Source: Squalus acanthias | Taxonomy: Eukaryota | Direction of reading: 5' to 3' | DNA: 64,000 nucleotides | Assembly (NCBI GenBank): GCA_030390025.1 | Contig: CM059432.1 | Span: forward strand, 85,376,001 to 85,440,000 | Part shown: positions 1 through 64,000 of the stretch, piece after piece | Layout: each line of letters begins with the position of its first letter | Numbering within the stretch: the first letter of the stretch is position 1 | Position numbers and translations under genes: made by a program | The notes under the pieces: generated by a model | The model's database searches: none | Told to the model about the DNA's origin: nothing | Seen by the model: the letters and a program-made list of their open reading frames with translations, nothing else

Positions 1-488
1 TGGAAATCCGAAATAACAACAGAAAACGCTGGAAAAACTCAGCAGGCCAGGCAGCATCCGTGGAGAGAGAAAGAGAGTTAACGTTTCAGGTCGATGACCT
101 TTCATCAGAACTGGGAAGAGCCGGAAATCAAATAGATTTAAGGCCAGGGTAAAGCTGGGAAAAGGGGGAGGGGATAAAGGAACAAAGGGGGAGATGAAGA
201 GACATTAAGAGACATTAAGAGATATGCAAGGCTAGAGTTGGTGTTAATGTGACAGATTAAGGCTGAATGAAGTGTGAAATCCACTGGCAGAATGAAGGAC
301 AGCTGCCAGCTTCTAGGAGGAAAAAAAAAAGGTGGGGCGGGACAAATAAAAGGGTGGATAAAATAAAATATAAATGTGATTGGAGCTGAGGTTATGATCT
401 AAAATTGTTGAACTCGATATTGAGTCCAGAGGGCTGTAGCGTGCCTAAACGAAAGATGAGGTGCTGTTCCTCGAGCTTACGCTGAACT
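1..488 (-). mobile_element. Penelope-like element (family A), 3' fragment: GIY-YIG C-terminus plus pseudo-LTR
   Basis: Minus strand ~488-393 translates QRKLEEQHLIFRLGTLQPSGLNIEFNNFRS*, a typical PLE GIY-YIG C-terminus. A pyrimidine-rich UTR and a hammerhead motif follow. Second copy of the end at ~10950-11200. Confidence 0.85.
76..112 (-). ncRNA. Minimal type I hammerhead ribozyme in PLE pLTR
   Basis: Minus strand AGUU-CUGAUGA-A-AGGUC-AUC-GACCU-GAAA-CGUU-AACU: conserved core, 5-bp stem II, stem I AGUU/AACU, palindromic AACGUU in place of stem III. Confidence 0.8.
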
Positions 489-957
489 AATCACTACTTC
501 CTGATTTACCACATCTTCTCTTCTACTTTTTCCCAGCCATGGCAGTATTTTTCATGATGGAGCTTTAGCTAAGTATCTCAGTTTAAAAAAAAAGTCTTTA
601 CTCTTCTATTAGTAACTATCACTTCCATGAAGAACTATTTGCACTTGAAAGCACTTCAATGATGTAGATTATGAGTGGCCCATTTGTATACTGGAACAGT
701 TCCATTCATTAACTCAGAGATTCGTGCTTCAAACTAGGCTGGGGGCCATTGTGGAGGTGCCAGAGCAGGCAAAGTTTATCAGCTCGGTACTGCTATGTAC
801 TGACTTTGCCTGGTTCAGGTGTCTGATCTGAACTGACAATTCCATTCTTGGTGAATGGAGCTGCTCGGTGTGCACTTAGACCACCGATCACCTACATTAT
901 CAGAACAACTTCAGTTTCAAGTCTAGACTCAGATTGGTTGCTACACTTTATACTGAA

Positions 958-3900
958 TATCATAGAATGGTTACAGCACGGAAGAAAGCCATTCAGCCCG
1001 TCGAGCCCGTGCCAGCTCTCTGCTAGTCCCACTCCCCCGCCCTTTCCCCGTAGCCTTGCAATTTTTTTTCCTTCAGGTACTTAACCAACTCCCTTTTGAA
1101 AGCCGTGATTGAGTCTGCCTCCACCACCCTTTCAGGCATTGCATTCCAGATCCTAACCACTCACTGAGTAAAAAAGTTTTTCCTCATGTCGTCTTTGGTT
1201 CTTCTTCTCTGTTTCCTGTCACTTAGCCAATTTTGTATCCATGCTGCCACTGTCCCTTTTATTCCATGGGCTTCAACTTTGCTGGCAAGCCTATTATGTG
1301 GCACTTTGTCGAATGCCTTTTGGAAATCCATGTACACCACGTCAACCGCATTTCCCTCATCAACCCTCTCTGTTACCACATCAAAAAACTCGATCAAGTT
1401 GGTTATACACGATTTGCATTTAACAAATCCACGCTGGCTTTCCTTAATTAATCCACACTTGTCCAAGTGACTGTTAATTTTGTCCCTGATTATTGTTTCT
1501 AAAAGCTTCCCCACTACTGAGGTTAAACTGACTGGCCTGTAGTTGCTGGGTTTATCTTTACACACTTTTTTAAACAAGGGTGTAACATTTGCAATTCTCC
1601 AATCCTCTGGCACCACCCCCGTTTCTAAGGAGGATTGGAAGATTATGGCCAGTACCTCTGCAATTTCTTCCTTCACTTCCCTCAGTGTCCTAGGATGCAT
1701 CCCATCCGCTCCTGGTGATTTATCTACTTTAAGTACAGCCAGCCTTTCTAGTACCTACTCTTTATCAATTTTTATCCCATCCAGTATCTGTTCTACCTCC
1801 TCCTTCGCTATGTCTATGGCAGCATCTTCTTCCTTGGTGAAGACAGATGCAAAGTACTCATTTAGTACCTCAGCCATACCCTCTGCCTCCATGCGCAGAT
1901 CTCCTTTTAGGTCCCTAATCGGCTCCACCCCTCCTCTTACTACCTGTTTATTATTTATATGCCTATAGAAGACTTTTGGATTACGTTTTATGTTAGCTGC
2001 CTTTCTATTCTCATACCCTCCCTTTGCCCCTTTTATTTTCTTTTTCACTTCTCCTCTGAACTTACTATATTTAGCCTGATTCTCAGATGTATTCTTGACC
2101 TGACATCTGTCATACGCGCTCTTTTTCTGCTTCATCTTACTCTCTATCTCTTTCATCATCCAGGGAGCTCTGACTTTAGTTGTCATATCTTTCACCCAAG
2201 TGGGAATGTACCTCGACTGTACCCGAACTATTTCCTCTTTAAAGGCAGCCCATTGTTCCATTACAGTTTTGCCTGCCAATCTTTGATTCCAGTTTACCCC
2301 GGCCAGATCCGTTCTCATCCCACTGAAATTGGCCTTCCTCCAATTAAGTATTTTGACTCAAGATTGCTCCCTGTCCTTTTTTATAGCTAATCTAAACCTT
2401 ATGATACTATGATCACTGTTCCCTAAATGTTCACCTATTGACACTTGCTCCACTTGACCTACCTCATTCCCCAGAACCAGATCCAGCAATGCCTCCTTCC
2501 TCATTGGGCCGGAAACATACTGATCAAGAAACCTCTCCTGAACACACTTCAGAAATTCTTCCCCCTCCCTGCTCTTTACACTATTACTATCCCAGTCCAT
2601 AATAGGATAGTTAAGTCCCCCATTATCACTACTCTATAGTTCTTACATCTCTCCGTAAGTTTTCTGCAAATTTGCGCCTCCATATTTTTCCCACCAGTTG
2701 GTGGTCTATAGAATACACCTAGTAGTGTAATGGTACCTCTATTATTTCTTAACTCTAGCCATATAGATTCTGTCCTTGACCCCTTCAGGACATCCTCTCT
2801 TTCCAGCACTGTAACATTCTCCTTAACCAATACTGCCACCCCACCTCCTTTCTTTCCTTCCGTCCCTATCTTTCCTGAACACCTTATATCCAGGAATATT
2901 TAATACCCAATCCTACCCTTTTTTGAGCCAGATCTCCGTTATTGCCACGACATCATATTCCCATGTGGCTATTTGTGCCTGCAGCTCACCAACCTTGTTA
3001 ACTATGCTTCGTGCGTTCACATACATACAATGTAAGCCTATCTTAGACCATCCTGTGTTCTCTCTCAGTCTGATCCCACCTAATACCTTACTATTTCTTA
3101 CTTTAGTGCTATCTGTCTCTCCCAATCCTTTCTGCCCTTTGTTTCTCCTTTCTAATGCTACATCCTGGTGCCCATCCCCCTGCCAACTTAGTTTAAACCC
3201 TCCCCAACAGCACTAGCAAACCTCCCCGCGAGGATATTGGTACTGGCTCTGTTGAGGTGCAACCCTTCCGGCCTGTACAAGTCCCACCTCCCCCAGAACC
3301 GGCCCCAATGCCCCAGGAATCTGAAGCCCTCCCTCCTGCACCATCTCTCCAGCCATCTGCTCTATCCTCCTATTTCTATACTCACTCACGCGTGGCACCG
3401 GGAGTAACCCAGAGATTACTACCTTTGAAGTCCTGCTTTTTAATCACTTTCCTAGCTCCCTGAAATCTGCCTGCAGGACCTCATCCCTCTTTCTACCTAT
3501 GTCGTTGGTACCGATATGGACCAAGACCTCTGGCTGTTCACCCTCCCCCCTCAGAATGTTTTGCAGCCACTCGGTGACATCCTTAACCCCGGCACCAGGG
3601 AGGCAACACACCATCCTGGAGTCACGTCTGCGGCCGCAGAAATGCCTGTCTGCTCCACTAACTATCGAATCCCCTACCACTATTGCTTACCCTATCTTCC
3701 TCCTCCCCCACTGTACAGCTGTGCCACCCGTGGTGCCGTGGACTTGGCTCTGGCTGTACTCCCCAGAGGAACCATCGCACTCACCAGTACTTAGAACAGA
3801 ATACTGGTTGGAGAGCGAGATGCACTCAGGGGACTCCTGCACTACCTGCCTGGTCCTCCTCTTCTGTCTGGCGGTTACCCATTCCCTCTCTGCCTGCGCA

Positions 3901-4090
3901 CTCCTTAGCTGTGGGGTGACCACCTCCTGAAACGTGCTATCCACATAGCTCTCAGCCTTGCGGATGCACCACAGTGACGCCAGCTGCTGCTCAAGCTCTG
4001 AAACCTGGAGCTCAAGCTCCTCCTGCTGATGACCCCTCCTGCACACGTGGTTGTCCATGACACGGGAAGCGTCCTGGAGTTCCCACATGG
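958..4090 (-). mobile_element. CR1 LINE (HER1-like), near full length, decayed, RT core deleted
   Basis: ORF1 pieces 3213-4088 have esterase motifs (VGDSIV, VHIGTNDI). APE endonuclease pieces 2358-3125 (YVNARSI, GVFYRPP). RT N-terminus 1161-1700 ([18 protein letters not shown]) is fused directly to the C-terminal MRKNFFTQ. Tail at ~960. Confidence 0.95.
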
Positions 4091-4414
4091 CACACTGTCC
4101 TTAGGGCTTTCTTTCTCCTTTAATGTAGGATTGTTTCACTTTCTACTCACTCGCCTTCAACTAGAACCTGTTTCTGAGATATCACATGCTAAAGTGACAA
4201 ATGCAATCTGTCACATTTGCTGATCTGAAGATCACAGGATAATTATGGATAAAAAGGCCATTCAGCCCATTTGATTCATCCATCCAGAGAGATCCTAAAA
4301 ACCTCCTCCCCCGCCCCCCTTCCCAACTCCAGGGTTTTATTTTAGCATCGTAGCATCCAATTGTTTCTTAAATGATTCTAGGGTTATGCCTTTGTTTATC
4401 TATCTGGAGTTTAA

Positions 4415-4695
4415 AAGAAACCAAGATTTGCATTTATATAACGCCTTTTAAAGCCTTCCTCAGGACTTCCCAAAGTGCTTTACAGCCAATTCAGTGCTTT
4501 TAAGTGTAGTCACTGTTGTAACTTAGGAAATGTGGCAGCCAAATTGCGCACAGCATGTTCCACAAACAGCAATGTGACAATGGCCAGATAATCTGTTTTT
4601 GGGTGTTGGTTGAGGGATAAATATTGGCCATGACTCGACATTGAATCCCCCTGCTCTTCTTCAACATAGTGGCATGGGATCTTTTATGTCCGCCT
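4415..4695 (-). mobile_element. Deu-domain SINE (SacSINE1/AmnSINE-like) fragment with L2-type tail
   Basis: Reverse complement matches copies at 58083-58480 and 62230-62515 (tgtgcgcaaattggctgcc...acaacagtgactacactt...ggcgctatataaatgcaag). More fragments at ~12860-12995 and ~58760-58860. Confidence 0.7.
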
Positions 4696-5294
4696 AAGAT
4701 GGCAGATGGGCAATTAGGGGTGGGTAATAATTGCTGGCCTTTCCAGCGATGCCCACATCCCAGGAATGAATAAAAAAAAATACAATGCCAAACATAGCAA
4801 TGAGTTGGTTGCATTTGGCACTAACTGCATTATCAGGAAAATGGAATCAAGCTCCATTGTTGCAGGTACCTCATCAATTTATCAGAGGCTGTTTTCCTGC
4901 AAACAGATTCAAAATGCTGGCCCTGGCAAGGAGGAGAGGTGGATTTTTCTCTTTTTCACTTTTAACATCTCCGCTAACAATGATTGTTCAATAATCGTGT
5001 GATGGTAACTTACTAAATGTTAGATCTTGAGATCCTGAAAATTAATTAACACCATTGGAAAAAGATATTGTATTTTACTGGCATCTTTCTTCCTTAGACT
5101 TGTGGTTGGGACACAGACATATTCACAGCCACCATTGTTGCTGTTCCAGAACTGACTATCAAGAAGCTCACTTCTTGTGGTCCACTCAAGTCAGAGCACA
5201 AAATGTGATCTTTTAAAATGTATCATTATCATTAGTCATTGATCTGACTCCCATGTTTTATGTTAGGTTGAACATTCAATTTTTGTGTAATGTG

Positions 5295-6073
5295 TCAACA
5301 AGGGCAGACGTCAATGACGAAGTCCAACACCGCCTTCAGTGTGCCAGTGCAGCCTTCGGTCGCCTGAGGAAGAGAGTGTTTGAAGACCAGGACCTCAAAC
5401 CCGGCACCAAGCTCATGGTCTACAGAGCAGTAGTAATACCCGCCCTCCTGTATGCCTCAGAGACATGGACCATGTACAGCAGCCACCTCAAAGCACTGGA
5501 GAGGTACCACCAACGCTGCCTCCGCAAGATCCTGCAAATCCATTGGCAGGATAGGCGCACCAACATCAGTGTTCTCGCTCAGGCCAACATCCCCAGCATC
5601 GAAGCTTTGACCACGCTCGATCAGCTCCGATGGACGGGTCACATCGTCCGCATGCCCGATACGAGACTCCCAAAACAAGCGCTCTAGTTGGAGCTCCAAC
5701 ACGGCAACAGAGCCCCAGGTGGGCAGAGGAAACACTTCAAGGTCACCCTCAAAGCCTCCTTGAAAAAGTGCAACATCCCCACCGACACCTGAGAATCCCT
5801 GGCCCAAGACCGTACAAAGTGGAGGAGAAGCATCCGGGAAGGCGCCGAATACCTCGAGTCTCTTCGCCAGGAGCAAGCGGAAGCCAAGTGCAAACAGCGG
5901 AAGGAGCACACGTCAACCCAAGCACCCCACCCACCTGCCCCTTCAACCACCGTCTGCCCCACCTGTGACAGAGACTGTAGGTCCCGCATTGGACTCATCA
6001 GTCACCTGAGAACTCATTTTTAATGTGGAAGCAAGTCATCTTCGGTTCCGAGGGACTGGCTAAGAAGAAGAAG
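5295..6073 (+). mobile_element. RTE (BovB-like) LINE, 5'-truncated
   Basis: ORF 5253-5687 (ASAAFGRLRKRVF...LLYASETWT...LRWTGHIVRMPDTRLPKQ), then a terminal zinc finger CPTCDRDCRSRIGLISHLRTH and a (GAA)n tail at 6062-6073. Confidence 0.92.
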
Positions 6074-6889
6074 AATGCTAGATAGCCCAAAATATACTTT
6101 TTAAAAATAAAAGTATCAGTATATAGCCTCACAGTTCACATTTAAACATTTCTGCCATGTAGCTTTCATTTTGTAGAAGACAAATTGCAATTTATTTTTG
6201 CATCATTTTTAGTGCTTGGCCATTTTAGCTTTTCCCAGACCTTTTTTTATGTCTTTGGGAAAAATTGCAGTCAATTGAGAGTGGCATTAAATCAATGTGC
6301 AAATTAAAATTTACTACCAATATTGAACTTGTTTGTGTAACAGTGGGTGATTGTGAGTGCAGTGGTCAGAATTCATACCGGAGATTGTGGATGTTGTTAT
6401 ATTTACAGAGTAAAACAGGAAAGTTCCACATGTCAGAATAATAGATTGCACATGCAACTCTTTGGGGAGTAGATTAGTGTGGGACAAAGTTCCAATCCAT
6501 TTAGTGCAGTTTTGTTGCCAAGAGCTTGTCTAAGATATTGAAAGTGGACTATTATTCATTTTTTAGTTTCATTCAAGGCTTTTTCTTTGATAACTTGTTA
6601 TATAACCCATTCTTATATATGGAGGGGGGGTAATTTTAACCTAACCTAACCTACCCAGTGGGAAAGTGACAGGATTGGTTCATCACAGCACCAAGGAGGT
6701 TATTCAGCTCCTCATGCCTGTGCCAGTGCTAGCTCTTCAACTGGAGCTGTCTACTCTAATCCCATTTCCCTACCCTCTCATCCATATCGTTTTATATTTT
6801 GAGGTAGACTTTCTACAGGGGTTCCCTGAGAAATGGCTTTGATGGCCATTTACAGTGGGTGATCAGAAGCATCCCCATGGAAACTCCAG

Positions 6890-7614
6890 GGGGGAAAAAT
6901 TGGGTTTGTTTGTGCCTCTCATTAGCACCTCTGGGGGGTACTAACGGGGCACAAATCCCCTAGCACCCGGGCGCTGCACCACTAACACCTCCCGCGAAAT
7001 TCAGCGGGAGGTTAGCTGTGGTGGTAGCCGGTAGCGCCCCGCGCCGCGGTGCGGCGCCACCGGCGATGACATCATAGCTGTGCTCAGAGCCCCGCGGGCG
7101 CCCCAGCCGCAATCTTCCCTTGTGCCCCCTGACCTATCGCTAGACAATCTGTCCGACAGGATCAGGGAGTGTTTTTGCAACGGTGGCAGCGCAAGTTAAA
7201 GGGGCAGGTGTCGGGCAGCCATTTTTATTTTGGCCGACTGCCAGCACCTGCCCCCTTTCCCTTTTTTATGTGGGGTGCCGGCTGCGATTGCTCAGCCTGG
7301 CACTCCTCTTGAGTGCCGGGCTGTTTTCACGGTGGTCCAGCAGGGCCCCGGTGAGCGCAGCGCTAGGCCCCTCCTCTTTAATCAGGGGAGGAGGCCTGCA
7401 CTGACGCAAAGCTATGTGCTGCTGCGCGTGGTGCCGCAAACTTCAGTAGTAGCGCCCCAAGAAGGAGGTGGAGCGCTTCCAGTCGGGCCCCATCTCCTGC
7501 TTGGGGCGCTACCACTGAATTTACGGCAGAGGGGCGCTAACTTTTTTCGGGGCGCTAAAATTAGCACCCGGTGACGTTAGCGCCCCAAAAGGTGCGCCAC
7601 CCAATTTTTCCCCC
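6890..7614. mobile_element. PIF/Harbinger-type MITE inserted in an old CR1 3' remnant (~6680-8260)
   Basis: Perfect 15-bp TIR GGGGGAAAAATTGGG / CCCAATTTTTCCCCC. CAG TSD at 6887-6889 and 7615-7617. GC/CpG-rich interior with repeated TAGCGCCC-like motifs. Confidence 0.9.
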
Positions 7615-8559
7615 CAGGTGTCTTTTCAAATATTCATCCAGTTCCATTATTAAGTTATGTTTTAATCTCTGTCTCAATAGTCACTTCTGGTAAAGCGTTC
7701 CATGTTTTAATGATTTTCTGCATGAAAATGTTTGTGTATGAAAACTTCCCCTATTGTTATTCTAATGATAATCATCACTCTATGTCTCCTTACCTATGTA
7801 AGTCATACCTAACTACCGAATAGACTTATTTGATAGCATCGCTGAGATGGTCCTGAAGAATGGTTGGGAGCTAGGAGGCAGAGTCAAGCTCTGAAGTGTA
7901 TCTCCAGGGATTGATGCTGATTTTCACTCTGTATTTAGATAACCACTGGAAACAATTTTTCATTATTTACCCACTAAAAACATATCATGATTTTTATTAG
8001 GTCTCCTGTTAAATCCTCTGTTCGAGTGGAAAAAAAATCAAGCCTTTTTTCATCAGTATAACCTCTCATTCCTGTTATAATACAAGTGAATTTTCCCTGT
8101 ACCCATTCCAATGACTCTATTTCCTATAATTGGGTGCCCAGAACTACATGCAATACTGAAGCTATGATCTAACCAAACAAATTCAACATTGCTTCCTTGT
8201 TTTTATATCAATGCCATTTGCTATTTTATGGACTTTTCTAACTGCACTTTCACTTTTAGAGATCTATGGCCCCGATATTTACAGGGAGGTGGGGAGGGTG
8301 CGAGGGGAGGCACCGACCGCAATTTTTGGGCCAATGTCTATTGCCTAAAGGATCTTTCTGTACTATATCTTGCTTGGCTAGGTTTGTCAGAGCTCCCTCA
8401 GGTACTGTAGCAAGTGCTGATCCAGATGCTCTTTGATGGCAAAGGTCTCTTTTGTGAGTAAGTGGCTATAAGTACCAACAGCAGAGCTTTGGTCAATTTT
8501 GGATATGGCAGCAAAGGGCTGGTCTTCCCATCATATCGGCAAACCCAGTCAGGTAGAGT

Positions 8560-8870
8560 TAAGGTAGATAGTTTTCTGTTATGCACTGCAATTGAACAGT
8601 TTTCTCCATTTCAGGAAAAGAAAAATTTCATGATAGTTTGTGGTGCCCAAAAAGTCAGGCCCATGTTGAATCTTAGAATATTGGACAAATGTCTCAGCAA
8701 AGAAAATTTCAAGGTAGCAACGCTGCCTTGAGTCATTCAGGTAGTGTGTCCAGGAGACTGGTCATCTGTAATAGATTTTCACACAGGATTTAGCCTCAGT
8801 GTTGCAAGTATCTCGAATTCAATTTCCAGGGTGACAGCTGCCAGTACTTGTTCCTTTCAGCCTGATATAC
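8560..8870 (+). mobile_element. Highly degenerate DIRS-like reverse transcriptase relic
   Basis: Translates across shifts and stops as VPKK..RPMLNLRILDKCLSKENFKVATLP*VIQVVCPGDWSSVIDF...KYLEFNFQGDSCQY. This resembles the DIRS1 RT pattern RPILDLRxLN..FKMxTL..PGDW..IDL..YLRF..G..YQF. Confidence 0.65.
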
Positions 8871-9034
8871 ACACACCTTTGCATTCATTATTGCTTAATT
8901 GGAGCTATTTTGCACAACTAAATGCATGCCTGATTGTTGAAGTATTGCATGCATTACATTACTTGCAATAAATTTGGTCAGTCAGTACAATTTTACCTGT
9001 CAAAGTCTGCAACCTACTTCTACATATGGTATAA

Positions 9035-9710
9035 CAACATTGGCTCCCGGTCCGGCAACACCTCGATTTTAAAATTCTCATCCTTGTTTTAAAATCCCTC
9101 CATAGCCTCGCTCCTCCCTGTCTCTGTAGCCTCCTCCAGCCCTACAACCACCCGAGATCTCTGAGTTCCTCCAATTCTGGCCTCTTGTGCATCCCCGATT
9201 TTAATCATTCCACCATTGGCGGCCGTCCCTTCAGCTGCCTCGACCCTAAGCTCTGGAATTACCTCCCTAAACCTCTCTACCTCACTCTCCTCCTTTAAGA
9301 TGCTCCTTAAAACCTACTACTTTTTCCAGGTTTTTGGTCATCTGTCCTAATATGTCCTTACTATTTTGATCAAACCAATCAATTATCTGTAACTAAATAA
9401 AACTTTAAAGGAAACTTAACAAATCAAATTAAAATTTGGTAGTCCGGGGTGACGATGCACTCCAGCCCCCGCGGCGCCCACCGGTCGCGGAAAAACTCAA
9501 GCGTGCCGGCGGACACCACGTGCTCCATCTCCAGGGCCACCCGGGCGCGAGCATGGCCGCGGAAGAGAGGCAGGCAATCGGGCCGAACGACCCCCTCCTA
9601 ATATGTCCTTATGTAGCTCGGTGTCAAATTTTGTTGATAACGCTCCTGTGAAGTGCATTGGGACATTTTACAGCATTAAAGGCGCTATATAAATGCAAGT
9701 TGTTGGTGTT
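9035..9710 (+). mobile_element. L2 LINE 3' end, interrupted by a Tx1 stub
   Basis: HWLPVRQHLDFKILILV...KLWNYLP motif and tail aaggcgctatataaatgcaagttgttg. Same 3' end at 13225-13450. Confidence 0.85.
9361..9595 (-). mobile_element. Tx1 (L1-clade) retrotransposon 3' stub
   Basis: Minus strand encodes GVVRPDCLPLFRGHARARVALEMEHVVSAGTLEFFRDRWAPRGLECIV, plus an AT-rich UTR. 16-bp TSD TCCTAATATGTCCTTA at 9345-9360 and 9596-9611. Confidence 0.8.
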
Positions 9711-10949
9711 GACAATGTCACATTCTGTTTTTGCAGTTGTGTTGTTTGTGATTTGAAGTTTGCAGTGTAAATTAAATTGTAGTCTTTGGCTAATTAGAGC
9801 AAATAATTGCTTTAATAAAGTTAATGAGATGCAGCTGAGTACTGATTTATGCCACAAATGAAGTCAAGCTCTTAACTTTGAATACAACTAGAAGCTGAAG
9901 ATCTTACTAACTGAAAGTCATTAGAAATCAAAGTAAATTAAGTTCTTATATCTACAAATGTCTACGTTTTAAAATTAAACATAGATTGTGCCTTTGCAGG
10001 TACATTTATAAGAGTATTTGCATGGCCTAAACATAGCTTGTTGTTTCCCCTCTGGAGTTTGATTAACAACCTATCCAGTTCTCTGCAAGATCCACTGCAA
10101 TGACTGCATAATACTGTAGAGCAGCATGAGTAGAAATATAGATAATGGGTAATAAATTAATCTATCAATCTACTTATATAATCATTATAAGAGTCAGGTT
10201 GTAAGCCTTGTCTTCATATTTGAGGGGCTGGGGGCTGCTATCCACTAGCTCCACAGTTTGCCCTTCCTTTATATTTCTGTAATTTGATGATAAGTTCTAA
10301 GGTGTCACTACTGCAGTAGATAAACAACAAATCTGATGGTTTGAGGTACTAGACACCTATTGGTTGTTTTGTGGGAGCAGGTACAAACAAAGACTTTGAA
10401 AATTTGAAGTGAGAAGGAAGCTGTTGATGCAGGAGAGAAGTCCATATTGTAACATTGCTGGTGTTAAAACAAAAGCTTTGAGAAGTTAATGTTTTGATTT
10501 CATTTACACCAAAATATGGAGTATGCATCTTTGTGAACAAAAATTAAATGTGCTGATGACAAAAGGTACTGTCCACAGAAGAGAGCAGAAAGAAAAACTA
10601 TTCAAGACACAATAATTTGTTTTCTGAAAGACTTTGAGTTTGTGTTCTCCCTATTTGTCAAAATTGATTTTTCACCTGTTTCAGGTTGGTTGCATTATCT
10701 GTTCTCTTCCCAACCTCCTTTTTCCTTTGGAATAGAATAGAGGTAATAGCGGATACAAGTCAGACATTTAATACACTTTGAAATGATTCCTGAGGTGAAC
10801 CCAAAGACAAGCCATTATAAAATTCATTACAAATGTTACAACATTTTACTCCAGTTATCTGTATTTTTTCATTAGCAGTTTCTGTTTAATTTTAAATTTG
10901 TGGCTGATGGTGTAAGCATGCAGAAGCTAGTAACAGAGTGAAATATTAT

Positions 10950-11200
10950 GTAATAAAAACAGAAAATGCTGGAAATACTCAGCAGGTCAGGCAGCATCTG
11001 TGGAGAGAAAAACAAAGTTAACGTTTCAGGTCAATGACCTTTCATCAGAACTGGAAAAAGTTAGAGATGTAACACGTGCTAATCAAGTGCAGAGACAGGG
11101 AAAGGGGGGGAGGAGAAGAAAGAACAAAAGGGAAGGTCTGTGATAGGGTAGAAGGCAGAACAGATTAAATGACAAAAGGAATGATGGTGCAAGGCAGCGT
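10950..11200 (-). mobile_element. PLE family A pLTR fragment
   Basis: Closely matches positions ~15-200. Confidence 0.8.
11016..11052 (-). ncRNA. Minimal hammerhead ribozyme, second copy
   Basis: AGUU-CUGAUGA-A-AGGUC-AUU-GACCU-GAAA-CGUU-AACU. Differs from 76-112 only in loop II. Confidence 0.8.
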
Positions 11201-11554
11201 TTATTTGCAACACCAGTGGGTTGGACCAGATTTCTGATTGGTGGACAAGACACACTCAACAGTTTGTCTGGAATGTGTCATTTGATCCTGCCTGCTGTGG
11301 AGCAGTCTGCAATGTGTAATTTGATCCAGTCTTGTCACGCAACCTACAGAAAGTGGAAGTGTAGTTAGCTTTGTGAAGATCCTCTGTTATTTTGTGTTCT
11401 GCAATTGTAATTATAGTTGACCTTGGCTGGTAAAATAAAAGACTTTATACTGTAATTAGTGGGTTAGTTACTTATTTGGAAGTGATAAAAAATGTTTTAA
11501 TTCAGAATGAAGGGCCGTGTGTGTGGAGTGCGTGTGAGTGGGGGCCGTGTGTGT

Positions 11555-11730
11555 ATCCAACCTTCTGACACACCAGCAAGTTAACACTGCGGAGAGGCCG
11601 TTCACCTGCTCTGTGTGTGGGAAGGGATCCACTCAGTCATCCAACCTACTGATACACCAGTGAGTTCACACTGGGTAGAGGCCATTCACCTGCTCAGTGT
11701 GTGAGAAAGGATTCACTAATTCATCCAGTT
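11555..11730 (+). pseudogene. C2H2 zinc-finger array fragment (about 2 fingers)
   Basis: [62 protein letters not shown]-type linkers and two in-frame stops. Confidence 0.85.
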
Positions 11731-12109
11731 GGAAAAACATGATCCACGTCTACAGAGGGGTGAGAACGTGATCTCCCTTCCCATCTGTATCATGTTCTGG
11801 CTCTCATTCTCTCCCCCCCCCCCCAATTAGACCTGGATCACATTCTTCCCCCATCCCCACTGTTCTCTCCCGGCTCTAACCACCCCGCCTGGCCCCCTCA
11901 AGTTCATGACCTACTCTCCCCGCCCCCCCCCCCCCACTGAGTTTCTGATCTTAACCTCCTCCCTCCCCCCGAGCTCCCAACCTTTTCTCCCCCCTCCGAG
12001 CTCCTCCCTCTGAGCATCTCTGTACCCCCCCGATCTCCTCTCCCTCCCCCCCCAGATCCCCTGACCTTCTCTACAGGGAACCAAGGAAAGTGTGATTCAG
12101 GCCGCAGCC

Positions 12110-12286
12110 CTGTGGCTAGGTGCACTTGCATTTGGTCTCCTCAATGTAGAAGAGACCGCATCGTGAGCAGTGATTACAGTATACTAAATTGAAAGAAGAA
12201 CAAGTAAATCGCTGTTTTACCTGGACCTAGTTTTTGGGGCCCTGGAAGGTGGGAAGGGAGGAGGTAAAAGGGCAGGTGTTGCATTG
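12110..12286 (-). mobile_element. PLE GIY-YIG N-terminal fragment
   Basis: Minus strand CNTCPFTSSLPTFQGPKN*VQVKQRFTCSSFNLVYCNHCSRCGLFYIEETK (VY...YIGET-like motif). Confidence 0.8.
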
Positions 12287-13224
12287 AGAGAGTCTTTAAT
12301 AGGAAGTAAGCTGCACAGTGCCAATCTGTTTTGTTTAAAGACATGATTGTAAATTCCTGTTACAAAATGTTCCTGATTGTAAATCGCACCCATAGTCTGG
12401 AGGACTGGTTAGGAGTAACCTTTTAAATATCAAGTGTCTTCTATATCTGAGCATATGACCTAAATTTTCCTCTGAATAACCACATGTTTTTGGGCAGTTT
12501 TGGGGCAGTAAACAGAGTAAAATGTGTTGTTAAAGGCTATCGCCTCAAGTCCGCCACAAAATACTGCACCTGCATTCTCCTCCCAAAAAACTGCTAGTTC
12601 AGTTTAAGGCCCTCCAGAGGCCCACTCCACTACATTTATATGAGGTCAAAGGGGTGTGATTAACCCCCCGCCCCATTTTCCTTCATTTCTGCCTCAAATA
12701 ATAACCACCACTGTACCTATGCTGTTGGGAGTCACTGCAAGGTATCCCTGAGACAGATTCCACACTGAAGAGGTCATTTTGCATGCTGCTACTGCAGTGC
12801 GCTCTTATTAGTACTCTAGGGGTTGCGTCATGACTTTTGCTGCTACTTTCTGCTCAAGAAAGAAAGCCTAGCATTTGTATAGCGCATTTCATGACCTCAG
12901 GACGTCCCAAAGCGCATTCCATCAATGAAATACCTTTGACGTATAGTCACTGTTATAAATTAGGAAATGCGGCAGCCAATTTGCGCACAGCAGAAGACAT
13001 CAGGTGAAGCACCTTAAATATCGATGTTATTTTATTTTCACTTTTTTGGGGAAATTTAAGCCATTTTGCTGAAGTCATTTAATTGCAGACCATGTTAGAG
13101 TCATGAATATTTAGCTTTTGACACCATGCACTGTAAGAATACCAAATGCCAGCACTCATTTGATGTTATCTGCATTCAACACCTGAGCCTAATTTTCATT
13201 TAAAGTCTTTTTTTTTCTTTTTCC

Positions 13225-13450
13225 TAAGCTCTGGAATTCCCTGCCTAAACCTCTCCGCCTCACTACCTCTCTTTCCTCCTTTAAGACGCTCCTTAAAACC
13301 TATCTCTTTGACCAAGCTTTTGGTCACCTGCCCTAATTTCTCCTTATGTGGCTAGGTGTCAAATCTTTTGTCTTATAATACTCCTGTGCAGCGCCTTGGG
13401 ATGTTTTACTGCGTTAAAGGCGCTATGTAAATACAAGTAGTTGTTGTTGA
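13225..13450 (+). mobile_element. L2 LINE 3' end
   Basis: Homologous to 9245-9710 without the Tx1 insert. Ends in (GTT)n. Confidence 0.8.
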
Positions 13451-15084
13451 GATGCGCTGCTCCGCCATTAGCTTAGCGAAAATGGTATCGTGCTGTCTGG
13501 TATTAACATTCAACTGTTAGTCAACCTCCTTCCTTCTATGGTTCACAACGACATGGTATCTGGCTCCGCATTCAAATGTATTGAGCGGCCTGAAGTTCCT
13601 GTACTTGCGCAATAGATAGAACGTAAACTCGCCATAGAATGTTAAGTCAAGTCATTTCAAGTACAATTTTAATGATGTGATAGTGTTAATTACTACCTCT
13701 CTGGCATTGAAAATGAACTATTACTATTTCTTCAGGTTTTGATTGTTGTTGGAGATTTTTAAAAAAATATTTTCTTTCTGTTCTTTTTCTCTCTATCTTA
13801 ATCCAATTGTTCTTTTTTCTCTTTATTTCTCTTTCTATACCTGATTTGACATTGAATTCACCATTCTAAATTACATTTCCTTCTCAGTCTTCGTGCAGTT
13901 AATTTCAGAATGTTTCAATCTGATTAGTTGCTTGACCTGTTCACTCATATCCCAGATGCCCTGTAGAGTTCGTCGCACTGTTTCCATCTCACACTTCCAG
14001 CAACTTGCAGGGCACAATATCGTCGACATTAAATGGGCAAGGGCAAGTAACAGTTCATTGGCCTACCACAACAATTTTTGGGCCAATATATTTTTCCATC
14101 ACACAAGCAAAAGTAGCAAAGCAAAAATGTTTCTTCCTATAAGTTAACAGATAAGAGGGGATTTCATGATATGGCACTCCCAGCAGTTCAATGGATAAAT
14201 AGAGCGATTAAAACTAAACTGAAACTTAAAAGGGGGCATATGATAAACCAGGGTTAACAATGCTAAAGATAATTATGAGGAATATAGAAAGTGTATACAA
14301 AGGAATCAAGCATTGCTTATTTCCTTGTTGGACGAGAAACATACTGATCTAGGAAGCAATCTTAGATTAATTCTAGTCTATTTTAGGATAGATAAAACTG
14401 CCCAATTGTAAGATGAGAAGGGCTAAATGGGATTACGACAAGAGGTTGGAGAGAATGGCATGGATTTTCTTGGATCTGATCCCACTCCAATGCCATAACT
14501 TCACCAGAAGTGTGGCGGAAACTCCGCTGTGGATTTTGCTGCACTTCCAGCAAAGTTACTCAACTCTTAATGCATGGTATTCTTGTTTTAAAGGGCTTAA
14601 TTAGGGCACAGGAATATCATACAGTACTCAATGAGTTAAAATATATTTTTTTAAATAATTTTTATTGCCTATTTGGTGCAAATATATTTCTATTCCTTGC
14701 TTTACATCTCAGTGCCTCTGCTATAAAGCCATCAATCTCATTATATATTGTGAATGATGGAGTAATAAATAAATCTGAAATTTATGATATTTCTCCTCTA
14801 GAACATATATTTAACATTACACAGGATGCACTTAGTTTGCTTTGACTTTTATTACTTGTTAAAGGTGCACTGTCACCATGATGAAAGTGCTCAACAATTC
14901 TTTTTAGTTTTGGCACTAAGAGCCAAAAGAATTGTGTGTGCCAATTTCATTATGATGATGCATGCAAGTGATATGACAGTGCATTTCATTGTGATTTACT
15001 TCATCATTTGTGTTTTCAAACAAATAAAAAGAGATTTCTCAAACACATTTTTATAGACTGTGCTCCGTTAAGTTCTAATTTTTT

Positions 15085-15260
15085 TTTATTAATTCACGGG
15101 ATGTGGGCGTCACTGGCAAGGCCAGCATTTATTGCCCATCCCTAATTGCCTTTGAGTGGCTTGCTAGGCCATTCAGGGGGATGTTAAGAGTCAACCACAT
15201 TGCTGTGGGTTTGGAGTCACATATAGGCCAGACCAGGTAAGGATGGCAGATTTCCTTGCA
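15085..15260 (-). mobile_element. 3' fragment of the tRNA-SINE with Zenon-like tail
   Basis: Matches 54817-55030. Confidence 0.75.
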
Positions 15261-16560
15261 TAAACATTCAAGTATATTGTTTTATACCCAATAGTATTGC
15301 ACTAAACTGAGCTGAAATCAAATGCAGCAGCAAAGCTACCTAGTGCCACATTTGATTCTTTAGAAATCAGCTTGTAATTCTGTTGCATTGGCTACAGTAT
15401 CACTGTAGTGTACTAAAATTGCTTGTATTTGAGGTAGAATGTCTGCATAGGCATAGTTAACAGGGAACAGAAGAAGAACAGGAAATTGGAAACCAATAAC
15501 TCTGAAAGCTATTAACATTTTTTACCTAACTGCCAACCTCCCACTTCGCCTTGACAAATGTTGTAAAGTACTATATGCTGTGGTTAAATAACTCACTTTA
15601 GTAATTGCATTAGTGTTTCCCTGCACATAACATATGAGTGTTTTGCTTTCTGTCACTGGACTCTGTTAGTTATAGCTAGAAATTAAATTTTTACTGTCTT
15701 TCTACATTTGCTTTTAAGAGAACTATGTCCTATTTAAACTTTAATTGTACGAAGCTAAATTGCTTTATCTTTTTTTCATTTTTGAGGCGATATACTCCAT
15801 GCCCTGTCCACCCTCTTTTTTTCCAATTTTTCTCTCTTGTAAATGTCCCATCAGCCACACACCTCCTATGTGGGACAGCAGAAAGCCTGTACCCAGGCCA
15901 ACATGACATTTGACCAAATAACAGGAAATGCATAGACTGAACTCTGCTCAGTGCCTCCACACAACAAGACAGCAGGAATCAAGACTGCAGCAGCTGTGTG
16001 GGAAATAGAAAAAGTTGCTTTGTGCTGGAGTTTTGGGGGCACCGATGGGAAAGCTTTGTTCTTCATCTGACTGGTATATCTGATGTTGGAAGGCTTGAAT
16101 CCCCAGAACAAAAAGTGTTCTGTTCTCCAGAACTAACTTACATCATCTTATAAATTTAAAAAGTAAGCTTTGATTAATTAAAACACAAAACAAGCAAAAG
16201 CATGGAATGAGAATAGGCTATTCAACAACTTACAACTCTATAATGCTCGTCATGTGCAGAGAGACATGTCAGAGAACTGTACAGGGCACTGGATAACATG
16301 TGGCCACCAAGTGGGAAGGAGAAAAGAAAAAGAGGGGTTAGGAAGAGGTAAAAACACAGTTGAAACTAAAGACTTTAGAAGGATTTTAAAAACAGAGTGG
16401 TGACAAGACTGAGGTCCTAAAGCAGGGAATTCCATGTGGTGAGGACACAATAGCAAAAGGAGCGGCCACTGATGGTGCAATGGAGAGAAAGGAGAATGTA
16501 AATTAGGCTGCCATCAGAACAGCTGAATGTGTGAAGGGATATATGGCTGAAAGAGACCAA

Positions 16561-19500
16561 GGGCTCAATTTTAATTCCCGAGGCGGGTTGGAGTCGGGTT
16601 GCGTGGTGGGCAGGTTCGGGAGCCGCTTCCGGCAGGATCAGCTGCAGATGTCTGATTTTTATTCAACGAGCTTGTTAATTTCAATGAGGCGCGCTGGCCG
16701 GTCCAATGAGTGGGATCGGTTCAGCCGGCCGCCTCTGATGACGTCATAATAGCAGCTGCTTTTAAAGCTGCCATCCAGCCTAAGGCTTTCCATTGTGGTT
16801 TCCTGCATTTCTTTTCAAAGCTATGACTTCTTCCAGAGGCAAGGCAGCTCCTCGTTTTAATGATGAGCCCCTCCAAGTTCTTGTGGATGTTGTCAGAGGG
16901 CGCAGGGAGATTCTCTTCCCTCTTGATGGCCGGAGGAAGCCTCCTCAGCAGACCAAGGCAGCCTGGCTGCGCATTGCTGAGGAGGTGAGCACAAGGTCCA
17001 TTTATGCACGGTCATGGATCCAGTGCCGAAAAAGGTTTAATGAGTATCCCATCTCACTTGCCTTCACTCTGCTTCCCTTCTCTTCTCATTACCAGCACTC
17101 TGCGTTGTAAGCCTCCTCCTTCACATCCCACCTTACTCTTACTTCTCTTGCACCCTTTCCTATCCATCTATGTCTCTGCACTGAATCACTTCAGCATCCT
17201 GCCTATGCACCCCTTAGACTCGCTCTCACTGTCATGCAATGACAACAACTAACAACGCACAGGGAGCTACCTTCCTCTTGGCACCTTACCCCATCTTCGT
17301 CTCCCTCAAAGCTTCTATGGTAGGGATTATTCACACTCACTCCATCACTGTGGCTGAAACACCGCTTGTGTCCCTCCTTGCAGGAAAAGATAGCCCACAA
17401 TAAGAGGGAGCGAGCAATGACTGGAGGAGGAACACCTACCCTAGCAACATTGACCAGTGCTGAGGAGGCTGCTAACGAGATTGTTGGATGTGTCGAGGAC
17501 CTGGAAGTGGGTGATGGAGAGACGGGCACACTAGAGGAAGGTGGTGACATAATAGAGTTTCATCCCTCTCAGAAAGCAATGGCATATGATGTTCATAGAG
17601 AATCGCATTGTATCATCTGCTCAAAAGGATGTGTCTGCTACATCAATATCAGATGTCTAAATCATGCCTTTACTTTCACACAGGACCATCGAGCGTCCCC
17701 CTCCCCACGTTGCAGGACGAAGACCCGGACAAATCCTCAGAGGAACCTGAAGCCTCTGAGGGAGCAGCATCACCAGGACTCAGCGCACCCAGTACCAGCG
17801 CAGCAATGCACACCTTGGTGGGGCCCTCGCGAGTTAGAGTAGTGTTGCCACCTGGTCCATCACAGCACATAAGTGAGGATCAGCAGATGATGGAGGCAGC
17901 GACAGCAGTGAAGAGTCCTCGGCGGAGGTCGCAGGACTCTCCTAGCTCTGCTGAGCTGCATGCAGACACTGTGCCTCTGTGGCCATCCAGAAAAAGAGCG
18001 GTTCGTGAAATACAGGAACAAGTGCAGGTGTCTCTGGAAGGGTTTGCCTCCAGGGTTAGTGCGAGTGTGGAGAGAATGGAGGAGTCCGTCTCTAAAACCA
18101 GCACTGCCGTGGTGGAGGCAATGGCGCATGAACGCACCACCATGGATAGGATGGCAACCTCCGTGGAAAGGCTGGCTACCTCAGTGGAAAGGATGGCTAC
18201 GGCCATGGAGGAAATAAGTCGCCAGAGTCAGGAAAACATGGTGACTGTTCAAAATAGAATGTCATCTCTGGAGGAGCGATGGGCAGCTATTGAGCAGAGA
18301 GACCAGAGCTTCATGGATGTCCTTGTGATGAGGACTGCCAGTGCAGATACGGGTCCTCATGGTCCCCCTGAAGTGCAGCAAGGTGCTCTCCAGCCACTTG
18401 CCAGCACTGAGGTGCGACTGACCCATGAGAGGGATGTTGTTGGCAGGACAGAAGGAAGTGTAGGCTTCTCTCAAAGCGCTCACACGACCATGCCACTGCG
18501 GAGCCCTCGGTCAGGGACCCACTTTGCAGAGACAACTGAGATGGCCGTTTCAGCCCCTGCACAGCCGCAGGAAGAGCAGACTGTTGAAGAGCCCTCCCAG
18601 GCTCCCAAACCCAAAGAACGCCCGCCAAAGGTGTCTAAGCAGGCACAGCATCCTAGTCAGCAAGGTGCCTCTACATCTGCTGAAGCCACAGGGGAAGCAC
18701 CATGTAGAAGCACGCGTAAGAGAAAGATTAAACACCTATAGTCACAAGGAGAGTCACTTGGGTGATGTTTCATTTTTTTCTGACTCTTGCTGGTTTATTA
18801 TCGTTTTGTCATGTGTTAAAGATTAAATTATGTCAAACAGTTGATTGTGTGGCCTATGTGTTATGGGAAATGGCAAAAGCGCATTAAGGGCTCAGGACGA
18901 CTTGCTTTTGTAATGCTAATGGTAAAAGTGATAAGGAAATAACAGGGTATAGCAGAGATGAAGTATGACGTTGGATAAGTGTCGCCTGCAATTACAGAGC
19001 CATATGGTAGCCACCTACGGTTGAAGAGTAAGCTTATGCTAATGTGGCATGGCAGTGTGCATACCCTGGTAGACGGGCAGCAGTGAACTGGAGGGATGCT
19101 GCATTGGTCACAACAGGGAATGCAAGGCGCCCCTCGTCCTCCTCCTCCTCTTCCCAGGAAGATCTGCGCTGAGCCACGCGGCGGCTGCTACTCCTCCGAT
19201 TATGAGGACCAGGATGAGAGGGCATAAATGTTTCCCATGCCCTTGCTATAGATTTCATTTGAGGCAACAATCTTTCAAGCGCACAGTCGAAGTGGCCTGA
19301 AATTATTTCATTCATGCCACACTGCAGATGGGTGTCAGCTTGAACAGTCAGAAGGTCAGTATATGTGCAAAATGTTATCCCATACCTACAACAGCAAAGT
19401 TGTTGCATTTGAATGTCAGCCATGTTTCAGGGGCGCTTTTAAAGTGCTCCACCAATGCATACAAATCATGTCCTCCAGCAACTCGTCTCCTTGAACCTGG

Positions 19501-19776
19501 CCTGTTTCTGACAAGTCGGGAAACAGGAGCCAGAGCACGAAAATGGGAAACCACTATGAAAATAGGATTAGCAAGGCAGTTAACAGGCTGTTAACTGCCT
19601 TAACTACCTGTCCCACCGTTTCCAGACAGGTCAGTTTGGGAGCGGCTAAACAGACACTCCCAAAAATAGGGTGGGGGCGGGATGGAGGCGGGTTGGGTGT
19701 CTGAAGCCATTTTTTCCGATTTTCCCAACAGACCCGCCTCCAAACCCGCCTCCTCAGGGCTATTAAAATCGAGCCC
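16561..19776 (+). mobile_element. Non-autonomous PIF/Harbinger element (Myb gene retained, transposase mostly deleted)
   Basis: TIR GGGCTCAATTTTAAT / ATTAAAATCGAGCCC. Flanks CAA/CAG (imperfect 3-bp TSD). Myb gene on +. Short acidic transposase-like remnant on - at ~18960-19400. Appears to sit inside an old minus-strand L2. Confidence 0.9.
16823..18741 (+). pseudogene. Harbinger Myb/SANT-like (trihelix) DNA-binding protein, 3 exons
   Basis: Exon 1 16823-~17043 (APRFNDEPLQVLV...AAWLRIAEEV...RSWIQCRKRFN). Exon 2 17384-17540 follows ttgcag. Exon 3 17684-18741 follows cacag, is phase-compatible and ends RKRKIKHL. The exon 1 donor is deleted. Confidence 0.85.
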
Positions 19777-20134
19777 CAGGAAGGGACTTGGAGGTGAGGA
19801 CAATGACCTTAAAGTCAATTCTGGAGCACAGGAAGACAGTGCAGTTTGGCACAGACAAGGGATAACTAGTAGATCTTAAAAGGTAGAAGCAGGGAGGCTG
19901 GCAAGGAAAACTTCAAAGAAAACTAGCCTGGAGATGATAACAACATGCATCCGTGGTGGCAGAGAGGGAAAGGTAGACACAGCAATCGCCTATATTTAAA
20001 GTGAAGGAAAACTGTCAGTAACAGATCAGATGTGGATGAAGAAGCTGAGTTCAAGGTCGAGCAGTACCCCAAGGTTCCACACCTATCAGCTAAGCTTGAG
20101 GTGGTAGCTGGAGAGGTTGATCGAGTCAAGACTA

Positions 20135-20490
20135 GAATCATAGAATCATAGAATGGTTACAGCACAGAAGGAGGCCATTCAGGCAGTCAAGCCCGTGCCG
20201 GCTCTCTGAAAGAGCACTTCAGCTAGTCCCACTCCCCCGCCCTTTGCCCATAGCCCTGCAAATTGTTTTCTTTCAGGTACTTATCCAATTCCCTTTTGAA
20301 AGCCATGATTTAATCTGCCTCCACCACCCTTTCAGGCAGTGCATTCCAGACCATAACCACTCGCTGCGTAAAAAAGTTTTTCCTTATGTCACCTTTGGTT
20401 CTTCTGCCAATCACCTTAAATCTGTGTCCTCTGGTTCTCGATCCTTCCGCCGATGGGAACAGTTTCTCTCTATCTACTCTGTCTAGACCC
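20135..20490 (-). mobile_element. CR1 3' end
   Basis: (ATAGAATC)n tail; LDRVDREKLFP...NFFTQRVVMVWNALP. Confidence 0.9.
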
Positions 20491-20670
20491 CTTTTAGTGG
20501 AAAACAGTTGTTTTTGCAAGCCGAAAAGGATAGATTTGACTTTGCTGGTATTTAGTTGGTGGAAATTTTGGTTCATCCAGCTCTCTTGGGCATCTCCTCC
20601 TCCCTTTGCTCCAATATTAGCAGCTGTGCTTTCAGCTGCCTAAGCCCCACATTCTGGAATTCCCTCCCTA

Positions 20671-21391
20671 ATAAACCTGTGGAAAAAATGTTTTAATTTT
20701 ACTTAATTCACCACTTACCTTGTTAAAAGCAGGCCTTGCGCCTGCTTTTCCCCCACGCAGCTGCTAGGGACTTACCCGCACGGAGAAACCTGTAAAAAAA
20801 GCCGAAGTTCGATGCGTACGCGCTGCCTCTCCCGCGCACGCGGTTGACCCGCGAACCCCTTCCTTCACGAGACCGGCACTTCCGGTGGCCCTATGGGTGA
20901 GTACACAGTGCGTACTCACCCGTGGGGACCCGAATTTCTGGGCCATTATTTTTAAATACTTTAAAGAAAGGTAAGTTTATTTTTAGCCCCGTTAAAAACT
21001 GTAATTAATTTTTTCAAAAATTTAAATTATTGTTTAAAATAGTTATTTTATGTAATTTATAGTTATTTTAAAAATGTGATGTTTTCTTTTATTTATTTGA
21101 AGTTTTAGTTAGGTTTTGGGGCCGATCTCTATTCATAGATTTGACAGGTCTTCCTGTCAAATCTATGAATGGAGATTTCCTGCTCTGATTGGCTCCCCAT
21201 GGCCCACGTGATCCGAGGGGACGCTTCGAACTAACTGCGCCGCTGGGATATGCGAGCACTGCACACCGGCAGCTGGAGGAGGCCCAGGATCTGAATCCCA
21301 TGCGGGCCCACGGCACAACGGCAGGCGCGCTATGTAAGTGCACCCGCTATGCTTGCACCCGCGGGAAGCCTCCGACCCGAATTTCTGGCCC
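20671..21391. mobile_element. Harbinger-type MITE with one half inverted
   Basis: Two halves homologous to 59319-60058. Both TIR-like ends read the same way (AATTTCTGGGCC 20933-20944, AATTTCTGGCCC 21380-21391). Confidence 0.8.
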
Positions 21392-22677
21392 AATATGTCA
21401 GATAGGCAGTTGAACAGAGTGGCAACAGCCCTGGGATTGTTGAAGGAGGCAGACAGGTGTCATCAGCATACACATGAAAACTGACCCGATGTTCCCAGGT
21501 GATGTTGCCAAGTGGTAGTATGCAAATAATTTGATGAAGAAGGGGTTAGTGTTTGGAATCTGGAGAATACCAAAGGAAAACGGGAGGGGAAGTTGTTGGG
21601 AGCAAATTAGTCTCCATGATGAGACAAGAAAGAGTAAAACCATGAGAGCGAAATTCCATGGAGGTGAACTCTGCAGGAGAGACAGTTGAGAAAGTTGACT
21701 ATCTTGATGGCATCAGAGAGGTGGAGGAGGATAAGGCTATACAGTGAGGCCTGGTTGCAATCATACATGATGCCTTGATGACTTTGACCAATCAGATCTC
21801 TGTGCTGTAGGCAGGGCAGAAGTCTAATTGTAGAGCTTCAAACGGGGAGAAGTAATTATGATGCAGCAATACATTCCAGGATTTTACAAAGAAGAGGCTG
21901 TAGATCAGCAAATACAGTTCACTCCTTCCATAGAAGCATTTGGGTAATTTTGCAAGGCGGCACTGCCATCGCAGAGCCTCGCTAATGTGAAGTGATGGTC
22001 AGAAATAGATTTATAACGCTATAACCATGATTCTTTGATCCATGTTCACTGCTGACAAACCTATTGCATCAGCAGCAAAGCCTCGCAAATTGCTCCTCAT
22101 ATATAATCTACCCTATCATGGACTCCACACCACCATTCAATTTCCTGAGAGAAAATTCTACACAAGTATTCCATGATCCCCAAAGATTATCAAAAAAATC
22201 CCATATCATTCATCCAACTCCACAATTCCTCTCTGGCCTTCGGCTCTTCACAGATAATACCCCTTCCCTGACTCCAGTAGCACTGTAACTATTGTGTTCT
22301 ATGGAGCCTTTGAGCCTCTCACTCTATACCTATGCCTGTAACCTGCAGTCCCATTCGCAGCCAAATATTTGTCCAGCTCCTTTTTGCATTAACTAATTGG
22401 TGCAGCATCAGTGGCTATTACTGGGAATGTGTTCCACAAAACTACTACTCATTCGGGAAACATTTTTCTAATGTCTCACTCGAGGCTTGTTAATTTTAAA
22501 CTTTTGTCCTCAGTGTAAGTCAAATAAGCTACTTATGCTTATAGCATTTATGCCTTGTAGCATTTTTGATCATGTCTGTTCTTAATCTTTTCTCCAAGGC
22601 AAAAAAATTCTTCACAGAACTTAGAGCTTTAAGCATTGGAATCATCCTCAGTATATCAATCATATTTGCATGTAAAG

Positions 22678-22965
22678 CACAGTAGCCTCATTATTATGGT
22701 AGTAGATTATCAACCCAGAAGGCATGACTTCATAATCCTATCATGGCAAGTTGTGAAATTGAATCCAATAAATCTGGTATTTTGTGGGCTGGCACCATGA
22801 AAGCTGCTGGATTATCATAAAATCCCAACTAGTTCAATTATGTCCTTCAAGAAAGTGAAACTGCCACCCCTATCTGATCTGACCAATATGTAATTCCAGT
22901 CCCACAATATGTGGTTGACTCTCAATGTTCTCGGGGAAACTAAGGATGGGCAATAAATGCTGTTG
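22678..22965 (+). mobile_element. Older copy of tRNA-derived SINE with Zenon-like tail
   Basis: Head similar to the reverse complement of 55140-55244. Ends ggatgggcaataaatgctg. Confidence 0.6.
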
Positions 22966-23337
22966 TGCTCACACATTATTGAAAATGTAGCCTTAGCAGT
23001 GATCTGTACAGTGTTGTACTTTCTCGTGGTTGTGTGTGGTGCCAGTTAAGAGAGGAATCTGTCCAGGGCTGCAGGCTGGCAGGCAGGCTATTTAGGATCG
23101 GTAGCTTTCATAAGTCCTTAGTATTTTCTGACTGGTAGTTTTCTCGATGCTCTCCTCACCTTTGATACTTTCCCTACCTCTTCAGTTCTAATTGGCTGTT
23201 TTGTTTTGAACAAATCAACAAAATGTATCAAAAAATCTGTGATGGAAATGCATGGCCGGAAAAGCTAAACAGAATGGCAGGAAGATGTTGATGGAAGTGT
23301 TACTCTTACAGGAATACTTTATATGCAAATTGTCTCT

Positions 23338-24530
23338 TTTATAGAATCATAGTATCATACAGCACAGAAGGAGGCCATTCAGCCCATTGTGCCTGTGCCT
23401 GTGCCAGCTCTTTGGTAGAGCTATCTAATTAATTCCATCCCCCTGCTCTTTCCCCATAGCCATGTAACTTTTTTCCTTTCAAGTATTTATCTAATTCTCT
23501 TTTGAATGTTACTATTGAATCTGTTTCTACCACCCTTTCAGGCAGTGCATTCCAGATCACAACAACTCGCTGTGTAAAAAAAAATGTTTCCTCATGTCGC
23601 CTCTGGGTCTTTTGCCAATCATCTTAAATCTGTGTCCTCTGGTTACCAACCCTTCTGCCACTGGAAACCATTTCCCTTTATTTACTCTATCAAAACACTT
23701 CATGATTTTGAACACCTCTTTCAAATCTGCTCTTAACCTTCTCTGCTCCAAGGAGAACAACCCCAGCTTCTCCAGTTTCTCCACATAACTGAAGTCCCTC
23801 TAGTAAATTTCTTCTGCATCATCTCCATGCACCCTTGACATCCTTCCTAAAGTGTGGCGCCCAGAATTGAACACAATACTCCAGCTGAGGCCTAACCAGT
23901 GTTTATAAAGGTTTCCTTGCTTTTGTACTCTATTCCTCTATTAATAAAGCCAAAGATCCCCCATATGCTTTTTTAACAGTCTTCTCAACTTGTCCTGCCA
24001 CCTTCAAAGATTTGTGTGCATATACCCCCAGGTCTCTCTGTTCCTGCCCCCCCCCCTTTAAAATTGTACCATTTAGTTCATATTGCCTCTCCTCATGCTT
24101 CCTACCAAGATGTATCACTTCACACTACTCAGTGTTAAATTTCATCTGCGATGTTTCATCTTACAGACACAGACACGCTGGGCCAAATGGCCTCCTTCTC
24201 TGCCATAAATTTCTATGATTCGATGTGTCTGCCCATTTCACCAGTCTGCCTATGTCCTCCTGAAGTCTGTTACTATCTGTCTCATTGTTTGCTATATTTC
24301 CGAGTTTCGTATCATCTGCACACTTTGAAATTATGCCCTATATACCCAAGTCCAGGTCATTAATATATATCAAAAAGAACAATGGTCCTAATATCGACCC
24401 CTGGGGAACACCGCTGTATACATCCCTCCAGTCTGAAAAATAACCAACCATTCACCACTACTCTCTGCTTTCTGTCTGTTAGCCAATTTTGAGTCCATAC
24501 TGCCACTGTCCCTTTAATCCCATGGGCTTT
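23338..24530 (-). mobile_element. CR1 LINE, 5'-truncated
   Basis: LEKLGLFSLEQRRLR, GVPQGS region and CR1 tail. Contains a 66-bp CR1-tail insert at 24155-24220. Confidence 0.9.
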
Positions 24531-26174
24531 ATTGCCTCCTCCTTTACTGCTACATTGGCAGCATCCTCTTTTCTATTTGACCCATTTGAGGTTTTCCTGC
24601 TTGAAGGAGTTTTGCTCCTGACAAAAATATATCAGGTTCATTTGTCTTACTTTTGATATTGCAACATTTCCAACACTTAATGAGGGCTGTACTGGCACGG
24701 GACCTCACCCTCCAGCTTCACCGTCGGAGGCAGCGGAGGCAGAGAGAAAGATTGGAAAACGTGGCCAGAGGGAGGAGGGCCAACAGGGCTCTCAACAGGA
24801 GACCTTACCCTCCCGGGGTATTCCAGGAGCAGTTCTCCTACATTCATCTGTCAGAGGAGCAGTGCCTTAGAAGACTCCGCTTCAGCAAGGAGGTGGTCAC
24901 AGAGCTCTGCCACCTCCTGCAGCCAGAGCTCCAGCCTCAGCTCAGGACCAGGACATCTCTCTCAGTGGCAGTGAAGGTCACAGTCGCTCTCAATTTCTAC
25001 GCCAGCAGCTCCTTCCAAGCTTCAACAGGGGATATTGCATACATTTCGCAGTTCGCCATCCATTGCTGCATCCAGGAGGTCACAGATGCACTGTACAGAA
25101 AGAGAAGGGAGTACATCTCATTCCCCCTGACCAGAGACAAACAGCATGAACGCTCATGTGGCTTTGCAAGGATAGCAGGCTTCCCCATGGTTCAGGGCGC
25201 AATTGATTACACCCACGTGGCATTGCAGGCACTTCATCACAATGCAGAGGTGTTCCGCAAAGGCTACCACTCTCTTAAGGTGCAGTTGATTTGCGACCAC
25301 AGACAGCGCATCCTCGCCGTCAATGGCCTTTATCCTGGCAGCAGCCACGATGCATTCATCCTGCGACAGACTGGTGTCCCAGCACTGTTCCAACCACCAC
25401 ATGAAGCTTGCGACTGGCTGCTTGGAGACAAGGGTTATCCACTCGCCACCTGGCCAAATTACACCCCTCCGCAACCCCAACACTCCTGCTCAGCATGCAT
25501 ACAATGACAGCCATAGTGTCACCAGGAACCTGATCGAACAGACTATCGGCATGCTAAAGCAATAGTTCCACTGCCTTGACCACTCTGGAGGAGCCCTGCA
25601 GTACTCCCCTGATCGAGTCTCTTCCTGCACTGTATGTGGGCCCTGGGGACCACAGTGCTGCCCGAGACGTGCTGCTCTTGCTCCCTCCACATGGTGTGGA
25701 AGACGTGGCGACGGCCTCCTGCCACATGCTGGGTAGAGCACCAGCCTCCATCTCTCCACAGTGAACACTAACACCTCCAATGCTTGATTGCAGAATCTGC
25801 GGGCTCTCTCCCTGGGGCGTGGATCTGCCATGAGTACAGCTGCTTGAGTCGTCCGGCTCCTTCTACTTGACCTGCTGCTGCTGGCTGAGGCTGCTGCACA
25901 GCCAGCAATGCTGAGAATGAGGTTCTGCAGCATCTCCCCTTTAAGATCTGGAAAAAGCCTGTGGCAGTGATGACTAGCGATTAGACTGCACCTGACATTG
26001 GTTCACCCTTTGAATGTAACGCTTGGGCTTTAAGGCTTGAATTAGAACCCCAATCATTTCTTTGAGCAGTGATACTTAATTTTGCGTGCAGCCTAAAGCA
26101 TTAGCGCCTGGCGCTAATTCTCCAGCTTTTCTAATTTTACCGCCCATTTCTGGGCTATAATGAATTTCTAGCCC
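24531..26174 (+). mobile_element. PIF/Harbinger element, left end missing, internally deleted
   Basis: Transposase on +, Myb exon 1 on - (25831-25620, MADPRPRERARRF). Right terminus AATTTCTAGCCC is shared with 32391 and 46640. Confidence 0.9.
24680..25620 (+). pseudogene. Harbinger (HARBI1-like) DDE transposase
   Basis: RRLRFSKE, ALNFYAS, GFPMVQGAIDYTHV, YPGSSHDAFIL, LLGDKGYP. Frameshifted and truncated. Confidence 0.92.
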
Positions 26175-27554
26175 TATGGAATCTAAATTCAACACTGTTT
26201 CGCTCATTTTCTAGACATTAAATAATAACCAGTGTAGCAGGGCAGAGGTCCATGCCCAATCAGCATTGGTTCACTTTTAAATTGGTCAGGGCCATATTGA
26301 AATGAGGATCCTGCATCCATTCCCAACCCAGATACCTAAAATCATCTAGACTAGTCAATCTTGTGCTTTGCAAGCTCCGACCAGTATTTCTAGGTCTTAA
26401 GCTGGAGGCCGACTCAAAAAAAAGCTCCAAAACTTCCTGAAATCTCCACCCCCCCTTCCCTGCCAAGACCGCAAATCTCCACCGGTCATTGCCATTCTTT
26501 GCCAAGACCCCAAAACCCCGAATTTCCAGTCACCCTGTACCTTCTTCCCCCCAGTAAGACCCCAAGATCCACTAGCTGCTGAACCCGCTCCCCCTGCCCA
26601 GACCTCAAGCTGCCATCAGTGTAGGCCCCCACTGGTCACTGATCCCCTGGCACGCAGCACCCCACCAAGCCAAGCTCCTTTGGAGCATTCAGAATGCCTG
26701 CAGCTTCCCTGGCTGGAGCCCCATTCCAGGTCTCCACGCACTGCACCACATAATGCTAACAGTTCATTCCTGCTATGAGCAGGAATAGCTTTACATTGGC
26801 TTTGAATTTTTTTTAATTAGTTATTTGTAAACTTCATTAATTTCCCTACCTCCCCAAAATTTTAGAAACTGGCTTACCCCAGCAATGAGCTGGGGAAGCC
26901 TCTCATTTAAAGCACATTGCACTTAAGTAGTAATTGCCGATTTTTGTCAGCATGTACAATATCAATCATGTTTGCACTTTAAAGCAGAGGCTTTGCCCTT
27001 TAGGTAATGCCACGTGGCCTTTGCACGGCAGGTTGCAAGGAAAAGGTTGAGATGGTCAGGGCAGGAGCTTTGAGTGGGAGGGGGAATGGATGCTATATAC
27101 AAGACTTTTAATATGTAACTAACTGATGTCTATGTCATTGTTCATGGTAATTTGGAGATTTCATTCAAACAGGGGTGTTATGCCAAGCAGTATTATCAGC
27201 GACACTAATTTATCACGCTGCCTGATAGAGTCCTGTGTATTGCTGCTTCAACATATAACAGCCTCCAGCTGGGACTGGGACTCATAGGGAAATTGGTGAC
27301 TATAGGGCTGGGCTTTTAAAGAGCTTCTATAAAAAGTAATAAACCTACCAGTAAGTTGGGATGTACTATGTAAGAAGTATTTAGTTTAGATTGGCTTGCT
27401 TAAATATATACAGAGTAGGACTTACTGGATCATGCTATCTTCCTCCACTACCTTTCCTGTGTTGCCAATACCATAGAACTTCCTTCAAGTGGTTCCCGTC
27501 CTATCAAAGGCAGTCAGCACATCATAGCACTGATCTATCCTTGGCCCCCGCTTT

Positions 27555-27690
27555 TCCTCATTTAAATGCTACTCCTCAATGATATCATCCAGGCGTGGGC
27601 TCAGCTTCCATATGTATGCTGATGACACCCAGTTCTATCTGTCCCCGACTTCTTTCGACCCCACGACAACTTCTGTGATGTCAGATTTGC
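27555..27690 (+). mobile_element. L2 RT fragment
   Basis: GLSFHMYADDTQFYLS motif. Confidence 0.65.
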
Positions 27691-27751
27691 TAAAAGCAAT
27701 CGCCTTATAAGCTTTCAGCAGAAAGTCTGATTCGCCATGGCCTCTCTGGAA

Positions 27752-30600
27752 GTCATAGAATCATAGAAATTTACGGCACAGAGGAGGCCATTCGGCCCAT
27801 CATGTCTGCAACGGTCGAAAAAGAGCTATCCAGCCTAATCCCTACTTTCCAGCTCTTGGTCCGTAGTCTTGCAGCTTACGGCACTTCAAGTGCATATCCA
27901 AGTACTTTTTAAATGTGATGAGGGTTTCTGCCTCTACCACCCTTTCAGGCAGTGAGTTCCAGACCCCCACCACCCTCTGGGTGAAAATATTTCTCCTCAA
28001 ATCCCCTATACACCTCATACCAATTACTTTAAATCTATGCCCCCTGGTTATCGACCCCTCTGCTAAGGGAAATAGGTCCTTCCTATCCATTCTATCTAGG
28101 CCCCTCATACTTTTATACACCTCAATTAGGTCTCCCCTTAGCCTCCTCTGTTCCAAAGAAAATGACCCCAGCCTATCCAATCTTTCCTCATAGCTAAAAT
28201 TCCCCAGCCCAGGCAACATCCTCGTAAATCTCCTCTGCACCCTCTCTAGTGCACTCACATCCTTCCTGTAATGTGATGACCAGAACTGCACGCAGTATTC
28301 TCATTGCGGCCTAAGTCGTGTTTTATACAGTTCAAGGATAACTGCCCTGCTCTTATAGTCTGTGCCTCGGCTAATAAAGGCAAGTATCCCGTATGCCTTC
28401 TTAACCACCTTATCTACCTGTCCTCCTACCTTTAAGGATCTATGGACATGCACTCCAAGGTCCCTCTGATCCTCTGCACTTCTCAGTGTCCTACCATTTA
28501 TTGTGTATTCTCTTACCTTGTTAGCCCTCCCCAAATGCATTACTTCACACTTCTCCGGATTGAATTCCATTTGCCACTGTTCTGCCCACCTGACCAGTCC
28601 ATTGATATCTTCCTGCAGTCTGCAGCTTTCTTCTTCATTATCAACCACACGGCCAATTTTTGTATCATCTGCAAACTTTTTAATCATACTTCCTACGTTC
28701 AAGTCCAAATCATTGATATATACCACAAAAAGCAAAGGACCCAGTACTGAGCCCTGCGGAACCCCACTGGAAACAGCCTTTCAGTCACAAAAACACCCTT
28801 CAACCATTACCCTTTGTTTCCTGCCTCTGAGCCAATTTTGGATCCAACTTGCCACTTTGCCTTGGATCCCATGGGCTTTTACTTTCGTGACCAGTCTGCC
28901 ATGCGGGACCTTATCAAAAAGCCTTGTTAAAATCCATATAGACTACATCAAACGCACTACCCTCATCGACCCTCCTTGTTACCTCCTCAAAAAATTCAAT
29001 CAAGTTAGTCAGACATGACCTTCCCATAACAAATCCATGCTGACTGTTCCTGATTAATCTGTGTCTTTCTAAATGAAGATTTATCCTGTCCCTCACAATT
29101 TTTTTCAATAATTTTCCCACCACCGAGGTTAGGCTGACTGGCCTGTAATTACTCGATCTATCCCTTTCTCCCTTTTTAAACAACGGTACAGGTTGAGCGT
29201 CCAAAATCCGGAGTTCCGGAATGTTCCGGAATCCGGACTCCGGGACGATTGGTGGCAGGATCGTCCGGAATCCGTAAAATGTTCCGGAATCCGGAACTCC
29301 GGATTTTGGACGCTCAACCTGTACTTCAAAAAGCCATTAACTTTTGTTGTCTTTTTTTGAAAAATCCTATGAAAAATGCGAGTGATGCAATAATACTTAG
29401 GTGTTGTGTTTTATCCTCCTTAATCTGCACAGCTCCACTAAGTGTTTCCGCCAGGCTGCGGCCACGACACCACGCTGCCCTGGTGGCCTAGTGTGGGCCA
29501 TCGGATGCTCTGCAGAGCTCGCAGTGTTCCTCCCCTTTAACAGAAGGGGAGGGGCGGAGAAACGCGTCAGCGCTACGCGGAGCGGCCCAGGCATTTCCGG
29601 ACTCGGAACGCGTTTCTGATGTCCGAAATCCGGAAACGCCCGAGCCCAGGTTGCGATATTTCCGGACTTCGGACATCAGAAACACGTTCCGAAGTCTGGA
29701 AAAACACGAAAACCGGCTCGGCCTCGGTCTCGAGGTTGCCGGATTCAGGACGCTCAACCTGTACCACATTAGTAGTCCTCCAGTCCTCCGGCACCACACC
29801 TGTAGCCAGAGAGGATTGGAAAATGATGGTCAGAGCTTCTGCTATTTCCTCTCTTACTTTTCTTAACAGTCTGGGATACATTTCATCCGTGCCTGGGGAT
29901 TTATCCACTTTCAAAAATGCTAAATTCCATAATACTTCCTCTTTCACACTCCTCCTCCCTGATTGCAACTTCTGCATCGTCCCTCTCTTTTGTGAAAACA
30001 GACGCAAAGTATTAATTAAGAACCATACCCATGTCTTCCGCCTCCACATACAGATTATCTTTATGGTCCTTAATAGGCCGTACTCTTACTTTAGTTATCC
30101 TCTTGCTCTTAATGTATTTATAAAACATCTTTGGGTTTTCCATGATTTTACTTGCCAATATTTTTTCATGCCCTCTTTGCTTTCCTAATTTCCTTTTTAA
30201 TTTCACCCCTGCACTTTCTATACGCTAGGGTTTCTGCAGTATTGAGCCCTGTCTTGTTGGGCTTGCTACGTGCTGGCTTAAAAAGTTCTCCTGAATGCAT
30301 TTTAAGAATTCTGCTCCCTCTATACCTTTCACACTAATTTTATCCCAGTTAATATTAGGGAAGTTGAAATCACCTACTATTACTGCCCTATTTTTGCACG
30401 TCTCAGAAACTTGCCTACATATTTCCTCTTCTATCCCACTCTGACTGTTTGGGGGTCTATAGTACACTCCCAGCAGTGTGATTGCCCCCTTTTTTGCTTT
30501 TCAGTTCAACCCATATGGCCTCGTTGGATGATCCTTCTAAGATATCATTCCTCCTCACAGCTGTAATTGTTTCTTTAATCAATATTGCGACCCTGCCTCC
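27752..30600 (-). mobile_element. CR1 LINE (second subfamily), truncated in the endonuclease, carrying a Tigger-like MITE
   Basis: ORFs 27842-28291, 28301-28735 (KFADDTK), 28914-29204 and 30225-30467 (YYRPP, GDFN). Confidence 0.95.
29189..29761. mobile_element. Tc1/mariner-pogo (Tigger-like) MITE with three TIRs
   Basis: TA-CAGGTTGAGCGTCC at 29187. GGACGCTCAACCTG-TA ends at both 29321 and 29761. TA duplication in the host CR1. Many TCCGGA subterminal repeats. Confidence 0.9.
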
Positions 30601-32391
30601 TGTACCATCATTTGCAGACTGGAAATGATGGGCTCCATGCTCTGCGCAGAGCCTTGTGCAGAGTTGGAGGCGGACTCCTCCACGCTCCTTGCCATTGCAC
30701 CTATCATTTCCATGTGCATGCCCATCACTGTTCTTCTAAAGAGCCTCCCCATCGAGGTCCTTATCTGAGTCCTGTGGAGCAGAACTCGCGCGTAAACATG
30801 CCCTCTGGGGAGCTGGTCCCCAAGCTACCCTTTCCCCTCGTGCCTGGTGCCTCACCCTGTGCAGATCCTGCTACTACATTAGCCTCTAAAGAACACGTAG
30901 TGCCAGTATCTGAGCTGGTGTCTGAGTGACAGATGCAGTGATGCGGTGTCTTCTTCCTCCTCCTCCTTTTCTCCCCCCTCGCTCTCTGCGGTGCCCTCAG
31001 GGACAGGCTGCTCAGGTGCTTGCTGATTGTCTGAAAGCAGAAAGGCACAAGAGTTGGGTTATGGTGAGGGGATGGGGGCAGGAAGGCAGAAATGCATGCA
31101 TACAGCATGGATAGCCTGAAAGTGAGAAAAGATTGTGGGCTGAGGGGTAAGTGGGATGTGAGAAAAAGTAGCAGGAATGAACATACCGTTGTTATCCCCA
31201 AGGGGGTCAACATCGGCGGTTGCCACGGTGCCCACGACCTGGCACCCAATGATCTCCAGCACTCGACTCTCCAGCTGGCTCAGCTGTTCAATGTGGGCTT
31301 AGCCCCCACCTGTCTGCTCCTGCTCCCTCCAGTTGTGAGCCACCTTGGCCTGCAAGAGAAAGGAAAGTGTGTGAGTGAGTGTGGTGCAATGTGTTAGGGT
31401 GATGTGCCTGCCATAGTTGAATAGCTGTCATTGTGTGCAAGGTGTGAGATGTGGGCGTGAATGAGGTAGAGATTGTTGGTGGGTGAGTGCTGGGGTGTGG
31501 TGCATTGAGCAGTGTGTGAAGCTTGTGGTTCATTTGTTGAAGCCTTCACTCACCCTGACCACCCGTGTGAGGTCGTTAAACTTCTTCCTGCACTGGGTGT
31601 GGGTCCTGGGGACCACAGTGCTGCCTGTGACGTGGTCGGCTATCTCCCATCACATAGTGTGGCAGACATGTGGAGAGGACCTCCTGCCAGTTGGCGGGTA
31701 CAGGACCACCCGCCTTCTCTCCACCGCAAAAACTAATGCCTCAAGAGCTTCATCCGAGAACCTACGGGCTCTCTCCCTCTGTCTCCGGTCTGCCATGGTT
31801 CCTACGGATGTCTTCTTACTAGTGTTTGGTTTGCTGTTGGGGCAGCTGCACAGCCAACAATCCTGAGAATGAGGTGCTGCAGCATCAATGAACCTCTCCT
31901 TTAAGTAGTGGAAAAAGCCTGTGTCAATTATGACTTGCAATTAGACTGCCACCGATATTGGTCCAGCTTTTCAGTGTACTCTTTTGGGTACGAACAAATA
32001 AACAGTAAATTAACCAAAATACATTAAATGAAACTTAACAAATTAAATTGAAATTTGATTGTCCGGGGTGATGATGCACTCCAGTCCCTGCAGTGCCCAC
32101 ATGTCGCAGAAGGCCTCGAGCGTGCCGGCGGACACCGCGTGCTCCATCTCCAGGGCCACCCGGGCGCGAACGTGGCCGCGGAAGAGAGGCAGGCAGTCGG
32201 GCCGAACGACCCCAGCTTTTCAGTGTAACACTAATGAGCTTGAGTTTTTAGACTAGAATCATGACTGCAATCATTTTAATAAGGAGTGAGCACGAATTTT
32301 ACATGCATTCTAGACGATTTTCAGGTGGCGCTACGTAACCATTTTTAGTCTGAACGCTGCCCATTTCTTAGCTATAACAAATTTCTAGCCC
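30601..32391 (-). mobile_element. PIF/Harbinger right half (Myb gene exons)
   Basis: MADRRQRERARRFSDEALEALV from 31796 on the minus strand. Exons homologous to 44170-46296. Right terminus AATTTCTAGCCC. Confidence 0.88.
31979..32211 (-). mobile_element. Tx1 3' stub
   Basis: Homologous to 9361-9595. 16-bp TSD CCAGCTTTTCAGTGTA at 31963-31978 and 32212-32227. Confidence 0.8.
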
Positions 32392-33029
32392 ATAGTGTTC
32401 TGTTTAGTGGTAGGTTTCTATTCAGCATGACAAAGAGTAAATAGTAATTTGATCACACTGCTTTCGGTTCTGCATATTTTAAGCTGTGGTATTTAGTACT
32501 TACTACTTGGAGATTTATTAGATCATAGAGTGAATGGTCAGCTATGTGATATGGATCTCCAGCAATGCTAACTATCCTCAGAAGTATACTTGCAGCAAAA
32601 ATGAGAATGTTAATGATGAAACAGTGATTGTTAGTAGATGATCTAGGCACTTTAAAATAGACTGAAGTCATACAGAAGAAGCTACAGGGGTACGGGTGTA
32701 AGATCATTGCAACAAAACTATGGACCACACCTCCATTGAGCTAACTCCTTTCAGATATGCTAGCATGGTCTGTCACTCTCATCCGCCCATTGACCAGCTG
32801 AAAGTGAAAATAGGTGATGATAAGTGAATGCAGAGGCTTCTATTCGCAAAGAAAGCTGGGACATCTAACACCACTAAGATATATAAATGTCTGAATAACC
32901 ATAATGTTCGATGCTTGAACCACCACAATTACAGTATGTCATTCCTTCAGTGGCATGCTACAAAGTTGACCTATAAAGATTGTGCAGTGGTGTGGCACAG
33001 AGGGGCACTCATCTCACAGCAACAACGTT

Positions 33030-34678
33030 TTCTTTATTTGTTCCTGGGATGTGGACGTCACGCGCAAGACCAGCATTTATTGCCCATCCCTAATTGCACT
33101 TGAGAAGGTGGGCCGCCTTCTTCAACCGCTGCAGTCTGTGAGGTGAAGGTGCTCCCACAGTGCTGTTATATAGGGAGTTCCAGGATTTTGACCCAGTGAT
33201 GATGAAGGAGCGGTGATATATTTCCAAGTCAGGATGGTGTGTGATTTGGAGGGGAACTTGCAGGTGATGGTGTCCCCATGCGCCTGCTGCTCTTGTCCTT
33301 CTAGGTGGTAGAGGTCACGGGTTTGGGAGGTGCTGTCAAAGAAGCTGCATCTTGTAGATGGTACACACTGCAGCTACGGTGCGCTGGTGGTGTAGGGAGT
33401 GAATGTTTAAGGTGGTGGTTGGGGTGCCAATCAAGCAGGCTGCTTTGTCCTCGATGGTGTCGAGCTTTTTGAGTGTAGTTGGAGCTGCATTCATCCAGGC
33501 AAGTGGAGAGCATTCCATCACACTCCGGACTTCTGCCTTGAAGATGTTGGAAAGGCTTTGGGGAGTCAACCGGTGAGTCACTCACCACAGAATACCCAGC
33601 CTCTGACTGGCTCTTGTAGCCACAGTATTTATGTGGCTGGTCCAGTTAAGTTTCTGGTCAATGGTGACCCCCCAGGATGTTGATGGTGGGAGATTCGGTG
33701 ATGATAATGCCGTTGAATGTCAAGGGGAGCTGGTTGGACATTCTCTTGTTGGAAATGGTCACTGCCTGGCACATGTGTGCCGCAAATGTTATTTGCCACT
33801 TATCAGCCCAAGCTTGAATGTCGTCCATGTCTTGCTGCATGCGGGCATGGACTGCTTCATTATCTGAGGAGTTGCGAATGGAACTGAACACTGTGCAATC
33901 ATTGGTGAACATCCCCACTTCTGACCCTATGATGGAGGGAAGGTCACTGATGAAGCAGCTGAAGATGGTTGGGCCCAGGACACTGCCCTGAGGAATGCCT
34001 GCAGCATTGTCCTGGGGCTGAGATGATTGGCCTCCAAAAACCACAACCATCTTCCTTTGTGCTAGGTATGACTCTAGCCAGTGGAGAATTTTCCCCCTGA
34101 TTTCCATTGACTTCAATTTTACTAGGGCTCCTTGATGCCACACTCGGTCAAATGCTGTCTTGATGTCAAAGGCAGTCACTTTCACCTCACCTCTGGAGTT
34201 CAGCTCTTTTGTCCATGTTTGGACTAAGGCTGTAATGAGGTCAGGAGCCGAGTGGTGCTGGCGCAACCCAAACTGAGCATTGGTAAGCAGGTTATTGGTG
34301 AGTAGGTGCCGCTTGATAGTATTGTCAATGACACTTTCCATCACTTTACTGATGATTGAGAGTGGAGTGATGGGGCAGTAATTGGCCAAATTGGATTTGT
34401 CCTGCTTTTTGTGGACAGGATATACTTGCGCAATTTTCCACTTTGTTGGGTAGATACCAGTGTTGCAGCTATACTGGAACAGCTTGACTAGAGGCACGGC
34501 TAGTTCCGGAGCACAAGTCTTCAGCACTACAGCCAGGATGTTGTCAGGGCCCATAGCCTTTGCTGTATCCAGTGCGCTCAACCATTTCTTGATATCACCT
34601 GGAGTGAATCGAATTGGCTGAAGGTTGGCTTCTGTGATGGTGGGGACCTCAGGCGGATGCCAAGATGGATCATCCACT
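33030..34678 (-). mobile_element. CR1-group LINE, Zenon-like, 5'-truncated
   Basis: RT ORF 33658-34677 ([22 protein letters not shown]). C-terminus KAEVRSVMECSPLAW...LHHQRTVAAVCTIYK. Tail gggcaataaatgctgg. Clade label is from motif resemblance only. Confidence 0.85.
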
Positions 34679-35691
34679 AGCTTTTGATTCCAGATTTATT
34701 TAATTAATTAGCTGGATTTGAATTCCCCAGCTGTCGTGGTGGGATCATTAGTCCAGGCCTCTGGATTACTAGTCCAGAAATTGCAAAGTACAAGTGCTTA
34801 AAACTTGTATCCGATTTGAAGATATGTTATCATTTAGTTGTGAGTCACAAGAGAGTAATGACCAGTCTTCTCCCATGTTAATTGTGCTATATATAGTGCC
34901 AACTCTCACTCTGTCTCATCAATTCCCACACACTATTAACCTCACCAGCCAAAAGCCTAGCTACCAAACTTTTAACAAAAACATACAACAATTGCATAGC
35001 ATTCTTTTCAAGCTACAACACAACTCAGGGTTGAGATGAGTTTTATAAGCAGCTTAAACTTAATGTATTTTATTTGGACCCTGCAATATGTTGCAGCCTG
35101 TAACACAGTCATCTGTTATCCAATCCAACTATCTATCTATAGATATATAGAATCATAGAATGGTTACAGCACAGAACGAGGTCATCCGGCCTGTCGAGCC
35201 CATGCCAGCTCTCTGCAAGAGCACTTCAGCTAGTCCCACTCCCCCGCCCTTTCCCCTTAGCCCTGCAAATGTTTTTCCTTCGGGTACTTAAACCAATTGC
35301 CTTTTGAAAGCCACGATTGAATCTGCCTCCACCACCCTTTCAGGCAGTGCATTCCAGATCATAACCACTCGCTGCGTAAAGAGGTTTTTCCTCATGTCGC
35401 CTTTGATTCTTCTGCCAATGATCTCAAATCTGTGTCCTCTGGTTCTTGACCCTTCCGTCAATGGGAACAGTTTCTCTCTATCTACTCTGTCTAGACTCCT
35501 CATGATTTTGAACACCTCTATCAAATCTCCTCTCAACCTTCTCTGCTCTAAGGAGAACAAACCCAGCTTCTCCAGTCTATCCACATAGCTGAAGTCCCTC
35601 ATCCCTGGAACCATTCTTGTAAATCTTTTCTGCACCCTCTCTAAGGCCTTCACATCCTTCCTAAAGTGCGGTGTCCAGTATTGGACACAAT

Positions 35692-36531
35692 GGGCTGGAT
35701 TTTACCAGCCCTGAGGGGTCTGGAGGCGGGACAGCTGGGAAAATGGGAAAAATTGGGAGCGGGTCCCAACCTCGCTCCCAACCCGCCTCCGAACGATCTT
35801 TCCGGGAGGCGGGTCCCCGACTCGCGCAGGGACCCATCTCCTAGCGGCAGGGAGGGGATTAGAGCCAATCAACTGCCTGTTAACAAGTAGTTAACAGGCT
35901 TTTCCCCGTTTTCAGCCTGCTGATGCGGCCTTCCCGATGGCGGGAAACCCCGCCAGGGTCAGCAAGGCGAGCTGTGGGTCTGCTGCAGTGTAAGTGTGTA
36001 AATGACAGCTGCAGAGGTAGTGTGATGGGTGCAATGGTGCACAGGTAAGTATGACAGGTAGTGAGAAATATTTTTAATCTGTTTATATGTATCTGCAGGT
36101 GACTAGATTTGATGTTTCTGTGAAGCCTCATCTGATCGGCAGAATTGACAGATGGCTTCTGCACTCTCACATACAGCTGCCATCTGTTTTCTCCTAAGGA
36201 GAGAGTAATTGGTGAGCCTGGATGCAAGGGCTCACCTTTGGACAGTGATTGTCAGTGTTTGACAGCATCTCAGTGCTGTCAAACACTGACAATTCATCTG
36301 TCAAACAATTATGGTGCCTGTCACTTTAACAAAACCAGCAGATGAAGCATCATGCACTGGCGTCATCTGACACCGGCTTTCCCTTAATTGGCCGGCAAGC
36401 CCACAGGGCGGGTTTAACAAGGCCAATCAAGGGAAAATAGCGTCAGGTCGTCAGACGTCACTGGGGGCGGGACTAGAACCCGAAACCAGCAGTCCCGCTC
36501 CCAACGCGCCTCCTCAGGTAAGATCCTGTCC
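35692..36531. mobile_element. Harbinger-type MITE
   Basis: TIR GGGCTGGATTTTACC / GGTAAGATCCTGTCC (imperfect). AAT TSD at 35689-35691 and 36532-36534. Host CR1 is restored on removal. Confidence 0.88.
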
Positions 36532-36704
36532 AATACTCCAGTTGAGGTCAAACCAGTGTTTTATAAAGGTTCATCATAACTTCCTTGCTTTTGTACTCTA
36601 TGCCTCTATTTATGAATGATGCGGAGATGCCGGTGTTGGACTGGGGTGGACAAAATTGAGAGGTCGCACAACACCAGGTTATAGTCCAACAGTTTTATTT
36701 GAAA

Positions 36705-36746
36705 TCACAAGCTTTCGGAGCTATCGATTGCTCCTTCCTCAGGTGA
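36705..36746 (-). ncRNA. Minimal hammerhead ribozyme, left arm
   Basis: Reverse complement of 37593-37634. Confidence 0.78.
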
Positions 36747-37592
36747 AGTAAATTAGATACAGAATCGCCAAAGCATATATAGATAGAAAACAAAGCATGT
36801 GTACCTTACAATTGCAGACCACTAAATTAAATCAACCTGACTATCTGCCGAGGTGTGATAAAGTTAATTAAGTCAGCCAGGAAGGTACCACATCAAAGAC
36901 ATAGCAAGATACAACTGAGACAATGAGGTGTAGTCGCAGGGGTTCTAACGTGTCAAAAGCTGCCGTCTGTATGTAAAACGAAAAGCTTTAAAATTTTTAC
37001 TTTTTTACTGGGAAAATTTTTACTTTTTTACTGGGAATCACATCTGTGAACAAGCTAACGACGACTCGAGTCCGGATCACGTCATGTATCGTGACATAAA
37101 CCCAAGATCCCGATTGAGACCGTCTTCATGAGTGCGGAACTTGGCTTTCAGTTTCTGCTCGATGATTTTGCGTTGTCGTGTGTTTCTAAGATAGCCAAGT
37201 TCCGCACTCATGAAGACGGTCTCAATCGGGATCTTGGGTTTATGTCACGATACATGACGTGATCCGGACTCGAGTCGTCGTTAGCTTGTTCACAGATGTG
37301 ATTCCCAGTAAAAAAGTAAAAATTTTCCCAGTAAAAAAGTAAAAATTTTAAAGCTTTTCGTTTTACATACAGACGGCAGCTTTTGACACGTTAGAACCCC
37401 TGCGACTACACCTCATTGTCTCAGTTGTATCTTGCTATGTCTTTGATGTGGTACCTTCCTGGCTGACTTAATTAACTTTATCACACCTCGGCAGATAGTC
37501 AGGATGATTTAATTTAGTGGTCTGCAATTGTAAGGTACACATGCTTTGTTTTCTATCTATATATGCTCTGGCGATTCTGTATCCAATTTACT

Positions 37593-37634
37593 TCACCTGA
37601 GGAAGGAGCAATCGATAGCTCCGAAAGCTTGTGA
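37593..37634 (+). ncRNA. Minimal hammerhead ribozyme, right arm
   Basis: UCAC-CUGAGGA-A-GGAGC-AAUCGAUA-GCUCC-GAAA-GCUU-GUGA: core, 5-bp stem II, stem I UCAC/GUGA, palindromic AAGCUU. Confidence 0.78.
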
Positions 37635-40464
37635 TTTCAAATAAAACTGTTGGACTATAACCTGGTGTTGTGCGACCTCTCTATTTATGAAGCCCAGGAT
37701 CCTGTATGCTTTTTTAACCGCTTTCTCAACCTGCCCTGCCACCTTCAACGATTTGTGCTCATATACCCCCAGGTCTCACTGTTTCTGCACCCCCTTTAGA
37801 ATTGTACCCTTTAGTTTATATTGCCTCTCTTCGTTCTTCCTACCAAAATGTATCACTTCGCATTTTTCTGCGTTAAATTTAATCTGCCACGTGTCCGCCC
37901 ATTCTACTATCCTGTCTATGTCCTCTTGAAATCAATGACTATCCTCTTCACTGTTCACTATACTTCCAAGTTTTGTGTCATCTGCAAATACACCCAAGTC
38001 CAAGTCATTAATATATATCAAGAAAAGCAGTGGTCCTAGTACAGACCCCTGGGGAACACCACTGTATACCTTCCTCCAGTCCAAAAAACAACCGTTCACC
38101 ACTACTCTCTGTTTCCTGTCACTTAACCAATTGTGGATCCATGCTGCCACTGTCCCTTTTATTCCATGGGCCTCAACTTTGCTGGCAAGCCTATTATGTG
38201 GCACTTTATCAAACGCCTTTTGGAAATCCATGTATACCACATCAACCGCATTGCCCTCATCAACCCTCTCTGTTACCTCATCAAAAAACTCAATCAAGTT
38301 AGTTAAACATGATTTGCTTTTAACAAATCCGTGCAGGCTTTCCTTAATTAATCCACACTTGTAGAGTGACATTTAGTTTTGTCCCGGATTATCGTTTCTA
38401 AAAGCTTCCCTACCACTCAGGTTAAACTGGCTGGCCTGTAGTTGCTGGGTTTATCCTTACACCCTTTTTTGAACACGGGTGTAATATTTGCGATTCTCCA
38501 GTCCTCTGGCACCACCCCCATATCTAAGGAGGATTGGAAGATTACGGCCAGTACCTCCGCAATTTCCACCTTTGCTTCCCTCAGCATCCTAGGATGCATC
38601 CCATCCGGTCCTGGTGATGTATCTACTTCAAACACAACCAGCCTTTCCAGTACCTCCTCTTTATCAATTTTTAGCCCATCCAATATCTCAACTGCCTTCT
38701 CCTTCACTATGAATTTGCCAGCATTGTCTTCCTTGGTAAAGACAGATACAAAGTGCTCATTTAGTACCTCAGCCATGGTCTCTGCCTCCATGCGTTGGTC
38801 TCCTTTTTGGTCCTTCATCGGCCCCACCCTTTCTCTTACTACCCGTTTCCTATTTATATGCCTATAGAAAAGTTTTGGATTCCTTTTTATGTTAGCTGTC
38901 TGTCTATTCTCATACTCTCTCTTTGCCCCTCTTATTTCCTTTTTCACTTCCCCTCTGAACTTTCTATATTCAGCCTGATTCTCATTTGTATTCCCAACCA
39001 GACATTTATCTGCTTCATCTTACTCTCTATCTCTTTCGTCATCCAGGGAGCTCTGGCTTTGGTTGCCCTACCTTTCCCCCTCATGGGAATGTACCTCAAC
39101 TGTATCGGAACCAGCTCCTCTTCAAGGCAGTCCATTGTTCGATTACAGTTTTGCCTGCCAATCTTTGATTCCAATTTACCCGGGCCAGATCCATTCTTAA
39201 CCCACTGAAATTGGCCGTCCTCCAATTAAGTATTTTTCTCTAGATTGCTCCTTGTCCTTTGCCATAGCTAATCTAAACCTTATGATACTATGATCACTGT
39301 TCCCTAAATGTTCCCCTACTGACTCTTGCTCCACTTGACCCACCTCATTCCCCAGAACCCGATCCAGCAATTCCTGCTTCCTCATTGGGCCAGAAACGTA
39401 CTGATCAAGAAAGTTCTCCTGAACACACTTCAGAAATTCTTCCCCCCTCTCTGCCCTTTACACTATTACTATCCCAGTCTATATTAGGATAGTTGAAGTC
39501 CCCCATTATCACTACTCTATAGTTCTTGCACCTCTCTGTAATTTCCCTGCAAATTTGCTCCTCTATATCCTTCCCACTAGTTGGTGGCCTATAGAATACA
39601 CCTAGTAGTGTAATGGCACCTCTATTGTTTCTTAACTCTAACCAAATAGATTCTGTCTTTGACCCCTCCAGGACATCCTCTCTCCCCAGCACTGTGATAT
39701 TCTCCTTAATAAATACTGCCACCCCACCTCCTTTCTTTCCTTCCCTATCTTTCCTGAACACCTTATATCCAGGAATATTTAGTACCCAATCCTGCCCTTT
39801 TTTGAGCCAGATCTCTGTTATCACCATGACATCATATTCCCATGTGGCTATTTGCACCTGCAGCTCTACAACCTTATTTACCACACTTCGTGCATTCACA
39901 CACATGCACTATAAACCTATCTTAGACCTTTTTGTGCTCTCTTAGTCTGAATCCACCTAATACCTTACTATTTCTTACTGCTATCTGTCTCTCCCAATCC
40001 TTTTTGCACCTTTCTCCTTTCGAATGCTTCCTCCTGGTGCCTATCCCCCTGCCAAATTAGTTTAAACCCTCCAACAGCACTAGCAAACCGCCCCGCGAGG
40101 ATATTGGTCCCGGCTCTGTTGAGGTGCAACCTGTCTGGTCTGTACAGATCCCACCTCCCCCTGAACCGGTCCCAATGTCCCAGGAATCTATAAAGCCCTC
40201 CCTCCTGCACCATCTCTCCAGCCACGCATTCATCTCCTCTATCCTCCTATTTCTATACTCACTAGCTCGTGGCACCGAGAGCAATCTGGAGATTACTATG
40301 TTTGAGGTTCTGCTTATTGATCTCTTTCCTGGCTCCCTAAAATCTGCCTGCAGGACCTCATCCCTCTTTCTACCTATGTTGTTGATACCGATATGGACCA
40401 CGACCTCTGGCTGTCACCCTCCCCCCTCAGCATGATCTGCAGCCACTCAGTGACATCCTTGACT

Positions 40465-41735
40465 TGTGAAGGAATAAGCAATATACCTATTCAGAGAAAT
40501 ACACTATTCTATAAAAAAAAATTGACGTTATTAAAACATGACAAACTGGGCTTGAAATTCTAGAAGCCTCAACAATCTAAAGCTGTGAACAGCATACAGG
40601 CTGTTGAGATAAGATAAGTTGTTGACACTGAATCAATAAACTTATTGAAACAGAAGGTTAGAGGTTCCTAAAGTCTGCAGCTTTGGAAAGAACACAATTG
40701 TATACCCTGTTAAAGTGTCTTAAAACAACACTTCGGAAAGAATCACATAAATTAAAGAAACATATGCCTTCGTGAAAATGACATCAAATGAAACACAGGA
40801 GACATAATTCTTAATACAACCAGTTGAGGTAACTAAGAAGACAATGGTGCAACCGGTTGAGGTATTCTAAATGCAAAAGATACAAACAGAAGACCTTAGT
40901 AAGAATGACATCAAATAGATGCTCCTGCTCCACACTGTTTTTTATGATGAACTTGAAACACCTAAAGGAGAGACACGAGTCTGCATGCTACAAGCTGATC
41001 TAACTAAGAATAGCAGGGGCCAGCAGAAAAATGACTAGAGATAATTAGCTTACATCAGCAGAAAACTTCAAAGGAAATACCACTGAGAAAGGCTATAAAA
41101 ATTGAACTTTCAAATGGGAAGACAGATTCGCTGTAAAGGGGCAAAGCGATTCTCGGCTTCAGAGGCAAGCTCTGTAAGTCTTCAACTCTTTGAGTCTCGG
41201 GGATCAAGGTACTTGTATTTGATTTTGGTGGATATCCTGGAATAAGACTAAGAAATGTAAAAATGTAATGAAGTTAAGATTTGAGAATAAGGATCTCTGT
41301 TAATAGAATTGTAAGATTTTTGTATTTGGAACTGTTAATGTTGCGATTGAAACACCTACTGCAAATTACATGTCGGTTCTTTAATAAATCTATATATTTT
41401 TAGAATTATCTCACACAGTACTTCTGTATCAAACTCGCGAACTCAATCTCTGTATGCTCTTTGGTGAGGAGTTGCAGAATTCTGGGGGAGTTTTCCGGAC
41501 CCTCATAATATCCGGAACGTTACAATCTAGCTAAACTTATTAAAAGTGCTATCTGGGGGACGGTAACCTCTTCAGGCTGTTCCTTTCCTTTAGGGAGAGA
41601 TAGCCTGGACCTTTAGACCCAATTAAGCGTCTTTAGGATTCGGCTACCTCAAACTTTAGTTGAAAGTGAACGTCTGGGGAATATGCCTGATCCGGGGTAG
41701 CCCAAAAGGGACTAGGACTAGTAATTATCCCTTCA
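40465..41735 (+). mobile_element. Solo LTR (ERV or LTR retrotransposon), 1271 bp
   Basis: TG...CA ends. GACT TSD at 40461-40464 and 41736-41739. Terminal IR TGAAGGAATAA / TTATCCCTTCA. TATAAAA 41094-41100 and AATAAA 41383-41388. No ORF. Host CR1 ORF1 resumes after it. Confidence 0.8.
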
Positions 41736-42249
41736 GACTCTGGCACCAGGGAGGCAACATACTATCCTGGAATCACGTCTGCAGCCGCAGAAATGCCTGT
41801 CTGTTCCCCTAACTATTGAATCCCCATCACTATTGCTTTCCCGAGTGCTAATGGGTTTGCGGCGGGGCGCACGCGACATTCACCCGGGATTTAGTGCTGC
41901 TGATAACATTTAGTGCCTACGCCTTTAGCGGCTGCCAGATTGTGACGTCAACGCGTGTGGAATGCCCCGTTAACGGCCCAGATGCAAAATTGACTGCTGC
42001 CCCTTGCCTTAGCGCCTGGCGTGAACAACAGCAGGAAGAGGAGGCGTGATGCAGTCGGATGGCCACTGTAGGAGCGGTATTTAAAGGGATCCACATCCGC
42101 TTTCATTTTAGTCACCAAGAAATGCTGCCTTCTCAGTTTGAGATGGGGAAACAGCCATTTTCAGTGAGGTAAACGTATATTACTTTCAGGAGTGTTCTGG
42201 CTGCTAAAAATTTGTCAGTTTCATTGTGCTGAGATTTCCTACACTTGGA

Positions 42250-43410
42250 TACGTTACTAGGGGCTTTACTGGCACTAGACCTCGCCCTCCAGCATCAACA
42301 TTAGAGGCATGGGAGGCAGAGACAAAGATTGGAAAATGTGGCCAGAGGGAAAAGGGCCAACAGGGCTGTCAACAGGAGGCCTTACCCTCCGAGGGTATTC
42401 CAGGAGCACTTCGCCTACATAAATTTAACTGAGGAGCAGTGTCTTAGAAGGCTCCGCTTCAACAAGGAGGTGGTCACAGAGCTCTGCCACCTCCTGCAGC
42501 CAGACCTTGAGCCTCATATCAGGACCACCACAGCTCTCTCAATGGCAGTCAAGGTCACCGTCGCCCTCAATTTCTATGCCAGCAGATCCTTGCAGTCTGC
42601 AGCAGGAGACATAGCTAATATCTCGCAGTTCACCATCCATTGCTGCATCCGGGAGGTCACAGAGGCTCTCTACAGAAGGAGAAGGGACTACATTTCCTTC
42701 CCCATGACCAGAAAGAAGCAGGATGAGCGTGCACATGGCTTTGCCAGGATAGCGGGCTTCCCCATGGTGCAGGGCGCCATTGACTGGACCCACGTGGCAT
42801 TGCGGGCACCGCATAACAATCCTGAGGTATTCCGTAACTGCAAATGATACCACTCACTTAATGTGCAGTTGGTGTGTGACCACAGACAGTGAATCCTCAC
42901 CGTCAATGCCCGCTATCCTGGCAGTAGCCACGATGCCTTCATCCTGTGCCAAATTGGTGTTCCAGCAGTCTTCCAGCCACCACATCAAGCTCACGGCTGG
43001 CTGGTTGGAGAAAAGGGCTATCCGATCTGCACCTGGCTCAGGACTCCCCTCCGCAACCCGAACACTGCTGCTCAACACTCATACAATGAGAGCCATGCCG
43101 TCACCAGGAACATCGTCGAGCAGACCATCGGAGATCTTAAGCAACGGTTCCACTGCCTTGACCGCTCGGAAGGAGCCCTCCAGTACTCAGCTGAGCGGGT
43201 GTCCCTTTTCGTCATGGTGTGCTGCATGCTGCACAACTTGGCCATCATGAGGGCCCAGCCATTGCCACCAGGCATAGCAGGACCACCTCAGGAGGAGGAG
43301 GAGAAGGAGGAGCAACAGGAGGAGGAACAGCAGCGAGGGAGGAGGCAGCCACTCAATCGGCCTTCTGGAAGGGCGGTCTGTGACCGCCTGATCAGACCTG
43401 CGGTTCCAAT
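42250..43410 (+). pseudogene. Harbinger DDE transposase
   Basis: ORF 42329-42847 (GAIDWTHV), continuing past stops through PGSSHDAF, GEKGYP, HAVTRNIVEQTIG, CCMLHNLA and an acidic tail. Confidence 0.93.
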
Positions 43411-43599
43411 AAATTCTACCCCACATCCTGGTTGCTTACCACATCCCCAACATTCCATCCATTTCGCTTGCCATATCACAGCGCAAAGCTGAAATGAGAG
43501 ACAGCACAAAATGAGCAAAATTCCATTAATAAATTTATCAACATTCAGTAAAAACATATATACAACAATATTAACTAATCACCCTGTGCAAACCCTTAC

Positions 43600-46296
43600 T
43601 TCCCTTCTTTACAGTACCTTTTCCTAATCTAGTGCTCCTACGTAGTCTGTCCCCAGTGGCTGCAGCAGGGCTGCTGGAAGGCTGCTGAGTGTCGGTGCCA
43701 GAGACTACAGATGGCCTTGCAGATCACCCTCGACCAGCTCTGAGCCTGGAAGGCCCGACTGTAGATAACAGGCAGCGACAAGGGCAATGGCGGAGTGCCA
43801 GCGGTGGGAGCAGGAATGCTGTCATCCTGAGAGAGGACAGCAGGTTCCTGCTCCACTGACCCACTGCCACTCCCCCGGGGCAGCACTTCAGCATCCCTAC
43901 CAATCTGCTGGAGCACAGATTGCTGGCCTGCTGCAACACCGTGAGATCCCCGGTGGACTGTGGTGGACCCAGCGATGATGGCAGCAGTCAGAGCTTGCAT
44001 AGCATCAAGCTGAGACTGCATGAAAGCAGTCTGAGACTCGATGGCAGCAACGATTGACTGCATTACAGCACTATGACAGTGCGTGGCTTCCACCTGTGCT
44101 GCAATGGATGCTGCCACATTGCCCATGACACACGGCATGAAGTCTGGTTCCCCACGGTCTCTCAAGGAGTCCACCATCCTTTGCAGACTGCCAAAGATGG
44201 GCTCCATGGTGTGCGCAGAGCTCTATGCACTGTTGGAGGCGGACTCCTCCATGCTCCTTACCATTGCCAACAGGCTCTCGGGCACCCTTGCCATTGCACC
44301 TATCATCTCCGTGTGTATGCCCATCACCCTTCCTGTGAACGCCTCCCCATCTAGGTCCTCATCTGAGTCCTGTGCAGCAGAACTTGCGCGTGAACTCGCC
44401 CTCCGGGGAGCTGGCTCCCGAGCTACCCTTTCCCCCTGGCCTTGCTGCAGCCCGCTCGTCCCCAGTGCATCACCCAGTGCAGACTCCTCTACTAAACCTG
44501 CCTCTAAAGATCGCGTAGTCCCAGTATCTGAGATGGTGCCTGTGGGTGAGACATGCAGTGACACGGTGCTTTCTTCCTCCTCCTCTGCTCCCGCCTCACT
44601 CTCACTGGGCGGCTCAGGGACAGGCTGGTCATCTGGTTGCTGATTACCTGAAAGTATAAAGGCACAAGACTCGTGTTAAAGTGAGGGCAGGGGGGCAGGA
44701 AGGGAGCAAGGAATGCAGGCAGTATAATGAGCTGGAAAGTGGGAAAGGCTTGTGCTGTGAGGGGAAGTGGGATGGGAGAAGAAGAGGGGATGAACATACC
44801 GTTGTTGCCCCCAAGGGGGTCGCCGACGGTCACGGCGCCCACCACCTGGCGCCCAATGACTCTCAACACTCGCTCCTCCAGGTCTGTAAGCTGTTGGATG
44901 TCCGCTTCACCCCTGCTTGTTCATTGCTGCTCCCTCCTATTGTGGGCCCTCTTGGCCTGCAAGAGAAAGGAAATTGTGTAAGTGAGTGTGCAGCTATGTG
45001 TTTGGGAGATGTGCCTGCCATAGTTGAATAGCTGTGACTGTAGGCAAGGCGTGAGATGTGGATGTGAGTTTTAGTAGGTAGAGATGCTTGCTGGGTGAGT
45101 GGTGGGGGGTGTGGTGGTTTGTGCAGTGTATACAGACTGAGGTTCAGGTGCTGGTATGTAGGAGTTTTTTTTTATTCGTTCACGAGATGTGAGCATCGCT
45201 GGCAAGGCCAGCATTTATTGCCCATCCCTAATTGCCCTTGAGAGGTGGTGGTGAGCCGCCTTCTTGAACCGCTGCAGTCAATGTGGTGAAAGTAGTCCCA
45301 CAGTGCTGTTAGGGAGGGAGTTCCAGGATTTTGACCCAGCAACGATGAAAGATCGGTGATATACTTCTAAATCAGGATGGTGCATGACTTGGAGGGGAAC
45401 TTGGAGGTGGTGGTGTTCCGATGCGCCTGCTGCCCTTGTCCTTTCAGGTGGGAGAGGTCGCGGGTTTGGCAGGTGCTGCCAAAGAAGCCTTGGCGAGTTA
45501 CTGCAGTGCATCTTGTAGATGGTACACACTGCAGCCACGGTACGCCGGTGGTGGAGGGAGTGAATGTTTAAGGTGGTGGATGGGGTGCCAATCAAGCGGG
45601 CTGCTTTGTCCTGGATGGTGTCGAGCTTCTTGAGTGTTGTTGGAGCTGCACTCATCCAGGCTTGTGTCTTGTAGATGGGGGATAGGCTTTGGGGAGTCAG
45701 GAGGTAAGACACTCACCGCACAATACCCAGCCTCTGACCTGCTCTTGTTGCCACAGTATTTATGTGGCTGGTCCAGTTAAGTTTCTGGTCAATGGTGACC
45801 CCCCCCCAGGATGTTGATGGTGGGGAATTCAGCGATGGTAATGCTGTTGAATGTCAAGGGGAGGTGGTTAGACTATCGCTTGTTGGAGATAGTCATTGCC
45901 TGGCACTTCTGTGGCACGAATGTTACCTGCCACTTATCAGCCCAAGCCTGAACGTGGTCTAGGTCTTGTTGCATGCGGGCATCGACTGCTTCATTATCTG
46001 AGGAGTTGTGAATAGCGCTGAACACTGTGCATGTTGTTGAAGCATGTACTCACCCTGACCACCCGAGTGAAGTCGTTGGATTTTTTACGGCACTGTGTGA
46101 GGGTCCTGATGACCACACTTCTGGCTGAGACGTCCTGCGCCACTTCCCTCCACATTGCCCTGAAGATATGGGGCAGTGGCCTCCTGCCAGTGGCCAGGAA
46201 CAGCACTGCCCTCCTTCTTTCGACTGCCATGACCAATGCCTCCAATGCCTGGTCGCTGAAACGGCGCGCTCTCTCCCTGGGACTGGGATCAGCCAT
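43600..46296 (-). pseudogene. Harbinger Myb/SANT-like gene, LINE inserted in intron 1
   Basis: MADPSPRERARRFSDQALEALV...WREVA...QCRKKSNDFTRVVR|gtgagt. Later exons ~44957-44800 and ~44648-43600, with frameshifts. Confidence 0.82.
45165..46030 (-). mobile_element. Zenon-like LINE 3' fragment
   Basis: Homologous to 33030-33900. Confidence 0.88.
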
Positions 46297-47787
46297 GGCG
46301 ATAAGAGGTATAGCTGTTGAGTTGCTTGGTGGTCGCCTTCAGAGCCAGCAATGTTAAGAATGAGGTTGTGCTGAATGATTGAACATCCCCTTTAAGAACT
46401 GGAAGGAGCCAGTGTGAATGATGAGTCCCGATTGGACTGCACCTGAAATTGGTCATAGCTCTGCGGGTAGCGCCCCGCTCTCTGTGTGTAGCGCCCTAAA
46501 TTAGGTGATTAGCACTCCAGTTCTCTATTGGAGCACTAACAATCAATTTAGCGGGAGGTCAGAAGGATTAGCGCCCAGCGCGAATTCTCCAACTTTTAAA
46601 ATTTAGTGCCCCAACCGGAGCGATACCAAATTTCTAGCCCATTGTCTCTATAGTGTTGCAAATCTTTGTTACAAAATTTTCCTCTGGAGCCCTATCCCTT
46701 TCTCAGAGGCATGTATGTCATCAGACCCCCATTTACATGAATTCATGAGTGTCCCACCTGATTCAGGCGGGCCCCTCAGCCGTCTATGAAAACACAGGAG
46801 GGAATGTGGCGGCAGACATGAGGCAGTAAGTCCACCGCTATGATTTTAACTCCACTATTGCCCTGTATCCACTGGGCGGAGGGAGTTTAAGTTGGCCCTA
46901 ATGTCTTTGTGAGAGGAGAAAAGGAGAAAATTGGAAAAGAAATGTGTATGTGTTTAGCAAGAACAGTTGTGTTCTCAGTATTATGCTTTCTTACATTGCA
47001 GACCGGATGACAAGCAATAGATGACCAACTAATCACTCATGACAGACAGTTTAGCATTTTCAATTCACGAATAAGTGCAACAATAAAAACACAACTCAGA
47101 TTTTTTTAAATAATTATTATTTTCTGATTAATGAATGAGGGTTACTGTCAATCGTGGGTTGCATGTAAGTTTTCATTTAGAAGTAATGTCATTGTTGTAA
47201 AATTCCTAGCAGTTTCACTATCTATCAAATTAAATAAATGGCCTCCTCACAAAAAGTAGCAGCTGTATGCCAGCTCAGCGAGTCAGTTGAAGGCAGCTAT
47301 AAAATTAGATTCTAACCTGTAGGCCTGTGCCAGTCATACAAAATAAGTCTGTCCCTGATCTAGTTTACTCAAGGAGAAAATTCTAACAAAATGCTTGGCC
47401 TTACAGTGTTTGAACAAAGTAGAAAAGGGAAAGTGGAATAAAAAGGGCAACGTTAGAACAAAAGATTTGCAAAAAATACAATAAAGTTTGTTTTGAAAAA
47501 ATCAGAAAGTGAGAAGCAACATAGGGATAGAGTGCAATGGAGCTTCAATATGTTGTGCCATTAACAGTAGGATGACAGTTTGTGACCAGGAGTTTCCATC
47601 TCAACTGTGCCACAGTGGGGATGACGTCAAGCACGTGATTCTCCACAGGGTCAGAGGTTGTCTGCCATCCCTTGTCATTCTCATCCACTTCTTACCAACG
47701 TGCTCAAGACTGGCATTGACACAGACTAGGAAGTAAGTTCGCAATGTCCTCTTTGAGAGGGAAGATGCATGGTGTAGGAAAGACTAT

Positions 47788-50700
47788 GGGCTGAATTTTT
47801 ACCTTGCCGTCGGGGTGAGTGCAGGGGGTGGGGGGGTTGTGGATCGCGTCGGGAACCCGGATGTTGAAGCGGCGCGTCTTGCAGTGGCTTTTTAACTAAA
47901 CCACTGCAATTAAATCAGACTTACAGGTTTCCCGCCCAATTAACTGGAGCGGGTCCGATGACATCACGGATGACTCAACTTCAGCTGAGATATTTAAAGG
48001 AGCAATGCACAGATGACAGTTGAAGGTTGGTGGAGGTGCAAGAGAAGTTGTTGGGGAAGAAAGTGGATTGTGTTAAGAGTAAGTTGCTTGTTGGTAAAGA
48101 AATTTATCTTGCTGGATAATCAAAAATGCAAGCTCAGCACCAAAAAGCTGCCCTGAGATTCAGTGATGCCCCCCTGGAACTCCTGCTCCAAGGAGTCAGG
48201 GCTTACAGGGAGGTCCTCTTCCCTGCTGACAGGAGGAAGAGCCAGCTGCTGAGACCAAGAAGGCATGGCTGGAGATCTCGGAAGAAGCGAGCAGCAGGAG
48301 TGTGATAGCCAGGTCGTAGATCCAGTGCAGCAAGCGCTTTAATGACCTCATGAGGTCAGGAAAGGTGAGTACAATGCACATTGTCCTACACCCTGATGTA
48401 CGTGTCACCCCAACCCCCTCACTCTGCCTTCCCACGCCTACTCCTGCACATCACTCCTCGCACCAACCTACTTTGCAGACGCACCCAAACCTCTCTGACT
48501 ATGCACTTACTCACATCCCCATCTGACCATTCACCACTGACACTCACCCTCATCTTAATAGAATCATAGAAATTAACGCCACAGAAGGAGGCCATTCGGC
48601 AATGTCACGCCTCTCCCTCATAATCACCCTCTACAGGTGTTGCCCATCCATCCCTTACACTCATTCCATGACTCTCACTCAAAAGTCTCTTGTTTCCCTC
48701 CTTGTAGGAGAAGAGAGCACAGAACACCTGGGAGAGGCAGAGAACCGGAGGTGGCGCACCAGTAATGACACCACTGACTGCAGCAGGGGAGGAGGTGCTG
48801 GAAATCAGCGGTGTTGCTGGCGGTGGGAGATGGAGAGAGGGGGCCTCCTAACTACCTCAGTCAGAGCCCCACATGCTGCCTCGTATTCCGATGGCCGAGT
48901 CTGCCACTGTACTGGTGCAGGAGGAGCAGTCTTTGGCAGGGCCCTCACAGGCTCCAAAACCCAGAGGACGTCCGCCAATAGTGTCTAAGCAGTCAGAACA
49001 GGGAAGTGAGCAGCCTGCCTCTATCTCTGCTGAAGCCACAGGGGTTGCACGTAGCAGAAGAAGAAAAAAAGACACAATTGTATATGCACAAGGGTATGCA
49101 CATAGGTGTGTTATAAAATGTTAGAGGGATATATTTCTGTTGAAGTTATGAGCCAGATAAATTTATTTCTTTGCACCACTTTCCCGTCTTGTCCAGTTTT
49201 GCCTGCTACCTGGAAAGTGACCTTGTCAGTTGGAGTGAATGGTAAGACATTACTTAACTTGGAGCAATGAGTGTGTGTGACAGGAATGGTTTGGTCATGT
49301 TAGGACTGCTTTGTGGTGGTGGTGGGATGAAGTTGGTTCAGCATCTAGGTGCCAAATGGGTGCACCTCAACTAAATCGTGCCATTATGAGGCCATCCCAG
49401 GCCTCCCTGGACAGCAATGTGCGCTGCCACTGGTTCCATGTCCACTTCAGGTTCCTCCTCCTCCTCCTTGTGTTCCTCCTGCTCCTCCTCATCCTCCTCC
49501 AAAGAGGCTCTGTGCCTTGCTCCTCTTGCAGCTCCAATCCTCGATGCTGCACTCTGTTGTGCAGAGCGCAGCATATGACAATCATTCTGGAGACCCTGGC
49601 TAGTGCGTATTGAAGAGCTCCTCCAGATCTGTCCAGGCATCTGAAGCACACCTTCAGCATGCCGATTACTTGCTCTGTTCCACATCTCGTCGTCATCTGG
49701 CTTTGATTGTAGTACTCTTCGGCCTCATTGCTTGGCCTCCTCAAGGGTGTCTTCAGCCACAATGGCCAGTCTGCTCTCACTTTGCTTTCATTGGGGAGAT
49801 TCAACAAGCCCGTGAATCCCACGGACAGCCAGTAAAAGCTGCAACATCAAGTTAAAAAGGCTTTTAATAGCCTCTTAACAAACTCTCAACTACTTTAATT
49901 AGCTCACCTGCCTCTCCCAAGCAGGTCTCTGGCGTGCTGACTAACGCACCTGAGATAAAGGTGGAGGCCGGCGGGTTGAAGCCGGCTTCCCGACGCACTG
50001 TCAATTTCAGCACTTTTCATAGAATCATAGAAGGTTACAGCACGGAAGGAGGCCTTTTCGGCCCATCGTGTTCATGCCGACCAACAAAGAGCTATCCAGC
50101 CTAATCCCACTTCCCAGCTCTTGGTCCGTAGCCCTGCAGGTAACAGCATCCCAAGTGCACATCCAAGTACTTTTTAAATGTGGTTAGGGTTTTTGCCTCT
50201 ACCACCCTTTCAGGCAGTGAGTTCCAGATCCCCACAACCCTCTGGGTGAAGAAATTTCCCCTCAAATCCCCTCTAAACCTTCCACCAATTACTTTAAATC
50301 TGTGCCCCCTGGTTTTTGACCCCTCTGCTAAGGGAAATAGGTCCTTTCTATCCACTTTAGGCCCCTCATAATCTTATACACCTCAATAAGGTCCCCCCTC
50401 AGCCTCCTCTGTTCCAAGGAAAACAAACCCAGCCTATCCAGTCTTTCCTCATAGCTAAGATTCTCTACTCCCGGCAACATCCTTGTAAATCTCCTCTGTA
50501 TCCTCTCTAGTGCAATCACATCTTTCCTGTAATGTGGTGACCAGAACTGCACGCAGTACTCTAGCTGAGGCCCAACTAGTGTTTTATACAGTTGAAGCAT
50601 AACCCCCTGCTCTTGTATTCTGTGCCACGGCTAATAAAGGCAAGCATTCCATATGCCTTCTTAACCACTTTATCTACCTGGCCTGCACTCCAAGGTCCCT

Positions 50701-51348
50701 TTGTTCCTCTACACTACTCAGTGTTCTACCAATTAATGTGTATTCCCTTTCCTTGTTAGCCCTCCCCAAATGCATTACCTCACACTTCTCCGGATTGAAT
50801 TCCATTTGCCACTGTTCTGCCCACCTGACCAATTTATTGATATCTTCCTGCAGTCTATAGCTTCCTTCTTCAGTATCGACCACACAGCCGATTTTAGTAT
50901 CATCTGCAAACTTCTTAATCGTACCCCCTATATTCAAGTCTAGATCATTGATATATACCACAAAAAGCAAGGGACCTAGTACTGCGCCCTGCGGAACCCC
51001 ACTGGAAACAGCCTTCCAGTCACAAAAACACCCATCAACCATTACCCTCTGCTTCCTGCCTCCAAGCCAGTTTTGAATCCAACTTGACACTTTGCCATGG
51101 ATCCCATGGGCTTTTAACTTCGTGATCAGTCTGCCATGTGGAACCTTATCAAAAGCCTTGGTAAAGTCCATATACACTACATCAAACACACTACCCTCAT
51201 CTACCCTCCTTGTTACCTCCTCAAAAAATTCAATCAAGTTTGTCAGACACGACCTTCCCTTAACAAATCCGTGCTGACTATCCTTGATTAATCTTTTAAC
51301 TGCACACCCGCTCGCAAACCCGCACTCTGCAAACTAAAAATTCAGCAC
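47788..51348 (+). mobile_element. Non-autonomous PIF/Harbinger, related to 16561-19776, containing CR1 inserts
   Basis: TIR GGGCTGAATTTTTA / TAAAAATTCAGCAC. TAT TSD. Myb exon 1 ~48126-48364 (donor gtgagt), exon 2 from ~48708, exon 3 remnant. Transposase C-terminus on - at 49367-49790 (WLKTPLR...CCALHN). Confidence 0.88.
50018..51292 (-). mobile_element. CR1 LINE, 5'-truncated
   Basis: ORFs 50101-50355, 50328-50600 and 50674-51237 (KFADDTK); CR1 tail. Confidence 0.95.
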
Positions 51349-53487
51349 TATGGGAGGATAGAGGAGAAAATAAAAATACATTACAAATTAAAAACAAAAG
51401 AAAAAATAAATGAAAGGAAGCAGGAGCATCTTCCCTCTCATTGTCCCTCACCACAGTCTACTGGAGGTCAACAGGCACAATTTAGACTCATTTTTAATGA
51501 ATATTTAAAAGTCGAGAAGTTGGTCCTTTTCTGCAACCTAGTCCTTGGGATTATCCTATCTTGAACAGTAAAAGTATTAGAACTTAATACTGAGTTAATT
51601 TAAAATCATTTCTATTACATAATACTAAAATAGAAGAATAACACACTATTGTAGCATATACTTATTCCTAAATGCTCTTGATTATGGCAGTAAAATTGTC
51701 AGCTATCTAAATGCAGTGCTTAGTTTGTATTTAAATTGTTCAAATCCTGCACAATATCATCCTCCTAATCACATCAAGCTCCATTTTGTAATGGTACCAT
51801 AATGTTCCCATAACTATAATTGAAAAAGGAGCTTAGTAGAACAATTTAGAAATGGCTGGAATGTAATTAATCGGGACACTGCATTTTATATTTTCAAATA
51901 CCAGGTATTAAGACCAATGAATTAGAAAACTCTTTTTGCCCCAAAAATCTGTGAGGGGAGAGGGAAACGCATACCGGCATAAAACGGGACCTCCACTGTT
52001 GACCTTGTCAGAGTCAGGTGGAGGTCCTCTGTTTGGCTTACAAATGGCAGATTACCGCACTATTGACACGTATCTAGGGAACCCACCATGCTTGAGGGCT
52101 CAGAAAGTTGGGACGTTCAGCAGAGGTGTGCAGGCTGGCAGTGGGGAGTGTCAAGTCCCCACCAGAAGGAACTTTGGGGACTCCTGTAGCCCCTCTTACA
52201 AAGGGAATCACATTCAAATACTTTTAAAAAATTGACATTTTTCTTCAGGGGTCTAGGTTTAAATCCTAGCCAGGAGCCTCAGATGGGCCTTTCGAGGAGG
52301 TATGCTTGGAACGACCATATTTTGGGCCCCAATGAAGACCCGGGATATTCGGAGTGCATGCCCCCTATGTTGATGGCCCAGAGACTCTGACAGGAGACCA
52401 TCAAGGAACATTTGGCACAAGGCTAGGACTCAGTAGATCCAGGTCCCAGCCTAGTTTCTGGCCATCCTGCTGATGTTACGGCGGGCGGGTGTACACCAGA
52501 ATGAAAGCATATGTGTGTGTGGGAGGGGGGTGGAGGAGCTAGCTAAATATATAATTCACAATGAACTTACATTGAGAAGCAGTTTCTGCTGTGATAGGTT
52601 ACAGGTAAACTATAAGATATATGAAAATTAGATGAGAATTGCAAATACATGTTTACTGTGCAAATTTGTCTTGCAGGTTTTGTTTCATGTGATAGTAACA
52701 AGGAAGCATGATACTTGGGAATCATTAACTCACAACTGTAATGGAGTTATAGGAAACTTATGACGTGGCTAATTAAAGCTATCTGCAGCTGTAAGATGCA
52801 AAGGTTTAATTTGGTGGATCAAAGGGTGGAATAACTTGTGAATCAATTTAAGGTTTCCCGGCTGATATTTTACTCTGTGCATTGGTTTTAACGAATCTGC
52901 ACACTTTTTACAAATAATTAATTTACTGATTTAGTAAAGCTAATTCACTCATAACACCGAAGGACACTGATCTTATCCAAGCCCAGGTGTACTGACATGT
53001 CCTGCCCCATAGTTTTGCTGACCTCTGCACCCAATTCTCCAATTGGCACTCCTCTAGAGTGATGTCGAGTGAGAATCGACATTGGTGAAGGAGTTTCACA
53101 CATAAAGAGCAAGTGAATAACTAAAGAAAGAGTAGAGCTTATTGGAGACCAAAAAGGTAGTCTATGTGTGGAGGCGAAAGACGTGGGTATGGTTCTTAAT
53201 GAATACTTTGCGTCTGTCTTCACAGAAGGGAGGAACGATGCAGACATTGTAGTTAAGGAGGAGTGTGAAATATTAGTTGGGATAAACATAGAGAGAGAGA
53301 GGAAGTATTAAAAGGTTTAGGATCTTTGAAAGTAGATAAATTGCCAGTCCCGGATGAAATGTATCCCAGGCTGTTAAGAGAAGCAAGGGTGGAAATAGCG
53401 GAGGCTCTGACCATCATTTTCCAATCCTCTCTGGCTACAGGCGTGGTGCCAGAGGACTGGAGGACTGCTAACGTTGTGCCATTGTTT

Positions 53488-54692
53488 TTTTTATATTAGT
53501 TCATGGGATGTGGGCGTCGTTGGCAAGGCCAGCATTTATTGCCCATCTCTAGTTGCCCTTGAGAAGGTGGTGGTGAGCCGCCTTCTTGAACCGCTGCAGT
53601 CCGTGTGGTGAAGGTACTCCCACAGTGCTGTTAGGGAGGGAGTTCCAGGATTTTGACCCAGCGACAATGAAGAAACGTCAGGATGGTGTGTGACTTGGTG
53701 GTGTTCCCATGCACCTGCTAACCTTGTCCTTCTAGGTGGTAGAGGTTGCGGGTTTTTTGGGAGGTGCTGCCGAAGAAGCCTTGGCGTGTTGCTGCAGTGC
53801 ATCTTGTAGATGGTACACACTGCAGCCATGGTACGCCAGTGGTGGAGGGAGTGAATGTTTAAGGTGGTGGATGTGGTGCCAATAAAGCGGGCTGCTTTGT
53901 CTTGGATGGTGTCGAGCTTCTTGAGTTTAGTTGGAGCTGCACTCATCCAGGCAAGTAGAGAGTATTCCATCACACTCCTGACTTGTGCCTTGTAGATGGT
54001 GGAAAGGCTTTGGGGAGTCAGGAGGTGAGACACTCGCCACAGAATACCCAGCATCTGACCTGCTCGTGTTGCCACAGTATTTATGTGGCTGGTCCAGTTA
54101 AGTTTCTGGTCAATGGTGACCCACCAGGATATTGATGGTGGATGATTTGACGATGGTAATGCTGTTGAATGTCAAGCGGCGGTGAATAGACGCTCGCTTG
54201 TTGGACATAGTCATTGCCTGGCACTTGTGTAGCACGAATGTTACCTGCCACTTATCAGCCCAAGCCTGAATGTCGTCCAGGTCTTGCTGCATGTGGGCAT
54301 GGACTGCGTCATTATCTAAGGAGTTGCAAATGGCACTGAACACTGTGCAATCATCAGCGAACATCCCCACTTCTGACCTTATGATGGAGGGAAGGTCATT
54401 GATGAAGCAGCTGAAGATGGTTGGGCCTAGGACACTGCCCTGAAGAACTCCTGCAGCAATGTCCTGGGGCTGTGATGATTGACCTCCAACTACCACAACC
54501 ATCTTCCTTTGCGTAATGTATGACTCCAGCCAGTGGAGAGTTTTCTCCCTGATTCCCATTGACTTCAGTTTTACTAGGGCTCCTTGATGCCACACTCAGT
54601 CAAATGCTGCCTTGATGTCCAGGGCAGTCACTCTCACCTCACCTCTGGAATTCAGCTCTTTTGTCCATGTTTGGACCAAGTCTGTAATGAGG
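53488..54692 (-). mobile_element. Zenon-like LINE 3' part
   Basis: ORFs 53536-54075 and 54110-54595 (MFADD). GTTT repeated at both junctions. Confidence 0.9.
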
Positions 54693-54816
54693 TTTAAAAA
54701 GGGAGAAAGGGATAGACCGAGTAATTACAGGCCAGTCAGCCTAACCTCGGTGGTGGGAAAATTATTGGAAAAAATTCTGAGGGACAGTATAAATCATCAT
54801 TTAGAAAGTCACAGAT

Positions 54817-55244
54817 TATTCATTCATTCATGGGATGTGGATGTTGCCAGCAAGGCCAGCATTTATTGGCCATCCCTAATTGCCCTCGAGCAGGTGGTGG
54901 TGAGCCGCCTTCTTAAATCAACTGAGTGGCTTGCTAGGCTGTTTCAGAGGGCAGTTAAGTATCAACCACATTGCTGTGGGTCTGGAGTCACATATAGGCC
55001 AGACCAGGTAAGGACGGCAGATTTCCTTCCCTGAAGGACATTCGTGAACCAGATGTTTTTTTTTTTATGACAATCCGATAGCTTCATGGTCACCATTACT
55101 GATACTAGCTTTTTATTCCAGATTTATTTAATTGAATTTAAATTCCCCAGCTGCCATGGTGGGATTATGAACTCATGTGTTTGGATTATTTGTCCAGGCC
55201 TCTGGATCACTAGCCCAGTAACATAACCACTATGCTACTGTACC
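54817..55244 (-). mobile_element. Full-length tRNA-derived SINE with Zenon-like LINE tail
   Basis: Minus-strand head GGTACAGTAGCATAGTGGTT (A box) ... GAGTTCATAATCCC (B box-like). The 3' ~95 nt match the LINE tail at 53495-53590. Confidence 0.8.
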
Positions 55245-57214
55245 TTAATCAAGGACAGTCAGCATGGATTTGTAAAGGGAAAGTCATGCTGACTAACGTG
55301 ATTGAGTTTTTTAAGGAGGTAACGAGGAGCGTAGATGAGGGTAGTGCATTTGATGTCGTTTTGATGTGGATTTTGACAAGGTCTCACATAGCAGATTGGT
55401 CAAAAAAGTAAAAGCCCATGGAATCCAAGGGAAAGTGGCAAATTGGATTCAAAATTGGCTCAGTGGCAGGAAGCAAAGGGTAATGGTCGACGAGTGTTTT
55501 TGTGACTGGAAGGCTGTTTCCAGTGGTGTTTCACAGGGCTCAGTACTCGGTCCCCTGCTTTTTGTGGTATATATCAATGATTTAGACTTTAATGTAGGGG
55601 ACATGATTAAGAAGTTTGCAGACAGTACAAAAATTGACCATGTGGTTGATAGTGAGGAAGAAAGCTGTAGACTGCAGGAAGATATCAATGGACTGGTCAG
55701 GTGGGCAGAAAAGTGGCAAATGGAATTCAATCCGGAGAAGTGTGAGGTAATGCATTTGGAGAGGGCTAACTAGGCAAGGGAATACACAATAAATGGAAGG
55801 ATACTGAGAAATGTAGAGCAACAGAGAGACCTTGGAGTGCACGTCCACAGATCCCTGAAGGTAGCAGGACAGGTAGATAAGGTGGTTAAGAAGGCATACA
55901 GGATACTTTCCTTTATTGGCTGAGGCATAGAATATAAGAGCAGAGAGTTTATGCTAGAACTGTATAAACACTACTTAGGCCACAGCTAGAGTACTGTGTA
56001 CAGTCTTGGTCACCACATTACAGGAAAGATGTGATTGTATTAGAGAGGGTACAGAGGAGATTTATGAGGATGTTGCCAGGACTGGAGAATTTTAGCTATG
56101 AGGAAAGACTGGATAGGCTGGGGTTGTTTTCTTTGGAACAGAGGAGGCTGAGGGGAGACTTAATTGAGGTGTATAAAATTATGAGGGGCCTAGATAGAGT
56201 GGATAAGAAGCACCTATTTCCCTTAGCAGAGAGGTCAATAACCAGGGGGCATAGATTTAAAGTAATTGGTAGAAGGATTAGAGGAGAGTTGAGGAGAAAT
56301 GTTTTCACCCAGAGGGTGGTGGGGATCTGGAACTCACTGCCTGAAAGGGTGGTAGAGGCAGAAACACTCATCACATTTAAAAAGTACTTGGATATGCACT
56401 TGAAGTGCCGTAAGCTGCAAGACTACGGACCAAGAGCTGGAAAGTAGGGATTAGGCTTGATAGCTCTTTTTCGACCGTTGCAGACATGATGGGCCGAATG
56501 GCCTCCTCTGTGCCGTAAATTTCCATGATTCTATATTAACCTTATAGTTAAAGAAATGTATAGTGATCGTATTCGATTTTTTAAAATTGCCATCCATCAC
56601 ATTTTGCATCTCCTGCCAGACAGACATAGAGCAGCAGTATAATAGCCAGAAAGAAGTCTGCAGCACAGTCTTTCTCCTCCCTCTAGGAGGAGGATGCATA
56701 GTGACAGACATCCTGTAAGGACAAAAGGAGGAGAAAATAAAATTATAATTGGAAGGAAAATGTAGATATTCAGATAATAAAAAACATGCTGGTTCAAAGC
56801 TGCTTGTAATAGTTACAACAGTTTTTTTTTTAAGCTGCTTCCTCCACACTAGTGTTATTACTAGTCTCTTTGCCATTTCAGCTCTAGGCAACTGTTGCTA
56901 AGCATACATATCCATAGATACACAGTGCCATATAATTCGGGCTCCCATTTAAATGTATTACCTGGCAGCACTGAACATAATTATTAAATATTAACTCAGT
57001 GAAGATTGATACAGACCTGTTGTTTTTGTCTATTGGATATATAACTAATTGAAATCCATATATATGTAACAGAAAAACAAAAGTAGATTGTTTCCAGTTT
57101 CTGCTTTGGTTTAGTTAAATAGTGACAAATAAAGTCCAGATAGATTCAATGTTATCAAAAGGTTGTACTAGGACAAAGTCAGGCATGCATTTAGAAACAT
57201 ATGGACTAAAAACT

Positions 57215-57763
57215 CATTTAGGCCTATTTTCAGGTACAAAATGGCAGGTGTGCTCCTAGCTCGTGCCAGAAGCTGAAAGCTTACCAGAAATAGGGCCACA
57301 GGCCCCATTTCAATATTACTGCTGATCTGCGGGTGCCAGTCGCGCCTCCAGAGGGAGCTCACCCATTTGGAAGTCTCCAATTTGGGCTGGCAGTGACCCT
57401 CAGATAAATCCTGGGGGAGGGAGGGTTTAGGGGAACGGCAGAGGGGCCAGCCTGGGCTGGCAGTGGCTCACAGTAATAGGCTGGAGCATTTTTGTTGGGA
57501 CCTCCAGAAGTCCTTTTAACGGCATGTAGAGCCGGTAATCCTGAGTGGAGTAGGCCTGGTGCCTGAACTGCTCTGGGCAAACGGACTTCCAGTAGGGGTC
57601 CTCAGACTAGTGCTAGGCCCCTTATTTGCATGTGGAAGAGTCTAACTCCTGATTCAGGCGGACGCCAGGGTCGTCTGGAAAACCACCTTTACCGATATGG
57701 CAACACCCCTAATGCAGGCACAGATTGAGAAAACGGGTGCAACGAGGACCAATTTCTACCCCT
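57215..57763. mobile_element. Degenerate MITE-like repeat
   Basis: Ends AATTTCTACCCC (Harbinger-like). Shares ATTTGCAT..CCTGATTCAGGCGG with ~46730-46770. Confidence 0.4.
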
Positions 57764-58082
57764 TAGAACCTACAAGCTTAAAGCACAGAAGGAGGTTGTT
57801 TAGCCCATCATGTCTCTGCTTGCACTTTGCTAGACCAATCCAAAATTAGTCCTACTGTCCTGCTGTCTCCCCATAGTCCTGTACCTTCCTCTGCTTCAAA
57901 TATTTATCCAATTTTCTATGAAAAGATGTAGTGGTATCTGCCTCAACCACTCCCTGTGGCAAAGCATTCCATGCTGCAACAATCCTCAGTGTAAAACATT
58001 TCTCCTAACCTCTCCCTTGACTCTATTAGTAGTAATTTTAAATTGATGACCCTTGTCATTGTCTCTTCAACTAGACACTGTA

Positions 58083-58480
58083 TCAAAACTCTCACCTCTG
58101 AGTCAGAAAGTTGTGGATTCAAGTCCCACTCCAGGAGCTTCAGAACAAAATCTAGGCTGACACTTCAGCGCAGCACGGAGACAGCGCTGCACTATAGGAG
58201 GTGCTGTCTGACGTTAAACCAAGGCCCCGCCTGCCTTCCCAGGTGGACATAAAAGATCCAATTGCACTAGTTCAAAGAAGAGCTGGGGAGTTTACCCAAG
58301 CGTGTCCTGGCCAATATTTATTCCTCAACAAACATCGCTAAAAACAGATTATCTGATCATTATCTCATTGCTGTTTGTGGGACCATGCTGTGCGCAAATT
58401 GGCTGCCGCATTTCCTACATTACAACAGTGACTACACTTCAAAAATACTTAATTGGCTGTGAAGGGGTTTGGGACGCAAG
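58083..58480 (+). mobile_element. Deu-domain SINE, near full length
   Basis: tRNA-like head (ctctgagtcagaa...ttcaagtccc) plus body shared with 4415-4695 and 62230-62515. Confidence 0.72.
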
Positions 58481-59039
58481 TTAGTTCTTTCTTTCGCTTT
58501 TGCTTTCTTTCTTTCTCTCGAGTCTCTCATAATTATAGGGGTCGGTTTTAACCTCCCCCACCCCTCGCCCGGCAGGAATGGTTCGTGGGAAGGGTTACAG
58601 TCAGATGATTCCATTTACTGGCCCGAGGCCACACCTTTCCCAACCAGCTGCATTTTATCTTCGTCGGATTTGAAGTCGTCCGTGACTTCTGCCTCGGGAA
58701 GTGGACCCAGAACTCACCTCTGGGGTACACCACTTCCAACCCTTCCCCAATCCAAGCAATACTCTACATTACAACAGTGACTTCACTTCAAAAAGTAATT
58801 CATTCATTGTCTATGAAGCGCTTTGAAGTCCTGAGGATGTGAAAGGCACAATATTAATGAAATTATTTCTTTCACCCATTTATTAGTGGTAGCACTTTCA
58901 ATTTCGGACAAGCAGTGTCAGAATCCATACTCTCAAGGCTAGGTGCAAATAAATCTCCCTCTGGTCAGCCCCCTCCCCATCACTGCAATAGTTTTCCTGT
59001 GCTACACTGGCCAGAGATTGCTAGGTCAGTAGTAGTTAA

Positions 59040-59223
59040 GAACAGTTTTGTATAGTAAGTCAATGCCCACTCAGAATGGGATTAAACTAATCAAACTAAT
59101 TCCTCATTGGACTTTATTGTTAGTAGGCAGAGGAGGCTTTAATCCCATTATTCTGGGCTAGATTTGAACCCGGATCTCACGGATGAATGGCCATTGTCTA
59201 ACACACTGAATCACCCAGTCCCT
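59040..59223 (-). mobile_element. Old tRNA-derived SINE, LF-SINE-like head
   Basis: Minus strand GGGACTGGGTGATTCAG...GGGTTCAAATCTAGCCCAG (B box). Confidence 0.45.
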
Positions 59224-59318
59224 CTATCCACAGGAAAACAATATATAAGGACAGATTGACATTGCCTTGGGATTTGCCTTTCTACAGGAATAAGCCACTT
59301 TGCTGGCTTATTCTTATT

Positions 59319-60058
59319 GGCCCAGAAATTAAAGACTGAGTGTTGACGCGGGGGTAAGGCTTCCCCGCGATATCTCACTCCGCACCTACCTTTTTCCTCC
59401 GGGCCCACACAAACTTTAGTTTCAAGGCTGCAGCTGTGCAGTGCTTGCGTGACCCAGAGACGTAGTTAGTTCGTGCGTGCTCTGGGATCACGTGATTCAG
59501 TTAGAGCCAATGGCAGCACACCATCTTTCATTCATAGTTTTGACAGGAAGACCTGTCAAAGCTATGAATAATATACCCCCCAAAAGAACAGCTAAACCTC
59601 AATTAAATTTAAAAAAAAGCCATCACATTAATAAAATAAGTATAGTTAAATAAATTAACCACTTTAAACAAAAAATTAAATTTTTGAAAAAATTTAAAAT
59701 CTTTTTAAAAGTTATAAAAATAAACTTACCTTTCTTTAAAGTCTCTAAAAAAGATAAACCTGTTGAAAAAAATTTAAAATACTTAATTAACTACTTACCT
59801 TGTTAAAAGAGGGTCTTACGCCTCCTTTCTTTATGTGTAAAATCTTCCATGCTTACCTGCGCGTTCAAAGCACTAAGTGCACTGCGTGCGCGCAGCCTGT
59901 AGCGCACACGCGGTTCACCTAGGAACCGCCCCCTTTTGAATTCACGAAGTGCCGGTTTGCCGCGCATGCGCAGTGCATGCTGGAAACCGGCAATTGGAGA
60001 CCTAAAACGCGAGAGTACACAGTGCGTACTCTCGCGTATTAGGTCTAATTTTCGGGCC
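59319..60058. mobile_element. Harbinger-type MITE, intact
   Basis: TIR GGCCCAGAAATT / AATTTTCGGGCC. ATT TSD at 59316-59318 and 60059-60061. Confidence 0.85.
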
Positions 60059-60599
60059 ATTATATTTGATTTGTGGGCATGGCACCTTGCAAAAAATGGT
60101 CTATTTACATTGAAAAAATGTAAATTTTGTGACATCTTCCCCAAATTCCCATCTATGTTGCTAATCATCGTGCCTTGAAATTAGACCCTATAAATTTTCT
60201 AATGTGCTACAATACCTGCTCTTAATAATGCAGGGGGCCACAAAATAATATGTACTTGGCACTAACACAACTTGCTTAATTCAAGGTAAATCTAGGACCA
60301 ATAACTAATGATAGGGTGGGTCTATATGACAACCAGGTGGCAGAGAACAGAGACAAATAAAAACATTTTACTAAAATGATATTTGAATAAACAAAATGAT
60401 TGCCTGGTTAGCTAATAAAGTACTGTGTCGACAAGCTAATTGTTAGAATAAAGCATTTAATTTCTAAAACTTGCTGTAGAATTGAGCTCTGTGTGTAATA
60501 ATCTTATTTAGAGGTGCAGTAAGCAGTCTACTTGTCCGTTTCATCACTTGGAAATCAGCAATACAATACCATTAGGTTGAATATCTAGTAATATCATGA

Positions 60600-61000
60600 G
60601 CAAGATGGTGCATGACTGCCATCAATGGCCTCTCTACTTTGGGAAATGACAACACTACAGTGATATTGGACAGCCATGTCATGCTATGTTGTCATTCAGT
60701 GGGAAAGGAGATAAAAGTATTGGCCCTATTACCAATACATTAGTCACCTGTTTGATGCATTCATGGGCAGCAGATTGGTTGATACCGCACATGATTCCTA
60801 TGCTAGCCTTAAAGGAAGCAGAGGCAAAGAATTTGAGGAAGGAGGTGACCTTTACTACCATTGTCACTGCTATACCAATAGTGCAAGTTAGCTGTCCTTG
60901 CTACAGATCTGCAACTTGCTGCATGTTGATCCAGACCCTGGAGAGCCAATTCCCCACAGTCATTGCCAGAAAGGTGTGCCAGGATTTGCAAAGATGGTTG
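60600..61000 (-). pseudogene. Ancient Harbinger transposase relic
   Basis: VKVTSFLKFFASASFKASIGIMCGINQSAAHECIKQVTNVL aligns with VKVTVALNFYASSSFQ...ISQFAIHCCIQEVTDAL. Confidence 0.75.
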
Positions 61001-62229
61001 GTGGTATAATGTTGGGTGCATGCAAACAAGCTCCAATGCCTTTTGATCTCCCTGGTATGCTTTCTTTCATCTTGTTCCACTTTCATCTTGATATACTGTA
61101 TTTGTGGTGCTTGAAAACCAACCTTCATCAAAAATTCTAAATTGCCTTGCTAACTGTCAGAGACTCTTTATTTAGATACTTTGTTGTTCTCTGAGCTCCT
61201 GTGAAAGTTCATATTCCAAGAGCTCCTTTATCATGTCCCCTCAGTTTTTAGCTTTCCTATTCTACTGAAGTCTTGGAAACACTTCAATTGCAGTCAGCTT
61301 TATGGTGAATGAGCAAACAACATTAGACTATTTTAAGTTCCATGTAAATGTTACATAAGGGATAGAAACAAATTCCCCAAAAATGTTTTAAACGAAGATA
61401 ATTTATTTTATAAAAATGGCAGCAAAAATAACATAAGTATTGGAAATTGGAGTTTCATTAGACCCACTCCAAATGGGCAAAGGGAGTGCTCAACTCAATC
61501 CTATCTTATGCTACGGCTTCTTTTTGGCAAAACCACTTTAGATCAATCTAAATGGACAAAAACCCACAGCTGCGCACCTGCAATTTCCAAGATGTAATTC
61601 CTGAAAGTGCCACTCCCCACTGGGAGTGCTGTATCACATAATTGCCCCTTATGTCATCAATCCATGGTCTGTGCGGCTCTGGGAGTGAATATTTGTCACT
61701 GCACATTTCTATGTAAAATTCTATTTTCTCTTATTCTTTATCCCATTTAAGTACTGTGGATCTTGCCACAAAAAGCAATTGAACACTTAGAAGCATTAGA
61801 ATGTGTATCCAGTTTTCCTTGCATAAATCTTTGGATTATAGCCTATATTTTATGGTTCTGCAGTTCTGATATCAACATTTATTGTAATTAATGTACATTA
61901 GTGGATATTATGTACAAACAATATGATTAGCTAGTAACCTGGTACAACTCGATTTTTTAATGTGCTGTTATTGGCTGGTGGCTCTTGTCCTACCCAATGA
62001 ACACTCTAATCAGGTATTATGCTAGAATATGGAGTTTCAAGTCGATTTAAAACATTCAGTTCAGTACACTTAATGCATTAATCATCTCTCTGTCACCTCT
62101 TCCAACATAAAACATGCTGAAAATCCTATTTAAAAAAAATATTTTATGCTAAGTCATTTTCCCATACTAAGTTAATCTTATGCATAGTTATCATGGGAAG
62201 AATATTTTTTAGGGTGAAGTTTGCCCTCT

Positions 62230-62515
62230 CATGTGGACGTAAAAGGTCCCATAGTACTATTTTGAAGGAGAGCAAGGGAATTCTCACCTGGCCATTATTT
62301 ATGCCTCAATCTCAACATCACTAAAAAACAGATTATCTGGTCATAATCACATTGCTTGCATCGCATTGTGGGAGCTTGCTGTGCGCAAATTGGCTGTCGC
62401 CTTTCCTACATTACATTAGTGACTACACTTCAAAAGTACTTCATTGGCTGTAAAGCGCTTAGGGATGTCCTGAGGTCATGAAAGGCGCTATATAAATGCA
62501 AGTCTTTCTTTCGTT
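62230..62515 (+). mobile_element. Deu-domain SINE 3' part
   Basis: Same body and tail aggcgctatataaatgcaagtctttc. Confidence 0.72.
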
Positions 62516-62699
62516 CCTTCCTCTTTTGTAAATGGAGGTGTCATCTTTTTAATAAGACTTTAAACCAAGTACACGATTGCCTGTCAGATAAGTATAAAAG
62601 AGTGTCCTGGTCAATATCTCTCCCTCCACCAACACCACCAAAAGCCAATTAACTGATCACTCAGTGCCCCAAGAATCTGAAACCTTCCCTCCTACACCA

Positions 62700-63398
62700 T
62701 GGCTCCGATATTTACTCGGACCCGTGAAGAGAGCGAGAGGAAGGATTTCCAGATGGGAAACCCAGAAGTACAGGCTTCCCGTATGTCCTGCTGAAACAGA
62801 ACATCTTTTAAAGTTTTTTAGCAGATTTCCTGCCCGACAGCCGGCCAGATTGAAAGGCTGGCTGCCTGTTGGGTGGGAAAGCAGCCGTGGAGTGGTGCCA
62901 AGTAGAGGAGTCAGGGGGCTGGGGGGAGTCGGAGATTGCGGGGGTTGTAAGGGAAGACAGAGATCGCAGAGGGTGGGGGACTTGGAGATCACAGGAGTGG
63001 GGGGCTCGGAGATCGCGGGGTGAGTAAAGAGGTTAGCTTGTTGGGCCTGGAGTAAACACTCCTGCTCCTCCAGGCCCACAAGCAGTGCTGTAAATGCACT
63101 TACCTCATGGATGTGGCCGTTCTCACCTCCTTTACCTGCTGCATTTCCCAAGCTCCAGGAAATCTGGCCTCCATCGGTTAAAAATAAAAATCCTGTTAAA
63201 GTAGAGGCACACAGCCTCCTTAAAAGCTTTTACTGACCGACCCGGCTCCTGAGAGCGTATTAGTCGCCTGCTTCTCGACCCGCCTCCATTAAAAGTGGGT
63301 GGGTTGGAGCCAGCTTGGGGTCGGGTTTGATATTTTTTTTCATTTTTACTTTCCACCTGCCCCCCAACCCATCTGTCCTTGGGGGTTAAAATTCCCTC
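62700..63398. mobile_element. MITE-like repeat, left end unclear
   Basis: GC-rich subterminal GGGTGGG/CCCGCC motifs. Ends GGTTAAAATTCCCTCC, like other Harbinger termini. Confidence 0.45.
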
Positions 63399-64000
63399 CA
63401 CGTCTCTGGCCATCTTTCTAAAACATGCTGTTCAAACACTGGCAAGGGAGTAGCTTGGAAAGAATTAGAGGCCTCTTTTCCATGTGTGCAAACACCCATT
63501 CTAGAGTTGGTGGTCTTTGACTACAGATCCACAGATACATGAAGCAACAGATCTGTTAAGAGGGGCAGGTTTGGGAAAACTGCCACAAGTGACCCTGGGC
63601 TATATTAAGAGCACCAGAGCATAGTACAAACTGTTAGGTCAAAGTGAGTAGACAGTTGAAAATCAGTAGCTAAATTACAATGAGGAATGTGGTATTCCTA
63701 AATTTAGGATACTGGATGAATCAGAATTTTGAGTTTTCCCAACCCAGTCCAACATTACAAGATGTGCCACAGTCCCCTTGATCTGTGCAGGACATCTATG
63801 GAAATGGAGGGAAATGTCAGAACCTCTAAATTCTTAAATTCCAGTTAGTCTGGAGATCTGTCTATTATAAAGCATAGATGCTGGGAATTTCCTCAGGAGT
63901 TCTCCGAATCAGCCACCGTATCTTTGGCGTAAATCTTGTTTATGTGACTATCTGGAGTTTCTGCCAAAGTTACGGCGGGCGATTGGGATAACCCCAAGGA

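Follow-up and report, generated by a model that had tools for sequence, protein, structure and literature searches.

A head-to-head palindrome of two truncated PLE copies inside a CR1 LINE of Squalus acanthias is probably an inert by-product of integration

The palindrome of about 1 kb described here lies in a window of 64,000 nucleotides of Squalus acanthias (GenBank assembly GCA_030390025.1, contig CM059432.1, positions 85,376,001 to 85,440,000), the whole stretch of DNA that was analysed. It is very probably a single insertion of a 5'-truncated Penelope-like element (PLE), which entered an old CR1 LINE as two copies placed head to head and would most likely be an inert by-product of integration. 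We take inertness to be the most likely state on two grounds, the lack of coding capacity and published assays of single hammerhead motifs from other PLEs. The insertion is real but ordinary, and its layout has already been published for PLEs.

The two copies face outward, copy 2 beginning 40 nt deeper into the element than copy 1 (Table 1). Read on the minus strand, copy 1 runs from the last 36 codons and the stop of an ORF through a 3' UTR of ~335 nt and a hammerhead motif to a tail of 41-44 bp, and copy 2 keeps 22 codons of the ORF end against the ~36 of copy 1. Both RT and EN have been truncated away, leaving the unit without coding capacity for either. The initial annotation of this DNA had described arms of ~490 bp with about 4 mismatches and a spacer of ~40 bp, and we measured 489 bp, 4 mismatches and 40 bp. 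The mismatches lie at 36755, 36771, 36835 and 37147, none of the four in a CpG; the repeat finder stretched the arms to 497 nt, that is 8 nt into the right TSD, where a fifth mismatch falls. The span first given, 36617 to 37691, was correct at its start and too long at its end, where it took in the right TSD, the element itself ending at 37678. Likewise, the GIY-YIG C-terminus placed at the centre is present as the end of the ORF; the GIY-YIG motif itself belongs upstream, is absent from the unit and was assigned by homology. Foreign DNA was rejected as the source of the spacer, whose sequence is the in-frame continuation of copy 1.

Table 1. Coordinates of the insertion and of its surroundings in the window
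Feature	Position	Strand	Description
Host CR1 LINE remnant, left flank	36531-36603	.	Right-hand part from 37692 to about 38470
Left TSD	36604-36616	.	13 bp belonging to the host CR1 LINE; the final base also fits the outer end of the family
PLE element, palindromic	36617-37678	both	Two 5'-truncated copies, head to head
Copy 1	36617-37189	-	573-bp 5'-truncated PLE: ORF end, 3' UTR, hammerhead motif, tail
One-sided 3' tail	36617-36660	-	Copy 1 only; missing from copy 2
Arms	36661-37149 with 37190-37678		489 bp, 4 mismatches
Candidate minimal type-I hammerhead, copy 1	36705-36746	-	C3 at 36742; predicted cut after 36709
PLE ORF end	37077-37187	-	Final 36 codons with the stop codon; C-terminus of the endonuclease region
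Spacer	37150-37189	-	40 bp by which copy 1 extends further 5', continuing its ORF in frame
Turn-around point	37190	.	Base fits both the continuation of copy 1 and the start of copy 2 (1-nt overlap)
Copy 2	37190-37678	+	489-bp 5'-truncated PLE, without tail
Candidate minimal type-I hammerhead, copy 2	37593-37634	+	C3 at 37597
Right TSD	37679-37691	.	Bases 1-8 agree at 7 of 8 places with the bases that come next in the element (microhomology, tail-less end)

Each arm carries 18 CpG, and the observed/expected CpG ratio of 0.92 in the element, against 0.39 in the window, bears out the earlier remark that the CpGs are intact. Both arms share a 23-bp tandem duplication. The one-sided tail, which had gone unmentioned in the initial annotation, is 44 bp long, or 41 bp if a 3-nt overlap with the right TSD is assigned to the element. 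A direct (tandem) pLTR pair round an ORF was not found, the terminus having no direct repeat anywhere in the window. Such a pair is expected to be missing from a truncated copy, and its absence excludes an autonomous element and not descent from a PLE family.

The insertion site is well defined. The duplicated 13-mer, CTCTATTTATGAA, has just two occurrences in the window, a match at a fixed place having a chance of 3e-8. The host CR1 flanks are 69-82% identical to the CR1 copies at 23874-24527 and 28374-29177 by self-BLAST of the window, 45% of which is self-repeated and which holds LINE-type RT remnants; both of these CR1 copies contain RT-like ORFs. One of them provides an empty paralogue of the site (23874-24054), to which both flanks align end to end, and the two alignments overlap by exactly the 13 duplicated bases (23936-23948). 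The identical repeats and this overlap together confirm the 13-bp TSD that had been noticed at the outset. The empty site is also found in public contigs, of which 115-129 per DNA run exit the left flank at 36613 or 36616 and resume in the right flank. As in other PLEs, the TSD is of the variable-length kind and lies at an AT-rich site. It is very unlikely that the palindrome was formed after insertion, whether by an inverted duplication at a break or by a second, independent insertion at the same site. A repeated insertion is conceivable because other copies of the family join the same CR1 site in 12 of the 15 listed joints, but both copies here are framed by one clean 13-bp TSD, neither flank is mirrored, the copies have no target sequence between them, and the 23-bp tandem duplication is present in both arms.

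Reads and contigs of four of 21 runs were aligned to 36000-37220, X19 and X20, with small shares, being left out. Because this stretch covers a single arm, the spacer and just 31 bases of the other arm, the right junction is visible as a loose end only, and it is not among the loose ends listed. The best run contained 0.59 of the words, so a related species may be the source of the runs. Copies of the family are very numerous, with 18,962 and 33,048 contigs placed on a stretch in which other repeats also occur; in metagenome contigs, 0 loci matched a 21-nt pattern of the family. Contigs with mixed flanks start at 36616, 103 of them in X3 and 101 in X1 (agreement 0.37 in these DNA runs) and 20 in X15, together with 3 reads of X21 (raw reads of another organism, 17 in all), which marks 36616 as an outer end used family-wide. 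A second family end at 36652-36663 is seen in 3 raw reads from another organism and in 12 of the 15 joints listed out of 56. At 37190, 21 family contigs in X1 and 3 in X15 are still aligned, after which they pass into other sequence. At position 37147 the family base is A in >99% of the summed depth of X1 and X3; the left-arm base is therefore private, and the right arm carries the family base. None of the contigs or reads among the matches listed for the four runs spans the locus's own junctions, a further 41 joints, 981 loose ends and 55,852 pieces lying outside the listing; this is the one point in favour of a fold-back artefact of assembly. We regard such an artefact as extremely unlikely, however, as the arms differ at 4 sites, at one of which only the right arm has the family base, the unmirrored flanks join into one continuous CR1 with a 13-bp duplication, and both ends (36616 and 36652-36663) are natural ends of the family.

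The source was an abundant PLE of a cartilaginous fish, probably of Neptune type. The peptide matches 8 of 12 candidate proteins, the named sources of the protein matches being sharks, and it is 87% identical to P0002 (643 aa, Pfam RVT_1) and 76% identical to P0004 (Pfam GIY-YIG). A single ORF with RT plus a GIY-YIG domain at the C-terminus would be the family's arrangement as judged from these proxy relatives only, RT and the GIY-YIG motif having been truncated away here. P0002, the closest RT-bearing relative, has a CX4CxxC motif (CHSNLCKTC) at residue 505 in the RT-EN linker, before the GIY-YIG core. According to the account in PMC8557442, a CX2-5CxxC linker motif is found in Neptune and Nematis and not in Penelope or Poseidon. 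P0002 thus resembles Neptune-clade PLEs in the linker motif and in the C-terminal order of EN, but the motif lies beyond the truncated copy and is seen by proxy only, and Nematis has the same motif.

How the two copies came to lie head to head can be pictured as follows. The GIY-YIG endonuclease would nick both strands 13 nt apart at an AT-rich site, and the left 3' end would prime cDNA from the outer (tail) start of the RNA, with synthesis stopping after ~573 nt. RT would then switch to the cDNA that it had just made, at a point ~40 nt back where only 1 nt pairs, and copy back, which would give the 40-nt spacer; the copy-back would halt at the tail boundary and be joined to the other target end by 7-of-8-nt microhomology. 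We give this fold-back route a modest preference. Twin priming, in which both nicked target ends prime cDNA, one from the outer start (tail) and one from the inner start (no tail), and the cDNAs are joined at the centre with a 1-nt overlap, is a less probable but serious contender, and only a small share is left to other routes. Both main routes yield the same product, and a single locus is too little to decide between them.

Three observations point to fold-back. The truncation points are only 40-41 nt apart, for which the chance is 4-19% if they are independent (assumed mean lengths 1000-200 nt), a coincidence that twin priming would have to accept. It is the copy with the tail that owns the spacer, and agreement at 7 of 8 bases, such as that at the tail-less end, is expected at 0.8% of the window sites and at 1.9% of ATT/AAT-bearing sites. 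The turn itself counts against fold-back, as the cDNA end lacks predicted pairing there (P = 1e-4), and the same lack of self-pairing favours twin priming. Base-paired self-priming at the turn was accordingly rejected; given the 1-nt overlap and no predicted pairing, fold-back would require a template jump. A further point against fold-back is that PMC11167929, on the Anolis element PAc, reports initiation without homology to the cut DNA. PAc lends support to twin priming, since it cleaves and extends both strands in vitro and two RT start sites bound its tail (PMC11167929), and the tail-less end here falls within the second end cluster of the family. PAc is, however, of the Poseidon clade, whereas the closest relative of the shark family has a Neptune/Nematis-type linker. 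Finally, the presence of the family base opposite 37147 in the right arm only would suggest independent copying, but a later mutation fits too.

The divergence of the arms, 4/489 or 0.82% (Poisson 0.22-2.1%), allows a rough estimate of age. At the epaulette-shark mutation rate of 7e-10 per base per generation, as reported in PMC10587355, it corresponds to ~5.8 million generations, or 0.8-75 million over both intervals, on the assumptions that the arms were identical at insertion and that this rate is valid for Squalus acanthias. With mutation at CpGs 10 to 5 times faster, the absence of CpG sites among the four differences would have P 0.10-0.26. Some of the differences may thus be copying errors made at insertion, and the copy may be much younger. 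The insertion is certainly far younger than the host CR1, which is ~80% identical to its paralogue. The initial description of the palindrome as young is therefore apt in relation to the CR1 and holds in this relative sense only, as 0.8% could mean millions of shark generations.

As proposed from the start, each arm bears one hammerhead motif, on opposite strands. In the motif, stem I measures 4 bp, A9 is followed by an extra A, stem II has 5 bp and an 8-nt loop, helix III is a palindromic AGCU without a loop, and U17 is present. Judged by its letters, it has what defines a candidate minimal hammerhead: the core, the extra base at 9/10.1, G10.1-C11.1, the palindromic 15.2-16.2 and no stable helix III. 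Where 0.16 matches to the pattern are expected in the window, 2 are present, and 0 of 100 shuffles gave as many; the two are mirror copies and hence not independent. Rfam returned 0 matches in the window at the gathering threshold, and no hammerhead at E<=10 in 37500-37700, where one miRNA match at chance level (E 0.49) was obtained, and the hammerhead call thus rests on the pattern and a published descriptor. A non-LTR retrozyme was rejected, the hammerheads lying on opposite strands and not head to tail, with no third match in the window.

The missing loop 3 places the motif among the dimer-dependent hammerheads. In the account of PMC4209133, cleavage by a single minimal hammerhead of S. mansoni was undetectable and that by dimers and trimers was low. 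The hammerhead of the Anolis element PAc cleaved only with protein and was dispensable for insertion in vitro (PMC11167929), and a 2026 preprint (10.64898/2026.07.22.740005) describes 8 of 9 Xenopus retrozyme dimers as uncleaved. By analogy, the single motif per strand is predicted to require a second sense copy or a protein for cutting. We modelled a catalytic-like dimer at -23.5 kcal/mol against -26.0 kcal/mol for two monomers and -36.9 kcal/mol for the best cofold, so that the dimer is not favoured over either, core contacts being outside the model.

For an RNA that covers the full element, the predicted fold is a single hairpin of -935.5 kcal/mol. Stems I and II, which pair with a probability of 0.78-0.99 when the motif is folded in isolation, drop to 0.000000 in this fold; for stem II on the plus strand the values are 0.99 for the isolated motif, 0.07 when the right arm is folded in full and 0.000000 for the element. 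The suggestion that the hairpin blocks cleavage is thus upheld in its first part, as the fold of ~490 bp is predicted to bury the hammerhead. Its second part fares less well: because there is one dimer-type motif copy per strand, and a lone motif probably cuts little anyway, blocking would add little.

The hairpin could matter in another way if the locus were transcribed and its siRNAs, or its edited dsRNA, acted in trans to silence the family, which we consider improbable. Besides the predicted fold that buries the ribozyme, this reading draws on transgenic D. melanogaster, in which, as described in PMC3681739, siRNAs matched inverted regions of Penelope copies; the same account describes silencing by these siRNAs as inefficient. 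No transcription unit was recognised in our ORF scan, the copy is truncated and has no ORF start, and one locus would add little to so abundant a family. The scan covered 161 ORFs of at least 60 aa in the parts of the window that are not self-repeated, and no host exon was recognised among them, short exons or a very long intron being such as would escape it. Two of the 161 passed the Pfam cut-off, Myb/SANT at 16784-17107 and DDE_Tnp_4 at 49370-49846, both of which we take to be genes of Harbinger-type transposons, and 3 more were sub-threshold. None of the runs is listed as RNA, which bears in neither direction on expression. A>G places in family contigs number 9 in X15, a run guessed to be RNA, against 8 per DNA contig run, a comparison at the level of the family that says nothing about editing or about this locus. 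Among the oocytes of 12 vertebrates, with sharks unsampled, endo-siRNAs were found in mouse only, according to PMC10964541, which also speaks against silencing.

Long dsRNA in vertebrates is mainly a substrate of ADAR. Read-through RNA from an outside promoter, if there is one, would likely be an incidental ADAR substrate rather than a silencing device. The supply of siRNAs from inverted Penelope copies is not a new idea, given the Drosophila precedent. A broader version would hold that sharks carry many head-to-head Penelope palindromes, that the intronic ones form a genome-wide set of dsRNA hairpins feeding ADAR and Dicer and restraining the family, and that this locus is one of them; we consider this improbable as well. 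If it were true, PLE integration would seed its own silencers in a vertebrate, which has so far been reported for Drosophila. Our literature search, which covered titles and abstract openings, returned no paper on shark PLE palindromes or shark endo-siRNAs, and closer examples are possible in the supplements of PMC4209133 and PMC11167929.

A DNA cruciform, also raised in the initial annotation, is unlikely with a spacer of 40 bp. In linear DNA the two hairpins (-618.9 and -620.8 kcal/mol) are together ~94 kcal/mol less stable than the duplex (-1333.4 kcal/mol). In yeast, as described in PMC8053094, spacers of 9-10 bp abolished fork arrest and brought breaks down by 80%, and 12-bp spacers still broke. 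A transient hairpin in single-stranded DNA is possible.

Every structural feature of the insertion matches published PLE insertions, and the initial reading, that a PLE inserted here together with an inverted copy and carries minimal hammerheads, agrees with that layout. The single locus matters little in itself, and its worth is that of a data point. Features such as its clean TSD, its tail on one side, the turn with 1 nt of overlap and the microhomology where the tail is missing lend themselves to scoring across many copies, which could tell fold-back and twin priming apart, a question that PMC8557442 and PMC11167929 leave unsettled. If shark palindromes were processed into small RNAs, the Drosophila observation would be extended to vertebrates. 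The rearranged Penelope copies of Drosophila resemble this locus in having long inverted repeats whose arms are able to give dsRNA; siRNAs were observed for them, in the account of PMC3681739, whereas for the shark locus the hairpin is a prediction from the DNA sequence.

A close likeness is to the insertion units of canonical EN+ PLEs, which, as described by Craig et al. 2021 (PMC8557442), have an adjacent inverted, 5'-truncated copy and a tail of 30-40 bp on one end. For Pen2a_Av, Arkhipova et al. 2013 (PMC3846280) describe inverted pLTRs, TSDs of 9-10 bp and a 31-bp tail, and propose self-priming. The shark unit shares with these accounts the head-to-head truncated copy, here an inverted 5'-truncated copy adjoining the 5' end, a tail confined to one end, both ends being found again in other family copies, a TSD round the whole unit and a hammerhead in the terminal repeat. 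It differs in that both copies are too truncated for any ORF, making the unit an almost pure palindrome, and in that its tail of 41-44 bp is slightly above the published 30-40 bp and its TSD measures 13 bp against 8-10 bp in A. vaga (PMC8557442, PMC3846280).

The hammerhead motifs resemble the minimal hammerheads of metazoan PLEs as described in PMC4209133, an account in which sharks are not among the animals named in the part available to us, in the short helix I, the extra nucleotide after A9, G10.1-C11.1, the palindromic 15.2-16.2, the lack of loop 3 and the occurrence as pairs on opposite strands. In S. mansoni such pairs lie 100-700 bp apart and helix II has 7-8 bp, according to the same account, whereas the two motifs here are ~850 bp apart and helix II has 5 bp. 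PAc, the Poseidon element of Anolis carolinensis (Frangieh et al. 2024, PMC11167929), is alike in its tail between two recurrent ends, its AT-rich target and its lack of a self-sufficient helix III. It belongs to another clade, however, and its hammerhead overlaps the ORF start, whereas in the shark element ~335 nt separate the hammerhead from the stop upstream of it and ~92 nt separate it from the tail end.

When contigs and reads of the sequencing runs were aligned to the stretch 36000-37220, they repeatedly left it at one position and resumed at another. Among the 15 such joints listed, of 56, 12 connected 36602-36616, within the CR1 target site, to 36652-36663, the tail-less end of the PLE family. 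The exact positions varied, and the same link occurred in up to three sequencing runs. This pattern suggests that one AT-rich CR1 site, similar to the inner end of the element, was hit by repeated independent PLE insertions, although a hot spot is not established because the aligned stretch contains just 86 bp of CR1 sequence. Two other joints in DNA contigs, 36930 to 37192 (one contig of run X1) and 36708 to 36665 (one contig of run X3), look like the centres of further inverted or tandem family copies.

Both arms contain a 23-bp tandem duplication within the PLE 3' UTR; the duplication thus predates or accompanied the insertion. The CR1 that hosts the PLE also carries a second insertion, with imperfect terminal inverted repeats, which resembles a non-autonomous Harbinger-type element.

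Repeated features in and beside the PLE insertion
Feature	Positions	Remark
Multi-copy insertion, 840 bp	35692-36531	same CR1 as PLE
Flanking 3-bp duplication	35689-35691, 36532-36534	
Perfect 20-bp inverted repeat	36248-36293	inside 840-bp insertion
23-bp tandem duplication, PLE 3' UTR	36990-37035, 37302-37349	one in each arm

P0002, the RT-bearing protein closest to the C-terminal peptide of the element, weakly matches 12134-12283 on the minus strand through its linker and GIY-YIG region (E 0.18, 31% over 52 aa); this segment is possibly an old remnant of a different PLE family. Three proteins (P0001, P0006 and P0007) terminate in the C-terminal peptide of this PLE: two shark isoforms, annotated at source as XRCC5 (Ku80) and FAM204A, and one protein with a Pyrin domain. 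Either PLE ends may have been exonised, or the gene models may be prediction artefacts. The runs of four other coded organisms (B-E) each contained 0.36-0.40 of the query words, approximately the element's own fraction of the query, hinting that family copies may be near-identical across species.
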